A DNA stretch of 64,000 bases from the NCBI RefSeq assembly GCF_000372725.1, contig NW_005201165.1, positions 126,853-190,852 of the forward strand, given 5' to 3'. The notes under the pieces were generated by a model, which did no database searches, had not been told where the DNA came from, and saw only the letters and a program-made list of their open reading frames with translations. The translations under genes were made by a program, and so were the position numbers. Shown piece by piece: positions 1 to 64,000 of this stretch (positions are counted from its first letter, which is position 1; the number at the start of each line of letters is the position of its first letter). Source of the stretch: Emiliania huxleyi CCMP1516. Taxonomy: Eukaryota.

Positions 1-90
1 ATTGGTGCGGGACTGGTCGCCGATGCGCGCCACACAACCACCGGGCTTGCGCAAGCCGTCGAGGCCACCGCCCAGGCAAGTGCCGATGAC

Positions 91-1105
91 GTGGCGCAGG
101 TGGCCAACCCGGAGGAAGCGGACGCCTTCTCTCGCGTCGTGCTGCTGTCATCCTCCGACACGCTGCCTGACTCGGCGCTCTCCCGTCTCAACGCCTTCAC
201 CGCAGGGCTGACGTCGCGTGGCGGCTCCGATCATCTCGACCCATCCGCCGACGCCGCCGAGGGTGCAGCTGATGCAGCTGCAGACGGCGCAGCTGATGCG
301 GATGCAGCTGACGCAGCCTCGGCGGCGTCGCAAGCTGACGCAGCCGCGAGGAACGAGAGCGCCGGCGATGTCCACGTGCGGCGTGCCGCGCGTTCGGACG
401 AGCCGCTCTCCGAGTTCAACGGCAACGGGCTCAACTTGATGCGCATCTTCCGCGCCATCTGCCCGCTCCTGCGCTACCAGGAGAGCACGCGAGACGACGG
501 AACGAGGCACATCCGCTCGTGGCCGCTGCAGGCCAACGGCACGCTCTCTGCCGCCGACACTCAGCAGGCGGTGGCGCGACGAGTTCGGTGAGCGCTTCAA
601 GCGCGGCGAGGACGTTCCACTCCCGCCGCTGAATCAGCGGCAGCGCGCCGCCGGCCGCAGGCTCCTGCCCGTCCTCCGTCGGATGGGCGCCGCTCAGCGT
701 GATGGAGATGCGAGCCGCACACGCAAGGAGTACTCAGAGGCGGTGGCGCTTGTGCACCGGATGCACTACCTGCTCGTGGGCGCGCCAGGCACCGGCAAGA
801 GCTTGCTCCTACGCGCGCTGCTGCAGCTAATGGACGAGGAGGACCTGGGCTGCGCCATCTTCTCGGCGTACACCGGCGTCGCGGTGACGGCGCTGCCGCT
901 GCCCGCTGCCACGTACTGCAAGCTCACCGGCATCCCTGGCGACGCGGGCTCGACGCTCGAGGATCTGCCGGCGGCTTCTGACCGAGCGCAGCGGACGTTC
1001 AACGCAATCGTGGGCGACGCGCACCGCCTCATCATGATCGTGCTGGACGAAGCCTCGTTCCTTGGCACGCCGCACCTGCACCACCTCGACCAGCGGCTGC
1101 AGCTC
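91..1105 (+). mobile_element. Helitron-like relic: PIF1-family helicase N-terminal fragment plus an upstream Helitron-type motif
   Basis: ORF 683-1252 has Walker A (LLVGAPGTGKS), an 'AYTGVAV' motif Ia and Walker B (IVLDEASF..HHLDQRL) typical of PIF1 helicases, then breaks off at ~1105. ORF 91-591 contains 'DEPLSEF...IFRAICPL', resembling the P-x-SEF...FP.LFP segment upstream of Helitron Rep. No Rep HUH/Tyr motifs are visible. Confidence 0.55.
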
Positions 1106-1212
1106 TCATCTCTCTCCAGTACTCGAACTTCGATATCTCTCTCGACTCTCGTCTCTCGACACTCGACGAGGCGAGGCGCAGGCGGGACAACCCTGTGCGT
1201 GACGCCTTCTGT

Positions 1213-3002
1213 TCACGACGCAACGGCGCGGTCGAGCGTGTCGCGCAGGTAGGACACCCGCGCCTCCTCCCCTGGCAGTTCGTCCCATCGCCATTGCGGC
1301 ACGGACACGAGGGTCGTACCCAGCAGGCGCAGCTGCCGGTGCTTGAGTCGCGTGGCGCCCGACGGGCGGCGGCCGCACAGCCGTCCCGGCCCATCGCCCT
1401 CTACCACGACCTGCGCGGGAAGGCAGCCTTGCGCATCCAAACAAGGATATATGGCCCAATCTCGGCTCATCTCGGCTCGTCGCGTTGCCTGCTCTCCCCT
1501 CCACTCTGCTACCCAGTCGAGGGCGTGCCTCGTCTCGCCGTCCACCTCGTCCTGCATCGGGTCCGCCTCGAGCAGCTCGAGCGCCACGCCGATTTGCTGT
1601 TGCAAGCGCGGCAGCTCTCCGAACTTGCTTGTGTGGCACCCGGCGATCACGCTCTTGGGACCGACACACTCGGCAGGGTCGGGGCATACGGTAGGCCTGG
1701 CGGGCGGGCGGCACGGTAGGCAGTGGAGGGGGAGAGGTCAAGGACTCTGAGGCGTCGTGGCCGCATGCGTTCGGTTGAACTGGGGCCGAACGGGAGATGC
1801 CTCACCGGGGAAGGGCCTCCATCACGCCGCGCTCGTCCGAGACCCACGTGCGCCACTGATGCAGCAGGTGGCATTCGTCCTGTAGGGAAATCCAGAGAGG
1901 GCTCAAGGGTAGCTCCAGCCGAAACAGCTCTTCCGCGCTGTATCTCGACATGAGTTAGCTCGTTCTCTGCCGCGTTGAGCACCTGCAGCGAAGAATGGCG
2001 GCAGGACTTCTGAATGCTATGAAGATGAGCATCGCACTTTCAAATGCTACGAAGATGAGCAGGGCAATGCGGTGACTATCCACGCAGCATGTACAACGCC
2101 GCGCACCGCCGCGAAGCTGCTTCCAAACAGCCCATTTGTGGGGAGGTGGTCCGCCACGGCGAAGGACCACGCCATGTTCACGAGCGCCCGCCTGCCGATA
2201 TAAGGTGGGGTGATTGTGGCGTGTGAGAATGAGGTGGGAAACGGGTGGCCAACCTGCCCAGCTCGTGAAGCTGCGGCGCCGCTTCCTCCGCCACGGCGCG
2301 GAACAGAGCAGGCACGGGATGTCCGGCGGTCGCAAAACCGAGCGCCGCCTCAACGAGCGTTTCGACATCGATCTGACCGGATCGCGGCGAGATGGCGGCC
2401 GCAACGGAGTCCAGGAACGACTCAGACACCGGATGGCGCATCTGCGTGGTAGCGGCAGCGTGAGTGGGTCGGTGAAAGTGAGGGAGTCAGTCGATGGAAT
2501 GTTGCACCACGCCAAGCGACTTGACCACAGAAATAAGGTCCCGCGGCTCAAACTCGTCGACCCGTTCCTCCACCGTTGCCATGACGGCGTCCATTAGCTC
2601 CAGTGGCGCATGGGCGACCGCCGCAAACGTTTCGACCGTGTTGCAGACCGCCCGTGGACTCAGGCTGCTCATCCTCTGCGCCAACGCCAAAGCAACGGCG
2701 TCGAGCGTGGCTGACGATCCCTGCGAGGAGGCGCAAGGGAGGTAACGCCCCACCGCAACATCGTTCCCAGAGATCACCGCAATATCTGCCTGCGAGGTAG
2801 ACATCACGAGTTCCCACGCATCGACCAGCGCCTGCGAGGAGGCAACAGAAGCGGAGCCATTGACAGCGTTCGGGACTGCGGCTGCAAGGTCCTTCGCACA
2901 CGTCGCCTCTGCCAACCGATCTCTGCACACGGGCTCGATCGATTGGTCCCGCGAGAAGATGCCTCCTCTCAACGCGAGGAGCGACAGGAGCTTGGCGGCC
3001 AT
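1213..3002 (-). CDS. RAP-domain protein with upstream helical (FASTK/OPR-like) repeats, multi-exon, probably organelle-targeted
   Basis: C-terminal 'VVVEGDGP..GRRPSGATRLKHRQLRLLGTTLVSVPQWRWDEL' fits a RAP domain. Upstream exons carry repeats such as 'SLSPRAVCNTVETFAAVAH' and 'EFEPRDLISVVKSLGVVQH'. Hydrophobic N-terminus MAAKLLSLLAL. Confidence 0.75.
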
Positions 3003-3200
3003 CACACCACCTCCAACAAGTACCAACAACTTTTGGAAGTAGAGCTAGAGAGGACGTCGTTCCGCGGAACTTTGAAACTTGCTATGTGGTTTTACTGGTT
3101 TCCGCCACAACGCTGCCGCTTCTAGCTAAATGCCCGCCAACAACACGTTCTGTGGCAAACGTGCCTAAACTAGTACCGAAAACCGACCGAACGCCGCCGT

Positions 3201-3536
3201 GGAGAGCTAACTAAGAGGTAGGTAGCAGCCCCTTGGAGTGTGAAGGCTTCGTAGCCCTGCCGTCTACTATGAAGATCCGCAGGACTGGAGCGAAAAAAAG
3301 CAAGCGAGTGGGTAGGTAGGTGGCCGGAGCGCGGATCGATCGATCGAGGGGGAAATGGCAACTTTCAGGAGAGCTAACTAAGAGGTAGGTAGCAGCCCCT
3401 TGGAGTGTGAAGGCTTCGTAGCCCTGCGGTCTACTATGAAGATCCGCAGGACTGGAGCAAAAAAAAGCAAGCGAGTGGGTAGGTAGGTCCGGCCGGAGCG
3501 CGGATCGATCGATCGAGGGGGAAATGGCAACTTTCA
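3201..3536. repeat. Tandem duplication, two copies of ~167-169 bp
   Basis: GGAGAGCTAACTAAGAGGTAGGTAGCAGCC...GGAAATGGCAACTTTCA occurs at 3201-3367 and 3368-3536 with few differences. Confidence 0.95.
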
Positions 3537-4407
3537 TGAATTCTCGAAACACTCAACCTCGACATCTCGACAACAAGATCACCCCGATCACCACTTCGAC
3601 CCTTATGATCACCCTTCTCCCCGATTCAAGGCCGTGGTGATATCTCATAGGACATAGCCACATATACATAAAGTTCGATCGTGCAGCGTGGAGCGGCCGC
3701 TCTCCGGCTAGCTGCCCGACGGCCGGGGCGAGCGCAATCCAAAGCCAACGGGTCCACGCTGCGGTGGGAGCCTCTATATGTTTATGTTGATATAGAGTTA
3801 GAGAGTGTGGCTTCCCCAAGTAATGTCATACATCAAAATGAGGTGTAATTATAGACCAAACGACACTCCTATCTGTATCTCACAGATAAAAGACAGTTAC
3901 AGACAGAGAAAACATGCGATGCATACAGATCTCGATTTACATGGTCACGGAGCGCGGAGCATGTCCTTGCCACACTTGCAGACGGGTGTCTAGACCTGGC
4001 GCGAGGCAAAGTCAAAGCGCGAAAAACGGTACAAATTTGGTCGGCGCGGGGGCGGGCGCGGGGTGGCGGGGGCGGAGAGAGCCCCGTCGCCGCCCCTCTC
4101 TCCGCTTTCACGCTGCGGAGGCGTGGGCGTTTGCATTCACTTCGCCCTGCCCTCTTCCGGCGGCAGGTCGCTCCAGTAGTAGGTGAGCTCGACGCTCTCG
4201 CTCGCCCTTCCGCCCTCCGCCTACTCGCACATCGAACGCGACGTCTGAGCCGAGGCGCTTCGCCCGCCCCCGTCTCGCGGGCGCCCTCTCTCATCGCCTC
4301 CTCCTCCGGTGCCGCCGCGGGGCAGATGAAGACCGCGTTCGCTGCCGCAGAGCCGAGGGCGTTGACGGACGCCGCCAGGCGCCGCGCGTCCGCCGCGACG
4401 TCCGCCA

Positions 4408-6456
4408 TCAGAGGCCTGACGCGCGAGGCAGCGGCGTGCGAGGGGGCTGAGAGAGGGAAAAGGCACACAAGGGTTCGGAGAGAGGGCCGCGGCGCGATGG
4501 AGGCTTGAGCTCGCCTGCTCGCGGGCTGCAGCTGCAAGCAGCTCCGGATGAGGTCCGCGAATGCCGCGCGGTCCGGGAGAAGGCTGGTGGCGGGGCGGAG
4601 GTCATGGAGGCTGCTGCCCGCCTCGTACTCGTCCACGTCGCGAGGGTGCCTGGCAGGGAAGAGGAGCGGAGGTCGCTCTCTGACGGCAGCAGAAGCCGGG
4701 GGACGTCCGACCTCAGCAGTGCCTCTCGGCTATGCGCGTCGCCTCTGGTGCATGAGGGACCAGAGCAGCATCCCGTACGAGTAGACGTCGCACTGCTCGT
4801 TGTAGGCGGACCGCTGGACCAGCGAGGAGGAGGAGCGCACCTCGGGCGCCTGCTAAGAGGAGCCGCAGGTGTGAAGAGGCGCTCGGCGGGGGTGGAGGGG
4901 GGCGAGGGTGCGGTGGCCATGAAGTATCGGGTTCCGATGCCGGCCGTGTGGCCTGACGAGGGAGGCGAGGCCGAGGAGGCGGTGGCGGTGGAGGCGGAGG
5001 AGGAGGGCGAGGCCCGCGAAGAGGTCTTGTCGATGAGCGCCGCGATGCCAAAGTCGGCCACCTTGGCGTGCGCCGACCCGTCGAGGAGCACGTTGGAGGG
5101 CTTGATGTCGCGGTGCATGACGTTGTTGCGGTGGAGGAAGGCGATGCCGGCCGCAACCTCGCTGGCGATGCGGCCGGCGAGGCAGGCGGGGAGTGGCTGC
5201 GGCTGCTCGAGCAGAGCGGTGAGAGTGGACGGCAGGAGCTCGAGGAGCAGCGCGCTCGAGCCGTCAGGCATCAGAGTGTGGCCGTAGAGGGCGCAGACCG
5301 ACGGGTGGCGGAGCCGCGAGAGGAAGCTCGCCTCTTTGCGCAGCGAGTGGTTCTTGCGCAAGTGTCGCGTCACCTTGACCGCCACCGGCACGCCGAGCCA
5401 CCGGCCAGAGTAGACTGCCGCCTGGCCTCCCTGGCCAATCAGCCGGACGAGGGTCACCTGCGGGCAGGGTCATCTGCTCAGATCCAGCCGAGATCCAGCG
5501 ACGATATGCAGCGGCAGGGCGGGTGCGGACACCTCGCTGGCCGATATCTCGGCGTGGGGGGCGGCGGAGGCGGCGGAGGCGGCGGAGGCGGAGGGGGCGT
5601 CAACAGGAAGGCCGGTCGTGCCTGGCGAAGCCTGCAGCGCCTTATCGGTGTACTCGCTGCTCGTGTCGATGCTCTGGCGAGGGCGCGGGCTGCCGGCTCG
5701 GCCTCGGAGCGCAGCCCGCGGGCGGCGAAGCTTGACGAAGTAGGAAAGGAGAGCGGCGAGGGCTGCGACGCCGACGACGGCCGGCACGACAATGGCCGCC
5801 ACGGGAATGCCCGGAGGCGGGGCGGAGGGCGGCGGGCTTGGCGGGCTTGGCGGCAGCGGCGGAGAGCTTGGTGGGGCCGGCAGGCAGCACCCGCCCGGGT
5901 CTCCGCCCGTCTCCCAGAACGCAACCGCTATGGGGCACGAGTAATCGATATACGTGCCGCGGTTTGCGCCTGCCGTCCAGTATGCGTGCGCGTCCTTGCA
6001 CGTGTACGGGACCCAAAGGTACTTGTCGGGATGAAACACGCACTCGGTCTTGTTCACCCCCACGGGCAGGCCCGTTTCAGGGTAGTTTGTGTCGCCGATC
6101 CAGTCTGCAGTGTTGTCGCAGGCAAATGTCTCACCGTCGCGCTTACAGCAGCCGTAGCCGGCAATGGTGTCGCTCTTGTACGTCGACTCGGGGCAGATGT
6201 CGCACAGACCGGGCGCTCCGCACTCGCAGATCGCGTTGCTAGACTGGATCCACGTGCTACAGGTTATCGGTGACGTGATGTTATCGGGAACGCTGCATCC
6301 GTCGGTGTTTTGGTATCCCTGCGTGCAGACTCGGCCTATCGACGCACAGTACACGGCGCACGTGCTGTATAAGTTGACGGACCGGTCAATCAGGACCTTG
6401 CAGTCGCCGCAGACGATGCTTTGATCCTGCCACGCCGCCTCGTCGCCGCAGGACAT
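4408..6456 (-). CDS. Receptor-like protein kinase (Cys-rich ectodomain, Pro-rich stalk, single TM, TKL-type kinase), multi-exon; ends approximate
   Basis: Kinase motifs GQGGQAAVY, VAVK, HRDIKPSNVLL, DFG and DVYSYGMLLW. ORF 5470-6456 gives the Cys-rich domain and TM (IPVAAIVVPAVVGVAALAALLSYF). A GT-AG intron at ~5532-5458 joins 'EISASE' to 'VTLVRLIGQGG' in frame. Confidence 0.85.
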
Positions 6457-6599
6457 TACAGAGCAGACTCGATTTGCGGCGGCCTCCGGCGTTCATTGGG
6501 ATGATGGCAGATCCTGAAAAAAGGAATCCGCGCGAGTCCTAACTCGCGTGCCGTCAATGATTCCTTCCTTTGGGTAGTGAGGTTAAATTTCTTTCTTTT

Positions 6600-6710
6600 T
6601 TCGCGATGCGCTCCCTACTCAAGGTTCCCAGGTGTCCCTGATCGTCCTTGAACAAGATCCTGCTCGTGCAGGTGGGGACCCTGTCCCCTTCTGCTTCTCC
6701 CACCCCTCGT
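6600..6710 (+). repeat. Short copy of the retroelement 3'-end family, interrupted by the 6711-9555 insertion and resuming at 9566-9583
   Basis: GTGTCCCTGATCGTCCTT(G)A(A)CAAGATCCTGCTCG(T/C)GCAGGTGGGGACC is shared with 28770-28816 (-) and, from CTGATC on, 44107-44147 (+). The continuation GGTGTCCGTTTTATTTTAT lies right after the second TSD copy. Confidence 0.8.
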
Positions 6711-9555
6711 AAATAAATAAAACGGACACCTCTACTAGGAGATGGGTAAAAAGGAACAGGTCCCCGCCCTGCGATCTTTGTGCAGGGTTCTTTGTGGGTG
6801 TGGTCGGCGACTAGCCGGGGTCGTCCTCCCGGTGGGGGACTAGCACTAGCCGTCTTCCACATGGTCCCTCGGGTCCCTGCTGCTCCTAATCTCGTCGTAC
6901 ATCCTCCTGCTGATCTCCGCAACATCCTGCTCCCTCCCTCGTCTCGCCCTGCGCCTCCGCCTCCCCGTCGTCCGCCCTGCGTCGTCTGGTGACGGGTCCT
7001 CCATAGTCGGTACGTTGAGGTCGCCGCCCTCCTCGTGCCTCTTCCCAACGTTCCCTCGGCGGCCGATGCCGTCTGCTCCGGCTCCCCAGTCCCCGGGTCT
7101 GCCCTGCTCTCGTCTGCGCTAGCTTCTGTTTCGTCATCACTGATGTCCGTCCTCTTCTTTCTCCTCTTGTTGTATGCTTTGTACATCCTCGCGTCGATTC
7201 CTTTTCGCGTGAGCACCACCCTGAAGCCCGCCCAGCAGCTGAACCGCTCCCTAAGTCGAAGGAGCATCATCAGTCTCACCCACTTCGCTCGCTGCCCACT
7301 GTCTCCGCTCCCTCCCGCTTGAGCCGCCGTCGCGCGCGGCCCTCGTTCGTCCCACTGGCTGTTGGCCCGTCCCCACGTTACCTCTGTTATCCCTCCTCCT
7401 CCGCGACTCCCTCAAGGCTGGCCGGGCCTCCTTCCACCCAGCGAAGAGCTTCCTCAGCCACTCAATGTGTTCCTCTCTCTTCATTATGCGCGCGGTAGCC
7501 TCATCGTTGAGCTGGATCCACCTCTGCACCGCTCCCGTCGCCGCCTCGGCCACGACTTGCAAGTTCCTCGTGACCCCGGCGCCAAGGTCCCTCCGGCTCT
7601 TCTCCGAGAGATCATCTACCAGCGCCGGCAACACCCCCCCGACGGCTGGGGCTAGTGCCTCGTACCCGTCCTCATCCAGCACCCTATAGCGTGAGCCCTT
7701 CAGCGCAGCGACATGCGCTATCCTCAGCGTCTTCAGTGTATCCTTGGAGTCGGGTGCCGCCTGTGCTACTTTGCTGATCGCCGTCCCCGTCTGCGCTCGC
7801 GCTACTCTGAGGAACCATCTGGCCTGCTCCCTATTCCCCAGGCAGGCGCCGCTAAGCAAGTGCGCCATTGTCGCCCTAGGCGGGTTCTCATCTTCCTCGG
7901 TCCATTGCTGCGCGGCTTTCCGCACGTTCGGACACAGCGGGTCTCGCTTTAGTGCCGCCCTCCTCGCCGCGTCCCTCGCGGCCTTACAGACGAGGCAGCC
8001 CCTGAGTTCGCTCCTTGTGGCGGCTCCCGGGGTATCTCTCCCCGCCTCTCCCCGCATGATCCTCTCGTGGTGCGCTCCGTGTGGCACCCCCGCCTGCTGC
8101 CGCACCCGCGCTCCCATGACGGTCTTTGTCACCACGTTGTGATCATCCACGTCGATTCAATCTCGCGCTCGCCGTGCTGATCCTTGATCCGCTGGCGCTT
8201 GTCCCATTTGTGTCTCGTTGTTCCCCTGACCACATCGCTCCACAGCGGCCCCGTCACCCCTGCCGTGTGCGACCCCGCCGTGAGCCCCTCGCCGAGCCGT
8301 CCTCGCACCCACTCGTTCGTGTGGCCGCGTGTGGCGTAATAGGTCCTCCGGTCCAGTACCTCCCGCCCCCACTCTCTGTCCGCCGTCCTCCGGCGGTCCG
8401 TGTACAGGCACGGGCGTGTCCTCACTGCTTCACGGATGACGGCGGTGGCATCCTCAATCTCGCTGGCCCCCATGTTTGCAGTCGCCGCGGCGTCGGCGTA
8501 GGCGTTGCTAGCGCACCCCGCGTGGCTCGGTACCCACAGGAACGTGACAGATTCGAGCTGGGCGCGATATCTGCATATCCCCATTCCCTGAGCGGCCCCT
8601 CGAGAGAGCCTTTTCGGTACGCCGCCTCGATCTGCTGTAGCGCGGGCTTGCAGTCGCTCAAGACGAGGCACCTCCTGTCCGCCGCATCCTCCGCCGTTGC
8701 CATCTTACGCAGGTAAGCCAGCACCGCGTACATTTCCGCGTCTATCACCTGCCAGTCGTCTGGCAGTTTGCCGCCCCACAGCCCCTGCCCAAACGCGAGC
8801 CGCAGCTCATCGTCCCCGCCTTCGAGCTGTCCAGATCCCTCGACGGGTCTCCCGAATCGGGCCGGTCCTTCGTACACCCCATACGACACAACTGGTCGCG
8901 GCACGAACCTATCCCCCACCCACTTGTTTGGCATGTCTCTCCCTCCATCCGTCGCAGCGAGGTGCGTGAATGGCCGCGCTCTGTGCAGCGCGAGGCATAT
9001 CCTGGCAACCTCCGCGTTGAGCTCACGGCCCTTCTCCGAGCCGAGCGGCTCTTTATCCTTGCCCATCATAATCTGCGTCCCGTTTCTGTCGGACAGCGCC
9101 CGTGTCCCGACCTCAAACTCGTCCCACCGCAGTAGGAAGCGCGTAAGCGGATCCTCCTGGAGTTCGGCGTCTCTTACCCACGCGCCGTGCCTCGGGGGCG
9201 AGCCCTCCATCTCTCCTAGCCCCGGCACTACCCCTCCCACCTCATCGCGTGTCGCCAGTTGCGGTCTCGCTACTCCGCTCGGCGGCTCTTGCTCTTTTAG
9301 CTCGCACGGCTGCCGGTATCCGAGCGCCTCCTCACTCGCCCTCGCCATCTGTTCCGCCACGTCGCCGGCGTCACTCCCTCTCTTGACCGCTACGACTATA
9401 CCGTCGTGCTGCAACGACAGCACTGCGTGGCCGTTGCGCGCGGCCCAACGCACCTTCGCCCTTCGGCTGATACTCTCCGCCTCCTGAAAGGCGAACGATT
9501 TGACTGTGCGTTCCGGGTGCCCCTTCCCTGGCTTGTGGTGTGCACCCGGAACGCA
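6711..9555 (-). mobile_element. 5'-truncated, frameshifted non-LTR-type retroelement encoding a PolA/TV-Pol-like palm fragment, RNase H and a CxxC...H...C zinc knuckle
   Basis: Exact 10-bp direct repeat CACCCCTCGT at 6701-6710 and 9556-9565. The 3' end reads ...GGTGTCCGTTTTATTTATTT on the minus strand at 6711. RNase H motifs ATDGG / AEMYAV / LSDCK / WVPSHAG..NAYAD and CLVC...MAHLLSGAC are spread over ORFs 8422-9657, 8129-8671 and 7251-8150. Confidence 0.85.
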
Positions 9556-9960
9556 CACCCCTCGTGGTGTCCGTTTTATTTTATGGCGCGCTAACTGGAA
9601 AAACAAAAGAAGAGCTACTTCCTTTTTTCTGTTATTTTCCTTCTTTCCCAATACCACGCGCTGGCGGCCTGGCGCGCAGCGTTGAGCTCCGCGGCCTCGC
9701 GCAGCGCCCAGCGACCGCGTGCCCCCGACTGTACGACACGTGTCTGGGGAATACTCCTCCTACAATTGCCCGGCAGATGGCCGCCAAATGCGAGCGCCCG
9801 TACCTCTCTCCTCCTCCCTCTCCGCAGCCTCCGGGCGGCGCGGCCCGCCGCGTTCTTGCGCCGCCGCCTCGCGCCGCCGGCTGCAGCGCTGCCCTGACTG
9901 GCGCCAAGGAGTCAGGAGCCGCCGTGGGCACGTGCGCGCGCACCAAGCCCCAGCTGCGCC

Positions 9961-12425
9961 TCATCTGACCGTGTACGCGCGCGAGAAAGGCGCCGCCTCG
10001 TCGCCCGTCGTGCGGCGCGCCTGCAGACGGGCGACAGACCAGCACCTCTCGGCCCAGCGCCTCTCGGCCGCATCTCTTGCGCCTCTCGGCTCGATCTCAG
10101 CTGCATCTCGGCCGCATCTCGGCCGCATCCCGGCCGCCTGCGGGAAGACATTCCAGAAGCGAAGCGTCTCGTCGCCGGCGCCTGTTCACGCGCTCGCGCC
10201 GTGAAGAGGGGACGCCTTCACACGCAGCAGCGCGCGTGTCGCCGCCGGCGCCAGAGACGACTGTCTGCCCGTCGGGAGAGAGAGCGAGGTAGAGCACACG
10301 CCTGCTCGCAGCCCACGCGCGTCAAGGGCCGGGCCTCGTTGAGCTGTGTGCCGAGCGGGCGCCGAGAGAGGCGCGCGCATGGTGTGGCCGCTCAGCGTAG
10401 CGACCTTGGCCATGCTCGAGTAGCGCCAGACGACGATCTGGTTCTGCGAGTAGCCGTGCGACGAGACGAGCTCGTTGACAGTGCACGACCAGCAGAGGTT
10501 GCACACCTGAGAGAGGCGCAGGGCCGAGAGGTGCAGCCGCCGAGGTGCAGCCGCCGAGGTGCAGCCGCCGAGGTGCGGCCGAGAGGTGCAGCCGCCGAGG
10601 CGCGCGGGCTGCGTGTGCGCCTGCGAGCCCGTGTCGAGCGCCGAGAGGGCGGTGGCGGTCTGGGTGTTCCAGAAGCGGATGCAGCGGTCGGCGGTGCCCC
10701 CGCCCGAGGCGAGGAGCCCGTTCTGGTGCGGCGACCACGCAAGCGCCTTGACTGCGGCGGTGTGGTCGGAGAAGCGGAGCAGCGGGGAGGTGCCGTGCGG
10801 CGACCTGCGCGTGGGGCGTGAAGAGGCGAGGGGTGGAGAGGGCGGCCTCGGCGGGAGGGGCCGAGAGGTGCGTGGCGTGCACCAGATGAAGAGCTTGTTG
10901 TCGTTCCCCCCCGACGCGAGCTGCGACCCGTCGTGTGCCCACCGCAGCCCGCAGACCTCCTGCTTGTGGCCGACCTGCACAAGGCGGTGGGCGGGCAGGG
11001 CGGCTCAAGGTCTCAGGCCGGGGGGGAGGGGGACCGCCGCCTGCCCGCGCGCACCAGCTGCGAGGTGAAGGGCGGCGCGCTGCGCACGTCGCGCATGCAG
11101 ATGGTCCGGTCTCGCGAGCCCGAGGACAGGGAGGGACCGCTCCACGACAGAGTGCCGACACGGCCGAGGTGCCCACCCATCGTCCGGAGCAGCGAAGCCT
11201 TGGCCGCGTCCCAGACCTGCACCTCGCCCACGCTCGTGCCCACGGCGAGGTGCGTGCCTGCCCGCGCGGCCGAGCCGTGTCAGCGCGGCGCCTCCCCACG
11301 CCTCCCGCCCCTGGCCTCCCGCCCGTGGCCGCGGCGAGGCGCGCCTCTCTGCGCCCAGCAGACCGACGTGACTGTCTCTTGCCCGAGGTCGCACAGCTTG
11401 GTCACCTGGGGGGAGGGGAGGGAGGGCGGTCGAGACGGCCCGCCCTAAAGCTGGCCGAGCTCTCGCCTCGCCTTGCTCGTGCACGCGCTCCACAGGTAGA
11501 CGCACGCGCCGAGCCCGACGGCGAGCACGTTGGTCGACGACCAGTCGACCAGGTGGAGGTAAAAGTCGTCCTGGAGGGCGGGGGCGTCGAGGACCTTGTA
11601 CGGCACCTGAGAGCGGGCAGGGGTGTGGACTGGCGCGGCCTCGCTGCGTGGCGCGTCCGCAGCCCTCTCCCCGCACCGACGGGATCTTTCGCTGCGTGCG
11701 CCGCGCCGCGGGCAGCATCGGGTCCGCCTACGGGGAGAGAGAGAGGGGGGTGGCTGGGGCAGAGAGGAGAGGGGAGAGGAGGAGGGNNNNNNNNNNNNNN
11801 NNNNNNNNNNNNNNNNNNNNNNNNNNNNNNNNNNNNNNNNNNNNNNNNNNNNNNNNNNNNNNNNNNNNNNNNNNNNNNNNNNNNNNCGGAGACGAGGAGG
11901 ATGGGGGGAGGGGAGGGGAGGATTAGAGGGGTAGGAGGGAGGGAGGGGGAGAGGCAGGGAGGCAGCGGCCACCTCCACGGGTGAGAGGGAGAAGGGAGAG
12001 GCGGGCGCGTCTCGAGCGGGAGAGACGCGGTACTGGAAGAGGCTGCCGCCCGACCCTCCCCCCGCGCTGCCGCCCCTCGCGCCGTGCCGTCCCGAGCCGC
12101 GCCGCGAAGTGACTGCCACATTGTCGCCGAGCAACTCGTTCCGCAGCAGCATGTTGTACGGGTCGTCATCGCGCGGCGTGGTGGCGGCGCCGCCGTCGCC
12201 ACTGCGCTCGGCTCCGCTCCCGCCGCTCCCCCCTCCGCCTCCGCTGCCGCCCTCTGGCAGGAGCGCAAACTGCTCGGCCAGGTTTACTCCGCGCCGCGTC
12301 GGGATGAACCGGTCGCCAGTGTAGTCCGCCTTGGAGCTCGATCCACCGGAGGAGCGGCTCGGCGGTGTCGAAAAGCCGCCCCAACCGCTCGAGCGCGCCG
12401 AGGGAGGGGTGTAGGGCGGTTCCAT
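9961..12425 (-). CDS. FZR1: APC/C co-activator CDH1/Fizzy-related (WD40), multi-exon, spans an N gap
   Basis: C-box DRFIPTR; '[23 protein letters not shown]'; '[11 protein letters not shown]'; '[18 protein letters not shown]'; '[17 protein letters not shown]'-'[10 protein letters not shown]'. Terminal ...AYTVR* (IR-tail equivalent) ends at 9961. Confidence 0.92.
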
Positions 12426-12766
12426 CGATGGAAGTGGCCCGGCGAGCGTTCTGCAAAAACCGGACTGACGACTGTCGGACTAGGGAAGCTTGAGATAAAG
12501 AAAGGAGCGGATGCGACCCAAAAGACCTCGCGGGGCGAGAGTACATCTTGGCATGTCGAGGGTCGCGCCGCCGATGCCTGCCTCGTACCGCGACGGTCCG
12601 CGTATGTGTGCATGCCTCCTGACCGCCACGGTCACGGCCGCTGCGCTCCGGACAGGTTCGTTCGACGCGCTCGACCGTGATCTGGCTCGGCGGCCGCCGC
12701 TTTCTTTGGCGTCGAGCGCCCGGTGGTGAGCGCCTCTCACGGCCTTTCCAGCAGGCCGTTCGCTGC

Positions 12767-14140
12767 CCCGGCGCAGCCGCACCGACCCCCACGGCCCGCC
12801 GCACGCGCGCAGGCGCGGCTCGCGCACCTTTCTCGAGGCTGGCACCGCCGTCGAGCACCGCGCTGCCACCGACAGCGCACCCGCGCGGCCGAGGCGCCCC
12901 TCGCCGGCGCGTGCGGCGAGACGGCGAGCGTGTCGGCGCGCCTTCCGGCCGCCGCACGGCGGACGGGCCGCCCGTCGAGCCGCGCGGCGCCGAGCGAGCC
13001 CAGCGGACGCCCTCACCGCTCCGTCGGCGGGTCGTCAGTCACGACGGCCGGCCTCTCCTCCCATCCGCACGCCGCGCCTGGCCGCGCGGCGAGGCGGCGC
13101 CGTGCGCCACGCGCTGTCGCTTTGCGCGGCGACAGTGCAGCGGCACATCAAGAGCCAGCATGACTCTCCATTGAACTTCTATGTGTCCCTGTCTCCGTCT
13201 GGTAGCCTCGTGACACAGCCTCAGCTGCTCTGCAGCGCACACACGTGCTGGAGGGTGAACAGCAGGCACAATTAGGCACGAGGAGACCAGAGATAGCGCG
13301 ATAGGGAGAGGGAGAGTAGGCATAGATGCCGCGAGCGGCCTGGGCTTTGGCGCCCGCCGCTGCGGACGATCACAGGGAGTGCATTCCCGTCGGAGCCTTT
13401 GATGTGCGCCGATGGGGCTGGACACCGCGATGCAGTGTTATGCGAGCGGAACTCGGTGAGAGGCAGCGATCGGTTACTCTCGCGCTTTTCTGTGTGAGAT
13501 ATGTGTGTGTGTACCGCGCACGTGGCCGTCAGCGTGTGTCACAAGTTTGTCTCTCGTGTCTGCGGTGACTCGGGGTGTCTGGGTCGTCTCACAAGCGCGA
13601 CGCGAGAAGGACGGGAAAAGCGTGAAAGACGATCCACGCCGCTCTCGCGCCACGCCACCCGACGTGTTCAGCGACACTGGCGAAGGTCTGTAGACCCAGC
13701 TCGTGAGACGCGTGCTGGGCAACACCAATGTACGCTCGAGACAATACGACGCACAAAGACGGATCCGAAGAGAGCGCACGCTCGGAGCACCATCCGCGCG
13801 TGGCGCACGGCGCCGCCTCGCCGCGCGCGGCCGGCCGGGCGGCGGCGTGCGGAGGAGAGGAGAGAGACTGACGACCCGCCGACGGAGCGGTGAGGGCGTC
13901 CGCTGGGCTCGCTCGGCGCCGCGCGGCTCGACGGGCGGCCCGTCCGCCGTGCGGCGGCCGGAAGGCGCGCCGACACGCTCGCCGTCTCGCCGCACGCGCC
14001 GGCGAGGGGCGCCTCGGCCGCGCGGGTGCGCTGTCGGTGGCAGCGCGGTGCTCGGCGGCGGTGCCAGCCTCGAGAAAGGAGCGGCGAGCCGCGCCTGCGC
14101 GCGTGCGGCGGGCCGTGGGGGTCGGTGCGGCTGCGCCGGG
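12767..14140. repeat. Long inverted repeat (arms ~12767-13114 and ~13796-14140, ~345 bp) around a ~680-bp spacer; foldback/MITE-like
   Basis: The arms are near-perfect reverse complements (the same peptide appears in ORFs 12677-13174 + and 13589-14452 -). A short outer match also exists: 12514-12539 vs ~14387-14412. Confidence 0.9.
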
Positions 14141-14780
14141 CTCTCGTGGGTGGCTGGGAAGCGCAGCAGGCGTGTGTATTTGGTCCCGCTCTCGGGGCGG
14201 CTGGCGGGCGACTTTGAGCGAGCCGATGCTCCGCGACGCGGTTTCGCGACGCGATGCGCTCAGAGCATATGCTGCGGGACCTCTGTGGCTGGACGCGTAC
14301 CGGAGGGGCGAAGGCCAGCGACGCGGGGCGGCGAAATGGGGGCGTACCCCCCATCTGCCACGGCGGGCCGGGGGTATGCAGTTTCGCTCGCCCCCCGAGG
14401 TCTCTTGGGTCGACGACGCCGTTTCTAAGCCTTTCCAACAGCCCTCATCCACCCCACGCCGTGGTTTCTAGCTCCAGCCGGCACTCAAGCCAGAGCCGGC
14501 CCCAAGGATTTTTAGGTAAGTGGCGGCGTCACAAATCCGACCACAGAGCACCGGGAGGTGAGGGCGGTGGCGGCGATCTGAGGCCCAACTAGGCGTATGG
14601 ATTGCCCACCCAGGGCTGTCACCTGGAACAGGCGCCTGCGGCGCCGTGGTCACTAGCTGTTGTTCACACCCGCCCAACCATTCGTGCAGCACAATAGTAG
14701 CGCGAAAGGCTGAACGGTAGTAGGGGCCGCAGCCACGCTCTCAAATCCTCCGCCTCCGCCCGGCGGCAGCCCTTTGTCGC

Positions 14781-17700
14781 ATGAGCGCCATCACCACACT
14801 CGGCACGCGCGCCCTCGAAATTCTCGGCGTCGAGCAGGACGCGGCCGATCGCCTGCTCGCCCTCCTGCGCGAGCACCCCGCCGAGCCGCTCTCCACCCAC
14901 GGCGCGGCGGTGGCGTACCGCCGCTGCACCGAGCGTGCGGTGGGCAATCGGAGCGCCGACGCGGCCCAGTTCGCTACCGCGCACGCCTCGCTGCGCGCGC
15001 GCGGCGTCGGCGAGCTCGACCGCTTCACCGCCCTCCTTCAGCGGGTCGGTGAGGAGCGCGCCGTCGCGGAGCTGCTCCGCTCCACCTCCGACGGCTCGGG
15101 CAGCGCGGCGCCGCCGCACCCGCGTCCTCCGCCACAGCAGCCGCCGTCGGGGAGCTGCGGAGGCGGCCGGTCGGCGCCGGCCGCCTCGTCCACCCTCCCT
15201 CCCGCCGCCACCCGGATTGCAGCAGCCTCGCCCTCACCCTCCGGCGGCACAAGGGCGGGCGCGGCTGGCCGCGCCGACTCCTTCGCGCCACCTCTGCCGC
15301 ACGGGGGCCGCGAGCTGCCGGCGAGCCGCCCGCTGCCGCCCGCAGAGTCGGCCTGGTTCTTTGGCCGCCCGGCTCTGTGCTGGCGACACCTCGGCGAGGG
15401 CGGCGGCGAGGGCGGTGGCGGCGAGGGCTGGGGCGAGTGTGTGAGGGAGGGCGTGTCTGGCGTGTCTGGCGCGCCCCCGCCCCTCTCCGCGCTTGGCGCA
15501 CTGCCGCTCGAGGCGCAGGGGCGCTGCCTCGTCTCCGGCCCGGAGCCTCTTCCGAGGCTTCTCGGCATCCTGCCTGTAGGCGCAGGAGCGCTGCCTCGTC
15601 TCCGACCTCCTCCTCGTGCTGTCGGGGTACGACGGGGTGCACATCCGCGCCACGCCGCTCCCGGCCAGCAGCGCGTGCAGCGTCCCTTCCGCGCGCTTCG
15701 CCATCGGCGGAGGCGGCAGCGGAGCCGGAGCCGGTGGCGGCGGTGGCGGTGGCGGAGGCGGTGGCGGAGGCGGAGGTGGAGGCGCGGACCTGTCCCTACT
15801 GACGCTCGCGCGGCGGCTGCTTCCTTCGGCGGACCAGCTGGTCGAGTTGCGGGGCTGGGTGGGTTGCGTCGGGCGGCTGCCGAACTGCGGTCTGGCGGTG
15901 CACGCGCTGGCGGCGGCGGTGCGGGACTGCCTCTCGGAGCACTGCCTCTCGCTCGCCGTCCTGCAGAGCGAGCACCGCGAGGCGGCCCTGCCTCTGCAGC
16001 AGCTGGCGTGGCGAGCTGCCGCCCGCGAGGCGCCCAGGAGGCGCTCTCTTCACAGCCACCGGCCCCGTGAGCAGGTCCACGAGCTGCAGCCCGCTTGCCG
16101 AGCGCTCGCCCTGCTCCACTCCCTCGTTTGCGAGCTTCTCGCGCCGCCAGACAGAGGCGGAGCGGGGGGAGGCCACGGGGCGGCCGGCTTTGCCGAGCCG
16201 GTGCCTCCCCCGCCCCACCGAGGCGGGGGGCTGCTGCGGCTGCTCGCGGAGCGGCGGGCGGGGCTCGGGGGCGACGAGGACGGGCGCGCGCTGTGCGGCT
16301 TTCTCTTCCGGAGGGCGGCGGCGCCCTTCCTGCGCTCGCTGCGGCAGTGGGTGTACTGCGGCGTGTGCGACGACCCGCACGGCGAGAGACGTCTCTGCCG
16401 CGACGCGAGCGGCGTGCGAGGCGTGCGGACAGCAGCCTCCCTCCGCGCCTCGTAGGCGAGTTCTTCGTCGTCAGCGACCCGCGCATCGCCAAGGAGAGCC
16501 TCACCTCCGACTTCAGCTGCGCGTACTGGGAGCGGCGCTTCTCCTCGCGGCCGGAGCTGACGCCGCCCGCTCTCGCGCCGCACGCGCGCACGGCGCTCGA
16601 CGCGGGCAAGCTGCTGCACCTGGCGAGGGAGAGCGGCCTCGAGCCGTCCAACCCGCGGCTCGAGCAGGAGGGCGGCCCGCTCTCGTCGCCGGACTGCCTC
16701 CTCGACGCCACGGCGCTGGGAGGCGCTCTCGTGGAGGCTCGGGCGTGGGCAAACGCGCGCGCGCTGCAGCTGCTGCTCGGGGGCGGCAAGGGCGAGGGCG
16801 AGCTCTTCGGCCGGCTCGCGTCGCTCAAGCACTACTTTCTGCTCGACCAGGGCGACTTCTTCGTCCACTTCCTGGACTCGGCCGAGCCGACTCGCCCGCG
16901 CACAGCCCCCCCGCAGGAGGAGCCCTGCTCGCAGCCTGTCTCCGACCCCCCTGCAGGCGGAGGAAGAGCTCGTCAAGCCCGTCGCGCGCATCTCTGTCGG
17001 GAGGCGCGCGCTCTAGCTGTCTCGGCCACGCCTCGGCCACACCCACACCCCCCCCCACACCTCAACGCCACCCCGCCCAAGCATCGGTTGGGTGTCTGCA
17101 GGCTCGCGTCCAAGCTGGAGCTGTCGCTGCGCCAGGCGGCGCTCGTCGACCCGTACCGCTCCTCCCTCTCCTGCGAGCTGCTGCCCTGCAACCTCACCTC
17201 GCAGCTCCTCCGCATCATCAACTCGGCGCGCGCCGTGCCGCCGCCGCCCGCCGCCGCCGACAAGACGCCCGGCCTCGACGCCTTCACCTTCGAGTACCGC
17301 GTTGGCTGGCCCGCCTCGCTGGTGCTCTCGCGCCACGCCCTCATCAAGTACCAGCTCCTCTTCCGCCACCTCTTCCACTGCAAGCACGTCGAGCGGCAGC
17401 TCTCCGCCTGCTGGCTCTCGCTGCAGGCGGAGCCGCGGCCTCGGCTCACCCTCGGCACCATCTCGGCTCAACCTCGATCTCGCCGCAACCTCGCCTCAAC
17501 CTCGCCACGATCTCGGCTGCAGGACGCCAAGCGGCTCGGCTCTCTCGGCGGCGCGCTCGCGGCGTCGCACACGCTGCGGCAGCGCATGCTCCACTTCCTT
17601 CACAACATGGAGCACTACATGATGCTCGAGGTGCTCGAGCCGAACTGGCACGTGCTCATGCTGCGGCTGCGAGGCGGCCGAGATGCGGCCGAGATGCGGC

Positions 17701-18380
17701 CGAGATGCGGCCGAGATCATGCATGCGGACGAGCCCATCTCAGCGGACCCCTCGGCCCCAGGCGCCCAGTCGGTGGACGAGCTCATCTCGCTGCACGCCT
17801 CCTTTCTCGACCGGTCGCTCAAGGAGCGAGACGCAGCCCAGAGCTGGCCGAGACCCGGCAGAGCTCGCCCACAGCCCCCCCCCCCCCCCCTTCCGTGGGC
17901 AGGAGTGCATGCTGCGCGACGCGCCGCTGCTCAAGCTCCTCGCGAAGCTCCTCACCATCTGCGTCATCTACGCCGACCAGACGCGCTCTCTCTCCGCCGC
18001 CATCACCGCAGCGGTGGGCGAGGCGCCGCCGCTGCGCGCGGGCGCGCCGGCACGGGGAGCGCACGGCCACACCCGCGCACGGCGTCTCGTCACGACTCGC
18101 GCTGAGAATAGGTGCGCCGCACGAGGAGCGCGCCGCCGTGCGGCGCGAGACGTGTCGCCGCGTGGAGCAGCTCATCTCGGACCGGAGGTACGCGCGCAAC
18201 GTGGAGACTTTCGGCCAGAAGTTCGACGACGAGCTGCTCGCGCTGCTGGCCGAGCTGCGCAAGCAGGCGCACCGCGAGTGGAACCTCGCCCACCTCCTCG
18301 CGCGCCTCGATTTCAACCACTTTTGGAGGCAAAAGCAGGCAACAGCCCCCGCCGCAGCGCCCTCGGCGGTGGGCGAGTGA
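14781..18380 (+). CDS. TUBGCP2: Gamma-tubulin complex component 2 (GCP2/Spc97), multi-exon
   Basis: 'DLLLVLSGYDGVHI', 'LKHYFLLDQGDFFVHFLD', 'GLDAFTFEYRVGWPASLVLSRHALIKYQLLFRHLFHCKHVERQL', 'RQRMLHFLHNMEHYMMLEVLEPNWH', 'LARLDFNHFW'. Confidence 0.92.
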
Positions 18381-18896
18381 GGGTGCGGCTTGGGGGAAGT
18401 ATAGCCGTGCGTGGTCCATGTCCATGTGGTCGTGTATACCAGCAGCCAGGTGCGGACCTGGTATATAGTTCGCACCTGGTATACAGTGCGGAACATCTGC
18501 CGAACGATAAAATTACCATCACAGATGTAACCACTCTGACTCTCAGTCTCACTACCGGGTCCGGGACAGTCGTAACCAAAAGGGCGTAGACTTGCACTTG
18601 GAGCACTTGGAGTGCAGTCATCAACCGCACATCCAGGGCCGGGAAGCTAAGAAGCACACCCAGCGGGCCGGATGATTGGCATCGGGTTGCGGCTTGCGGG
18701 CAAGAGAGCCTAGACCTACTCTCATAAAGAATTCGCGCGCCGCACAACAAGGTCGACCATTAGGTCCTGTCTGTTCCGGCTCGCCGCGACCGTTCACCAC
18801 CGCCGGACAGCTGGCCGCCCAAAGGACATGCCCGCCCGCACACCAATCGGGCAGCTCGCGGCGCAGCGGCGGCTTGAGACTCAGCTAAGAACACAG

Positions 18897-19575
18897 ATGG
18901 CTGGGAGGCGGCTTGTCGCTGTCTCTGCCCAACCGACTCGTGACCAGCTTGGGCTGCACGTTCGGCTGGAGTTCTCAGACTCTAGTCACTCCGTGTGGCT
19001 CCACTTTACAAACACGAGCGCCAGCTGCCTCCGCGAGGCGATCTCTACCGTCGGTCGCAGTCAGCGGTCGGGCGCCATCAGACTCCACCTTCACCGCCCA
19101 GAGAGCGAGAAGAAGAAGAGGACGGCACGCGAATGCTCGCGAATGCTGCCGACCCACGTGCTGACCCCAGCCGAGGTCGACCTCCTCGGCCCCGCCGCCG
19201 CCTGCTGCATATGCCTGGAGGACTTTGCCGCGGGCAACCGCGTGATGGTCGTGCCGTGCGCCGGCCTGCACAAGGTGGGGCGGATGGAGCTGAGAAGCAG
19301 CTGAGACTCACATCCACCGCTCCTCACGCCACAGCTCCTTGCACGCACAGGTCCATGCTGCTTGCGGCCGACGCTGGCTGGAGAAGGAGGCGAACACGTG
19401 CCCCGCCTGCCGGCACGAGCTGCCCTCGGACGGCGCGGACGCCGAGCAGCTCAAGGCCCTGCGCGGTCTCGCGGTGCGAGACACAGTTCCGAGCCACCTC
19501 CAAGATTCACGCGCCGCAACACGTGACGCACCCATGACACGTAGGCGCGTGAGATCTGGCGCGTGCAGCAACTAG
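18897..19575 (+). CDS. RING-H2 finger protein (putative E3 ligase), 2 exons
   Basis: CCICLEDF...VPCAGLHK | VHAACGRRWL...TCPACR, joined by a GT-AG intron at ~19274-19350. Confidence 0.8.
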
Positions 19576-20067
19576 GGCTGCAGCAGCAGAGTCCGGAAAG
19601 TAGCGAGGGGGAGAATAGTCAGCGGAGGCAGCAGCGCCCTTCGCCCCGCCGAACAGCGCCAAAGGCGGCGCCGCCGGCGGCGGTGGAGAGGCGCGCACCC
19701 GAGAAGGGGAAGCGCGCTGGCCTTGGCGGCTGGCTCACTGCAGGCAGCCGTTGGCTCGACCGCCTGCAGCCGGGCGGCGGGCGGGAGTCGAGTGCGGCGA
19801 CGCCTGTGCCCTCGCGCGGGCAGCGGCTGTCGGTTGGGCAGCGACTGTCGGCCGGGAGGCGGCGGCGCGGCCGCGATTGCGAGGGCGAGCAGGGCTGCCA
19901 GGCGGGAGGGCCGAGGAGGGCCGATGTGTGAAGTCTCTCGGTGAGGGAGTCGGTGATTGGAGCGTACGCAGCGCTGCCGCGCACCGGACACAAACACTTA
20001 GTCATGTCGCATGATATCTCGCATGCATGTTGTCCACTGTCTAATGCTGTAATCTCCCACCCATGCT

Positions 20068-20071
<4 letters not shown>

Positions 20072-20114
<43 letters not shown>
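20072..20114. repeat. (CT)n microsatellite
   Basis: About 21 CT units read directly. Confidence 0.95.
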
Positions 20115-20117
<3 letters not shown>

Positions 20118-21245
20118 ACGAGCGAGAGCAAGGTGCGTACTCTCTCTCTCAATTCTTTGAGGTTCACCTCTAAAGCCCTGATACAAGATTTTTGCCGTGC
20201 TGCGCCGCGCCCCCACTTTTCCTCTCCTCCATCTCGAGGGGCCGTGACGCTCCTCTTCACCATGATGCTCCTCGCCATCATCGTCACCACGACGTGTCAG
20301 CTGCGGACGGGCGTCGCCCTCCCCACGACATCGTGCGCCCGCTCTCCAACGTCGCCGAGATCCCTGCCTCGCCTGCCAGGAGCGGCGTCGAGCTCCTCGC
20401 TGGGCAGGTGCGCGGGTAGGGCTCTCCACCATACTCTGCCGCGATCCCGGCTGCTGCGAGCACGGCGCCGCCCGGTGCGCGCGACATGACCCCTGCCGTT
20501 CCCGCGCACGCAGGTCGCCGAGGAGGATGTGGAGTGCCAATGCGAAAACACGACATATGAGCGCGCGCCCGCCGCCGCCATGCAGTCCCGCCCCTTCCCG
20601 CCGTCGATTTCGTCGCCGTCCGTGCGCGCGCCGCCGTTCACTCCGCCGCCGCCGTCGTCCCCACTTCCGCCGCCCCCGTTTTGCGCCTCGCCGCCGCCGC
20701 CGTTCTCCTTCTTCCCAGGCCTTGCCGCCATCGCGTTGCCGCGAAGGAAAAAGAATTGGTCAGGTCGAGCACGCTTCTATACGCTCGCCCAGCCTTCCTT
20801 TCCATCCCATTAGGCAGCCTGGGAACGGTGGCGGTCAGAGGCAAAGCCTGCGAGGGGTGGTGGAACCACATGTCACGGGGCTACCGCCGGCTCGACCCCA
20901 CGATAGCCTCCGGAGGCTGACTTTGAGGCACAACCATCGGACGACGTCGGCGAGTTGAGTCGCGCTCGCGGTAGCCAGATGACCTCTCATACTAGTATCA
21001 TCGGCCATGGCCGCAGGAAGCGCGGGGGAGGGCGCTGGGAGCAACACGGAGCTCCGTTGGACGCGTTTTCAAGATGAGCGTGTCAGAGTGAATTGGAACT
21101 AGCCAGAATGGCACGGCAGCTAACACGTAACAGTAGACTCGGGGCTACGGCTCTACACGCGTACGGAGGATTATAGAGTAGCAGTAGGGCTCCGCTCTGA
21201 GCCTCTCTGACTCGTGACACGAATCTCTCTGTGCCCGGGCACACA

Positions 21246-24200
21246 CTAGACGGGTGTGTCAGACTCGTGTTCCGGGGAAACGACGCCGCCCTCGCCCGCC
21301 GCGGCGGCCAGAGCGCTCGGCGACGGCGGTGCGGGCGCAGACGCGGGCGCCGGCGCCGGCGCGGCGACTGGCGGGGCTGGCGGAGGCGGCGGCGCCTCTG
21401 GCTGGGGCGGCGGCGGCGCTGCTGGTGGTGGTGGTGGTGGCGCTTCGGGCGGAGCCAGCGGCGCCTCCTCATTCTCATCTGAGCCCGCCAGTTCCTCTGG
21501 CTCGTCCGAGCCGGCGAGCTCCTCCGGCATCGCACCCGCATCGCTCACGTCGATCTCCTCCGGCGGCGGCGCCGGCCAGTCCTGGCTTAGGTGCACGTCG
21601 GTGTCCGCACCGCGGGCAGGGGTTGTATCCAGCCCTGATCCTAACAGGGCTGGGGTGCTGGCAGGGGTAGCGAGGCTGGCAGGGCTGGCGGGGCTGGCGG
21701 CGCCATTCCCGATGGGGGAAACCTGGGGCGCCGCCACACGCGCTGCTGGCTCCTTGAGAGAAGCTGCCTGCTCCTCCTGCCTCTCTGCCGCCTCCTCCTC
21801 TGCCCCGGTCGCGGGGCTCTCGCTGGACCGCGCCAGCGGCTGCTCGACGAGCAATGCCAGGGGCTCCTTCCCCACCCTCGCCTCGGGAGCCGGACCGGGC
21901 GGCGCGCGGCCCGGCGGCGCAGCCTACTCTCACCAGCCATTCCTGAGTCACGAGGCATTCTTTAAGGCGCTTTCGTCCGCCGGCGGAGGCTCCGCCGGTC
22001 GCGTCGCCATTGCCGCCAGTTTTGCCTCGAGCGACTCGAGCTCCGCCCGCAGCGCCGCCGCCTTGGCCGCCTTGGCCGCCTTGGCCTTGTCGGTGATGGT
22101 GGGGTCGCCTGCCGTTTCACCCGGGCCGGAACTTCCCTGCCCGTTCGCGGTGCTGCGGTCGCCCTCGTTGCTCTGGCTCGCCTTCGTGGTGTGCGCGACG
22201 TTACTCGCGAGCTCGACCAGCACCGCGAAGCCCTCGCTGCGGTCGCCCTCGTTGCTCTGGCTCGCCTTCGTGGTGTGCGCGACGTTACTCGCGAGCTCGA
22301 CCAGCACCGCGAAGCCCTCGCCCGCCGCCGCCTCGCCCGCCGCGTCACCCGCAGCGGCGGCGGCGCCTGGCGTCTCCGCTTCCGCCGCCTCCGCCGCCTC
22401 CTCTGCCTGCACCGCCTCGACCGTCGCTCCCTCCTTCGCAGCACCCTCCGCCGCGTCGACGAAGCCGCTCGGTGGAGGCTGCACCGTCAGCGAGAGCGGC
22501 CGCGCGGACCTAAGGAGACGGGTCTGGTGAGCTGGAGCTTGGTGGGGCAAGGGCGAGCACTCGCGTAGCAGAGAGTGCGGGCACGCCTCTGGAGCACGAG
22601 CATCAGCTCCTCCGCAGTGAGGCCGCTCACCTACACCCGAGCAAGGCTCGAGATCTACACGCGATGTGCAACCCAGACCGACCCCTCCTCCCTGGGCCGG
22701 GTGTGCGCACGTCGATGCCGTTGAGCGCGAGCACGGTTGAGGAAGGCGGCACGCCCTGCTCGAGCGCCGCGCAGGCGGTGGCCTCGAGGCAGAGGGCGAG
22801 AGCTGAGTTAGACCGACGGGTGGAGGTATACCCTCATGGAGGGAGGGGGTGTCTCGGCTAGGCTCGGCAGTATGCACCGTGATGATGACGCTGTCGCTTG
22901 GGATGTCGTCCACCAGGACGAGGCCGATCGTCCCGGCGCCAAACGAGAAGGAGAGCGGGGACGGCACCCCCGTCTCGCTGCCATGCGCGGTGCCTCGCCT
23001 ATCTGCAGCAGCGGCGAGCCGGCGCCTCGCCTCGGCCCCGAGCTGGACCGCCTCCGCCGCCACCTCCTTGGCGGAGTCCGCCTGCAGCAGCGGCGCGCCA
23101 CGCCCCCTGGGGCGGGGTTCGGGGGGGGGGCGGGGGGGGGGGCGGTGGTTGGGGTCCTCGACGTTCTATACACGTACACGTCCCGCGGCGTGAGACCGCT
23201 CGCGCGGCAGCGCAAGGGCAGAGTGTGAGTCAGAGTCCGCAAGGCCCGTGCAGGCGCGAGTGTGTGAGCGAGAGCCTGCGCCGCAGCAGCGAGAGGTGGC
23301 GGTAGCACATGAGCAGAGCGCCAACGATGGCCGAGTGTGTGAGCGAGAGCCTGCGCCGCAGCAGCGAGAGGTGGCGGTAGCACATGAGCAGAGCGCCAAC
23401 GATGGCCGCGCCGGCCTGAGCGCACGGGAGGCGCAGCAGTGACGCACTGCACTTGTCGCATGTCTCCACTGTGTCTAGAGAAGTGCCTAAAGTGCCTCCG
23501 TGGCGATGTGTCCCCAGTGTGTGTGCGTGCTGGGGGGTGTCCTCTCGCCAGGTTGGACAGCGCGCTCACGCGGAGGCTCGTCGCGTCCTCCTCGTCCAGA
23601 GTCAGGCCCGCCTCCTCGGCTGCGGCGATGATCGCCTCGTTGACGAGACCGTCCAAGTCCGGGGGCGGCGGGTACGGTGACGGCGGCGGCGAGGGCGGCG
23701 CGGACGGCGGCGGCGGCGGCGGCGGCGGGCTTGGCGGCGGCGGTGGAGGAGGTGGAGGAGGTCGAAGGGGGCTCGGCGGCGGCAGGGGAGACGGTGGGGG
23801 CGGCGGCAGGGGCGGCGGCGGGGGCGGCGGCAGAGGCGACGGTGGAGGCGGTGGAGGCGGTGGAGGCGGTGGAGGCGGTGGAGGCGGTGGAGGCGGCGGG
23901 GTAGACGGTGGAGGCGGTGGAGGCGGTGGAGGCGGTGCAGGTGGTGCAGGTGGAAGCGATGGCGGCCTCGGGGGCGGGGGCGGGGAGGCGATATCAAACA
24001 GATTGGCGAAGCAGCAGCCGAGGCAGTCGCATCCAAACTTGCTAGAGCTGTCGGCGCACGAGTGCGCCCCGATGATAGTGATGCACCTTTGGTCTCGCCA
24101 GTCGGCCGTCTGGTTGGCCCAGCACAACCGCTGGCACGCGGGGGGCGAAACATAGTCCATGCAGCAGCCGCCGCAGTCGCACCCAAGGATGGAAAGCGTT

Positions 24201-24379
24201 TCCGAGCAGGTGAGCGAGTCCAGCAGTTCCACGCAGACTCCGTTTGCGCAGGGCCGGAGACAAGCTTCTGGGTTGAAGGCATGAGCGGATCTGAGGATGA
24301 GGCTGAGGCAGGCCAGCACATTTCCGTTCATGTTCGACATACACGTACTTTTTGATCGTCGCAGAGAGTCGCTGTTCAT
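21246..24379 (-). CDS. Putative type-I membrane protein: signal peptide, two Cys-rich repeats, poly-Pro stalk, TM, PDZ-like domain, low-complexity tail (multi-exon; linkage of parts inferred)
   Basis: 'VLACLSLILRSAHA-FNP' signal-like segment; two CxRxC...GCDCxGCC repeats; TM-like 'AGAAIVGALLMCY'; PDZ-like pieces 'FSFGAGTIGLVL' (~22960-22915) and 'LEQGVPPSSTVLALNGIDVR' (~22763-22705). Confidence 0.55.
22152..22320. repeat. Perfect 84-bp tandem duplication (28 codons)
   Basis: EGFAVLVELASNVAHTTKASQSNEGDRS occurs twice on the minus strand. Confidence 0.95.
23257..23407. repeat. 75-bp tandem duplication
   Basis: CGAGTGTGTGAGCGAGAGCCTGCG...GCCAACGATGGC at 23257 and 23332. Confidence 0.95.
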
Positions 24380-24752
24380 GCCTGCAGGGGATTCTTGATC
24401 GTGGTGTTAAAGGTTGTGACTTCTTACTGTCGTTGCTGTTTCTCGACTGCCTGTGCTTGTGCATCTTGGGTCCGGGGTTGTGTTTTTGTGTGAGCCGGAG
24501 ATTTGAATTCCTACCACACTCTATTCTACTCGACTTCTCTCTGAAGTGTACCTGTGTTAGTGCCAGTGCGCGCCAGTCCCGCCCAGTGTCGTGCGAGGGA
24601 GCTTTCTTGTAAAATTCTCTCCGAAGCCTTTTCCTTTTTCTTCTCCAGCTCAAAATCCCAAGTTCACACCCAATCAAGAGAGTAGAGCACACATGTGTGC
24701 AGCGGCACCAAGCGGGACTGGTACTAGCTAGGTACCCCAAAATTCCCCAGCG

Positions 24753-26224
24753 CTACTTTTTCGTCGGCGCCAGGAACGCCTCCAGCTCCTTTTTCAGCTG
24801 CGCGTTTGTCTTTTTGAGGTAAGCGACCTCCTCGGCGTGCTTGGCCTCCTTCTGGGCCCGCTTCTCGCCCTCCCGCTTCTCGATCGCCTCCGCCTTGGCC
24901 TTGAGCTCCAGCACCTGCGGCAGAGGCAATGCGCACATGAGAGTCACACAAGCCAGCGAACCGCCCCCTCGGACTCTCTGTCCAAAGGCACGCCTGCTCC
25001 TCGAGTCCCCGCTTCTCCTCCTCCAACTGCTCGACGCGCGCCTCCAGGTCCGCTTTGCCCTGCTCCGCCTGCAACGCCTGTTCACACAGCTAGCTGTGTG
25101 AACAGAAACACCGATCGCGGGCCCGCTTCTCTGCAATGAGGTGCCTTGCGCATCCCAAAGGCGATTGACGACTCGTACAGCGTCTGATAGGCAGCGATCG
25201 TCATGCGGATCTCGTCTCGCACGCGCAGCAGCAGCAGGCCGCGCTCCGCGCAGTTGACAGTCACTTGCCGGATCAGCTCGTCTGTCGGGGCATCGGGGAC
25301 GGGTGAACAGCGTCCGGCCCAGTCACTAGCGCTGGCTGGTGGCGGCGGTGCACACCAAAGCACTGCCCGTAGAGCTCTTCCCTCACGGGGCAGATGCCAG
25401 TCTCACGCGCCTGCGCGGCGGGAGGGGCATGCGGCATCGAAGGTTAGGTTGAAGCATCTCGGCCGCCCTCAAATATGGCCGGTACGGTCCATAGCACGGG
25501 GTGCAGGGAGTTCTGGCGTGTGTCTGCACCTGGCGCGCGAGTAGCCGCTGGTCCAATGTCTCCTGCGTGTTGATGACGTCGAGGCGGGTCGCGGGCGTGG
25601 GCGAGACGTACTGCACCCAGAGCTTGCCCTCATCCGTCCACTCGCGCGGCGGCAGGATCGCGTTGAGGATATCCTCAGTCTGAGGGGTGATACGAGAGGG
25701 TTGGTTGTTGGATAGAGAGGGAAAGAGAGAGCAGGGAAGGGAGGAGCGGGACGTAAACGGGAGGCATTGGAGAGGCGATCTCTGCGGAGATCTGCAGCCG
25801 ACGCGGCGGCAGCGTGGAACGGCCACGGTGTTGCTCGAGACTGTTGGAATCGGTATATTCGCTCGTTTATCTCACTCCTTCTCAGAAGGCTCTCGGAAGC
25901 CGCCGCACGCAGGTCATTGGTGTGTGCAGGCTGTGATGTGAAGACGGGGGTTGCCGGAGCGGCTACTGGCTACTTTGGCGATAATAGTGAGGTCGTCAGC
26001 TGCTGCAAGCAGCAAGGGCGAAGCACAAGATAGCAGAGAGATAGATCATCAGCGGAGCACACCTGCGGCATCTTTGACTCGACCGGCGGAAGCTTCTTGC
26101 CGGATCCGGCCTTTGCAAACTTGGCGGGCTTGGCATCGCGAGTCGTGAGCAGAGAGGGGGTGTCGTACTTGATCAGTGATGCATGGGCGGCTCCACCGCC
26201 CGACGGCGGCGGCGGGATCCCCAT
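24753..26224 (-). CDS. DNALI1: Axonemal inner-arm dynein light intermediate chain p28, multi-exon
   Basis: 'SLIKYDTP', 'TEDILNAILPPREWTDEGKLWVQYVSPTPATRLDV', 'ARETGICPVREELY', 'DELIRQVTVNCAERGLLLLRVRDEIRMTIAAYQTLYESSIAFGMRKA', coiled-coil C-terminus ending LAPTKK*. Confidence 0.95.
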
Positions 26225-26475
26225 GTCAAGAGCAGGGGGAGGCGTGCTCTGAAACGACCAGCCCAGTGCCGGGGCGGCCGTTTCACCGGCCGCCGATCAC
26301 GCCTCTCACACGTATCCCGCCGCCGCGCGGGCCGGTACATGCTACGACGAGAGACGCCTCGAAGTGATTCCAAGTGCTCCAAAAGTGCCTCACAAGTCGT
26401 CGCAAGTGCTCCTAACTTATGGACGGAGGTGGGTATAACGAGCGGGTCCCTGTAAGTGAGGTGTGCAAGTTTCGA

Positions 26476-27975
26476 TCACAACCTTCGACAACGTAAAGAA
26501 TGGGAAGAGCGCGAATGGCTCGGCACGTCAGGCCTCGCTAGTACGTCCGCCACCGCCCGCCACCACCTTCGCAAACGCCTCCAGTCGCCGCTTCTCGCGC
26601 TTGATCGCGCGCTGCTGCATGGCAAAATTGCGTGCCTTCCGGTGCATGAAGTACCTACAGAGAGAATTGCAAGGGCAGAAGATCGGGGCATGGTTTGCAG
26701 AGACAGTACGGGCGACTAGAAAGGCACATGATCAGTGGCACCGCGAAGGAGCTAGTCACCAGCACGACGCCTGATAGTCGTCGTGGTTTGGGGTGACCGC
26801 GGTGTGTCGCAGGCTCGATTGTTTCCAGGACATGCTCGCGGCACCTTGCAGCTTGTACCGCATGTCGATCAGGATCAAGAAGCCAAAGGCGATCACCTAT
26901 TCACAGCTGCAAGCTGAGGACAGCGTGTTTCAGGGGAGATTGACTGCATCTGCAACGCGATCACCAGCAGCACGACGGCGAGGATCAGCGATGGGCCGAG
27001 CAGCCGCGTGGTCAGCGCAAAGCACGACATGAACTCCTTGAGCTCCTCCTCGGTGGACACCTGCTCACAGCCATAGGTGTGGAGAGATGCTATTCACCGG
27101 TCGCGATAGTCCTCGGCGAGCACCTTCTTCAGCGCATTGTCCGTCATCACGCAGACGATGGTGACCTGTTCACTGCTGTAGCTGTGAAGAGAAACGCTTC
27201 ACGGAGCAGCAAATCTCGCGTGCTCAGCGCACACTCAGCAGTGTGATGAGGCAGAAGTAGCCACTTATGTAGAAGCCGAACTGTGTGAGCTCGATCATGA
27301 GCCCCGTGCTAATTGGCACGATCTCATTGGCTTTGAAGCCGGCGGCCACAGACGGCTCGGTCAAGCAGCCACCGCTGGCGCCAATGCCTGTGCTGCACTC
27401 GTAGTCGGTGCTTTCGCTCAGGTCGAAGAGTTTTGCGTTGGAAAGCACGTCAAAGATGATGGTGGCGAGCAGCCCGGCGAGAATGGCCATGTTCTGGTTG
27501 GCGGAGGAGGAACACGCGGTGGGCTGGATGGTGGCGTCAGTGAATCGGTGGTAGTGCGTCAGGGGGCGCCTGGTAATAGCTCGCGAGTCGCTCCATCGTA
27601 TCGCCAAAGCCGACGCCGGCGAGCAAATCGTTCCATTCGGCGTGCTCCGCGCTCTTGGCTATCACGTTGCTCGACGAGGGAAGTTCCATCCCCTTGGCAG
27701 CTTGCTTCCAGCGGCTCTGGGCTGCCGCATGCTGCGCTGCCGAGTGCCTGGAGAAGATTGCCCCCGTAAGCGGTTGCGGAGATCAGACCCGGCGTGTCGC
27801 GTGTGTGCGCATATATGAGTGCGCCGTCCATGCTAGCGAATATACAAACTTAAACTTTGCGCCTGGGCGATGCATCCTCGTCCTGGGTGTCAACCTGGGT
27901 GTCGGCACCTGCCCTGCCTTCTTCGGCCACGAGCGGCGGCTCGTCCGCCACTCGTTTTAAGTCCCGCTTGAACAT
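26476..27975 (-). CDS. Hypothetical multi-pass membrane protein, multi-exon (boundaries uncertain)
   Basis: Hydrophobic coding-like segments 'NMAILAGLLATIIFDVLS', 'FGFYISGYFCLITLLSV' and 'IAFGFLILIDMRY'; no family recognised. Confidence 0.4.
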
Positions 27976-28706
27976 GGGTGCCGAGCTACGCAGAGAGTGC
28001 CGCGGGGGCCCAGCCGGCCATGGTCTGTTACAGCTTGCGCGCTTTATTTTCTGCGTGGCGCCCCCCCAGACCCCCGCACACCCGCCGCGCGCGGTTTTGG
28101 GGTGATGCTCTGCGGCCCCGGCGCGCGTCCAAAAAAGATTTTCGCTTTTGATTTCCTGTTCTCTGATCCCGAAAAATCCGTGCCACGCCGCCCTTGCCCT
28201 TTAGCCCGCCGTCCCCCCTCCCTGCCGTCCGTTACCACCGTGCCGCCATACCGCCGCTCCTACAGTGCCGCGCCCGCCGTGCCGTTTGTCCCGTCGTCCG
28301 ATGCCCCGCCTGCCGTCTGTTGCCGCCGCTCTGCCTTACCACCGACCCTTACCGTGCCGCGCCGCCTTTACACACACCTTACCTCCTGCTCGACTGAGTT
28401 TGCGCTGAGAAGTGACCCGAGCCGCCGGGTGCCCCGCAGCGGCCTCGCTGGACCAGAAGAACCGGTCCGCGAGTGCTCCGCAGCAACCTCGCTGAGCCAG
28501 AACGTCGGCTCGCGAGGTGGGGTGCTAGTATGAGACCGATCCGTCGCAGTTCTCTTGCTCCAAGCGCTTGCGCTTCGGCGGTTAGTGGTGCACTAACCTC
28601 CGAGAAACCCTTCGGGTCGCTCCTCATCGCAAACCCTGTCAGCAGAGTCCTCCTACGGGAATGTACGTAAGAGCCACATACACTAAAAAAAAGAGCAGTG
28701 TGGGAC

Positions 28707-29008
28707 AAACTGGCAGCATAAATAAATAAATAAAACGGACACACCAAACAAGGGGTGGGAGAAGGACAGGGTCCCCACCTGCGCGAGCAGGATCTTGTAA
28801 GGACGATCAGGGACACAGGGGAAGGGGAGCGGGGAGCGCATCGTGACTCGGAGGGGGGCTGGGCAGGGTTGGTTCACCCACACGACAGGGTCCAAACTGG
28901 CAGCAAAAAGAAAGAAAGAAAGAAAATAGACAACCCGAGAGAGGGATGGGAGGACGGCACGCCGCCACCACACAGGGATTTTAAGGAGAGGTGTGTAAAC
29001 TGGCAGCA
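28707..29008 (-). mobile_element. Two tandem short retroposon 3'-end copies separated and flanked by three copies of AAACTGGCAGCA
   Basis: 12-mer at 28707-28718, 28894-28905 and 28997-29008. Insert A (28719-28893) has a (TTTA)n tail and insert B (28906-28996) a (TTTC)n tail. A matches the 6.6 kb and 44 kb copies; B matches the 44 kb copy. Confidence 0.8.
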
Positions 29009-29109
29009 AAGAACGCCGCCGTTTGCTTCTTTTCCCTTTCCTGAAACGAACCGCGCGGTCCCGCCCCCAGGCGTCTCTCTGCTGATTTCGTGCCTGGCCT
29101 CGATTGCCA

Positions 29110-29272
29110 ATATACGCCTATGCCTGAAGACGAGGGTGGCTGGGACGTGGAGTCGCTCCTGCCGTACACGCCCCCCAGCTGGGTGGAGGTGAGGGGCTCG
29201 AGCCGTGGCAGCTTTCGCGTTCAATGTGAAGGTATGCCTGCCCTGTTTGCCATCACCTGGGCTCAAGAATAG
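29110..29272 (+). pseudogene. Degenerate chromodomain-like fragment
   Basis: 'GWDVESLL...RGSFRVQCEGMP...ITW' resembles the chromodomain consensus (W/Y)EVE.IL...YLVKWEGY...TW and ends in a stop. Confidence 0.3.
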
Positions 29273-31200
29273 GCGGCGCTATGTGACTCACCCGGCGAGG
29301 CCTCTCACGACCCGACGCATAGGCGTGGACTCCATCGCCGGCCTCCAGTGGCTTGTCCACGAGAGGCTGATGCTGCAGCCCAACCAAGGCGCGAGGGCCT
29401 CATCTGCTGTCTCTCAACTCTCCCTGCTACCTATCTACACCCCGCTGCCCCAATGGCCGCGCTGCTTCTCGGCTCGCTTGACTCTATCATCACAGCCTCA
29501 CACGTCCCTGCTGCCGCCGATCCCTGCCACTGCCTCTCCACTCTCCCTCGCTCGCCCCACGCTGTCACCCTCGCTTGCCGTGCTTTCCTGAGGCGTCCGG
29601 CTGAGCCACTGGGGGCGTGAGTGCCGCGGCGAGGAGACGTTCCGCTCGCTCTCGCTGCAGACGGGCGCCAAGTTTGAGATGGCGCTGCTCCTTCAACGCG
29701 CTCCTGACGCGCAGCTCGCCCGTGGCCCCAGATGCTAGACTCAAGTATCTCTCACTTGGATTGCGAATCGCCTGCCCGACGTCTGTTCGATTACACGTCA
29801 CGACTCCGCTCGTCTGTCGTCCATGTAGGCACGCGTCCGAATTGCATGCAGCGCCCTCCGCACGCGGCAGGCCATCCCGTTTGGATCCGTAGCCCTTGCA
29901 GCCCAGCTGCTGTAGCGAGAGAGCCGCCTCTCTCCGTCCCTGCCCTCTCTTGTGCTCTATCCGACATGGCCCTCGAGACAGCTGCTCCGGCCCTGAGCGT
30001 TGCCCCGATCCCGACCGTAGTACGCTGTTGACGCGGCGACGACAGTTCTGCAACTCAAAACGCTGATCGAGTCGGGAGCAAAGGCAGCCACTACTTATCT
30101 ATCGGGACCCCCTACAGCTAGTCTGCGTGCCATCACAGTACGTCTGCGTCGCGGTGACCGCTACTTCCCACCGCAGCCACCCGTCCCACTACCTCCGCTT
30201 CATAGGAGGGCGACCACAGGTGGTATGACCACCTCGGCTCGCCCGTCGACGCTCGAGGCTGCACGGTGATCGCCGCAGCGACGGCCGCCGGGGACGCCAA
30301 GGCCGGCACGGCGACGGTACGGCTGGGGGAGGAGTTCGTCAAGGCGGGGGGGGGGGGCGAGGTAAGGATGCCACTAAGCCCGCCTATCCCGCCCTTGCCG
30401 TGAGCTCAGTTGGTAGCCCAGCCCCTGCCCACCATACTCGTGTGTGGGGGGACCATCAGGTGCGGCGAGCCAACTCTGGTACGAAGTGCTCCGTGCCGGA
30501 CTCGCTCCTCGTGCCTGTTGCCCCCGCGCTAGCGCCGAGCCGACAGAGCCTCTACTATCGCGGCAGGCGGCTCGCGGACGAGGAGCGCCTGACCGAAGCT
30601 GGAGTCTTACAGGTGTAAGAGACGCTCCCCCTCTCCCAGTTCGAGCACCAAACGTCAAGACGATTCCGTTTCTGGGGATGTACTCTCACCCTTTTCGGTC
30701 CGCCCCGGCAGGATGACGAGCTTATTCTCGAGTTTGAGAGCCCGTGCATGCCCGACGTGCTGCGGCGGCTTAGGGAGGGCGGGGGCAAGAAGGGCAAGAA
30801 GGCAGAGGGTAAGAAGGGGGAGGCGAAAGGCAAGTCTGGGAAGAAGAAGAAGAAGGGAAATGGCTAGCGCGATATGCACTACCCATCGCTCGCCGCTTCC
30901 TACATAATCCTGGCAGCGCGGGCGTATACTCATGTGTGTTTTGCGCCGGCGTGTGTGTGGCTGTGTGGGGTGGGGTGGGGTGTCGAGATGCGACTCTTGA
31001 GCGCGAGTACCGAGAGGCGAGAGCGAGAGTGACGAGATGTCCGTGTCTCGTGTGTATGGACACTATTCATTGAGCTCTCTTCGTCCGTACAGGATTACTC
31101 AGTCTCTGCACACCACACGACGACAAGAGTCCTGCGTGTCGCCGCGCATAATCTATCGCCGAAGTTTACAGCTCTCTCCGCGAAGCTGGCCACAGCGCGG

Positions 31201-33002
31201 TCAGTCCGGCTCGCCGCTTCCTTCGCCGCTGCCCTCCTCGCCGCTCTCCGGCCAGCCCCCCACCACGCCTCCCGCCACCAGCCCGAGCGTGACCCACGTG
31301 CCGAGCGTCGACACGACGATCGCGACGACGCCCGTCCACTGCGTCACTGCCTGCCGCTCGCTCTCAGGGAAGGGGTCGCCGGCGATGCGGTAGAGCAGCG
31401 GCGAGAAGAGCCCGTCCGCGAAGCGTGCCACGGTCGCGGAGACGAGCAAGGCGGCGCGCGCACCGGTCGAGGAGCCGAGGGGCCGCCAGCCGGCGCAGAG
31501 GGCGGAGATGGCGACCAGCGGGAGCAGCTCGCACGCGAGCGCCGGCGCGAGGCGGACGGCGCGGTCGGGCACGTACGCCGAGAGCGTGGCGCCGGCGAAG
31601 ACGGCGAGCAGCGAGACCTCGACCGTCAACGCCTGCAGCTCGCCTGCGTGCCCGTCCTCGTGCGCTTGCTGCGCGCTGGCGGCGGTGCCATCCTCGCTGG
31701 CTGCGCGCGCCGCAGCGTACGGCATGAGAGAGCGGAGAAAGATCCAGCAGACGAGCTGGAGGATGGCGTTGACGGCGGCGACGCGCACGACGTGGGGGTG
31801 GAGCGCGAACCACGGCAGGAAGCCGCCGCAGCCGCGCGCCCTGCGGCACCACCTCGCGCAGCGCGACCCGCTCGCCCGTCGGAGGATCAGGTCGCTCTGC
31901 TGCACGTGACGCATGCTCGCCATCCCGTCTCCCGCAACCGGCTGCCTCGCCCGTCGGCCGCCCTCGCCTCGGCTGGCGCTGCACTCGGCGGCGGGGCGCG
32001 AAGAGTGCCGGTTCCGCCGCCGCCGCAGCAGCGCATACGCGGCGGCGCCGAGTCCGACGAGGGTCGCGACGACGGCGAAGAAAACGCTGACGGAGAAGCG
32101 CTGCTCGGGCGAGCCCGGCATCTGGAGGAAGCCGACGAGCGAGCAGATGACGGCGCCGAAGTTGGAGCCCGCCATAGTCCACGAGACGGCGGCGCTGTCT
32201 GTGCCGCCCTCCTGCACCCACGGCACGACGGCGAGCTGCTGGAAGTTGCCGGAGAAGGTCGAGAGGAAGGAGACGGCGTAGAGGGCCGCGGAAGTGCCGC
32301 CCCAAGTCACCCTCCACGCGGCGGCCCCGAGCACCGCCGCGCCCATCTGCCCGGCGAGCGCCAGCCACACCCACCGCCCGAGGGGCCAGCGTAGCTGCCG
32401 CTGGAAGGCGTAGAAGAGCGGCACGACGGCGGTGCTGCCGATGGTGCCGGCAGTGCCGAGGGCCGTCGCGAGCGCGAGGCCCTCGGGCTGCACCTGGCCC
32501 ATCCTTGCAACCTCGATCATCGTCGCGTCGACGAGAGTCCAACCCGAGCCTGCGGGAGGGAGGCGGAGGAGGCTGTGAGAGGCGTCTGGCCGAGTCCCGA
32601 TGCGAGGACGTTTAGAGCATCTGGTGACGGTGGGACCGAGAGAGAGAGGGAGGGAGGGAGGGAGGGAGAGAGCGAGCGAGCGAGCGAGCGAGAGAGAGAG
32701 AGAGAGCGAAGAGCGAGAGCGAGCGAGCGAGCGAGCGAGCGAGAGAGAGAGAGAGAGAGAGAGAGACCGAGTCCGAAGATGAGGTAGAGGAGAGCCTCGT
32801 AGCCTCCGCCTTTGCCGTCACCGCAGTCCAGACAGCGATCTGGAGCGTCGGCCGGCGGCTCTGCGGCGGCGGAAGGCCCAGCGGACGACAGCGCGGCGGC
32901 AGCGGCGGGGTCCGAGGGTGTGTGCGAGGACGAAGCAGCTTGGTGCGCACACTCGACTTGGATCGCAGAGGTGCGGAGCATGGGCTTCGTCTGGCGCGGC
33001 AT
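31201..33002 (-). CDS. SLC52-like (riboflavin transporter family) membrane protein, at least 2 exons; intron contains a CT/CTCG microsatellite
   Basis: 'LLYLIFGL' | 'GSGWTLVDATMIEV...QPEGLALAT' parallels the SLC52 N-terminus (FG.GSW...G.W.E....PEGW.L). Also 'QRFSVSVFF' and multiple TM helices. Confidence 0.65.
32638..32766. repeat. Compound (GA)n/(GAGC)n/(GAGG)n microsatellite
   Basis: Read directly. Confidence 0.95.
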
Positions 33003-34763
33003 GCCGCTGCACACGCAACAAGCTCGTCACGTATTTCGCTCTGCAGCTGCCGCCACGCCAGCTGGTCGGACCTCGTGATGGTGGCGCCCGCGCTGCCCAA
33101 CCGCCGGACCAGCACACCAGAGGGTTTTACCAAGCTGCCACCATTCACGCACTCCGGGCCCTGGGTTGGTTGGGTGGTCCCCCACTTCCTACATACATAC
33201 ATACCCCACTCTGCGCACTCCAGGCCTCCAGATGTTGGTTGGTTGGTCCCGCACTCTCCGCACACATATTGTCTATTACACACATAAGCAGACAGCCCCT
33301 CCCGACGGGGACGCCACCACCCTCGCCCAGGGATCTACAAACAATGCTGTCTTACTTAAGGTCCGACAGGTTCGGCACCGGGCACCGCCTCGGTATACAA
33401 AATGCGCCTGCGGGCGGACCCTTACAGATCACAGATCATTACACACATAACCGTTTTTACACAGCCTTGTCCTTATACAAGGCAAGCACCGAGGCAATTG
33501 CTGCCTTCGCTGTTGCCTTACAATTGTAGCCCTCTCGGCAATGGGGTCGTGAGCCGCCGTCACCGCGAGTGCCGCCTTAAACTTCTTGCGCACCTTGCCC
33601 TTGATTTCTAGATTGTGGACGCGCTGCTCCTCCACCTCGGCGTCGTGCTTGCGCTTCGCCTTCGGTAGGCCGATCACTGAGGCAGTCGTTGCGTCCAGTG
33701 GTGCGCCAGGTCCGATGACTGAGGTCGCAAAGCACGGGCATCGTGGGCGCCCAGCCTTAGGTCTCTCGCGGCCCGCGCGACACTTCCGAGAGATTTCTTC
33801 GTGCTTTCACAGAGGGGGGGTGGGGGGGGGCTGGTTGGCTGGTCCCGCACTTCGCGCACTCGAGGGCCCGGAAACAGTTGGTTGGTTGGTGTGGTCTTTT
33901 GTGCAGTGTGCGTGAATAGCTTGGTCCCTCGGGTGCAGTTTTGGCGTCAGAATTTCTAAAGCTGCGGTCTGTGTACTTCTTGCTTGGGCGGACCTGATGC
34001 CGGGGTAGGTAGGGTAGGTCTGGGCCCTCCCGTCGGGGTTTTCCCTCTCTTCAAGCTGGAATTTCCCCAGCAAAAAAAGAAATTTTCCGCGGAAATCACG
34101 ATGTCACCCCTCCCCAAATGGGTGATCTGATGCTTGTAGGGCTTGAGAGTGGCCTGCTATGTCACAAGAAGGACTGTGGTTGCAGGAGAGTACCACGAGC
34201 CATCACTCTAGTTGGTATAGTACCCCACCTTCACCCCTCGAGTGATTTCTTTTTTTAGTTTCCCATAAGTAAGGTAGGTAGGTAGGTAGGTAGGTAGGGG
34301 CAGGGGAGAGGCCGGCCGGGTTTTTCCAGAATTTCAGCATCAGGTCCGCCCAAGCAAGAAAGAAGTACACACACCTGAAGCTGCTGGCCGAGGTCCCTTG
34401 GTGCCTGGGTGGCGGCGCACCGTTCTCCCATCTCCGTTCCTTTGTGGGCCCGGAGGCGGCTTGGTGGAAGGAAGTGAAAGCGAAACGTGGCTTCTCAAAT
34501 GAAAAAAGAAAAAACAGCGAATATTTTTTGAGCTAGACTTCGTTGTTAATAGGAACAAGCGAAGGCACACACGACATGACGCCAAACACACGATTGCACG
34601 CACCGCACCGCACCTCGCACCCGCGCCCGCCGCCCCCCCGACCCCCGCCCCGCCTAGGTGGGAAAGAGATGAGGAGATGGGACAGCGCAGGATATTTTTT
34701 CCGAAACAGGACCGCCGCCCGAGCGCCCGCAGCGCATCGGTGGCGCGCCACCTCGGAGGCTCC

Positions 34764-37700
34764 ATGGAAATCAATCACCTCGTCACTATACACCTGCAGC
34801 ACGTGGTGGCACAATTACGGACCGACATCCACGACGACCCGTACCGCACGCCTCCCCCGGCGGTGATTGCGCTGCTCCGCTCCTTCCGGGTGGCGAGGCG
34901 CGCGGCGCTGTCGTATGTGGCGGGCGGGTCGTGCCTGCCGTACCTCGAGCCGTTCCTCTCCACCATCACCTGCGAGGAGACCTCAGGCGCCGTCACGCAG
35001 CGCGCCCTCGGCGCCGTCCTTGCGCTGCTGCGCGCAAACGTGCTGTCCGGCGACCACTCGACGGCCGCCCGCGCGGTGTCTGAGATTGTGTACGCGGCGA
35101 CACACTGCCGGTGCGAAGTGACGGACACCTCCTCCGACGAGGTCGTCATCCTCGGCCTCGTCGAGCTGCTGCAAGGAGCCGCCCCCGCTCTCTCCTCCCC
35201 CGCCCTCCCCGCCAGCACCCGCCCCCCGCACGCCACCTCCTCGCCCTCCGCCCTGCGGCACTCGACCCCTCCCACCCCCTCATCACCCCGCAGGTGTCGC
35301 CGCCTGTGATGCCGGCCACCTCCTCACCGATCGCTCCGTCTGCGAGATGGTGCGCTCGTGCTACCGGATCTACTCGGTGACGACCCCCTCCTCCCTCTCA
35401 AGCCCCCTCCTCTCACCCCTCCTCTCACCCCCTCCTCTCACCCCTCCTCTCAGCCCTCCTCTCGCCGCTTCTTGAGCGTCGTCGAGGTTGGCGCCGGCAC
35501 GGGCGGCACGGCATCGAGCGTGCTGCCGCGGCTGCGTCGGGTGTGCGAGCAGTACATGTTCACCGACGTGTCGGAGGTCTTCCTCAACCAGGCGCAGCGG
35601 CGCTTTGCCGAGTACGCCGGCTTCATGCGCTTTGAGCTGCTCAACATCGACGCCNNNNNNNNNNNNNNNNNNNNNNNNNNNNNNNNNNNNNNNNNNNNNN
35701 NNNNNNNNNNNNNNNNNNNNNNNNNNNNNNNNNNNNNNNNNNNNNNNNNNNNNNTCCCCCGCCCCCCCCCTTCCCAAGGCTTCCCCTCCCTTCACCGGAG
35801 GTGGTTTCGCCACTTCGGCCGGAGGGCTCCTTCGGCAAATTAGTGGAGAGCCTTCTTCTCCCGGTGGGACCCGCCACACCCTTCCCACCGCCTCCCACGG
35901 CCTCCCAACCGCTTCCCACCGCCTTCCAACGGCCTCCCACCGCCACCCCTCTCACCGCCCGCCCCCCTCCCTCCCCTCCTCGCCGCCAGCCTCGAGGCCC
36001 TCCCGCCCGCCCGCCTCCGCGTCGCCCCTCTCGGCGCCGCACCGAACTCCGCCGCCATCCTCAACCGACCGTCGGGCCCGCCGCCGCAACCGCCGCCGCC
36101 GACAGCCGCCCCCACCCCGCCCCCGACCGACGCGGCGGCCTCGTCCGGCGGAGAGAGCGGCGCAGAGTCGCAAGACGCCGCAGCGGCGCCGGACGACTCT
36201 TCGGCGGCGGCGGCGAGTGCAGAGGCGGCGGCGAGTGCGGAGGCGACTGGTGCGGACGCGTCGCTCGACGGCGAGGCGCCGCTCGCGGTGGAGCGAGGCG
36301 TGGCCTCGAGAAGCTCACACGCACACACACACACACTGCCACGTGTGCCAGACGCCTCTTGCCTGCCAGCCTCTGCCAGCCTCTCTCTCTCTCGCTGCCA
36401 CCCTTTGCCAACCTCTTCTCGCTGCCTGCGCCGCCGCCCACGCCTGCCGCCGCCGCCTCCGCCCACCTCATCCTTGCCAGCTGAGCCCCTCTCCTTGCGC
36501 GCCCAGGCACGAGCCCGCCGCCAGAGGGCTTTGGCGGCGTCGCCGCGGCCGTCGGGGGCGGGGGCGGCGGCGGGGCAGCAGAGGAGGCGGCGGCACCGTA
36601 CGGCGGCAGCGGGTGCTACGAGGTGCTCCGCTTCTTCCTCGCGCTGATCGAGGGACGCACGCCCGGAGGAGGCGGAGGCGGCGGCGGCCAGGCGAGCAAG
36701 CACACAGCTTGCGAGATCTCGCGCGAGGTCGCCTGCTCTCACCGCAGCCTCGCTCGCCCGCTTCCTGCCCCGCGGCCGCAGGACGGCGCCGCGCGCGAGT
36801 TTGGCCTCTCCCTCCTCCTCGTGGCGTTGCGGGCCGGCGGGCGGGTGCTCGCGCGCGCTCCTGCTTTCGCGGCGCGCGCGCCGGAGGGCGTCTCGGCAGG
36901 TTGGTGGCGGGCGGTGTCTGTTCACACCGCCTGGCTGTGAGCAGGCGCTGCTCGAGGACGACATCTCGCTCTGCATGGTGCAGACCGCCGAGGTGGAGAT
37001 TGCAATCTCGGAGGCGTCATCAGGCCGAGTGTCAGAGGTTCCCGGCGCGTCGTCGGTGCTGTCTCTGGTGCTGCAGTGCGTCGCGGAGGTGCTGCTGCTG
37101 CTCGGGCTCGGAGGGTCGGCGCGCGAGGAGGCGATGCTGTCGCGCATCTACCTGAAGCTGCTGGGCGGAGGGTCGCCCTCCGCCTCGCCGCACCTCCTCC
37201 CTCCGGCGCTGATCGAGACGGCGCTCGAGCACCTCCAGTCCCTCCTCGTCCTGACCGAGCTGCCGCTGCACGTCTACCTCCGCTTCGACTGCCACCCCGC
37301 CCGCGCGGACTTGCTGCAGGAGGGCCGAGCTGAGATGAGCCGAGCTGAGACTAGCCGAGCTGACATGCCACCCGAGAGCGAGGGCGAGCCGAGAGCGAGC
37401 CGAGGGCGAGCCGAGGTGCGGCCAGGGTGTCACATCCACAGCAGAGCTCGCGACTCGTCCCCACAGGACCTCGCCGCCGCCCTCCGCGCCATCGCTGCGC
37501 CGGAGCGGCCGGACCCGAAGCCGGCGGCCAGCGGCGGCGCCGCCCCTGGCGGAGCGCCGCAGCCGCCGCCGCTGCCGTTCGGGTGGGTGGCGCGGGCCGG
37601 CGGTACGGGCGCGCGTCCCCTTGACGGCGGGTCGTGCTGTGAGCAGGTGGGTGGGCGGGCCGGCGTACAGCCGCGCGCGCGAGCTCGCGCTCGAGACGCT

Positions 37701-40700
37701 GCTCGACCTCGTGCAGGCCGTCTCGGCCCTCTCCGACGCGGGCGCGGGCGGCGGCATCAGCCTGGGCGGGGGCGGGGGCGGAGTGGGTGGGGGCGCGCCG
37801 CCGCTGACGCCGCCCGCCGAGCGATCGCGGCGGGCGCTCTGCGCGACGGCGAGCTCCGACGAGCCGGTGGCGGCGGGCGAGGCTGCGGACGTGGCGAGAC
37901 TGGGCCGGCGTGGGGCGGGGCTGGGCGAGGGCCGGCGCTGTTTACGGCTGCGGTGCTGTGCGCAGGCGGGGCTGGTGGAGGTGCACAGGCTGGTGGAGGT
38001 GCTGCGGGCGACCAAGGCGCGCAAGCGGCGCGTGCAGACGGCGGCGGCCGAGTTCAACCGCAAGCCGGGCAAGGGCACGGGTGCGCTCGTGCGGGCAGGC
38101 ATCCTGGCGGAGGGTGCCGCCCCGGTGGAGGTCGCTGCGGCGCTGCGGGCGACGGCGGCGATCGACAAGGCTGCGCTGGGCGAGTTCCTCTCGCTGCCCG
38201 ACCCGAAGGAGGGGCCGCACTTCCACAAGGAGACGCTGGACGCCTTTGTGTCCGGCTTCGACTTTGCCGCCTACCGCATCGACGAGGCGCTGCGCATCTT
38301 CCTGCAGGCGCCCTGCCACCGTCCTCGACCTCGCATGCTCTCGCCCTCTCGCCCCGTCTCCGCCCTCTCGCCCGCTCGCCCTCGGGTGCTTCTCAAACCC
38401 CCCCCCCCCCTCTTCCTGCCGGCCAGGCCTTCCGCCTCCCGGGCGAGGCGCAGAAGATCGACCGCGTGATGGAGGCCTTTGCGGGCGCCTACTACCACGC
38501 CAACCCGGACCCGTTCTACCACCAGGACGCGTGCTACGTGCTCGCCTTTTCGATCATCATGCTCAACACGGACCTGCACTCGACCAAGATCGCCGCCGAG
38601 AACAAGATGACCCTCCCCTCCTTTTGGAGGCAGGCGGAGGGGATCAACGGCTCCACTGACCTGCCGCAGGAGATGCTCACAACCATCTACCACGCCATCA
38701 AGGGCGACGAGATCCGGATGCTCGGGGGCGGGGAGGAGGCGTCCCTCTCGCGCGCGGGGTGGAGGCACCTCGGCGGCGGCGAGGGAGGCGGAGGCGGAGG
38801 TGGCGGAGGCGGCGGCGGCGAGAGCAGCGCCCGCGCCGCCGCCGCGGGGGCGGGCGTGGCTGTGGACGAGTTTGGCGCGACGGTGGACAGCGTGGCGGCG
38901 CTGCTGCACTCGGAGGGCCTCGCGGCAGAGATCCTCTCCGCGCTGCTCTGGGAGCCGACCGTCGCCGCGCTGGCCGCCGCCGCGCGCGCCGCCGCCGCCC
39001 GCGCGCAGAGCGCCGCGTCCGAGGCGCACTCTGCGCCAGAGGGCACCCAAGTCCCGAGGCGTGAGCGGCGCACACTCACGCGCCCGGCTGTGAGTAGGCG
39101 CGGCGTGCCGACGGGCGGGCGCAGCTGGATGCGGTCTACAGCGGGTACGCCGCCGCTTGCCGCCACGCCGCGGCGCACGGCTTGCACGCGCAGATCGACC
39201 AGGTCGCGCGCAGCTTGGCCGCCGCCTCGTCGCTGCAGCAGCCGCTTCGCTCGGCGGCGCAGCCGGCGGCGGCCTTCGCTGGCGCGCTGCCCGCGCGGCT
39301 CGCGGCGGGCGCGTTGCTTCGGCTCGCGCGGGAGGAGGGGCACGCGCTTCGGCGGGGGGGTTGGGACGCCGCCGTCGGCTGCGTGCTCGCGCTCGACGAC
39401 CGCGCCCTCCTGCCGGCCGATTTTGCGCAAGACGCGCCGCTGCTGCCGCCGCACCCGCCGCGGCCGGTAGTGGAGCGGTCCGCCTCGCCGCCAAAGGCAT
39501 CCTTCTCGGGCTGGCTCGCCTCCTCGCTCTCCGCGCTGGTCGTCGGAGGTGCGGACGGGGGCCGGGAGAGCGGCGAGGCCGCCGAGCAGGCCGCGCGGCG
39601 CGAGGTAGAGTCCCTTTGCGTGGCGCACCTCTTTCGAGACTCTGCCCACCTCCCCCTCGACGCGCTCACCGCCCTCGTCGCCGCCCTCTCCGCCGCCGCC
39701 GTCGCCACGCCGCCGCCCGCCGCCCCGCTCCAGCGGCCGCCCTCGCCCCGGGCCCCGGCCGACGCCGCCAGCCCCGCGTCCGGAGCCGGCTCACCGCAGC
39801 CGCCTCCGACGCCCGGCGGCGAGGGGGGAGGCGCCGCGCCAGCGACGCCGCTGCCCCAAGCGTGCGCGCCTCCTCCTTCCACGCCCGTCGCCACGCCGCC
39901 CCCGCTCGCAGCCGTCGGCGGCGGCGCCACTCCCGAGGGCCGCCGCGGCGGTGCGGCGGGTGGCGTGGCGGAGGAGGGCGGCGGCGGGCCGTCTGTGCGG
40001 CGGCGGGCCGTGGCACTGGCGCTGCTGGCAGAGGTGCTCGCGCGCAACCGAGACCGCTTCGAGGTGCGTGCGCCACCGGCAGATCCGCCGAGATTGGTCG
40101 AGATTGGCCGAGATAGGCCGAGGTGGCTGCCCGAGAGAGCCCCCGTTTTTGTGCTCTTCGCCCACAACGCACGCGCCCCCGTCCACCAGACGGCGTGGCC
40201 ACTCGCCGAGCCTTGCTTCGCCGCGGCGCTGGGTGGCGGCGGGCTCGGGGCGGGGGGGGGGGGCGAGAGGGGAGGGATGTTTGCGGCGGCGGCGGTCGAG
40301 CACGCGTCGCATTGTGTGTTGCGGTTGGCGGCGCGGCTGACGCACCGCGAGGGCGCAGTCGAGAGCACGGTGCGGCTGCTGGGCCGCCTGCCGGCGGGCT
40401 TCACGGACGCCGCAGGCGACGTGCCTGGGCCGTCTGCGGCCGCCGACGGGCGGGGCGGGCGGCGCGGCGAAGGAGGGTTGCCGGTGCTGTCGCCAAAGGC
40501 GGCGGCGGCCCTCGGAGCGGAGATGGCGGCGATGTTGTTGGCCGGCGGCGGCGCGGGGCTCGCCACGCGGGGGACTTGGCTCGGGCTCGTTCGCTTCGCG
40601 GCCGCCGTGTCTGCGTCGGCGGACGAGCGCGGCGCTCGCGCCGGCAGCGAGGCGAGACTTGCTCCAGATCTGCCCGATCGCTGCACCGACCGTGTCTCCT

Positions 40701-41923
40701 CCGCCGCCTCCAACCCCCCTCCCCCTCTCCCTCCCGCCCGCCCGCCAGGCGCTCTCCTCGCTGTGCAGCCACTCGGCGCACGCCTGCCCGCTGCACGAGA
40801 GCCTGCCCGAGCTGTGGCCGCTGCTGCTACTGCACGCGCGCGCCTGCCGCACGCCCGCGCATTGCGAGCGCGCCGTCGGCCTGATGGCGGATGTGCACGC
40901 GCGGTTGAGAGAGGAGACAGCGGGCGGGGGCGGCGAGGCGCCGTCGGAGGAGTGGCGCGCCGACTGGCTGCTCGTGCTGCGCGGCTTTTGCTCCCTCTGC
41001 CTCGACACGCGGCTGCCTTGCCGCGACGCGCCGCTGCTGGCGCTTCAGCGCGCGGCGCGCGCACGCGGCCTCCCGAAGCCTCGCCCCATGGCGGGTGGCG
41101 TCTCTTCACGCCCGTCTCTCGCCGTGCACAGGTCTTGGCGGGCGACCCTCCGGCGCTGCCTCCCGCAGTGTGGGCAGAGGCGTTCGAGCAGGCGCCGCAC
41201 CCTCCCCGCTGCTGAGAGGGGCCGCTGTGGACGGCCTCCCGTCACCGCGTGCGGCTGCGACTAGGCGGTCTTCCCTCTGCTGACCGAGCTGCTGCGCCAG
41301 TGGGTCGCAGCGACGGACGCAGCCGAGCAGGAGAGGCTGATGCTGCGAGGCGTGACGCTCCTCTCAAAGGCCTTCCTGCACCACCTCTCCGGCCTGCTCT
41401 CGCTCCGCAGCTTCCACCTGCTCTGGCGCGCAGCCAAGATGCAGCCGAGACGCAGTCGATACGCGGCGAGGGAGGGGAGAAGGTTGCTCACTACCCCTCA
41501 CCACCCCTCCCTCCCCAGGCTGCGTGCGCTCGAGTTGCTCGAGCAGTTCCTGCGCGCGCCCCAGTCGGAGCTGCTCGCCGAGGCGGTGCCTGAGACGCTC
41601 AAGAACATGCTCCTCGTCATGGGCGCGCGACACTTCCGAGACTGCTCCTCGCCACGCCGCGCTCTCCCTCCCACCGCGCGCTATGCCAACCTCCCCGCCC
41701 GCTTGCGTGAATGCATGCCGGTGACACGTGCGCGACGCGTGCCGCAGGCGCGTCGGGCGCGTTCGAGAGCCGCGCGCGCGTCGGCGACACGCCGCAGACG
41801 CTCGCGCAGCTGACGGCGGCTGTCGTGGAGACGATGTGCCCCCAGCTGTCGGGGTCCCCGGACTTGGCCGGACTGTGGCATGAGGCGCAGCCGGCGGCCG
41901 CGCCCGCGGTCGCTGCGGCCTGA
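34764..41923 (+). CDS. GBF1: Large Sec7-domain ARF-GEF of the GBF1/GNOM class, multi-exon, spans an N gap
   Basis: DCB-like 'YLEPFLSTITCEETSGAVT...ATHCRCEVTDTSSDEVVI'; HUS-like 'YLRFDC'; Sec7 'FRLPGEAQKIDRVMEAF' and 'YVLAFSIIMLNTDLH'; GBF1-type C-terminus 'LLSKAFLHHL...EAVPETLKNMLLVM'. Confidence 0.9.
35470..35654 (+). other. Isolated exon-like fragment of a PKS-type SAM-dependent C-methyltransferase domain
   Basis: 'VVEVGAGTGGTASSVL...YMFTDVSEVFLNQAQRRF...MRFELLNID' has motif I and the FTDVS motif of type I PKS/NRPS methyltransferase domains; it abuts the N gap. Confidence 0.75.
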
Positions 41924-42255
41924 GGGGCGCCCGCGAGGCGGGCCACCATGCCGTGCGGCGAGGCGGCGTGTTGCTGTGTTGGGCGTTGCTGCCGCTAGCT
42001 GGGGGCGGGGCGAGATCAGCCCAACGAAAGCAATGGCAAGCGGCAGCTCCGGTTGGCGGGCTGAGGACTGTGTGGGGAGGCGTCGTGGGAACCGCCCTGT
42101 GCGCCTCCTCGCTTTGTGTATAGCGTGTGACATGGAAAGGAAATCATGAGACGCCCGGGAGAGAAGCTCGCAAAGCGAAACCTATTGCAATACTTCGGGG
42201 GGTCCTGCGGGGTTAGATCTCGGCACCGCCCAACGCAGCGCTGGACGGAAAACTG

Positions 42256-42858
42256 ATGGAGGTTGCAGCTGTCATCTGTGTCGGCGTCATCTCCAGCGCG
42301 ATTGCCGACCATCTCCAATACAGACGAACTCGTTCGAGGGAGAAGCAGCGCGACGTCGATGACATCATCGATGACATCACGCTCGTCGCCCAAGCTGCCG
42401 AGCTGACAGGGTGGGACGAGCGGATGTGGCGCACCGAAGCAAGCCTAGCGCTCGTGCGTGCAGTCGACGCCCTGCCGACGCGCACATTCACGTCCGAAGA
42501 GGCGACAGGGGCCGACAACTGCTGCGCGGTCTGCCTCGCCGAATTTCGTGAAGGCGCGTGCGCAGCTTCGAGATCCAGGCGGCGAGACCCTGACGGCGCT
42601 GCGCCCGCTCTGTAGGCGGGGTCCTGCGTGACCTAACCTGCGGCCATCTGTTCCACAAGGCGCGCTCGGACATATCTGTCTCACCCAATCACCTTATGAC
42701 GGGATAACAAACGACTTGTCCAGGCGTGCGTCGACCGCTGGCTTCTAACTGCGCAGAAGAATTCGGCTTTGCCCGCATGCCCACTCTGCAAGACCGTTCC
42801 ACGCTCGTTGCCGTCTGCTGCCAAGCCGAAGCTTCGGCTCTTCTCCTCCTCGTGGTGA
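42256..42858 (+). CDS. RING-H2 finger protein, 3 exons with GC donors
   Basis: CAVCLAEFREG | GVLRDLTCGHLFHK | ACVDRWL...CPLCK, with a hydrophobic N-terminus. Confidence 0.85.
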
Positions 42859-42981
42859 GGGTGAGGTCACGTGTATTCTGAGTGGCTGCAGGAGTCCGTA
42901 AGGGGATGTGCGGCCGCTCACACTCTGTATTTGATAGATCGTGTATTTGATAGATCGTGCTTGTCGGCGCCTGTGTGTCAG

Positions 42982-43111
<130 letters not shown>

Positions 43112-43299
43112 CCCTGAGCGCGGTTTCGCGTCGGTCTCTCTTGTGTGTGACTCTTTTGTGCGTGAGTTTTGTGTCCCGAGTGCCGAGAGGTGCGGCTCGC
43201 TCTGCGTGCAGCTGTGTTATTCGTGTATATTACGTCGTGTCTGCGCATTGGCACGCTGGAGCTCTCTGGTGTCACTGTTATGACATTATATCCGACATA

Positions 43300-43844
43300 C
43301 TAGTATGCACCGGGACATCTTTCACAATCACAGAGCTCTGAGTACGGCAGAGCGGCCACGCAAAGCGCCTGGCCCATCGCCACCAGCAGGTGCCACGCGC
43401 AGTGCGGAGCCCAGTAGCCCTCTCCCTTCGGACTCGGGCTCTGGACGACGTACTTGAAATAGAGCGCGGCCGTCACCAGGACCACCTCGGTCGCGGCGAC
43501 GGCGGGAGAGACGTGTCTCAGCAGCGGCGCCTCGCCAGGAACGCCGCCGTCGCAGCCACTTGATCTGCAGTGCTAGCAAACTGCTCTCCAGAGGAATGGT
43601 AGGCGAAGCTGGTGGCGCCGGAGGCGACGAGGAGGGCGCCTCGGAACGGCATGCCCTTTTCGGCATACGCGCCTCCAATAACCGCGTACAGGAGGTTGGA
43701 GCAGACCAAAAAGTCGGTCCACCCCCGCCGCCGCGTCCACGCGAGGCGCATCCGCCGCAGAGCTCCGCCGCAGCAGCGGCTGGCGGCGGAGCGGTGGCGC
43801 GACGGCGGAGCGGCGGAGAAGAATTTTACAACCGTCGGTCGCAC
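43300..43844 (-). CDS. Small CREST-superfamily-like membrane protein (ceramidase/PAQR/TMEM8-type motifs), spliced
   Basis: 'SNLLY', 'SFAYHS...DQ' and 'HCAWH' match the SxxxH, D and HxxxH CREST motifs within hydrophobic helices. Confidence 0.6.
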
Positions 43845-43949
43845 GACGGCCGCGAGGTGGCATGAAGGTTGCAGCGAGAATCGGCGAGAGACTGCGAAAA
43901 GAGATAGGAAGGGGCAGACTCCCTAGGGTGGGCGACGGCTAGCGCATCA

Positions 43950-44205
43950 CACTCCTCTCCTTAAAATCCCTGTGTGGTGGCGGCGTGCCGTCCTCCCATC
44001 CCTCCCTTGGGTTGTCTGTTTTCTTTCTTTTACGATTCACGCGACAGGCGAGGCGCGGGCGACAGCTTCCTCGGAGAAGAAATTTGGTGTCTCTCTCGCT
44101 CTGTCGCTGATCGTCCTTACAAGATCCTGCTCGTGCAGGTGGGGACCTTGTCCTCCTCCCATCCCTCGTTTGGTTTGTCGCTGTTCTTTCTTTTCTTTCT
44201 TTCGC
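43950..44205 (+). mobile_element. Tandem pair of short retroposon 3'-end copies (type B then type A), each ending in a T-rich (TTTC)n tail
   Basis: CTCTCCTTAAAATCCCTGTGTGGTGGCGGCGTGCCGTCCTCCCATCCCTC is the reverse complement of ~28940-28990. CTGATCGTCCTTACAAGATCCTGCTCGTGCAGGTGGGGACC matches 6638-6680. Confidence 0.75.
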
Positions 44206-44269
44206 TCTCTCGCTCCTCGCTCGCTCACTCACACTCTCTCTCTCTCTCTCACTCTCGCTCTCGCTCTCG

Positions 44270-44335
<66 letters not shown>

Positions 44336-44398
44336 CGCTCTCGCTCTCGCTCTCGCTCTCGCTCTCGCTCTCGCTCTCGCTCTCTCGCTCTCTCTCAG

Positions 44399-44452
<54 letters not shown>

Positions 44453-44494
44453 TCTCGCTCTCTCTCTCGCTCTCTCTCTCTCGCTCTCTCTCAG

Positions 44495-44543
<49 letters not shown>

Positions 44544-44560
44544 CTCGCTCTCGCTCTCTC
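44205..44560. repeat. Long compound (CT)n/(CTCGCT)n microsatellite
   Basis: Read directly. Confidence 0.97.
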
Positions 44561-44884
44561 GTACGTGTAGAGAATTTTGAAACCCAACCACAAATCATGA
44601 CTCTCACAGTGATTTGGGCTCGGCAGCTTGTTGGGGCCGGTCCCGTAGCCGAGAGAGCCCCTTGTTTCTCACTTTCTGAGGTAAGAACGCTCGGACTGTG
44701 GGCGGTACGAATATAGAAGACTGGTGCCTGATATGCTGCCTCCCTGCGGATGCTGCCGGCGAGCCTGGCGGTCCGCTGTTACTACAAGGATGTGCTGACT
44801 CGATCCCCCCCCGCAATCTTCTACCCCCACGACTCGGAACACGAATGTGACAGGACCCATCGGGTCCTTCACAGGTCAGAGAGA

Positions 44885-45361
44885 GAGATTTTTGAAAATC
44901 AACAAGAAATCACGACTCCCACAGTGATTTGGGCTCGGCAGCTTGTTAGCCCTCAGCCGAAGCTGGAAGCTGGGGCCGGTCCCGTAGCCGAGAGAGCCCG
45001 CGCCGTGAGTTCGACGCGGTCGGGAGGCTTGCGGAGAGGCCAGCGAGGTGGCGATCGCTGTACTTCATGGTGTCATCAAGTGACCGGCTGACAAGCCAGA
45101 GGTCGATACTCTGGACGACCCATAGGATGCCACGAATGCCTGAGGCTAGGCCTGAAGGAGAGGGAGGCGAGGCCAGAGGCAGACTCAGCTGCTCTCGGGT
45201 GATCTCGCTTTCATGGTGGCTGAATGAAGGAAGAAGTAGACGACGCGGGCTCTCTCGGCTACGGGACCGGCCCCAGCTTCGGCTGAGGGCTGACAAGCTG
45301 CCGAGCCCAAATCACTGTGGGAGTCGTGATTTCTTGTTGGTTTTCAATTGCTAAAAATCTC
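44885..45361. mobile_element. MITE-like element with ~120-bp terminal inverted repeats starting GAGATTTTT; extra TIR copies at ~44571-44661 and (diverged) ~52619-52684
   Basis: 44885-45005 and 45241-45361 are reverse complements (CAACAAGAAATCACGACTCCCACAGTGATTTGGGCTCGGCAGCTTGT...GGGGCCGGTCCCGTAGCCGAGAGAGCCCGCG). No clear TSD. Confidence 0.8.
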
Positions 45362-45635
45362 AAACAAACAAATCTCAAATCTCTCCCCCCCCCTGGATGA
45401 TTGGTTGGATGGGTGGAGACAAGCAAGGAGGATCTCTCTCTCACGCCTTACTTAGGTGTGTTGGCGAAGTTATCATGAAGGAAAACAATTCGCGTTGACA
45501 CGCGTCGGCGAGCGTTCTCGGGCACCTTGCAAGCGAGGGGAATGGGATTGAGAAGCCGGGGGGGATAACTCTCACCGCCTCAATTCGACGGCGCAATCCT
45601 TGCTCAACAGCATCTCTCTCTCTATTCCTCGTCGC

Positions 45636-48097
45636 ATGGTGAAGCAAACGATCTCCAAGCTCTGGGGCGAGCCCGCCATGTGCATCACGCCGAACTGGCA
45701 GTATTTATCGCCAAAGAGCTGGACCAAGGGCGACGTGCGCTTCAACAATAGCCATCACCGAGTCGCCGCTCCGTCATCGCCGCTTGCCTCCCTCGCAAAC
45801 GCCACCACCTGCTCACCAACTCACAATCACCACCCTTACACCACCACTGTCTGACCCGACCGCCTCCGACCCGCTCGCAGCTGGACTCCTTTTTCATGCT
45901 CTTCTTTGACAACTTCTCTTCCCTCCTCGGCATCCTGTCCGCTATGCTCACCGCGCCGATGATCGCCTGCTCCTTCACGTTCACCGCGAACGATGGCGAG
46001 CCCAACTACCCCGCGTACTACCAAGCGTTCGCGGACATGGTCTTCCAACGGGTTTGCCCGGGCATCGGCTGCGCCCTCCTGTTCGGCAACATCTGGTACG
46101 CGATTATGGCCGCCAAGCTGTCCCGCAAGGAGAACCGCGCCGACGTTACCGCCCTCCCCTATGGCGTCAACGCGCCCGCCGGCTTCCTCATGGTCTACAT
46201 GGTGCGAGACGCCACTGTTGTCGCCCTACACACACCCTCTGGCTGTTGGAGCCCGCCGCCCGCCGCCGCAGTACCGCACACCAGCCCAGACGCCCCACCG
46301 CTCTGTCCAAAGGTGATGCTGCCGCTCTGCTTCAAAAACTCGCCCTACGTCGAGTTCAATTTCAACGGAAAGCCTGTTTCGGAGCTTCTGTCGCCCGAGG
46401 ACTTCGCGTGGGAGGCTTTCGCGGCGGCCTGCTGCGCCAACCTGATCGGCGGACTCTTCGAGGTGTGCGGCATCGGCCTCGCCCAGATCATCCGGCGCAA
46501 CGTGCCCCGCGCCGCTCTCTTCGCTCCCATCTGCGGCGTCGGCTTCGTGTGGCTCGGCCTCAGCCCGCTCATCGACGTGATGCGCGAGCCGCTCATCGGC
46601 CTCCTCCCGCTAGCGCTCTGCTTCACGGGCTTCTTCGCCAACGGCGGCAAGGGCATCTACCCCGCGCGCGTGCCCGCCGCGCTCGTCATCTTCGCCGTCG
46701 GCACCGCCCTCTGGTGGAGCGGTGAGCCATACCCGAGACGCGGATCGGACGTAGCCTGCACAGATTCACGACGCGTCCATGGCACGCCCCCGCAGGCCTC
46801 GCTCGCTGGGACACCGAAAACCGCGACGGCTGCGGCGAGACCGGCGGCACGGGCGACCTGAACGAGCGCTCGGTAATGGGGTGCCAGGCCAAGTTCGCGG
46901 CGGAGACCTACGTGGGCAAGAACAAGTTCTCGCCCTTCACCGTCCTCGAGGGCTTTAAGGACATCACCGCGCGCGCCATCGCCATCCAGCTGCCAATCGC
47001 GCTCGCCTCCTTCCTCGAGACGATCGAGAACGTCGAGGCGGCGGAGCTCGGCGGCGACAGCTACAACGTGCACGAGGCGATGCTCTGCGACGGGCTCGGC
47101 ACCATGTTCGGCGCCATCTGTGGCGCCACGATCCCGACGACGGTGCGACGAGAGGACCACCGCAGCGGCGCACGGCGTGACGAGCGACTCTTCACGCCTG
47201 CACCTGTGGAACAGGTGTACATTGGCCACCGGAGGCACAAGGCGTCGGGCGCGACCGCGGGCTACTCGCTCTGCAACGGACTCGCGTACTTTGTCCTCAT
47301 GATGAGCGGCCTCACCGGCCTCTTCTTCTACCTCATCGACGGTGTCTCGATCGGGGTCATCCTCATCGCCGTGGGCCTGATGATCGTGCAGCAGGCGCTG
47401 GAGGTGTCGCCGTCGCGCCACTACCCGTGCCTGATGGTCGGCATCATGTTCGTGGTCGCCGACATGATCTACTTCGACCACTTCAACGCTGGAGTCGGCA
47501 TGGCCACCCGCTCGCTCGGCCGCATGCGCGGCGTCTCCAACATGGCGCCCGCGGGCGGCATCATGTGCTCGCTCATCGTGAGCTGGATTCTGTGCGACCT
47601 CACCGACTCGAACTTTGTGCGCGGCGGCGTCGTCGCCGCCCTCGCCTCCTTCCTCTCCCTCTTCGGCCTCATGCACGGCAACAACTACGTTTTCTCGGAC
47701 GGGACGGTGATGTCCGCCGACACGGGAGGCGACCACTACACCACCGACCTGGGCGAGGTGGTCCTCTCTACCTTCACGGAGCCCAAGGTCGGCCGTGCCC
47801 CACCCAGTCTACGCGCCCCGCCAAGCGAGGAGGAATGCTGATCCGCCTCACACCTTGCCCCCATAGACCAACGCATTGGGCTTCGCGACGAACTACACGT
47901 TCGACGCGTCGAGCTACAAGATCAACAACGACGAGATTCGGCCGTTCAACGAGGGCTGGCGCTTCGCCATCGCGTACGGGGCGCTCGCCCTCTTTTGCGC
48001 GGCGCACGCGGCCTACTTCAAGTATTTCGCGCCTGGGCAGAAGGCTGCCCCCGAGGGCAAGGACGCCACGCCGGTCGCGATCTCGACCGCGGCCTGA
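45636..48097 (+). CDS. NCS2/AzgA-like (xanthine/uracil/vitamin C permease-type) transporter, multi-exon
   Basis: 'WTKGD|LDSFFMLFFDN', 'TALPYGVNAP', 'ENVEAAELGGDSY...DGLGT...PTT|VYIGH..HKASGATAGYS'; many TM helices. Confidence 0.8.
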
Positions 48098-48474
48098 GCC
48101 CGAAGCAAGGACTATTGCGCAAGGCTCCACACTGCTAGTGTGTGTGGCAAGCGCGCGCGAGCGGCGCATCGAGGGAATCTGGGATGGCACTTGGGGTGGC
48201 TTGCGTACACTTGGCTTGCGACTGTACACTTGGGGCTGGGCGCGGGGCTGCGCGTGTAGCGCGTATAGGGGAAGGGGTTGGGGATTAGGGGGGGCGTGCG
48301 CGACTCCTGAGTGCTGAGAGGCAGAGCTCGCGGCTTTCCTGTGCGGCTCTCGCAGTTCACTGAGTGCTAGTGCTCGGGACGGCGCGGTTATGCATGTGTC
48401 CGGGGGGAGAGAGTGGGACGCCCGGTGCCGGAAGGTTTGAGTGTTTTGTTCGTTTCGTTAAACGGATCTCACAC

Positions 48475-49354
48475 TCACTCTACCCTCGCAGCCTTCTTCC
48501 TCCCCTTCCGACCGCCTGACTCCTTGCCCGCTCTCCGCGTCCTCTTACCTTTCCCATGCTTGCGCTCCCACCGCCGGCCGCTCGGGCCTTCCCCGCCGTC
48601 GCCGGCAGCCTCCTCGTGGCCCACGTCGCCGCCGCCGCCACCAGGACCGTCGTCATTGCCTCCACCGCCACCGCCGCCCCTGCCACGCGAGTCGGCTGCG
48701 GCTCGCGCCTGCTCGCGCGGCACCGCCGACGGCTCGTAGGACCACGCGAGGACCCATCGCGAAGTGGTGCCTGTCGCAATCGCGTGACACGCTCACGGCT
48801 CTGTGAATGGGAGGACGTTGCAGGTCGGAGCGCTGGCCTTGCGCGAGCTCGGTGGTGCGCACGTGCACCGCCCCCGCCTCGTCGAGCCTCTGCAGCAGCG
48901 GCGAGAGCGACGCCTTCCGCCCGACGAGCGAAGAGAACCAGCCGGCGGCGTCGCGCATGCCTAGGGTAAGGTCAGATGATCGTCTCCGCACACACACGAT
49001 GGTAGGGCAAGGGGGGAGGACGGGCGGTGTGCGTGTGAGCGTGCCTGCCGACTCGCTGATCAGCCGCGAGACAAAGCCGACCTCGCCGCCCGCCGTGAAG
49101 AGCTCGCTCCTCGACGCCTCGCACCGCTCCCCTACCCACACGCGCGAGCCGTCAGCACACCGCCTCTCCCGCAGCGGCGAGTCTTCACACCGCTCGCCGG
49201 CGCGGTCCGCTCGCCCGCGCGGCGCCTCGTTCTCGCCGTAGAAGGGCGGGTTGCACATGCACGCCGCCACCCGCTCCCCATCCACCAAGGCCTGCCGCAA
49301 CACGCCGCCGCACCCCTCGCCACATCCGTCGCCCCCACCCTCGCCCCCACCCTC

Positions 49355-49388
<34 letters not shown>

Positions 49389-50908
49389 GTGAAGCGCACG
49401 CAAATCTCGTCATCGAGTCCGTTGAGCGCCACCTGCACCTCGAGCGCGAGCTCGCTCAGACTCGAGCAGTCTCCCGCGTGAGGCCGCGGGCGAGTCACGT
49501 TTGCGCGCGCCGCCTCCGCCGCCGCCTAGGGGCAGTGAGGCCAGCCAGATCAGGCGAGGGAGGGCTGAGGGGCGTGAGGCCAAAGGCATGGACTGCATGC
49601 CGAAGGCACGTGGGCGAGAGGGGGGCGAGAGGTGGGCGAGAGGGTGGGCGTGTGTGCGCGTGCGTGTGCGTGTGTGGCCTCGTCGATCTCCGACGCGATG
49701 AAGCGCCAGCCGAGCAGCGCACTGCCCAGCAGCGGATAGATGGCGGAGGCGCCTGGAGGTGCAGCCGAGGCGTAGCTGAGATGCAGTCGAGAAGAAACGG
49801 CACCGGAGGCAGACGCGAGATGCGTTCCCGCGATAAAGCCGAGATGCAGCGGCGGTGGATGGCAAGTTGTTAGATGCGACTCGAGATGTGATCTCGATGC
49901 GATTCGAGATGTGATCTCGGTGCGATTCGAGATGTGATCTCGGTGCGACTCGAGATGTGATCTCGATGCGATTCGAGATGTGATCTCGGTGCGAATCGAG
50001 ATGTGATCTCGATGCGATTCGAGATGTGATCTCGGTGCGATTCGAGATGTGGTGATCTCGGTGCGATTCGAGATGTGATCTCGGTGCGATCTCGAGCGGT
50101 GATCTCGATGGAGGCGCCTGTTCCGATGTCTAGCACGAGCGGAGGCGGAGGCGCTTGTTCGTCGGCCCGCGGGCTTGGGCGGAGGCGGAGGAGGTCTTCG
50201 AGCCTGCAGAGCACGCGGCGCGGTGTGGAAGGGTGTCTCGGGCTCAGCCCTCCCGTGCTCCAGGGAATGGTGTCGCCACAGTCTCTAGAGCGCTGGCAAG
50301 AGCACAGGGGTGGGTCTTTGGCGCACCAGAGCAGATAGTTGATGCGGGACGGGACGGGAGGGCAGAGGTGGCCGGCCGGCAAGCGCCAGCGGAGCCTAAG
50401 AGAGGGCGTGTGAAGACCGGCTGTGAAGACAGCACAGGCAAGATCACCCGACGACTGTGCGTCGGTGAGGCGTGACCCAAAAGCGGACCCATCCGCCCGA
50501 GCTCCCAACGTGTCTTCTCGCATTTACGCCGAGCGCCCAAAGTGCTGCCACAGCAGCGCCCGGGTGAGCGCGACGGCGGCGTCGGGCGCGCTCCAGTCGA
50601 GGCTGGCGCCGCCGCCGGGCCGACCGGGCCGCACGTGCCTCGCAAAGTCGGGGTCGAAGCGAGCTGATGCGGAGAGGGTGGGGCTGGGTGAGTGGCGGTG
50701 AGGAGAGGACGGCGGTGGTGGGCGGGCACAGAGGCGGTGTGGGAGGCGGCGGCGAGGTTGTGGCGGCGTGCGCGGAGAGGGCGGCGCGGAGAGTGAGAGG
50801 CACGAGGAGCGATCGAGTAATTGAAGAGAGCGCGTGAGGTCAACCGACTCACGCACCCAGCGCGGCAAAGTCCGGTGGCTGGTCCTTATACGGGTTGCGA
50901 GGGTGCAT
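48475..50908 (-). CDS. METTL16: METTL16/RlmF-family RNA m6A methyltransferase, multi-exon
   Basis: 'MHPRNPY...PDFAAL', 'LDWSAPDAAVALTRALL', 'LCPPVPSRINYL', 'LDIGTGAS', 'CMCNPPFY', 'GGEVGFV', 'WFSSLVG', 'SRWVLAWS'. Confidence 0.9.
49871..50108. repeat. Intronic minisatellite, ~10 copies of 23 bp (CGAGATGTGATCTCGRTGCGAHT)
   Basis: Read directly; each unit contains the inverted pair CGAGAT...ATCTCG. Confidence 0.95.
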
Positions 50909-51159
50909 GAGGCGCGCAGAGCGCTGCGCCAGGTGCGTGCCGTGCGGGGCGGCCTGCGGCAACGCCATTGAAAGGAAGAAATTCCGAAGCCTCGACTCTT
51001 TTGCAAGGTTGCAGCGAGAATCGGCGAGGGACTGGACCTCTTTCTTCTTCTAGGCCATCGCCAAACGCCCCAACGCGTTCGATCTCCGACATCCAGAACG
51101 TCATGGACGCAGTGTCCTGGACGTGAACGTGACATCCAGCTTGAGGAATCAGGGTTTAC

Positions 51160-52545
51160 ATGCTGACTGGCGGAGAGTCTCCCTCCTCTTCGCTCGAGTC
51201 GAAGGACGTCGTCGCCGATGGAGTCCTTGTCACCATTGCCCCCCGCGTCTCCGAGGAGACCGCAGTGATTGCGTCAAACCAGGACCAGCGGAAGCATGGC
51301 GGTGCCTCAACGCTCCTTGGGCGCACCGGTCCTGGTGTGAGAATAGTTCGGATCATTTTGCTCGCGGCGGGACTGGTCGCTCTCGCCCTCGCGCTCTGGA
51401 AGACCGCAGCCGTTGCTCCGTCGTTAATTCAGGCGAACGGGCTGCCACTCGGACTCGCCCAAACCGGAGCTTACTTCATCGCCTACTTGTGTGAAGCCGT
51501 CCTCATTGTTGCGGTGACCCCATTCGTGGCGGCGAAGGAGGCTGTGGGGTTTGCTGCTGTCAAGCTCTGGCAGGTGGCAACCGCTTACTTCTCATTCGCT
51601 TGGGATGTCATCGCCGCAGTCTTCTCATTCGCTTGGGATCTCATCGCCGCAGTCTTCACCCTCCTTTCGGACGCCGCCGCCACAGTCTTCTCCTTCACTG
51701 AAGAATTTATCCTCGTCCCCATGGCCCACTTCCTCCAGCCAGGCGCACAGATTGTCCGGGACAAGGCGGTGACGGTCGCGGAGACTGTCAAGGACGTGGC
51801 TGTCTGGCCGTACGAGAACGTCGTGCAGCCTGCCGGAGAGGCGGTTGTAGGCTGCGTGCAGGACGTGTTTTCCTGGTCGTACCAGCGTGTCTTGCAGCCC
51901 ATCGGACATGCGATTGGCGCCACCGCGACATTCGTGATGGATGCCGTCATTGCCCCGTCACTCAATGCCTTGGCGTGGGCCGTCGCGAAAATGTGGCAAG
52001 GATTGTTTTGGATCGGCGACGCGATCCTCGAGGGCATCTCCCGCATTGTGGTGTACCTCTACGAGCATGCGGTGGTGCCTGTGTCTCACGGCATTCGATT
52101 AGTCGGGGCAGAAATCGGAAATGGCTTGGGTGCCGCCGCCAGCTGGGTGTGTGGCCACATTTTGGCTCCTGTTGCAAACGCAGTCAGCGCTGCCGCATCA
52201 GCCTCCTACCACTATGTGATAGAGCCTGTTGGTTCAGGGATCGGATGGCTAGTCTCCACCCTAGCCAGCGGCATTGCATCCGCAGGCTCCACCACCTATC
52301 GATTCGTCATCGAGCCGGTTGGCTCAGAGGTGGGCTCGCTCGCCGGCATCGTGAGCAGTGCCACGGCGCGTTCCTGGGCCGCGGTGAGCTACGTGATGGC
52401 TCAGACCAGGCCGCACGCGACGCCCTCGCCACCCCCGCCCCCGCCGTACCCACAGCCGCCGCCACCGCCTCCGCCTCCACTCATCAACGTGTTGCTCGGC
52501 GCCGCGTGGAGCGGCGTTCAGGCGCACCTCGGAGGAAGACTGTGA
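51160..52545 (+). CDS. Intronless 461-aa hydrophobic protein with periodic amphipathic helical repeats
   Basis: Clean ATG-to-TGA ORF of ordinary composition. N-terminal TM segments, recurring (V/I)(V/I/L)xP motifs, and a 33-bp tandem duplication at 51588-51657. Confidence 0.75.
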   Translation: MLTGGESPSSSLESKDVVADGVLVTIAPRVSEETAVIASNQDQRKHGGASTLLGRTGPGVRIVRIILLAAGLVALALALWKTAAVAPSLIQANGLPLGLAQTGAYFIAYLCEAVLIVAVTPFVAAKEAVGFAAVKLWQVATAYFSFAWDVIAAVFSFAWDLIAAVFTLLSDAAATVFSFTEEFILVPMAHFLQPGAQIVRDKAVTVAETVKDVAVWPYENVVQPAGEAVVGCVQDVFSWSYQRVLQPIGHAIGATATFVMDAVIAPSLNALAWAVAKMWQGLFWIGDAILEGISRIVVYLYEHAVVPVSHGIRLVGAEIGNGLGAAASWVCGHILAPVANAVSAAASASYHYVIEPVGSGIGWLVSTLASGIASAGSTTYRFVIEPVGSEVGSLAGIVSSATARSWAAVSYVMAQTRPHATPSPPPPPPYPQPPPPPPPPLINVLLGAAWSGVQAHLGGRL

Positions 52546-53086
52546 GGCTTGTCGTTTGCGTGTATCTTTTCCCCACCCAACCTGTGTCAACTTGAACTAA
52601 TTTATCATCAATCTGAGAGAGATTTTTAGCAATACCAAACAACTCTAACACTCACACATCATTTGGGGCCTGGAGCCCCGGCAGTTAAATCTTCGTGGAA
52701 AACAGATCTTCAAGGGAGTCGTTAAAGGCCCTGGCCTCGCTGTTCACGCGCGCGCGAGACGTGCACACAGGGTTGCCAGGTGAGAGCGAATGGCGCGGTT
52801 CACGCTTCCCACAAGAGCGGCCGCACACTGCCCTTCACTGCTCGGTACCCCCCTTGCACATCTAAAATCATGGCCGACCCCCCCCCCCCCCCCCCAAAAA
52901 CAAAAAAAATCTTTGCCCCTTGGGGCCGGGGTTGGGGACCCCCCCCTCAAGGGCAAGAGGAAAGCCGTGCCCCCCCCCCAACAAACCAACCCCCCCCCAC
53001 AAACAGCATTTTTGTGCAGACAGCGGTAAGTAGGGATCCAGAGAATTTTTTCGCCGGCTTGCGTACGCCGCCCAGTCGTCGGCAAG

Positions 53087-53827
53087 GTGCTGCATATGAA
53101 ATGGCTTGAGGGAGAGCCGCATGGCTTCCACCACGTCGCCGCCGCCTGCCCCTCCGCCGCCCTCGCCGCCGCCGCCGTCGCTGTCGCCCTCACCGCCTCC
53201 CACGCCGCCGCCTCCGGTGCCGCCGCCGCCTGCCCCTCCGCCGCCCTCGCCGCCGCCCTCGCCGCCGCCGCCGTCGCTGTCGCCCTCGCCGCCCCCCAAT
53301 CCTCCGCCCTCCACGCCGCCGCCAGCCCCGCCCCCTCCCACGCCGCCGCCTTTGTCACCGCCACCTGTGCTACCGCCCCCCTCCCCGCCGACGCCGCCGG
53401 CCATTCCACCTCCACCCTTCCCGCCTCTGCCGCCGCTGTGGTCTTACCGTCGCCGCCGCCGCCGCCGCTGGCCCCACCCTCGCTGCCTCCTCACCCTCCG
53501 CAGAAGGCGCCGACGCCGACGCCGCCTCGGCCGCTCGCCCCACCGACCGAAGGCTGCTTGGACTCGATCGCCAAAAACTTCAACCCGGATGTCGACGTCA
53601 ACAACGCCGCCCTCTGCGAGTACAACTTCGCGGACGGGGAGATCGCGGTGTTCGGCTCAGCGGCGCCGCCCCTCCACTCGGGCGCGTTCGTCTTGCGCCA
53701 TTCGATGGCCGTCCACGTAATCGTCTTTGCGGCCTTCCTGGCTGCGTTGGTCGCCTCTCGCACCGCCACCTGCATCGCGGTGAGGCGCTCGCCGTCGCGC
53801 CCCCCTCGCGTGGGGGGTGGTACATAG
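53087..53827 (+). CDS. Pro-rich membrane-anchored protein or fragment with a GCxD..A.N(F/Y)NP motif; 5' end unclear, probably frameshifted or spliced
   Basis: SPPP-type repeats, 'GCLDSIAKNFNPDVDVNNAALCEY', then TM 'MAVHVIVFAAFLAALVA'. Confidence 0.45.
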   Translation: MLHMKWLEGEPHGFHHVAAACPSAALAAAAVAVALTASHAAASGAAAACPSAALAAALAAAAVAVALAAPQSSALHAAASPAPSHAAAFVTATCATAPLPADAAGHSTSTLPASAAAVVLPSPPPPPLAPPSLPPHPPQKAPTPTPPRPLAPPTEGCLDSIAKNFNPDVDVNNAALCEYNFADGEIAVFGSAAPPLHSGAFVLRHSMAVHVIVFAAFLAALVASRTATCIAVRRSPSRPPRVGGGT

Positions 53828-54041
53828 CCCGTTGCCGCCATTCTCGCCCTCGTGGCCGCTCGTTCGCGTTGTGTCGGGGCGGGGAGGGCTCCCGACGCCG
53901 CCGCCCTGAACCGCCGCCACTGTTCGACGCTGGGTAGGTTATTGCCCGCTGTGGTGAGCGCCGCGGCGACGTCGAGCGCCTGTTTGACCCTGTGGTCAGC
54001 TCCATATGATCTCGGATATTTTTTGTAGGCACCGGAACGCC

Positions 54042-54207
54042 AAAAAACTAGTATGTCTTCGAGTGAAAAGTAATCCGAGCAAACCCGCGGCCGCAGTGAA
54101 TTAAAATGGGCGGTTTTCGAGGGGGAATCTGGAGAATCTGGGAATCTGCTCACCACGGATCCCCACCTCATCGAAAAACTTTTCACTCCAAGACATACTA
54201 GTTTTTT
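54042..54207. repeat. 30-bp inverted repeat pair (1 mismatch) around a 106-bp spacer, AT-rich
   Basis: AAAAAACTAGTATGTCTTCGAGTGAAAAGT (54042-54071) vs ACTTTTCACTCCAAGACATACTAGTTTTTT (54178-54207). Confidence 0.9.
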
Positions 54208-54402
54208 AAGGTGCTCTACAACCTAGGCACAAAAGATATGGCATTGCCGGCCATTTAGGATTCCTAGACGGTCACTGAGTACGCCAAAATCCCCACTGGG
54301 CCGGGAGCGAGCTTAAATTCTTCAGCTCCGCTTTCTCTTTGCCTGAGGGCGTCGCTGTTCACCGCCGCATCGCCGCTCCTCCCGCTCGCCGTCGCCCACC
54401 CG

Positions 54403-55702
54403 ATGCCGGAGGACGACGAGGAGGCGGCTGCGCGTGAGCGTGCGCAGCGGTACATCAAATTTGGCACCGTCACCGAGAAGAATGTCGAGCAGCTACGCAA
54501 GCTGAACCTCGCAGTCTTCCCCGTCCGGTGAGCCGCCGCCTCCGCCGTGCGTGCCCGCACAGCAAGGCCTCTACGGGCGAGCCACTGGCGCATGCGCCAA
54601 CGCCACCTCACGCCAGCGTCGCGTGGCTCGTGAACGCTTCACAATCGCTGCGGTGGCGGTGCCAGGCGCTGCCGCCGAGCATGCCTTTCGCAGCGTCTCC
54701 CTCTCCCTCTCCCTGGTAGGTATAACGACAAGTTCTACTCGGACCTGGCTTCGGCGCCGTCACAGGCGTACACGCACCTCGCCTACTTCAACGACATCCT
54801 CGTCGGCGCCATCTGCTGCCGCATCGAGCCGCAGGAGCCCCGCCCCCGCTCCACCGGCCACTGTTTGCGGACCCCTGGCACCCGACCCTGGCCTCGACAC
54901 CGCTGTCCTCTGGCCCTCCAACCCGCCCGCCTGCCGCCACCGCGGAAGGCGCCGCGCCTTCCCGCCGGGTGGCGCTGGAGTCTGACGCGTGAGGCTCTGA
55001 TCACCGCAGGAGGGGGCCGCCTTTAAGCTCTACATCATGACGATCGGCGTGCTTGCGCCCTACCGCCGGCTGGGCATCGGCACGCAGCTGCTCAAGCAGG
55101 CGCCCCGCTCCGGCGAGGAGGCTCCTCTGCCCCAGCACCTCCCTCCCTCTCACCTCTGCTCGCTCGGGGCAGGTGCTGCACGCGTGCGCGCTCGAGCCCA
55201 ACCTGCAGGCGCCGCTGCCCGCCCTCCGCCAGGCTCCACCAGGCGAGATGCACCCGAGGTCGGGATGCGCCTCCCCCCCCCCTCCCCACCCCACCCCCGC
55301 AGGAGCTGTACCTGCACGTGCAGACCTCAAACAGCGACGCGATCGACTTTTACACGCGGCGAGCTGCCCACCCTCCCCGCCTGCCGGGCTTAAACCCGCC
55401 CCCTCCCTCTCGACAGCTCGCCGGCTGCGGACAGGTTCGGCTTCTCGCAGGGCGAGGTGATCAAGGACTACTACAAGCGGATCGAGCCGCCGGACGCGGT
55501 GGCCGAGCGACACGCACACGCACACACAGCCACGCGCGCGCGCGCGCACACACACACACGCCGTCACCACCACCACCGCGATCCCTCCCGCTCTCCCCTC
55601 GCAACGGCCCTTCACACCGCCGCGTGTGAGCAGGTGCTGCTGCACCGTGTCGCGCCCTTCCCAGTGCTCTCCAAGGAGGAGCAGCCCGCCCGGTACGCGT
55701 AG
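54403..55702 (+). CDS. NAA50: N-alpha-acetyltransferase 50 (NatE catalytic subunit), multi-exon
   Basis: 'NVEQLRKLNLAVFPV|RYNDKFY', 'LAYFNDILVGAICCRIE', 'LYIMTIGVLAPYRRLGIG', 'YLHVQTSNSDAIDFY', 'FGF...IKDYYKRIEPPDA'. Confidence 0.93.
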
Positions 55703-56789
55703 CTTGAGGAGGAACTGTGTGCTCTGCACTTGGAGCACTGCGATGCGTCTTTTATTTTCGGGCCTCGCTATTGTCGACCCCTTTTGCGCAGCAACACCTT
55801 AAACGACTTTTAGGCGGCGGCCCTCCAAATTCGGGTCGGAGCGTAGCCGTAGGGCGTAGGCCGTAGCGCTAGCGGAGTGTGTCGTGGGGATTGGAGTGGT
55901 CTGACCAGCAAGAAGACGGGTCGAGGCCCTCCGTAGGCTCGTGAGGCGTCCCTCGTCCCTCTTCAATAGAGGGATAGGCATCTGGACCCAAAGGTTGGTG
56001 CCCAGCAGGTGTGAGTGGTGAGCCGCGTGCGCGGCTCTGCTGTACTGGTGATCGCGGGTGAGGCTGCAAAGCCATCCTCGATCCGGGTGCCGTCTCAGAC
56101 GACTGTAGATTGGTATTAAGGTATAAGGAACTCGTATCCGAGTGGTTAAAGGGAATGGCGTGGTGTCACGCCGGGTTGTGTGTGTCACATGACACAAAGA
56201 GGTCGACTGTCTCGCGGCGCGGCGGCCCCACGAGAAGTAGTCAGAGACTATTACGTGCCAATATTTGGGCGCCTATTCGGCGCCCGACGGAGGTGCCAAT
56301 ATTAGGGATCTAGGTGGCGTGACGTGCCACTGCACAGGGTGTGGGAATATAGGGATATAGGTAGACTATTCATCACTGTGGGGGGGGAGAGTGTGATAAT
56401 AGGGGTGCTGGGGTGGGGCTGGTGGAGGTGATTCTCCGGGTCAGTCTGAAGGTCATTCTCCACCACCTCCTGCGACAGCTGGGTAGCCATTCCCCGGGGA
56501 GGGGATTGTCAGGGGCTGTGTCAGGGGCTGTCTGAGTCGGGGAGGGGGCCGTCAGAGGCTGTGTCAGGAGCTGTCTGAGCCGAACTTGTTTGTATGATAC
56601 CAACTGGCGTTGAGTTGAACCACCGGTATTATTCACACCCCGGAGGGCTGGTGTATCCATCTCGTGGCTTTCAGGGTTGTCCTGGTAGTTTGATAGGTTG
56701 AGCCTGGCAGCTTGGCAAGCGTGCCGCGTGCCTGGTAGTTTGATAGCTTGGTAGACTGGTAGTCTGATGGCTTGAGCCTGGTAGCTTGG

Positions 56790-57411
56790 ATGGTAGCTTG
56801 GATGGCGCTCTGATATGGATAACCCTGTCAGCACGGTGCCTGTAGCTTGCATGGTAGCTTGGATGGCGCTCTGATATGGATAACCCTGTCAGCACGGTGC
56901 CTGTAGCTTGCATGGTAGCTTGGATGGCGCTCTGATATGGATAACCCTGTCAGCACGGTGCCTGCAGCTTGCATGGTAGCTTGGATGGCGCTCTGATATG
57001 GATAACCCTGTCAGCACGGTGCCTGTAGCTTGCATGGTAGCTTGGATGGCGCTCTGATATGGATAACCCTGTCAGCACGGTGCCTGTAGCTTGCATGGTA
57101 GCTTGGATGGCGCTCTGATATGGATAACCCTGTCAGCACGGTGCCTGCAGCTTGCATGGTAGCTTGGATGGCGCTCTGATATGGATAACCCTGTCAGCAC
57201 GGTGCCTGTAGCTTGCATGGTAGCTTGGATGGCGCTCTGATATGGATAACCCTGTCAGCACGGTGCCTGTAGCTTGCATGGTAGCTTGGATGGCGCTCTG
57301 ATATGGATAACCCTGTCAGCACGGTGCCTGCAGCTTGCATGGTAGCTTGGATGGCGCTCTGATATGGATAACCCTGTCAGCACGGTGCCTGCAGCTTGCA
57401 TGGTAGCTTGG
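56790..57411. repeat. Tandem array, 10 x 61 bp, inside the LTR element
   Basis: Unit ATGGTAGCTTGGATGGCGCTCTGATATGGATAACCCTGTCAGCACGGTGCCTGYAGCTTGC with a single variable site. Confidence 0.97.
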
Positions 57412-57586
57412 TCTGCGTGCGACACGATGGCGACCGATCATCGTGAAGAGTCCCTGTGCGGCGTGATGATGACTAACCCACCACGACGGGTGCACTTTAA
57501 CGCCTTGCCCAGGGCGGCGCCGGCTTGGTAGTTCAAATGTTCCACCAAGCCAGAGCTCTGGTAGTGGGTTGAGGGCGGTAATCACG

Positions 57587-60500
57587 TTACAGCCGCTCGG
57601 GAAGAAGCGTGTTGAGGCAGAAGACGTGCGCGAGTCGATGAAGGAGCGCGTCGCGGCGGCGAGGTGGCGAGGTAGCAGCGGCAGCGGCTTCGGTCGTGGC
57701 GCCATCCGCTATCGGCGGCGAAGCGAGAGTAGAGATGGGATCCGAACCGGGCACCGTCTCGAGCGACACGGCCGAGAGATGCGGAGGCAGTGCGCTCGTG
57801 AAGCCAGCTACCGGCGAATCGGCAGGGGAGATACCGTCGAGCGCGTCAGGCGAGCAGTATGCGGCGGCGGCTCCGGCTGCGGCGTTATCCGCTACTATTG
57901 GCTGATTCGTTCTAGGACTGCCCCGCTTGTGGAGGCCCCAGGTCCTAGGAGTATGCCTTGATCGGCGACGTCGCTCGTATGGCTTGGTGTCATGGCACGC
58001 GCCTTCGGAGTCGATGTTGGGCGCGTCGTGCAGCCTTGCAGATGCAACAGTAACAGCCGCGTCCCCAGGCGACGCATGAAGGTCGCGTGCGACGACTGAG
58101 TCGAGGCCGGGCGGCGGCACGGCGGACGGCGGCGCGAGAGACGAAGCGGGCGAAGGCGGCGACGGCGGCGAGGAGGCCGTACGCGCCGAGGTAGATCCGA
58201 GAGCGGCGTCGCGCACGCCGTCGAGAGTAGCAGCGGCGACGGACACAGCCGCGTCAGTAGGCGACAAACAGATGTCGCGTGAGACGGCTGGTTCGAGGCC
58301 GGGCGGCGGCACGGCGGACGGCGGCGCGAGCGGAGGAGCAGGCGACGACGGCGGCGACGAGGTCGTACGCGCCGAGGTAGATCCGAGAGCGGCGTCGCGC
58401 ACGCCGTCGAGAGTAGCAGCGGCGACGGACACAGCCGCGTCAGTAGGCGACAAACAGATGTCGCGTGAGACGGCTGACTCGTCGGGCGGCGGCACGGCGG
58501 ACGGCGGCGCGAGCGGAGGAGCAGGCGACGACGGCGGCGACGAGGTCGTACGAGCCGAGGTAGATCCGAGGGCGGCGTCGTGCACGCCGTCGAGAGTAGC
58601 AGCGGCGACGGTGGCAGCCGCGTCAGTAGGCGACACACAAAGGTCGCGTGAGACGGCTGACTCGTCGGGCGGCGGCACGGCGGACGGCGGCGCGAGCGGA
58701 GGAGCAGGCGACGACGGCGGCGAGGAAGTCGTACGAGTCGAGGTAGATCCGAGGGCGGCGTCGTGCACGCCGTCGAGAGTAGCAGCGGCGACGGACACAG
58801 CCGCGTCAGTAGGCGACAAACAGATGTCGCGTGAGACGGCTGGTTCGACGGCGGGCGGCGGCACGGCGGATGGCGGCGCGAGCGGAGGAGCAGGCGACGA
58901 CGGCGGCGACGAGGTCGTACGCGCCGAGGTAGATCCGAGAGCGGCGTCGCGCACGCCGTCGAGAGTAGCAGCGGCGACGGACACAGCCGCGTCAGTAGGC
59001 GACAAACAGATGTCGCGTGAGACGGCTGGTTCGAGGCCGGGCGGCGGCACGGCGGATGGCGGCGCGAGCGGAGGAGCAGGCGACGACGGCGGCGACGAGG
59101 TCGTACGCGCCGAGGTAGATCCGAGAGCGGCGTCGCGCACGCCGTCGAGAGTAGCAGCGGCGACGGACACAGCCGCGTCAGTAGGCGACACACAAAGGTC
59201 GCGTGAGACGGCTGACTCGTCGGGCGGCGGCACGGCGGACGGCGCGAGCGGAGGAGCCGATGGCGGGGAGCTCGAGCGGGAGCCGAGCGGAGCGGAGGCA
59301 GCGTCCGGCGCGCCGAGCGACTTCGCACACCCGCTGTAGTACTGGTCCCAGCATCGGTCCCTGTACGCGACCTCGGCTCGTGTCTTGCCGCGCATCAGCC
59401 GTGTGGATGCGCGAGTGAAGACGCCGTACGTCGCGTCAAGAGCCCACGCCTCTCGGTCCTCGCGCACCTCGCGGCATCTGCGGAAACCCCAGCGCTGCCA
59501 GAGCGCGACGCTGCCCAGTTCTGCGGCGATCAAGACCCGCCCACCGTCGGCAATCGCCTTGAGTTCGGTCATCATCGCCTCGCCGATGCCCTGGCCCCGG
59601 AACTCGCGACGAGTCGCAAATGCCGGGCAGTAGAGGTAGTTGAGATGCCTATCAGAGCAGCTGACAAACCAGCATGCAGCGAGGAGTTCCCTCTGCTCGT
59701 TCAACGCGACGAGCATGCGGTAGCCGCGGCGGTACTTCAACACAGCACACAGCACAGTGGGCCACTCGTCGAAGCTCTCCTGCATAAGCTGCTCGACGTC
59801 ACGGACCAGACGTACTGGCGCCTCCTTGCCGAGGATCTCGAAGGTTAAGGAGATGCTCGCCTCCTTGCCAGCAGAGTCGGCGTTGAAGGTGCCGCCTGCC
59901 TTGCCAGCGGCTGCTGCCTCGGCCGCGACATCATCCGTAATCGGAGAGACGAGCGAGGCGTCGGGAGGCGTGCCGGATGCCGGACCGACAGGCGCCAAAA
60001 AATCCGAATCGCTCCCTGCCCTGCCCCCTGCCCTGCAGGCTCCATTCCCCGGCGAGGGGGAGGCGTACGTAGAGTTGACAGTAGCAGCGGTCTCAGCTGC
60101 GACACTAGCCCCAGAGGGCGGGTCGCGTGAGACGGCGGACTGGAAGCTGTGCGGCGGCTCGACTGACGGCTCGACAGTCAGCGAAGCAGGGGAGCTCGGT
60201 CGCGTAGGCGCTGGTGATCGAATGATGTCGAGATAGTTGCGTGCACCGGGCGCGCCTGACTGCGGTAGCGGCACTGGTGCTGGTGGCTGTCCTGCGGCGG
60301 CCAGCAGAGGCGATGGTGGAGGTGATACACCGAGGTTCTGGGCAGGTTCCCGCGCGCCCAAAGCCTCGTCGGGTGTTCGCCCAAGTTCTGTTGATTCGTA
60401 TCGTTGCTGCGTGATGCTCGCGTCCCGCTGCGAGTTCACTGCAATGGAATTGCTCGCTGCCACGGACAATCCAATCCCTTTCGGGTCTGTTGGGGCTTCC

Positions 60501-60841
60501 GTCGGAAAAGAGCTCGCCGGCAGCTCGGCAGAAAGCATCTCAGCTGGCATAGCCCCCTCCCCAACGGAGCCAGGCGGCGATGACTTGTCAAGTACATCGA
60601 TGCCGCCCTTGGGCTCGGTGTTGCCACCAAGCCTGCCCAACGTGGTGTCGTGGGGATTGGAGTGGTCTGACCAGCAAGAAGACGGGTCGAGGCCCTCCGT
60701 AGGCTCGTGAGGCGTCCCTCGTCCCTCTTCAATAGAGGGATAGGCATCTGGACCCAACGGTTGGTGCCCAGCAGGTGTGAGTGGTGAGCCGCGTGCGCGG
60801 CTCTGCTGTACTGGTGATCGCGGGTGAGGCTGCAAAGCCAT
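57587..60841 (-). CDS. LTR-element ORF (1084 aa): disordered N-terminus, GNAT acetyltransferase domain, ~6 tandem 61/62-aa Ser/Pro/Ala repeats
   Basis: ATG lies inside the right-hand LTR and the frame is uninterrupted. GNAT motif A 'FATRREFRGQGIGEAMM' and motif B 'SVALWQRWGF' at ~59630-59480. Confidence 0.8.
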   Translation of the reverse strand: MALQPHPRSPVQQSRARGSPLTPAGHQPLGPDAYPSIEEGRGTPHEPTEGLDPSSCWSDHSNPHDTTLGRLGGNTEPKGGIDVLDKSSPPGSVGEGAMPAEMLSAELPASSFPTEAPTDPKGIGLSVAASNSIAVNSQRDASITQQRYESTELGRTPDEALGAREPAQNLGVSPPPSPLLAAAGQPPAPVPLPQSGAPGARNYLDIIRSPAPTRPSSPASLTVEPSVEPPHSFQSAVSRDPPSGASVAAETAATVNSTYASPSPGNGACRAGGRAGSDSDFLAPVGPASGTPPDASLVSPITDDVAAEAAAAGKAGGTFNADSAGKEASISLTFEILGKEAPVRLVRDVEQLMQESFDEWPTVLCAVLKYRRGYRMLVALNEQRELLAACWFVSCSDRHLNYLYCPAFATRREFRGQGIGEAMMTELKAIADGGRVLIAAELGSVALWQRWGFRRCREVREDREAWALDATYGVFTRASTRLMRGKTRAEVAYRDRCWDQYYSGCAKSLGAPDAASAPLGSRSSSPPSAPPLAPSAVPPPDESAVSRDLCVSPTDAAVSVAAATLDGVRDAALGSTSARTTSSPPSSPAPPLAPPSAVPPPGLEPAVSRDICLSPTDAAVSVAAATLDGVRDAALGSTSARTTSSPPSSPAPPLAPPSAVPPPAVEPAVSRDICLSPTDAAVSVAAATLDGVHDAALGSTSTRTTSSPPSSPAPPLAPPSAVPPPDESAVSRDLCVSPTDAAATVAAATLDGVHDAALGSTSARTTSSPPSSPAPPLAPPSAVPPPDESAVSRDICLSPTDAAVSVAAATLDGVRDAALGSTSARTTSSPPSSPAPPLAPPSAVPPPGLEPAVSRDICLSPTDAAVSVAAATLDGVRDAALGSTSARTASSPPSPPSPASSLAPPSAVPPPGLDSVVARDLHASPGDAAVTVASARLHDAPNIDSEGACHDTKPYERRRRSRHTPRTWGLHKRGSPRTNQPIVADNAAAGAAAAYCSPDALDGISPADSPVAGFTSALPPHLSAVSLETVPGSDPISTLASPPIADGATTEAAAAATSPPRRRDALLHRLAHVFCLNTLLPERL

Positions 60842-61277
60842 CCTCGATCCGGGTGCCGTCTCAGACGACTGTAGATTGGTATAAGGTATAAGGAACTCGT
60901 ATCCGAGTGGTTAAAGGGAATGGCGTGGTGTCACGCCGGGTTGTGTGTGTCACATGACACAAAGAGGTCGACTGTCTCGCGGCGCGGCGGCCCCACGAGA
61001 AGCAGTCAGAGACTATTACGTGCCAATATTTGGGCGCCTATTCGGCGCCCGACGGAGGTGCCAATTAGGGATCTAGGTGGCGTGACGTGCCACTGCACAG
61101 GGTGTGGGAATATAGGGATATAGGTAGACTATTCATCACTGTGGGGGGGGAGAGTGTGATAATAGGGGTGCTGGGGTGGGGCTGGTGGAGGTGATTCTCC
61201 GGGTCAGTCTGAAGGTCATTCTCCACCACCTCCTGCGACAGTGTGGGCCCCGAGTTTGAAAAGGGCGACGGACACGC

Positions 61278-64000
61278 TTGCGTCCTAGCCTCCAACAACG
61301 CCTCCCCGGCGCAGAGGGGCCCCGGAGGGATGCTCAACCGCTCCACGCCACGCCGCTTGCGGCGGTCCTATTCCCAGCCAGCTCCGCAGAGCTGCTGCGT
61401 GAGTTTTGTCGCAGATTTGTGTCGCACACCCCTCTCGCCGTGTACACACGGCGTCCTGAGATGCTCCCTGCGCTGCGTGCCGCCTACGCCGCGCACATCA
61501 CGGACCTAGACGCGTCCTCGGCGGAGGATGCCAAGCCGGTGCCGATCTCGCACACGCTGCTCGGCGTCGCCGGCGGCCTGCGCTCCAGCATAGCGGCCAC
61601 AGGGTGGACCGAGGGGGACTTGCACTCCTCCGTGGTCCTGCTCTCGCGTCTGCCGCCGGGCGACGCCCTCTCCCGCCTCACGCTCCTCTCCTTCCTCGCG
61701 GTGCCTCAGTGGCGCGAGTTTGCCGCCCACTGCGCACGCAACTTGCAGGCGCAGCTGGGCCCCCTCTCAGACCGGCGCAAGGAGCTCCTCCTGGCGGCGT
61801 GGCTCTCGTTCGCCCTCGCCGTGCTGGCGGAGCCATCGCTGCGGGCCGCCGCCGACCTTCCCTTCCGGCACCTCGCAGAGGATGGCGAGGCCGTGCGCCG
61901 CACTCTCCCGTACGAGGCTTCGCAGACCGTCGCTCCGCTCGCGAGGCGACTCGTCTCTTCGATCAGCGCGCACGGGCCGCCCCGCTCCGGGGCGGCCTCG
62001 CCGCTGCCTCGCTCGGGCACCGCCTCGCCGCTGCCCGGCGCGGCGGCCAACGGCGCCGTCTCCCTCTCTGCCGCCGCCGCCGCCGCCAGCGACAGCGCCG
62101 CCCGCGGCGCGGCGCTGCCGTTACTGCCTCGGACCGAGGAGCTGCGATGGGGGGGCGCCGACCCTCCCCCGAACCGCACGGTCGGATCGTACGCGTCACG
62201 GGAGGAGTACATCCGCACCCACTTCTCGCTGCTGCGCGAGGACTTTGTGCGCCCGCTGCGCGACGCCATCGGCACCGTGCGGCGGGGCGAGGCGCTCCTG
62301 CGCGAGAGCGAGGCTGCACGAGGGCGTGAGGAAGCCTCTTCAACGTGCCTCGGTCTGAACAGGCTCCGCCGCGCGAGGTGAGGCTGCACAAGGGCGTGCG
62401 GATCGAGGGGACGCACATCGGAGAGCCGGGCGGTGTCCTCCACCGCCTCGTCCTCCCGACGGTCGGGCGCCGCCGCGGAGCCGGCGGCAAGCTTTCTAGT
62501 TTTGAGAGCGCGTTTGCACTCTCTTAGGCGGGCGCCGCCGAGGAGTCCGGCCTCATCAACGGCTCCCTCGTCGCTCTCTCGTCGGACGGGTGGGAGTCGT
62601 GCCGCTGCGCCGTCGTTGCCAAGCGCGGCGCTGCGCGGGGGCGCGGCGACCCAGCCGCGGAGAGTGACTCGAGTCACCGGGTCACCGACGTAGGCGCGAG
62701 GCTGCGCGGCAGCGGAACGACGGTTCGCTCTTCGTCGCATTCCAGCGCGACGGCGCCGGCGCCGACGCGAATTCGCTCGGCGCCGCGGTCGAGGACGCGG
62801 CGTACGCGTGTGAGCTCGCCGTCGCGTCTAACGCCGTCTACGAGATGCTCGAGCCTGGCGCCTACTGGGGCGCCTACCGGCCCGTGCTCGCCGCGCTGCA
62901 AGCGGCGGCGGCGGACACTTCGGGCGCTGCCTCCCGCCCGAGAAGCGCGCCTTGGCAACAAGAGGCGCCATCCACGCGGTGTGTGCTGTGAGCAGGCTTG
63001 CCCCTCGAGTCGGTGCTGCTGCGCGCCGAGGCGTGCGACGCGCCGCCAGACTTCGTCTCGCGCGGCGCGCGCAACTTCGACGTGCGGTGCGTGTTTCGCC
63101 CTCCGCTTCGTCCGGCAGGAGACCGCCAAAGATGGTGTGAACTTTACCGGGGCTGGTCTGCTCGTAGGCCGATCTTCAACGAGACGCCGCAGGAGGAGGG
63201 CATGCTCGTGGACGTGTGTTGTCCGTGGGAGCGAGCGAGCGGCGGCGGCGAGTTGGCCGGCACCTCCCTCGACGAGTTCCAGCTCCGCGCCACAAAGGCG
63301 CTGCTCTCGCACCGCTTCGGGCTCGTGCAAGGCCCTCCCGGCACCGGCAAGACTTTCGTCGGGCTGATGGTCGTCCGCACGCTGCTACGCAACGCGGCTC
63401 TATGGTCCGAAGAGGCCGCCGAGGCGCGCAGGGCTGCGCTGGCGGCGGCCGAGGCGGCGCCCGCGACAGCCGCGGCGTCTGCTTCGCCCGCGGCCCCGGC
63501 GGCGGCTTCAGACGGCAGCGTGAGCGCTGCGCGTGAGAGCGCGGCGCTGCAGGTCGTGGGAGCGCGTGAGGCGGTGGCGGATGGGTCGGTTGACTGACTG
63601 ATAATCCGGTTCATCACATGCAGGCGGTGGAGCGCATGAGGCGGCGCGCGGCGGCAGCGGCCGCGGCGGCGGGCGGCGGGGCGGACGCCGCTGCGGCGGC
63701 GGCGGCGGCGGATGAGGCCGCGGCGGGCGGTGGTGCGTCGCCGGCAGCCGCAAGCCGCAAGCGCGCCGTCGTCGACAGCGACGACGAGGAGGAGGAGAGT
63801 GGCGGTCGGGCGGCCAAGGCCGCGAGAAAGGAGCAGGACGGCGGCAGCTCCGGCCCCGCGGCCGGCGAGGGCGGCGGCGGCGCAGGCCCGCCGGCGCTTC
63901 ATCGGGTGGAGAGCCGGATGCTGTCTCGCGAGGAGGAGGTGGAGGCGACGCGAGAGACGCTGCTCTCGCCAAAGGTGTCTGGCGCGCGGCCGGACGGCGT
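61278..64000 (+). CDS. ZNFX1: ZNFX1/NFX1-type UPF1-like SF1 RNA helicase, 5' part (continues beyond the window), multi-exon
   Basis: 'GSYASREEYIRTHFSLLREDFVRPLRDAI', 'RLINGSLVALSSD', 'AYRPVLAALQ', 'LDEFQ...GLVQGPPGTGKTFVGLMVVRTLLRN'. Start codon uncertain. Confidence 0.8.

Follow-up and report, generated by a model that had tools for sequence, protein, structure and literature searches.

A non-LTR retrotransposon family of Emiliania huxleyi whose TV-Pol-like family-A polymerase shares a reading frame with RNase H: a predicted second-strand polymerase

A stretch of 64,000 nucleotides of Emiliania huxleyi CCMP1516 DNA (hereafter the window) carries, at 6711-9555, a retroelement in which a segment resembling the palm of a family-A DNA polymerase lies upstream of RNase H. 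A reading of this DNA made from the sequence alone had offered two accounts of the segment, an extra polymerase placed between the reverse transcriptase (RT) and RNase H, or an enzyme used in place of the RT. What is this domain, does it stand beside an RT, and what could it do for the element? The analysis shows a LINE family that carries a TV-Pol-like family-A polymerase (PolA) in one frame with RNase H, and full-length relatives in which APE and RT lie further upstream. The role that we favor for the domain, by a little over even chances, is second-strand synthesis.

The insert is flanked by an exact 10-bp target-site duplication (TSD), CACCCCTCGT, at 6701-6710 on the 3' side and at 9556-9565 on the 5' side; both copies were found where the sequence-only reading had put them, and they are the only two occurrences in the whole window, on both strands. 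The element reads on the minus strand. It ends in a (TTTA)n tail (6711-6722), also as first read, and an identical tail terminates two further family copies, L002 and L005. Upstream of the tail lie the 3' UTR (6723-6845) and the 3' part of the long ORF of the family (6846-9543, with the stop at 6846-6848), all on the minus strand, the latter being 95% identical to the 1173-codon open frame of L002. Although the 2.85-kb insert had been taken to run to 9555 (6711-9555), the family sequence stops at 9544, where family contigs depart from the window in three of the four public runs placed on the region, and the last 11 bases (9545-9555) are an inverted copy of internal sequence. The inverted match extends over 16 bp, 9542-9557 being the reverse complement of 9505-9520, and has two bases in common with the TSD. 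This match, together with the end of the family sequence at 9544, suggests that these 11 terminal bases arose by snap-back, in which the truncated cDNA folded on itself before it was joined to the target.

A self-search of the window found no terminal repeat (no LTR) on the insert. An empty allele was detected in run X1, one of the four public runs used in all, as a single contig that joins 6710 to 9564 and whose next 348 bases are right flank; seven extra letters relative to a clean empty site suggest a diverged allele. A total of 7433 contigs of run X1 were placed on the region, and their cover, which is a sum over contigs and not a copy number, drops from 3' to 5', with loose ends at several internal places. 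A TSD, a 3' simple-repeat tail, dispersed copies with variable 5' truncation and an empty site mark non-LTR retrotransposons (LINEs), and all were found. We conclude that the insert is a LINE copy, truncated at its 5' end and frameshifted.

The copy sits inside an older short non-coding repeat that served as its target (6601-6700, continuing at 9566-9585, plus strand) and has the opposite orientation. This repeat has a related, LINE-type 3' tail, and it resembles 28718-28996 and 43949-44193. The members of this short repeat family (6601-6710 with 9566-9585, plus strand; 28718-28996, minus strand; 43949-44193, plus strand) carry the 3'-terminal motif and the tail of the LINE, and the family is likely a SINE-like or non-autonomous partner of the LINE. 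The upstream part of the LINE family was not found elsewhere in the 64-kb window. Judged by eye from their motifs, the neighboring host genes resemble a protein kinase whose N-terminal part is rich in cysteine (4408-6492, minus strand) and a Cdc20/Cdh1-type WD40 protein (10186-12479, minus strand). Two other features of the window were noted. An inverted repeat pair of about 350 bp, 93% identical, lies at 12767-13114 and 13796-14140, and two 600-bp direct repeats, 99% identical (55879-56478 and 60645-61241), surround the ORF at 57590-60910 (minus strand); the region between the latter holds tandem arrays and a 1107-codon frame with a GNAT acetyltransferase domain, and is possibly LTR-like or a duplicated unit.

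In the window copy, the polymerase segment (9295-9543, minus strand) corresponds to the C-terminal palm, the last 83 or so codons of a domain that is whole in L002. It comprises the Q..E helix (9472-9501), the LQHDG of motif C (9400-9414) and the G.....LK strand (9295-9321), and translation confirmed that the peptide first quoted for it is in frame with RNase H. There follows a linker (8956-9294, minus strand) which, when aligned with relatives, contains a block kept in PolA-bearing and PolA-less sister LINEs alike. RNase H (D-E-D-H-D; 8492-8955, minus strand) has its carboxylates at 8941-8955, 8728-8742, 8650-8661 and 8492-8506 and a frameshift near 8582, and further downstream a CCHC-like zinc knuckle with a long spacer (C-x2-C ... 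H-x4-C, spacer of about 41 aa; 7842-8000, minus strand) is kept in relatives. Both had been named in the sequence-only reading, and both could be located. Pfam applied to the window copy alone gave a weak match for RNase H (PF00075, E 0.015) and none for the PolA piece. Relative to L002 the copy has five frameshifts (at about 8582, 8154, 7338, 7016 and 6954), where two (about 8590 and 8150) had been counted; it is dead, and probably was mobilized by the protein of a longer copy.

A metagenome scan returned 18 loci, four of which (L002, L005, L007 and L009) belong to the family of the window. L002 is 95% identical to the window copy over 2,834 bases and reaches about 800 bases further 5'. Its single open frame of 1,173 codons holds a whole PolA domain, RNase H and the knuckle, and the PolA motifs are readable throughout: the hairpin Arg, motif A as DFDD...HP, RARVK, Q..E and QHDG. 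The sequence-only reading had proposed to look in longer copies for motifs A and B of PolA as well as for an RT and an endonuclease; L002 supplied the former, and the latter were seen only in more distant relatives. L002, the longest family member, begins at the end of a domain that we call J-like, downstream of the expected place of the RT. Its first 48 bases look to us like adapter, and 30 loose letters upstream of it resemble, in frame and by eye, the final helix of the J-like domain. The whole PolA region is covered in two runs of one organism, one of which has a 655-base piece with four letters different, and contigs of the RNA libraries X10 and X14, which as contigs do not show transcription, also cross it.

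Changes in the PolA domain between copies are mostly silent, with seven synonymous versus two non-synonymous between the window copy and L002, eight versus three between L005 and L002, and 20 versus six among the listed variants, where about 23% would be silent under neutrality; the comparisons share ancestry and are not independent. For L009, itself frameshifted, the count is six silent changes versus five. These counts, which are those that a check for selection across copies called for, point to purifying selection on the PolA domain of the family. Despite this domain, the family is heavily 5'-truncated.

We found no significant match to the PolA domain in Pfam, PHROGs, PDB sequences, a phage tblastn search or two viral-contig scans, so that the link to TV-Pols rests on fold and motifs. 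The structure was predicted for the domain of the relative P0017, 41% identical to that of the window family, within an alignment of 11 relatives and the window piece, and the model has a pLDDT of 90. Foldseek against the PDB gave family-A polymerases in all of the top 50 rows listed. With an independent structural aligner, family-A enzymes ranked first, human Pol theta at Z 13.8 (289 positions aligned at rmsd 4.4) and Klenow at Z 12.5 among them, and family B scored Z 5.8 or less. Against viral models, the best Foldseek match was a "DNA replication protein" of Zamilon (E 2.5e-11, TMq 0.66); a virophage helicase/primase/polymerase (E 5e-7) was also matched, and phage Pol I trailed far behind (E 1e-3). 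The Zamilon and virophage matches are TVpol-helicase fusions, as follows in part from PMC4642659. The modeled fold is that of family A, nearer to virophage TV-Pol than to Pol I. The assignment of the HDG segment to the C-terminus of a superfamily-A/TV-Pol palm is in this way borne out by structure prediction, by Foldseek and by the whole domain of L002.

According to the part of Iyer et al. 2008 consulted (PMC2579912), TV-Pols have a hairpin Arg, two palm Asp, RxxxK and HDG on a minimal family-A fold. Motifs were counted in 148 new representatives among the best 150 of 678 matches, found with a profile that itself holds those motifs. The β-hairpin Arg, present in L002, occurs in 89 of 89 representatives with the column covered. 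The motif-A Asp (103 of 104) and the motif-C Asp (94 of 95) are both present in L002, and motif C in the window copy; in the P0017 model the two palm Asp sit on a strand and a hairpin. The RxxxK of the fingers is RARVK in L002, with the K (motif B) in 109 of 111 and the R in 79 of 113. TV-Pols also have a two-helix thumb and a conserved Asp in the fingers; the P0017 model has short helices at 11-40. By these alignments, the catalytic residues appear near-invariant, and HDG, whose conservation was to be checked, is kept across the family copies and far beyond. The gate position, five after the motif-A Asp (E174, the ribonucleotide gate, in CCPol), holds a bulky residue, Y in 49, F in 29 and H in 21 of 102, and the position of the O-helix Tyr is Met in most rows. 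Pol I and Pol theta proper have a gate Glu in motif A and an O-helix Tyr. The polymerases described here, in contrast, have neither, the Glu being replaced by Y, F or H.

Full-length relatives, of 3,000-4,200 aa, have the layout APE-RT-thumb-chromo-like-J-like-PolA-linker-RNase H-Zn knuckle. APE, RT, PolA and RNase H lie within one ORF in P0017, P0020, P0023, P0075 and L013/P0022; P0017 (3,038 aa) was assembled five times at full length among the 15 members listed, and in L013 a frame of 4,095 codons combines a distant RT with the J-like+PolA cassette found in the others. Among the longer proteins related to that of the window, 10 of 11 have the PolA domain. Pfam matched RVT_1 and Exo_endo_phos in the relatives, the RT mostly below the curated cut-off, and RT and APE are present in P0066 as well; a PDB sequence search for the RT gave no match for P0017 and one weak match, to R2, for P0022. 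An RT with (Y/F)ADD or VDD was found in every relative of the window's layout that reaches far enough upstream. Judged from the full-length relatives, PolA is added to the RT and not substituted for it, the RT being beyond reach in the window's own family. These proteins bear out the first of the two initial accounts, a polymerase added between RT and RNase H, and lend no support to the second. PolA could still assist or replace the RT in first-strand synthesis, with the RT perhaps missing from the window's family, but we consider this very improbable. CCPol-MP is noted to have RT activity, copying RNA from a DNA primer (reviewer summary, in the part of PMC7581432 consulted), and the sequence of L002 sets in where the J-like domain ends, short of the RT place; against this, every relative with this layout that extends far enough upstream keeps an RT, and so does the PolA-less sister of the 3' half.

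The domain preceding PolA was modeled as four helices at pLDDT 62. J-domains recur among its structural matches (E of at least 0.5, Z of at most 5.9) and it has no HPD motif, which makes the J-like (DnaJ-type) assignment a weak one. One candidate 10-bp TSD, possibly a chance one, surrounds the element of about 11.9 kb in L016, and no TSD was found for L011. Internal inversions were seen in copies of a distant PolA-bearing LINE (L010, 8048-9106; L014/L015, 7351-8568).

The cassette, of about 450 aa, is not found in all sister LINEs. Of 11 RT relatives, three have it, seven do not and one ends too early; the distance from chromo to linker is 654-722 aa with the cassette and 197-241 aa without it. 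It is absent from sisters including P0066, the closest to the 3' half of the window copy, and is thus dispensable for retrotransposition. The 3' half of the window family is closest to the PolA-less LINE P0006/P0066 (42.5% over 614 aa), whereas its PolA is closest to P0010/P0013 (57% and 52%), the 3' halves of which are about 33% identical. Trees agree with this split affinity, with moderate support, which suggests recombination or cassette exchange. An AU test against grouping the RNase H of the family with its PolA relatives, a group named after the trees had been seen, gave p 0.004. The trees imply three to four changes of the cassette, not a single gain; being unrooted, they do not distinguish gain from loss. 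Two PolA-less sisters have other additions, a DnaQ-like exonuclease/RNase_H_2 match in P0029 (2730-2837, E 2e-4) and ubiquitin-like domains in P0031.

A profile search with the PolA domain gave 678 clusters (50% identity) at E ≤ 0.001, and 442 at 1e-10. In 31 long representatives, the commonest Pfam partner is RNase H (11), with RT in one and helicase in none. Another LINE layout, knuckle-RNase H-J-PolA, has the cassette at the C-terminus (L004 and others). Proteins that by eye are Penelope-like (P0016, P0080, P0082, P0084, P0085 and P0086) have it at two positions relative to the RT, and such carriers showed no RNase H match in the scan of the 31 long representatives. A quick tree built from 27 selected rows unites the layout of the window family in one group (support 88) and clusters distant LINEs with two Penelope-like rows (support 99), suggesting exchange between element classes. 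In P0076 and P0077, the region preceding J-like+PolA has no Pfam match, and a C..H..C..C cluster there recalls, in our view, a primase zinc finger; a non-retro context is possible for these two.

The lack of sequence matches in Pfam, PHROGs, PDB and phages would be expected of a neutral or non-enzymatic passenger, or of an assembly chimera. This account is largely refuted, and we give it almost no credence, given the near-invariant catalytic residues, the signs of purifying selection, the 678 clusters and the repeated, independent assembly of a 3038-aa protein; nor is the domain a one-off chimeric capture, occurring as it does in family copies and in all these clusters. The patchy presence of the cassette and its exchange between lineages would also fit an active accessory with a benefit outside integration, such as break repair, the bypass of lesions, or action against viruses or against silencing, and accessory domains have a precedent in the viral helicases captured by insect LINEs (PMC6338049, in part). 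We regard such a role as unlikely, since the 31 long carriers scanned show RNase H, RT or no partner at all, and in no case a helicase, and the cassette lies in cis in LINEs and Penelope-like elements, both of which need a second strand.

How, then, might the domain serve second-strand synthesis? In the portions of PMC10760644 and PMC13586686 consulted, this step in LINEs is unresolved or assigned to host Pol theta, delta or alpha. The TSD and the 5' truncation are scars of APE-type nicking and of target-primed reverse transcription that began at the (TTTA)n end. RNase H would then degrade the RNA of the hybrid, and PolA may copy the cDNA from the 3'-OH of the upstream target, or from an RNA fragment left behind, much as the three host polymerases do for R2. 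CCPol, the sole characterized TV-Pol, polymerizes dNTPs from both DNA and RNA primers (PMC7581432, in part). RNase H and a family-A polymerase fused to an RT would form a natural kit for making the second strand, an interpretation to which we give somewhat more than even weight. The 11-nt snap-back at the 5' junction would be DNA-templated synthesis within reach of such an enzyme, a weak pointer; this single junction could also come from the RT or from host Pol theta. Sister LINEs without the cassette presumably use the RT or host enzymes, and seven of the eight PolA-less RT relatives span the place without it, which argues against a strict need. Also to be set against this interpretation are the persistent 5' truncation of the family, the lack of an RNase H match in the Penelope-like carriers and the replacement of the gate Glu and O-helix Tyr of Pol I.

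Alternatively, the cassette could be a primase-polymerase that starts the second strand de novo on the cDNA together with the J-like domain or some other partner; the element would then need neither top-strand nicking nor annealing. TV-Pols are predicted primase-polymerases (PMC2579912, in the part seen), CCPol primes with dNTPs when a small partner is bound (PMC7581432, likewise), and nearly every carrier of sufficient length has a small helical J-like domain ahead of PolA. The CCPol partner, however, is largely β (same source) where the J-like domain is helical, and the window copy has an ordinary TSD; we hold this version to be doubtful. We consider it probable, by a slender margin over even, that the TV-Pol-like polymerases are a clade specific to retroelements and make up a mobile J-like+PolA cassette swapped among LINEs and Penelope-like elements of marine protists, and that its carriers are the first eukaryotic target-primed retrotransposons to encode a dedicated, possibly self-priming, second-strand polymerase beside the RT.

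Second-strand synthesis and 5' sealing limit full-length insertion by R2-based gene-writing tools (PMC13586686 and PMC10760644, in part). The cassette offers a 330-aa polymerase that would be adapted to act in cis with a target-primed RT, and natural sister pairs with and without an intact cassette make the second-strand question directly testable. The TV-Pols of virophages and transposons would also become linked to retroelements, and a large family missed by Pfam (678 clusters) is annotated. In the literature, Repbase Reports, most subscription journals and supplements aside, we found no retrotransposon with a family-A polymerase, and no such domain is mentioned in the parts consulted of PMC8557442, PMC6338049, PMC5963040 and PMC5603734. 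The LINE clade may already have a name, with its PolA domain unrecognized.

Dualen/RandI, Ambal, Proto and similar protist LINE clades have APE, RNase H and one very long ORF, and Dualen has a second endonuclease (RLE). Like these clades, the elements described here have APE, RT, RNase H and a Zn knuckle in that order, a TSD, a tail of simple repeats and 5' truncation, but they add a chromo-like domain and the J-like+PolA cassette; no restriction-like endonuclease was matched by Pfam in them. The Penelope-like carriers share with Chlamys and Naiad, by eye, the N-terminal GIY-YIG (where present), the CxC and the Penelope-type RT, and accessory domains are known in Chlamys (PMC8557442, in part). 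They differ in adding J-like+PolA at two positions, and "polymerase A", "DnaJ" and "virophage" have no occurrence in that paper. An RT beside a family-A polymerase is common to our elements and to bacterial UG9, which belongs to predicted prokaryotic defense systems, has the polymerase in a separate gene cluster (PMC9226505, in part) and is not a retrotransposon. With the TV-Pols of virophages and PLVs (TVpol-helicase) and of SCCmec (CCPol), the domain shares the hairpin Arg, the palm Asp pair, RxxxK and HDG. TV-Pols are said never to fuse to nuclease domains (in the part of PMC2579912 consulted), whereas the domain described here is fused to RT, APE, RNase H and GIY-YIG and not to a D5/SF3 helicase, carries DD at motif A, with an aromatic residue or His at the gate position, and has no sequence-level library match. 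The usual TV-Pol context is a D5/SF3 helicase or an integrase neighborhood, and none of the 31 long representatives scanned had a helicase match. Because of this retroelement context and the absence of a helicase fusion, we class the polymerase as TV-Pol-like, in a subfamily of its own.

What the first reader, a model, noticed from the sequence alone, without database searches (positions are those of the whole stretch)
55880..61240. Young gag/pol-less LTR element whose only cargo is a GNAT (IDM1/GCN5-like) acetyltransferase ORF
Seen: ~99% identical TG...CA LTRs, a near-perfect 5-bp TSD, no gag, protease, RT or integrase motifs, and an intact 1084-codon ORF starting inside the LTR. It contains 'GYRMLVALNEQRELLAACWF...YLYCPAFATRREFRGQGIGEAMMTELK...VLIAAELGSVALWQRWGF'. 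Known: this P-x-x-AT-R..RGQG...W..xGF pattern resembles the histone-acetyltransferase domain of plant IDM1/ROS4-type anti-silencing proteins and GCN5-like GNATs, and TE-encoded anti-silencing factors exist (VANC proteins of VANDAL elements). Inference: a non-autonomous retroelement that maintains a chromatin-modifying enzyme, possibly to counter host silencing of itself or its autonomous partner.
Basis: partly seen in the sequence, partly recalled or inferred. Interest (0 to 1): 0.85.

Follow-up and report, generated by a model that had tools for sequence, protein, structure and literature searches.

The report
Algal retrotransposon carrying an acetyltransferase
A recently inserted, multi-copy mobile element in the marine alga Emiliania huxleyi has no genes for copying itself yet carries one predicted acetyltransferase gene that natural selection has likely preserved; it may help the element resist silencing, but its target is untested.

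Summary
The anatomy is confirmed: 598/595-bp TG..CA LTRs (99.2% identical), a 5-bp target duplication supported by empty sites in 4 of 4 runs, no gag/pol, and one 1084-codon ORF with a GNAT between Pro/Ser/Ala repeats. The host is Emiliania huxleyi (identical model EMIHUDRAFT_227996). It is a family: eight further copies or fragments at 51-88% identity, and a second CCMP1516 model runs GNAT, 61-bp array, LTR in the same order. Selection evidence is moderate and mixed: acetyl-CoA motif A is depleted of changes (P=0.017), 6 of 9 indels are in frame, and relatives at 43-47% keep the motifs. But 15 of 22 variants are non-synonymous and many copies are broken. The IDM1/GCN5 label is not supported: IDM1_C scores 11-17 bits (cutoff 33), like a bacterial GNAT; the fold ties GCN5 with generic GNATs; no reader domains. 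Transcription is not shown, and no autonomous partner was found. PBS and PPT are atypical, and the ORF may be antisense. Verdict: a real, apparently undescribed non-autonomous LTR family carrying a lineage-specific GNAT. Anti-silencing is a plausible, untested hypothesis.

The parts
55875..55879 (+). left target-site duplication copy (GAGTG)
   Evidence: empty-site joints in 4 of 4 runs
55880..56477 (.). LTR, 598 bp, TGTCG...CGACA
56122..56126 (+). only TATAA of the LTR on either strand (LTR position 243)
56151..56159 (+). 9-nt segment 29 nt after TATAA, complementary to 56486-56494; candidate self-primer
   Evidence: inconclusive
56480..56494 (+). candidate primer-binding site: TGG 2 nt after the LTR, then the 9-nt self-complementary stretch
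   Evidence: does not meet the published self-primer criterion
56495..56579 (.). 43-bp repeat x2, each with a G-rich purine run on the + strand
56776..57411 (.). 61-bp tandem array, 10.4 copies, 98% matches; also present in the second CCMP1516 copy
57587..60841 (-). 1084-codon ORF starting inside the right LTR
   Evidence: gene model EMIHUDRAFT_227996 is identical in three blocks of 407, 21 and 72 aa
58082..59257 (-). 186-bp x6.4 array coding 61-64-aa Pro/Ser/Ala-rich repeats; all unit lengths are multiples of 3
59327..59866 (-). GNAT domain (aa 326-505; Pfam core aa about 353-454 = 59480-59785), motif A intact
59867..60841 (-). low-complexity N-terminal region (48% P/S/A/T) with degenerate units of the same repeat
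60646..61240 (.). LTR, 595 bp; holds the ORF start codon
61241..61245 (+). right target-site duplication copy (GTGTG, one mismatch)
61243..61378 (.). right part of the very high-copy host repeat that was the insertion target (left part about 55776-55879)
   Evidence: tables 2, 5, 7

Best explanation
This is a young copy of a multi-copy, gag/pol-less LTR element family of Emiliania huxleyi whose single ORF holds a GNAT domain between long Pro/Ser/Ala repeats; the element is likely mobilised in trans as a retrotransposon, and the GNAT is likely an accessory acetyl-CoA-dependent protein-lysine acetyltransferase kept by selection in the element lineage, predicted to act on chromatin to keep the family transcribable. 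Shown: anatomy, youth, multi-copy family, GNAT fold, intact motif A. Inferred: mobilisation by an autonomous Copia or Gypsy partner not yet found; origin as an extra ORF of an autonomous parent that lost gag-pol; selection in transposing lineages with decay of individual copies after insertion. Guess: the substrate is a nuclear protein such as a histone.
For: LTRs 99.2% identical, target duplication and empty site. Family: P0003-P0008 at 76-88% over aligned GNAT, P0012 and P0014 at 74% and 64%, an Atlas cluster of 55 eukaryote members, commonest Haptophyta (probably its own cluster). P0006 on another CCMP1516 scaffold runs GNAT, 61-bp-array peptide, LTR peptide with 23 of 23 identical. Summed contig depth over the GNAT is 4-19 times the flanks in the three non-RNA runs (not a copy number). 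Selection: 2 of 17 motif-A columns vary against 50 of 136 overall, P=0.017; 8 of 65 unique substitutions fall in the two core blocks, P=0.0015, blocks chosen after seeing the alignment; 6 of 9 indels read keep the frame, P=0.042; P0009-P0011 at 43-47% identity and about 1.2 changes per site keep the motif-A and LWQRWG blocks where covered; GC3 0.79 against GC2 0.48 in the GNAT. Weak lean to protein-lysine enzymes: among tied top folds the longest alignments are yeast GCN5 (Z 11.1, rmsd 2.9, 137 aligned) and SAGA HAT module (Z 10.7, rmsd 4.7, 162) against about 100-130 for most others. One basic cluster at aa 957-960. Retrotransposons are known to capture epigenetic enzymes.
Against: Of the 22 variant rows that lie in the ORF (of 40 shown, 360 not shown), 15 are non-synonymous and 7 synonymous, within the neutral 24-34% range; the 8 GNAT rows, all C-terminal of the core, are 6 to 2. 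Substitutions are no more conservative than a neutral simulation (mean BLOSUM -0.43 against -0.50 to -0.69, sd 0.3), and a run-clustering test gave P=0.33. By eye, P0004, P0007, P0008, P0010, P0011, P0012 and P0014 are frame-shifted, cut or rearranged. The genomic context of P0009-P0011 is unknown; they may be host genes. No support for IDM1 or GCN5 by sequence. The fold match is tied with aminoglycoside, HPA2 and N-terminal acetyltransferases, on a model of mean pLDDT 58. No reader domain. The residue at the position of the GCN5/IDM1 general-base Glu (position recalled, not from a call) appears to be Tyr404. The one RNA run laid has the same depth ratios as DNA runs, so it shows no transcription. 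No PPT, no clean PBS, no partner found.
Confidence: 0.4

Rival explanations
1. The GNAT is a selected accessory enzyme of the element family, but its substrate is not chromatin: the element's or partner's own proteins, a host defence protein, a protein N-terminus, an RNA or tRNA, or a small amine.
For: Best hits outside the family are generic bacterial, archaeal or viral GNATs; no reader domain; IDM1_C score non-specific; Atlas leads include giant-virus N-acetyltransferases at 0.90-0.91 with only 116 shared features.
Against: GCN5 gives the longest of the tied structural alignments; known enzyme captures by retrotransposons are chromatin or DNA modifiers.
Confidence: 0.25
2. Passive cargo: a GNAT captured from a host or viral gene, or a leftover extra ORF of the autonomous parent, hitch-hikes in the non-autonomous family and is now decaying; motif conservation records past selection elsewhere.
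For: 15 of 22 shown variants non-synonymous; neutral-like substitution quality; many broken copies; no proof of transcription; a joint 59075 to 59901 in run X6 could be a GNAT-less variant (may also be repeat reshuffling).
Against: Motif-A depletion among close copies; shared indels mostly in frame; a 1084-codon frame stays open across six repeat units of three lengths; no near-identical donor among the hits.
Confidence: 0.27
3. Not a retroelement: two copies of a 595-bp repeat with short inverted ends flank a gene and move as a composite DNA unit, or the unit is a segmental duplication.
For: No PPT in either orientation and no canonical PBS; no retroelement protein.
Against: Direct TG..CA repeats, one 5-bp duplication around the whole unit and none around either repeat alone; empty site present; TGG 2 nt after the left LTR; same part order in a second copy.
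Confidence: 0.08

Closest known systems
Non-autonomous LTR retrotransposons (LARD over 4 kb, TRIM under 4 kb; both reported in the haptophyte Tisochrysis lutea, PMC5963040, passages)
   Same: LTRs, 5-bp duplication, no gag/pol, 5.4 kb, internal tandem arrays
   Different: These are defined as non-coding; this one keeps a 1084-codon ORF with an enzyme domain.
Extra ORFs (eORFs) of plant LTR retrotransposons, such as reverse 3' ORFs and tandem arrays in Tat/Retand/Ogre (PMC6317226, passages)
   Same: Accessory ORF unrelated to the polyprotein, next to tandem arrays; possibly antisense from the 3' LTR
   Different: There the eORF sits beside an intact gag-pol; the prominent domains named are plant mobile domain, Transposase_28 and Athila ORF-1. 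No GNAT term was found in the 5 supplement files held, which are small and may lack the domain table.
Retrotransposons with captured epigenetic modules: DNMTs (PMC5890265, listing only), DAM-LTRs (10.64898/2026.05.21.726589, passages), MBD-Copia (PMC6673714, listing only), Chromo/PHD/SET/SNF2 fusions (10.1101/2021.11.30.470311, section 10)
   Same: An enzyme or reader domain carried by a retroelement family, proposed to deal with host chromatin
   Different: Those sit in autonomous elements and are methyltransferases, remodellers or readers; no acetyltransferase is named in the passages read, and bromodomain fusions are reported as rare and unvalidated.
VANC anti-silencing proteins of VANDAL DNA transposons (PMC10398659, listing and abstract start)
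   Same: Element-encoded factor proposed to counter silencing
   Different: Sequence-specific DNA-binding proteins of DNA transposons; no DNA-binding domain or anti-silencing effect is shown here.
IDM1/ROS4 (PMC4899616, passages) and GCN5 histone acetyltransferases
   Same: GNAT fold; a Pro-x-x-x-Thr-Arg run before motif A and Trp in place of the usual aromatic before Gly-Phe resemble IDM1 (resemblance recalled)
   Different: IDM1_C score far below cutoff and non-specific; no PHD, MBD or bromodomain; no sequence hit to GCN5 structures.
Self-priming LTR elements Tf1/Sushi, Tcn1, TAR (PMC6317226, PMC4600332, passages)
   Same: A stretch just inside one LTR is complementary to a segment 29 nt after a TATAA in the LTR
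   Different: 9 bp starting 8 nt from the LTR, short of the published rule of 10 bp or more at 0-5 nt.

Membership tests
Non-autonomous LTR retrotransposon | Direct LTRs with TG..CA ends | tested here: met
Non-autonomous LTR retrotransposon | 4-6 bp target-site duplication and an empty site | tested here: met
   4 of 5 match; empty-site joints in 4 of 4 runs
Non-autonomous LTR retrotransposon | No gag, protease, RT, RNase H, integrase | tested here: met
   (26 frames scanned)
Non-autonomous LTR retrotransposon | Primer-binding site next to the 5' LTR | tested here: inconclusive
   TGG at +2 on the + strand, at +6 on the - strand; host tRNA set not available
Non-autonomous LTR retrotransposon | Polypurine tract next to the 3' LTR | tested here: not met
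   purine share of the last 15 nt 0.53 and 0.47; no run of 7 or more purines within about 120 nt
Non-autonomous LTR retrotransposon | Multiple dispersed copies | tested here: met
Non-autonomous LTR retrotransposon | Autonomous partner with the same LTR ends | not testable with these tools
   no genome held; LTR pattern scans gave 20 loci, all chance matches
LARD (strict) | Non-coding internal region | tested here: not met
   1084-codon ORF with a GNAT
Self-priming (Tf1/Sushi-type) | 10 bp or more of LTR complement starting 0-5 nt after the 5' LTR | tested here: not met
   9 bp at +8; helix forms only in a short transcript model, not in a longer one
GNAT superfamily | Pfam match above cutoff, motif A, GNAT fold | tested here: met
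IDM1/ROS4 | IDM1_C (PF23209) above cutoff 33 | tested here: not met
   no hit for the window protein; 11.6-16.9 bits in 5 of 13 relatives scanned, 15.2 in the bacterial-type P0015
IDM1/ROS4 | Chromatin reader domains beside the catalytic domain (PHD, MBD; recalled) | tested here: not met
   none in the 1084-aa protein
GCN5/PCAF | Sequence relationship to GCN5 HAT domains; bromodomain | tested here: not met
   no GCN5 chain at E up to 10 in three PDB sequence searches; no bromodomain
GCN5/PCAF | GCN5-type fold | tested here: inconclusive
   1ygh Z 11.1, rmsd 2.9, 137 aligned, tied with many GNATs
Histone acetyltransferase (any) | Acetylates histone lysines | not testable with these tools
   needs an assay
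VANC-type anti-silencing factor | Binds its own element and removes silencing | not testable with these tools
   needs ChIP and methylation data

The most novel reading that the evidence does not exclude
The first retrotransposon-borne histone acetyltransferase: a non-autonomous LTR family that has shed gag-pol but keeps a writer of an activating chromatin mark, expressed from its LTR, which de-silences itself and its helper element in return for mobilisation.
Probability: 0.2. Interest if true: 0.87.

Novelty: new variant of a known kind. Interest (0 to 1): 0.58.

Why it matters
Enzymes captured by retrotransposons in the papers seen here are DNA methyltransferases, SET or SNF2 domains, or readers, fused to or beside pol. 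An acetyltransferase as the only gene of a non-autonomous family would be missed by domain-fusion screens, because no transposon domain is in the protein. If active on chromatin it would show that elements can write an activating mark and that non-autonomous elements can be co-operators rather than pure parasites, in a globally important bloom alga. Even otherwise, it shows that some annotated E. huxleyi 'N-acetyltransferase' genes (EMIHUDRAFT_227996, _230844) are transposon cargo.

Tried and rejected
No whole genome is held, so copy number, solo LTRs, tRNA matches and the partner could not be examined. LTR-end patterns in viral contigs (3 and 8 loci) and metagenome contigs (9 loci) matched only the 17-21-nt pattern. 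GNAT scans of viral contigs found no relative; the alignment query was not usable; GTDB gave 1 of 87 stretches, a 20-aa motif-A match only. A search among proteins of 596-1897 aa found 0 of 753 candidates, and the exact 1084-aa protein is not in the collection. Rfam: 0 matches at E up to 5. ARAGORN: 0 tRNAs in the window. Local capture from the adjacent host GNAT gene is rejected: best exon 6 of 24 identical, 30 of 300 shuffles as good, no blastn hit under E 0.3. RNA run X10 is rejected as evidence of transcription: GNAT/flank 16.8 and GNAT/host-repeat 0.0058 lie within the DNA-run ranges 4.2-18.9 and 0.0046-0.0104. A focused variant table for the GNAT was not obtained, so no dN/dS could be computed. 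The first fold (pLDDT 49) was superseded. The tree of 12 GNAT cores is mostly unresolved (1 of 9 branches starred). Earlier scan notes: 4 look-ups, nothing returned. The 'gnat' hit in PMC2774666 is 'Gnathostome'.
Full report
Observation. Two direct repeats lie at 55880-56477 and 60646-61240. Both begin TGTCG and end CGACA and differ at 2 bases and 3 gap columns of 598. The flanking 5-mers are GAGTG and GTGTG. Contigs in all four runs laid (X10, X4, X6, X7) join 55845-55847 to 61243, which is the empty form of a very high-copy host repeat (summed depth about 870-2900 times the flanks). This fits a 5-bp duplication with one later change or sequencing error. Inside are a 43-bp doublet, a 61-bp array of 10.4 units and one minus-strand ORF of 1084 codons that starts at position 400 of the right LTR. 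The ORF is a low-complexity N-terminal region, a GNAT (PF13508, PF00583 above cutoff), six 61-64-aa Pro/Ser/Ala repeats and a short tail. No retroelement protein family was found in it or in 25 other frames.

Host and family. The GNAT is 100% identical to EMIHUDRAFT_227996 of Emiliania huxleyi CCMP1516, a model that splices out the repeats. No shown joint supports that splicing. Word-based searches returned 2 of 1086 and 5 of 151 candidates; the exhaustive HMMER search returned 12 proteins of 1.84 billion. Together: eight further copies or fragments (P0003-P0008, P0012, P0014), three distant relatives at 43-47% (P0009-P0011) and two bacterial-type GNATs at E 7e-6 and 3e-4. P0006 (EMIHUDRAFT_230844, another scaffold) runs from the GNAT into a translation of the 61-bp array and then of the LTR, so a second genomic copy has the same part order. 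P0003 carries the same 62-aa repeat. The Atlas's nearest unnamed cluster has 55 eukaryote members, commonest Haptophyta on one record, and is probably the family itself. The GNAT is therefore a standing part of the family, not a one-off capture. It does not come from the neighbouring host GNAT gene.

Is it under selection? For: motif A has 2 variable columns of 17 against 50 of 136 overall (P=0.017). The two core blocks hold 8 of 65 unique substitutions (P=0.0015, blocks chosen after inspection). Six of nine indels that could be read keep the frame (P=0.042), including a net 171-base deletion in 4 of 4 runs. The repeat units come in three lengths, all multiples of three. Relatives about 1.2 changes per site away keep the motifs. 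Against: 15 of the 22 shown variants in the ORF are non-synonymous, as neutrality predicts (360 rows unseen; none of the shown rows lies in the core). Substitution quality is neutral-like, a clustering test gave P=0.33, and 7 of the 11 relatives look broken or cut (by eye). Decay of inserted copies is expected even when transposing lineages are under selection (inference), so I put selection within the element lineage at about 0.65. No dN/dS could be computed.

What kind of GNAT? The fold is GNAT. It is not IDM1 by the Pfam test: no hit for the window protein, 11.6-16.9 bits in 5 of 13 relatives against a cutoff of 33, and 15.2 bits for a bacterial-type control. Three PDB sequence searches showed no GCN5 chain at E up to 10. 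In the structural search GCN5 is tied at the top with aminoglycoside, HPA2 and N-terminal acetyltransferases, but gives a longer alignment (137 residues; SAGA module 162), partly over low-confidence residues. There are no reader domains. From recall, not from a call, the GCN5/IDM1 general-base glutamate maps to Tyr404 here. It is best treated as its own small subfamily; histones are one candidate substrate.

Orientation and priming. No polypurine tract adjoins an LTR in either direction. On the + strand a TGG stands 2 nt after the left LTR, and 9 nt at 56486-56494 complement an LTR segment 29 nt after the only TATAA. Random 25-mers gave such a match anywhere in the LTR in 5.8% of trials and within that zone in 0.2% (the zone was chosen after seeing the match). 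The helix forms in a transcript model ending at 56500 but not in longer ones, and it misses the published self-primer rule (PMC6317226). If the element is + oriented, the GNAT ORF is an antisense extra ORF starting in the 3' LTR, left after loss of gag-pol. If it is - oriented, the ORF replaces gag-pol. This is unresolved; I lean to + at about 0.55.

Expression. RNA run X10 has contigs over the GNAT, but its depth ratios match the DNA runs, so carried-over DNA explains them. Transcription is not shown.

Mechanism. Most likely a partner's Gag-Pol packages and integrates the element's RNA (inferred from LTRs, duplication and youth). The ORF is read from an LTR promoter and yields a largely disordered protein with an acetyl-CoA-using domain (inferred). 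That domain acetylates a nuclear protein and eases silencing of the family (guess). Whole-chain confidence 0.4; rivals are a non-chromatin substrate (0.25), hitch-hiking (0.27) and a non-retro unit (0.08).

Known systems and novelty. Retrotransposons with DNA methyltransferases, MBD, Chromo, PHD, SET and SNF2 domains are described (PMC5890265 and PMC6673714, search listing only; 10.64898/2026.05.21.726589, passages; 10.1101/2021.11.30.470311, passages and section 10). VANC (PMC10398659) was seen as listing and abstract start; IDM1 (PMC4899616), Tj1 (PMC4600332), plant eORFs (PMC6317226) and T. lutea elements (PMC5963040) as passages. Seven searches showed no title or abstract start describing an acetyltransferase carried by an LTR element, or this family. 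The library lacks most subscription journals and Repbase. Supplementary Table 6 of the chromatin preprint and the eORF domain table of PMC6317226 were not seen and could list such cases. I rate it a new variant of a known kind.

Verdict. Real element, real multi-copy GNAT cargo, moderate evidence of selection, family label and function unproven. Interest 0.58.

Noticed in passing
window 54404-55705 (+): Multi-exon host gene for another GNAT (PF00583 on one exon; reads like NAA50/San, label recalled) ends about 175 bp from the LTR; unrelated to the cargo beyond motif A.
   Followed up: partly
window about 61450-63400 (+): Host gene for a superfamily-1 helicase (AAA_11 E=7e-6); looks ZNFX1-like (recalled), a family tied to RNA silencing.
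   Followed up: partly
window about 55776-55879 and 61243-61378: The insertion target is an unidentified repeat of roughly 240 bp with summed depth 870-2900 times single-copy flanks; no Rfam match. Whether the family prefers this target is open.
   Followed up: partly
window 56496-56520 and 56539-56560 (+): Each 43-bp unit has a G-rich purine run; the first is followed by TGTCAGGGG, resembling a PPT plus LTR start, directly after the candidate primer site. Unexplained.
   Followed up: no
window 59075/59901, 59929/58133, 59968/58538: Joints in X6 and X7 suggest family variants with reshuffled repeats or without the GNAT.
   Followed up: no
window 12823-14083: 218-nt inverted repeats, 99% complementary, 825 nt apart: a young MITE or Pack-type element.
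   Followed up: no
window 28724-28996 and 43949-44193; 44892-45347; 54042-54207: A dispersed repeat in two inverted copies, and two small elements with 75-nt and 37-nt inverted ends.
   Followed up: no
window 3201-3536; 49875-50107: A 167-bp tandem duplication at 97%, and a 23-bp x10 array.
   Followed up: no
P0006 residues 1-65: N-terminal part not found in the window element and without Pfam match; may be flanking DNA joined by the gene model.
   Followed up: no
window 59327-59866: Atlas leads to two giant-virus N-acetyltransferase clusters (0.91, 0.90; 116 shared features): a possible viral source, lead only.
   Followed up: partly
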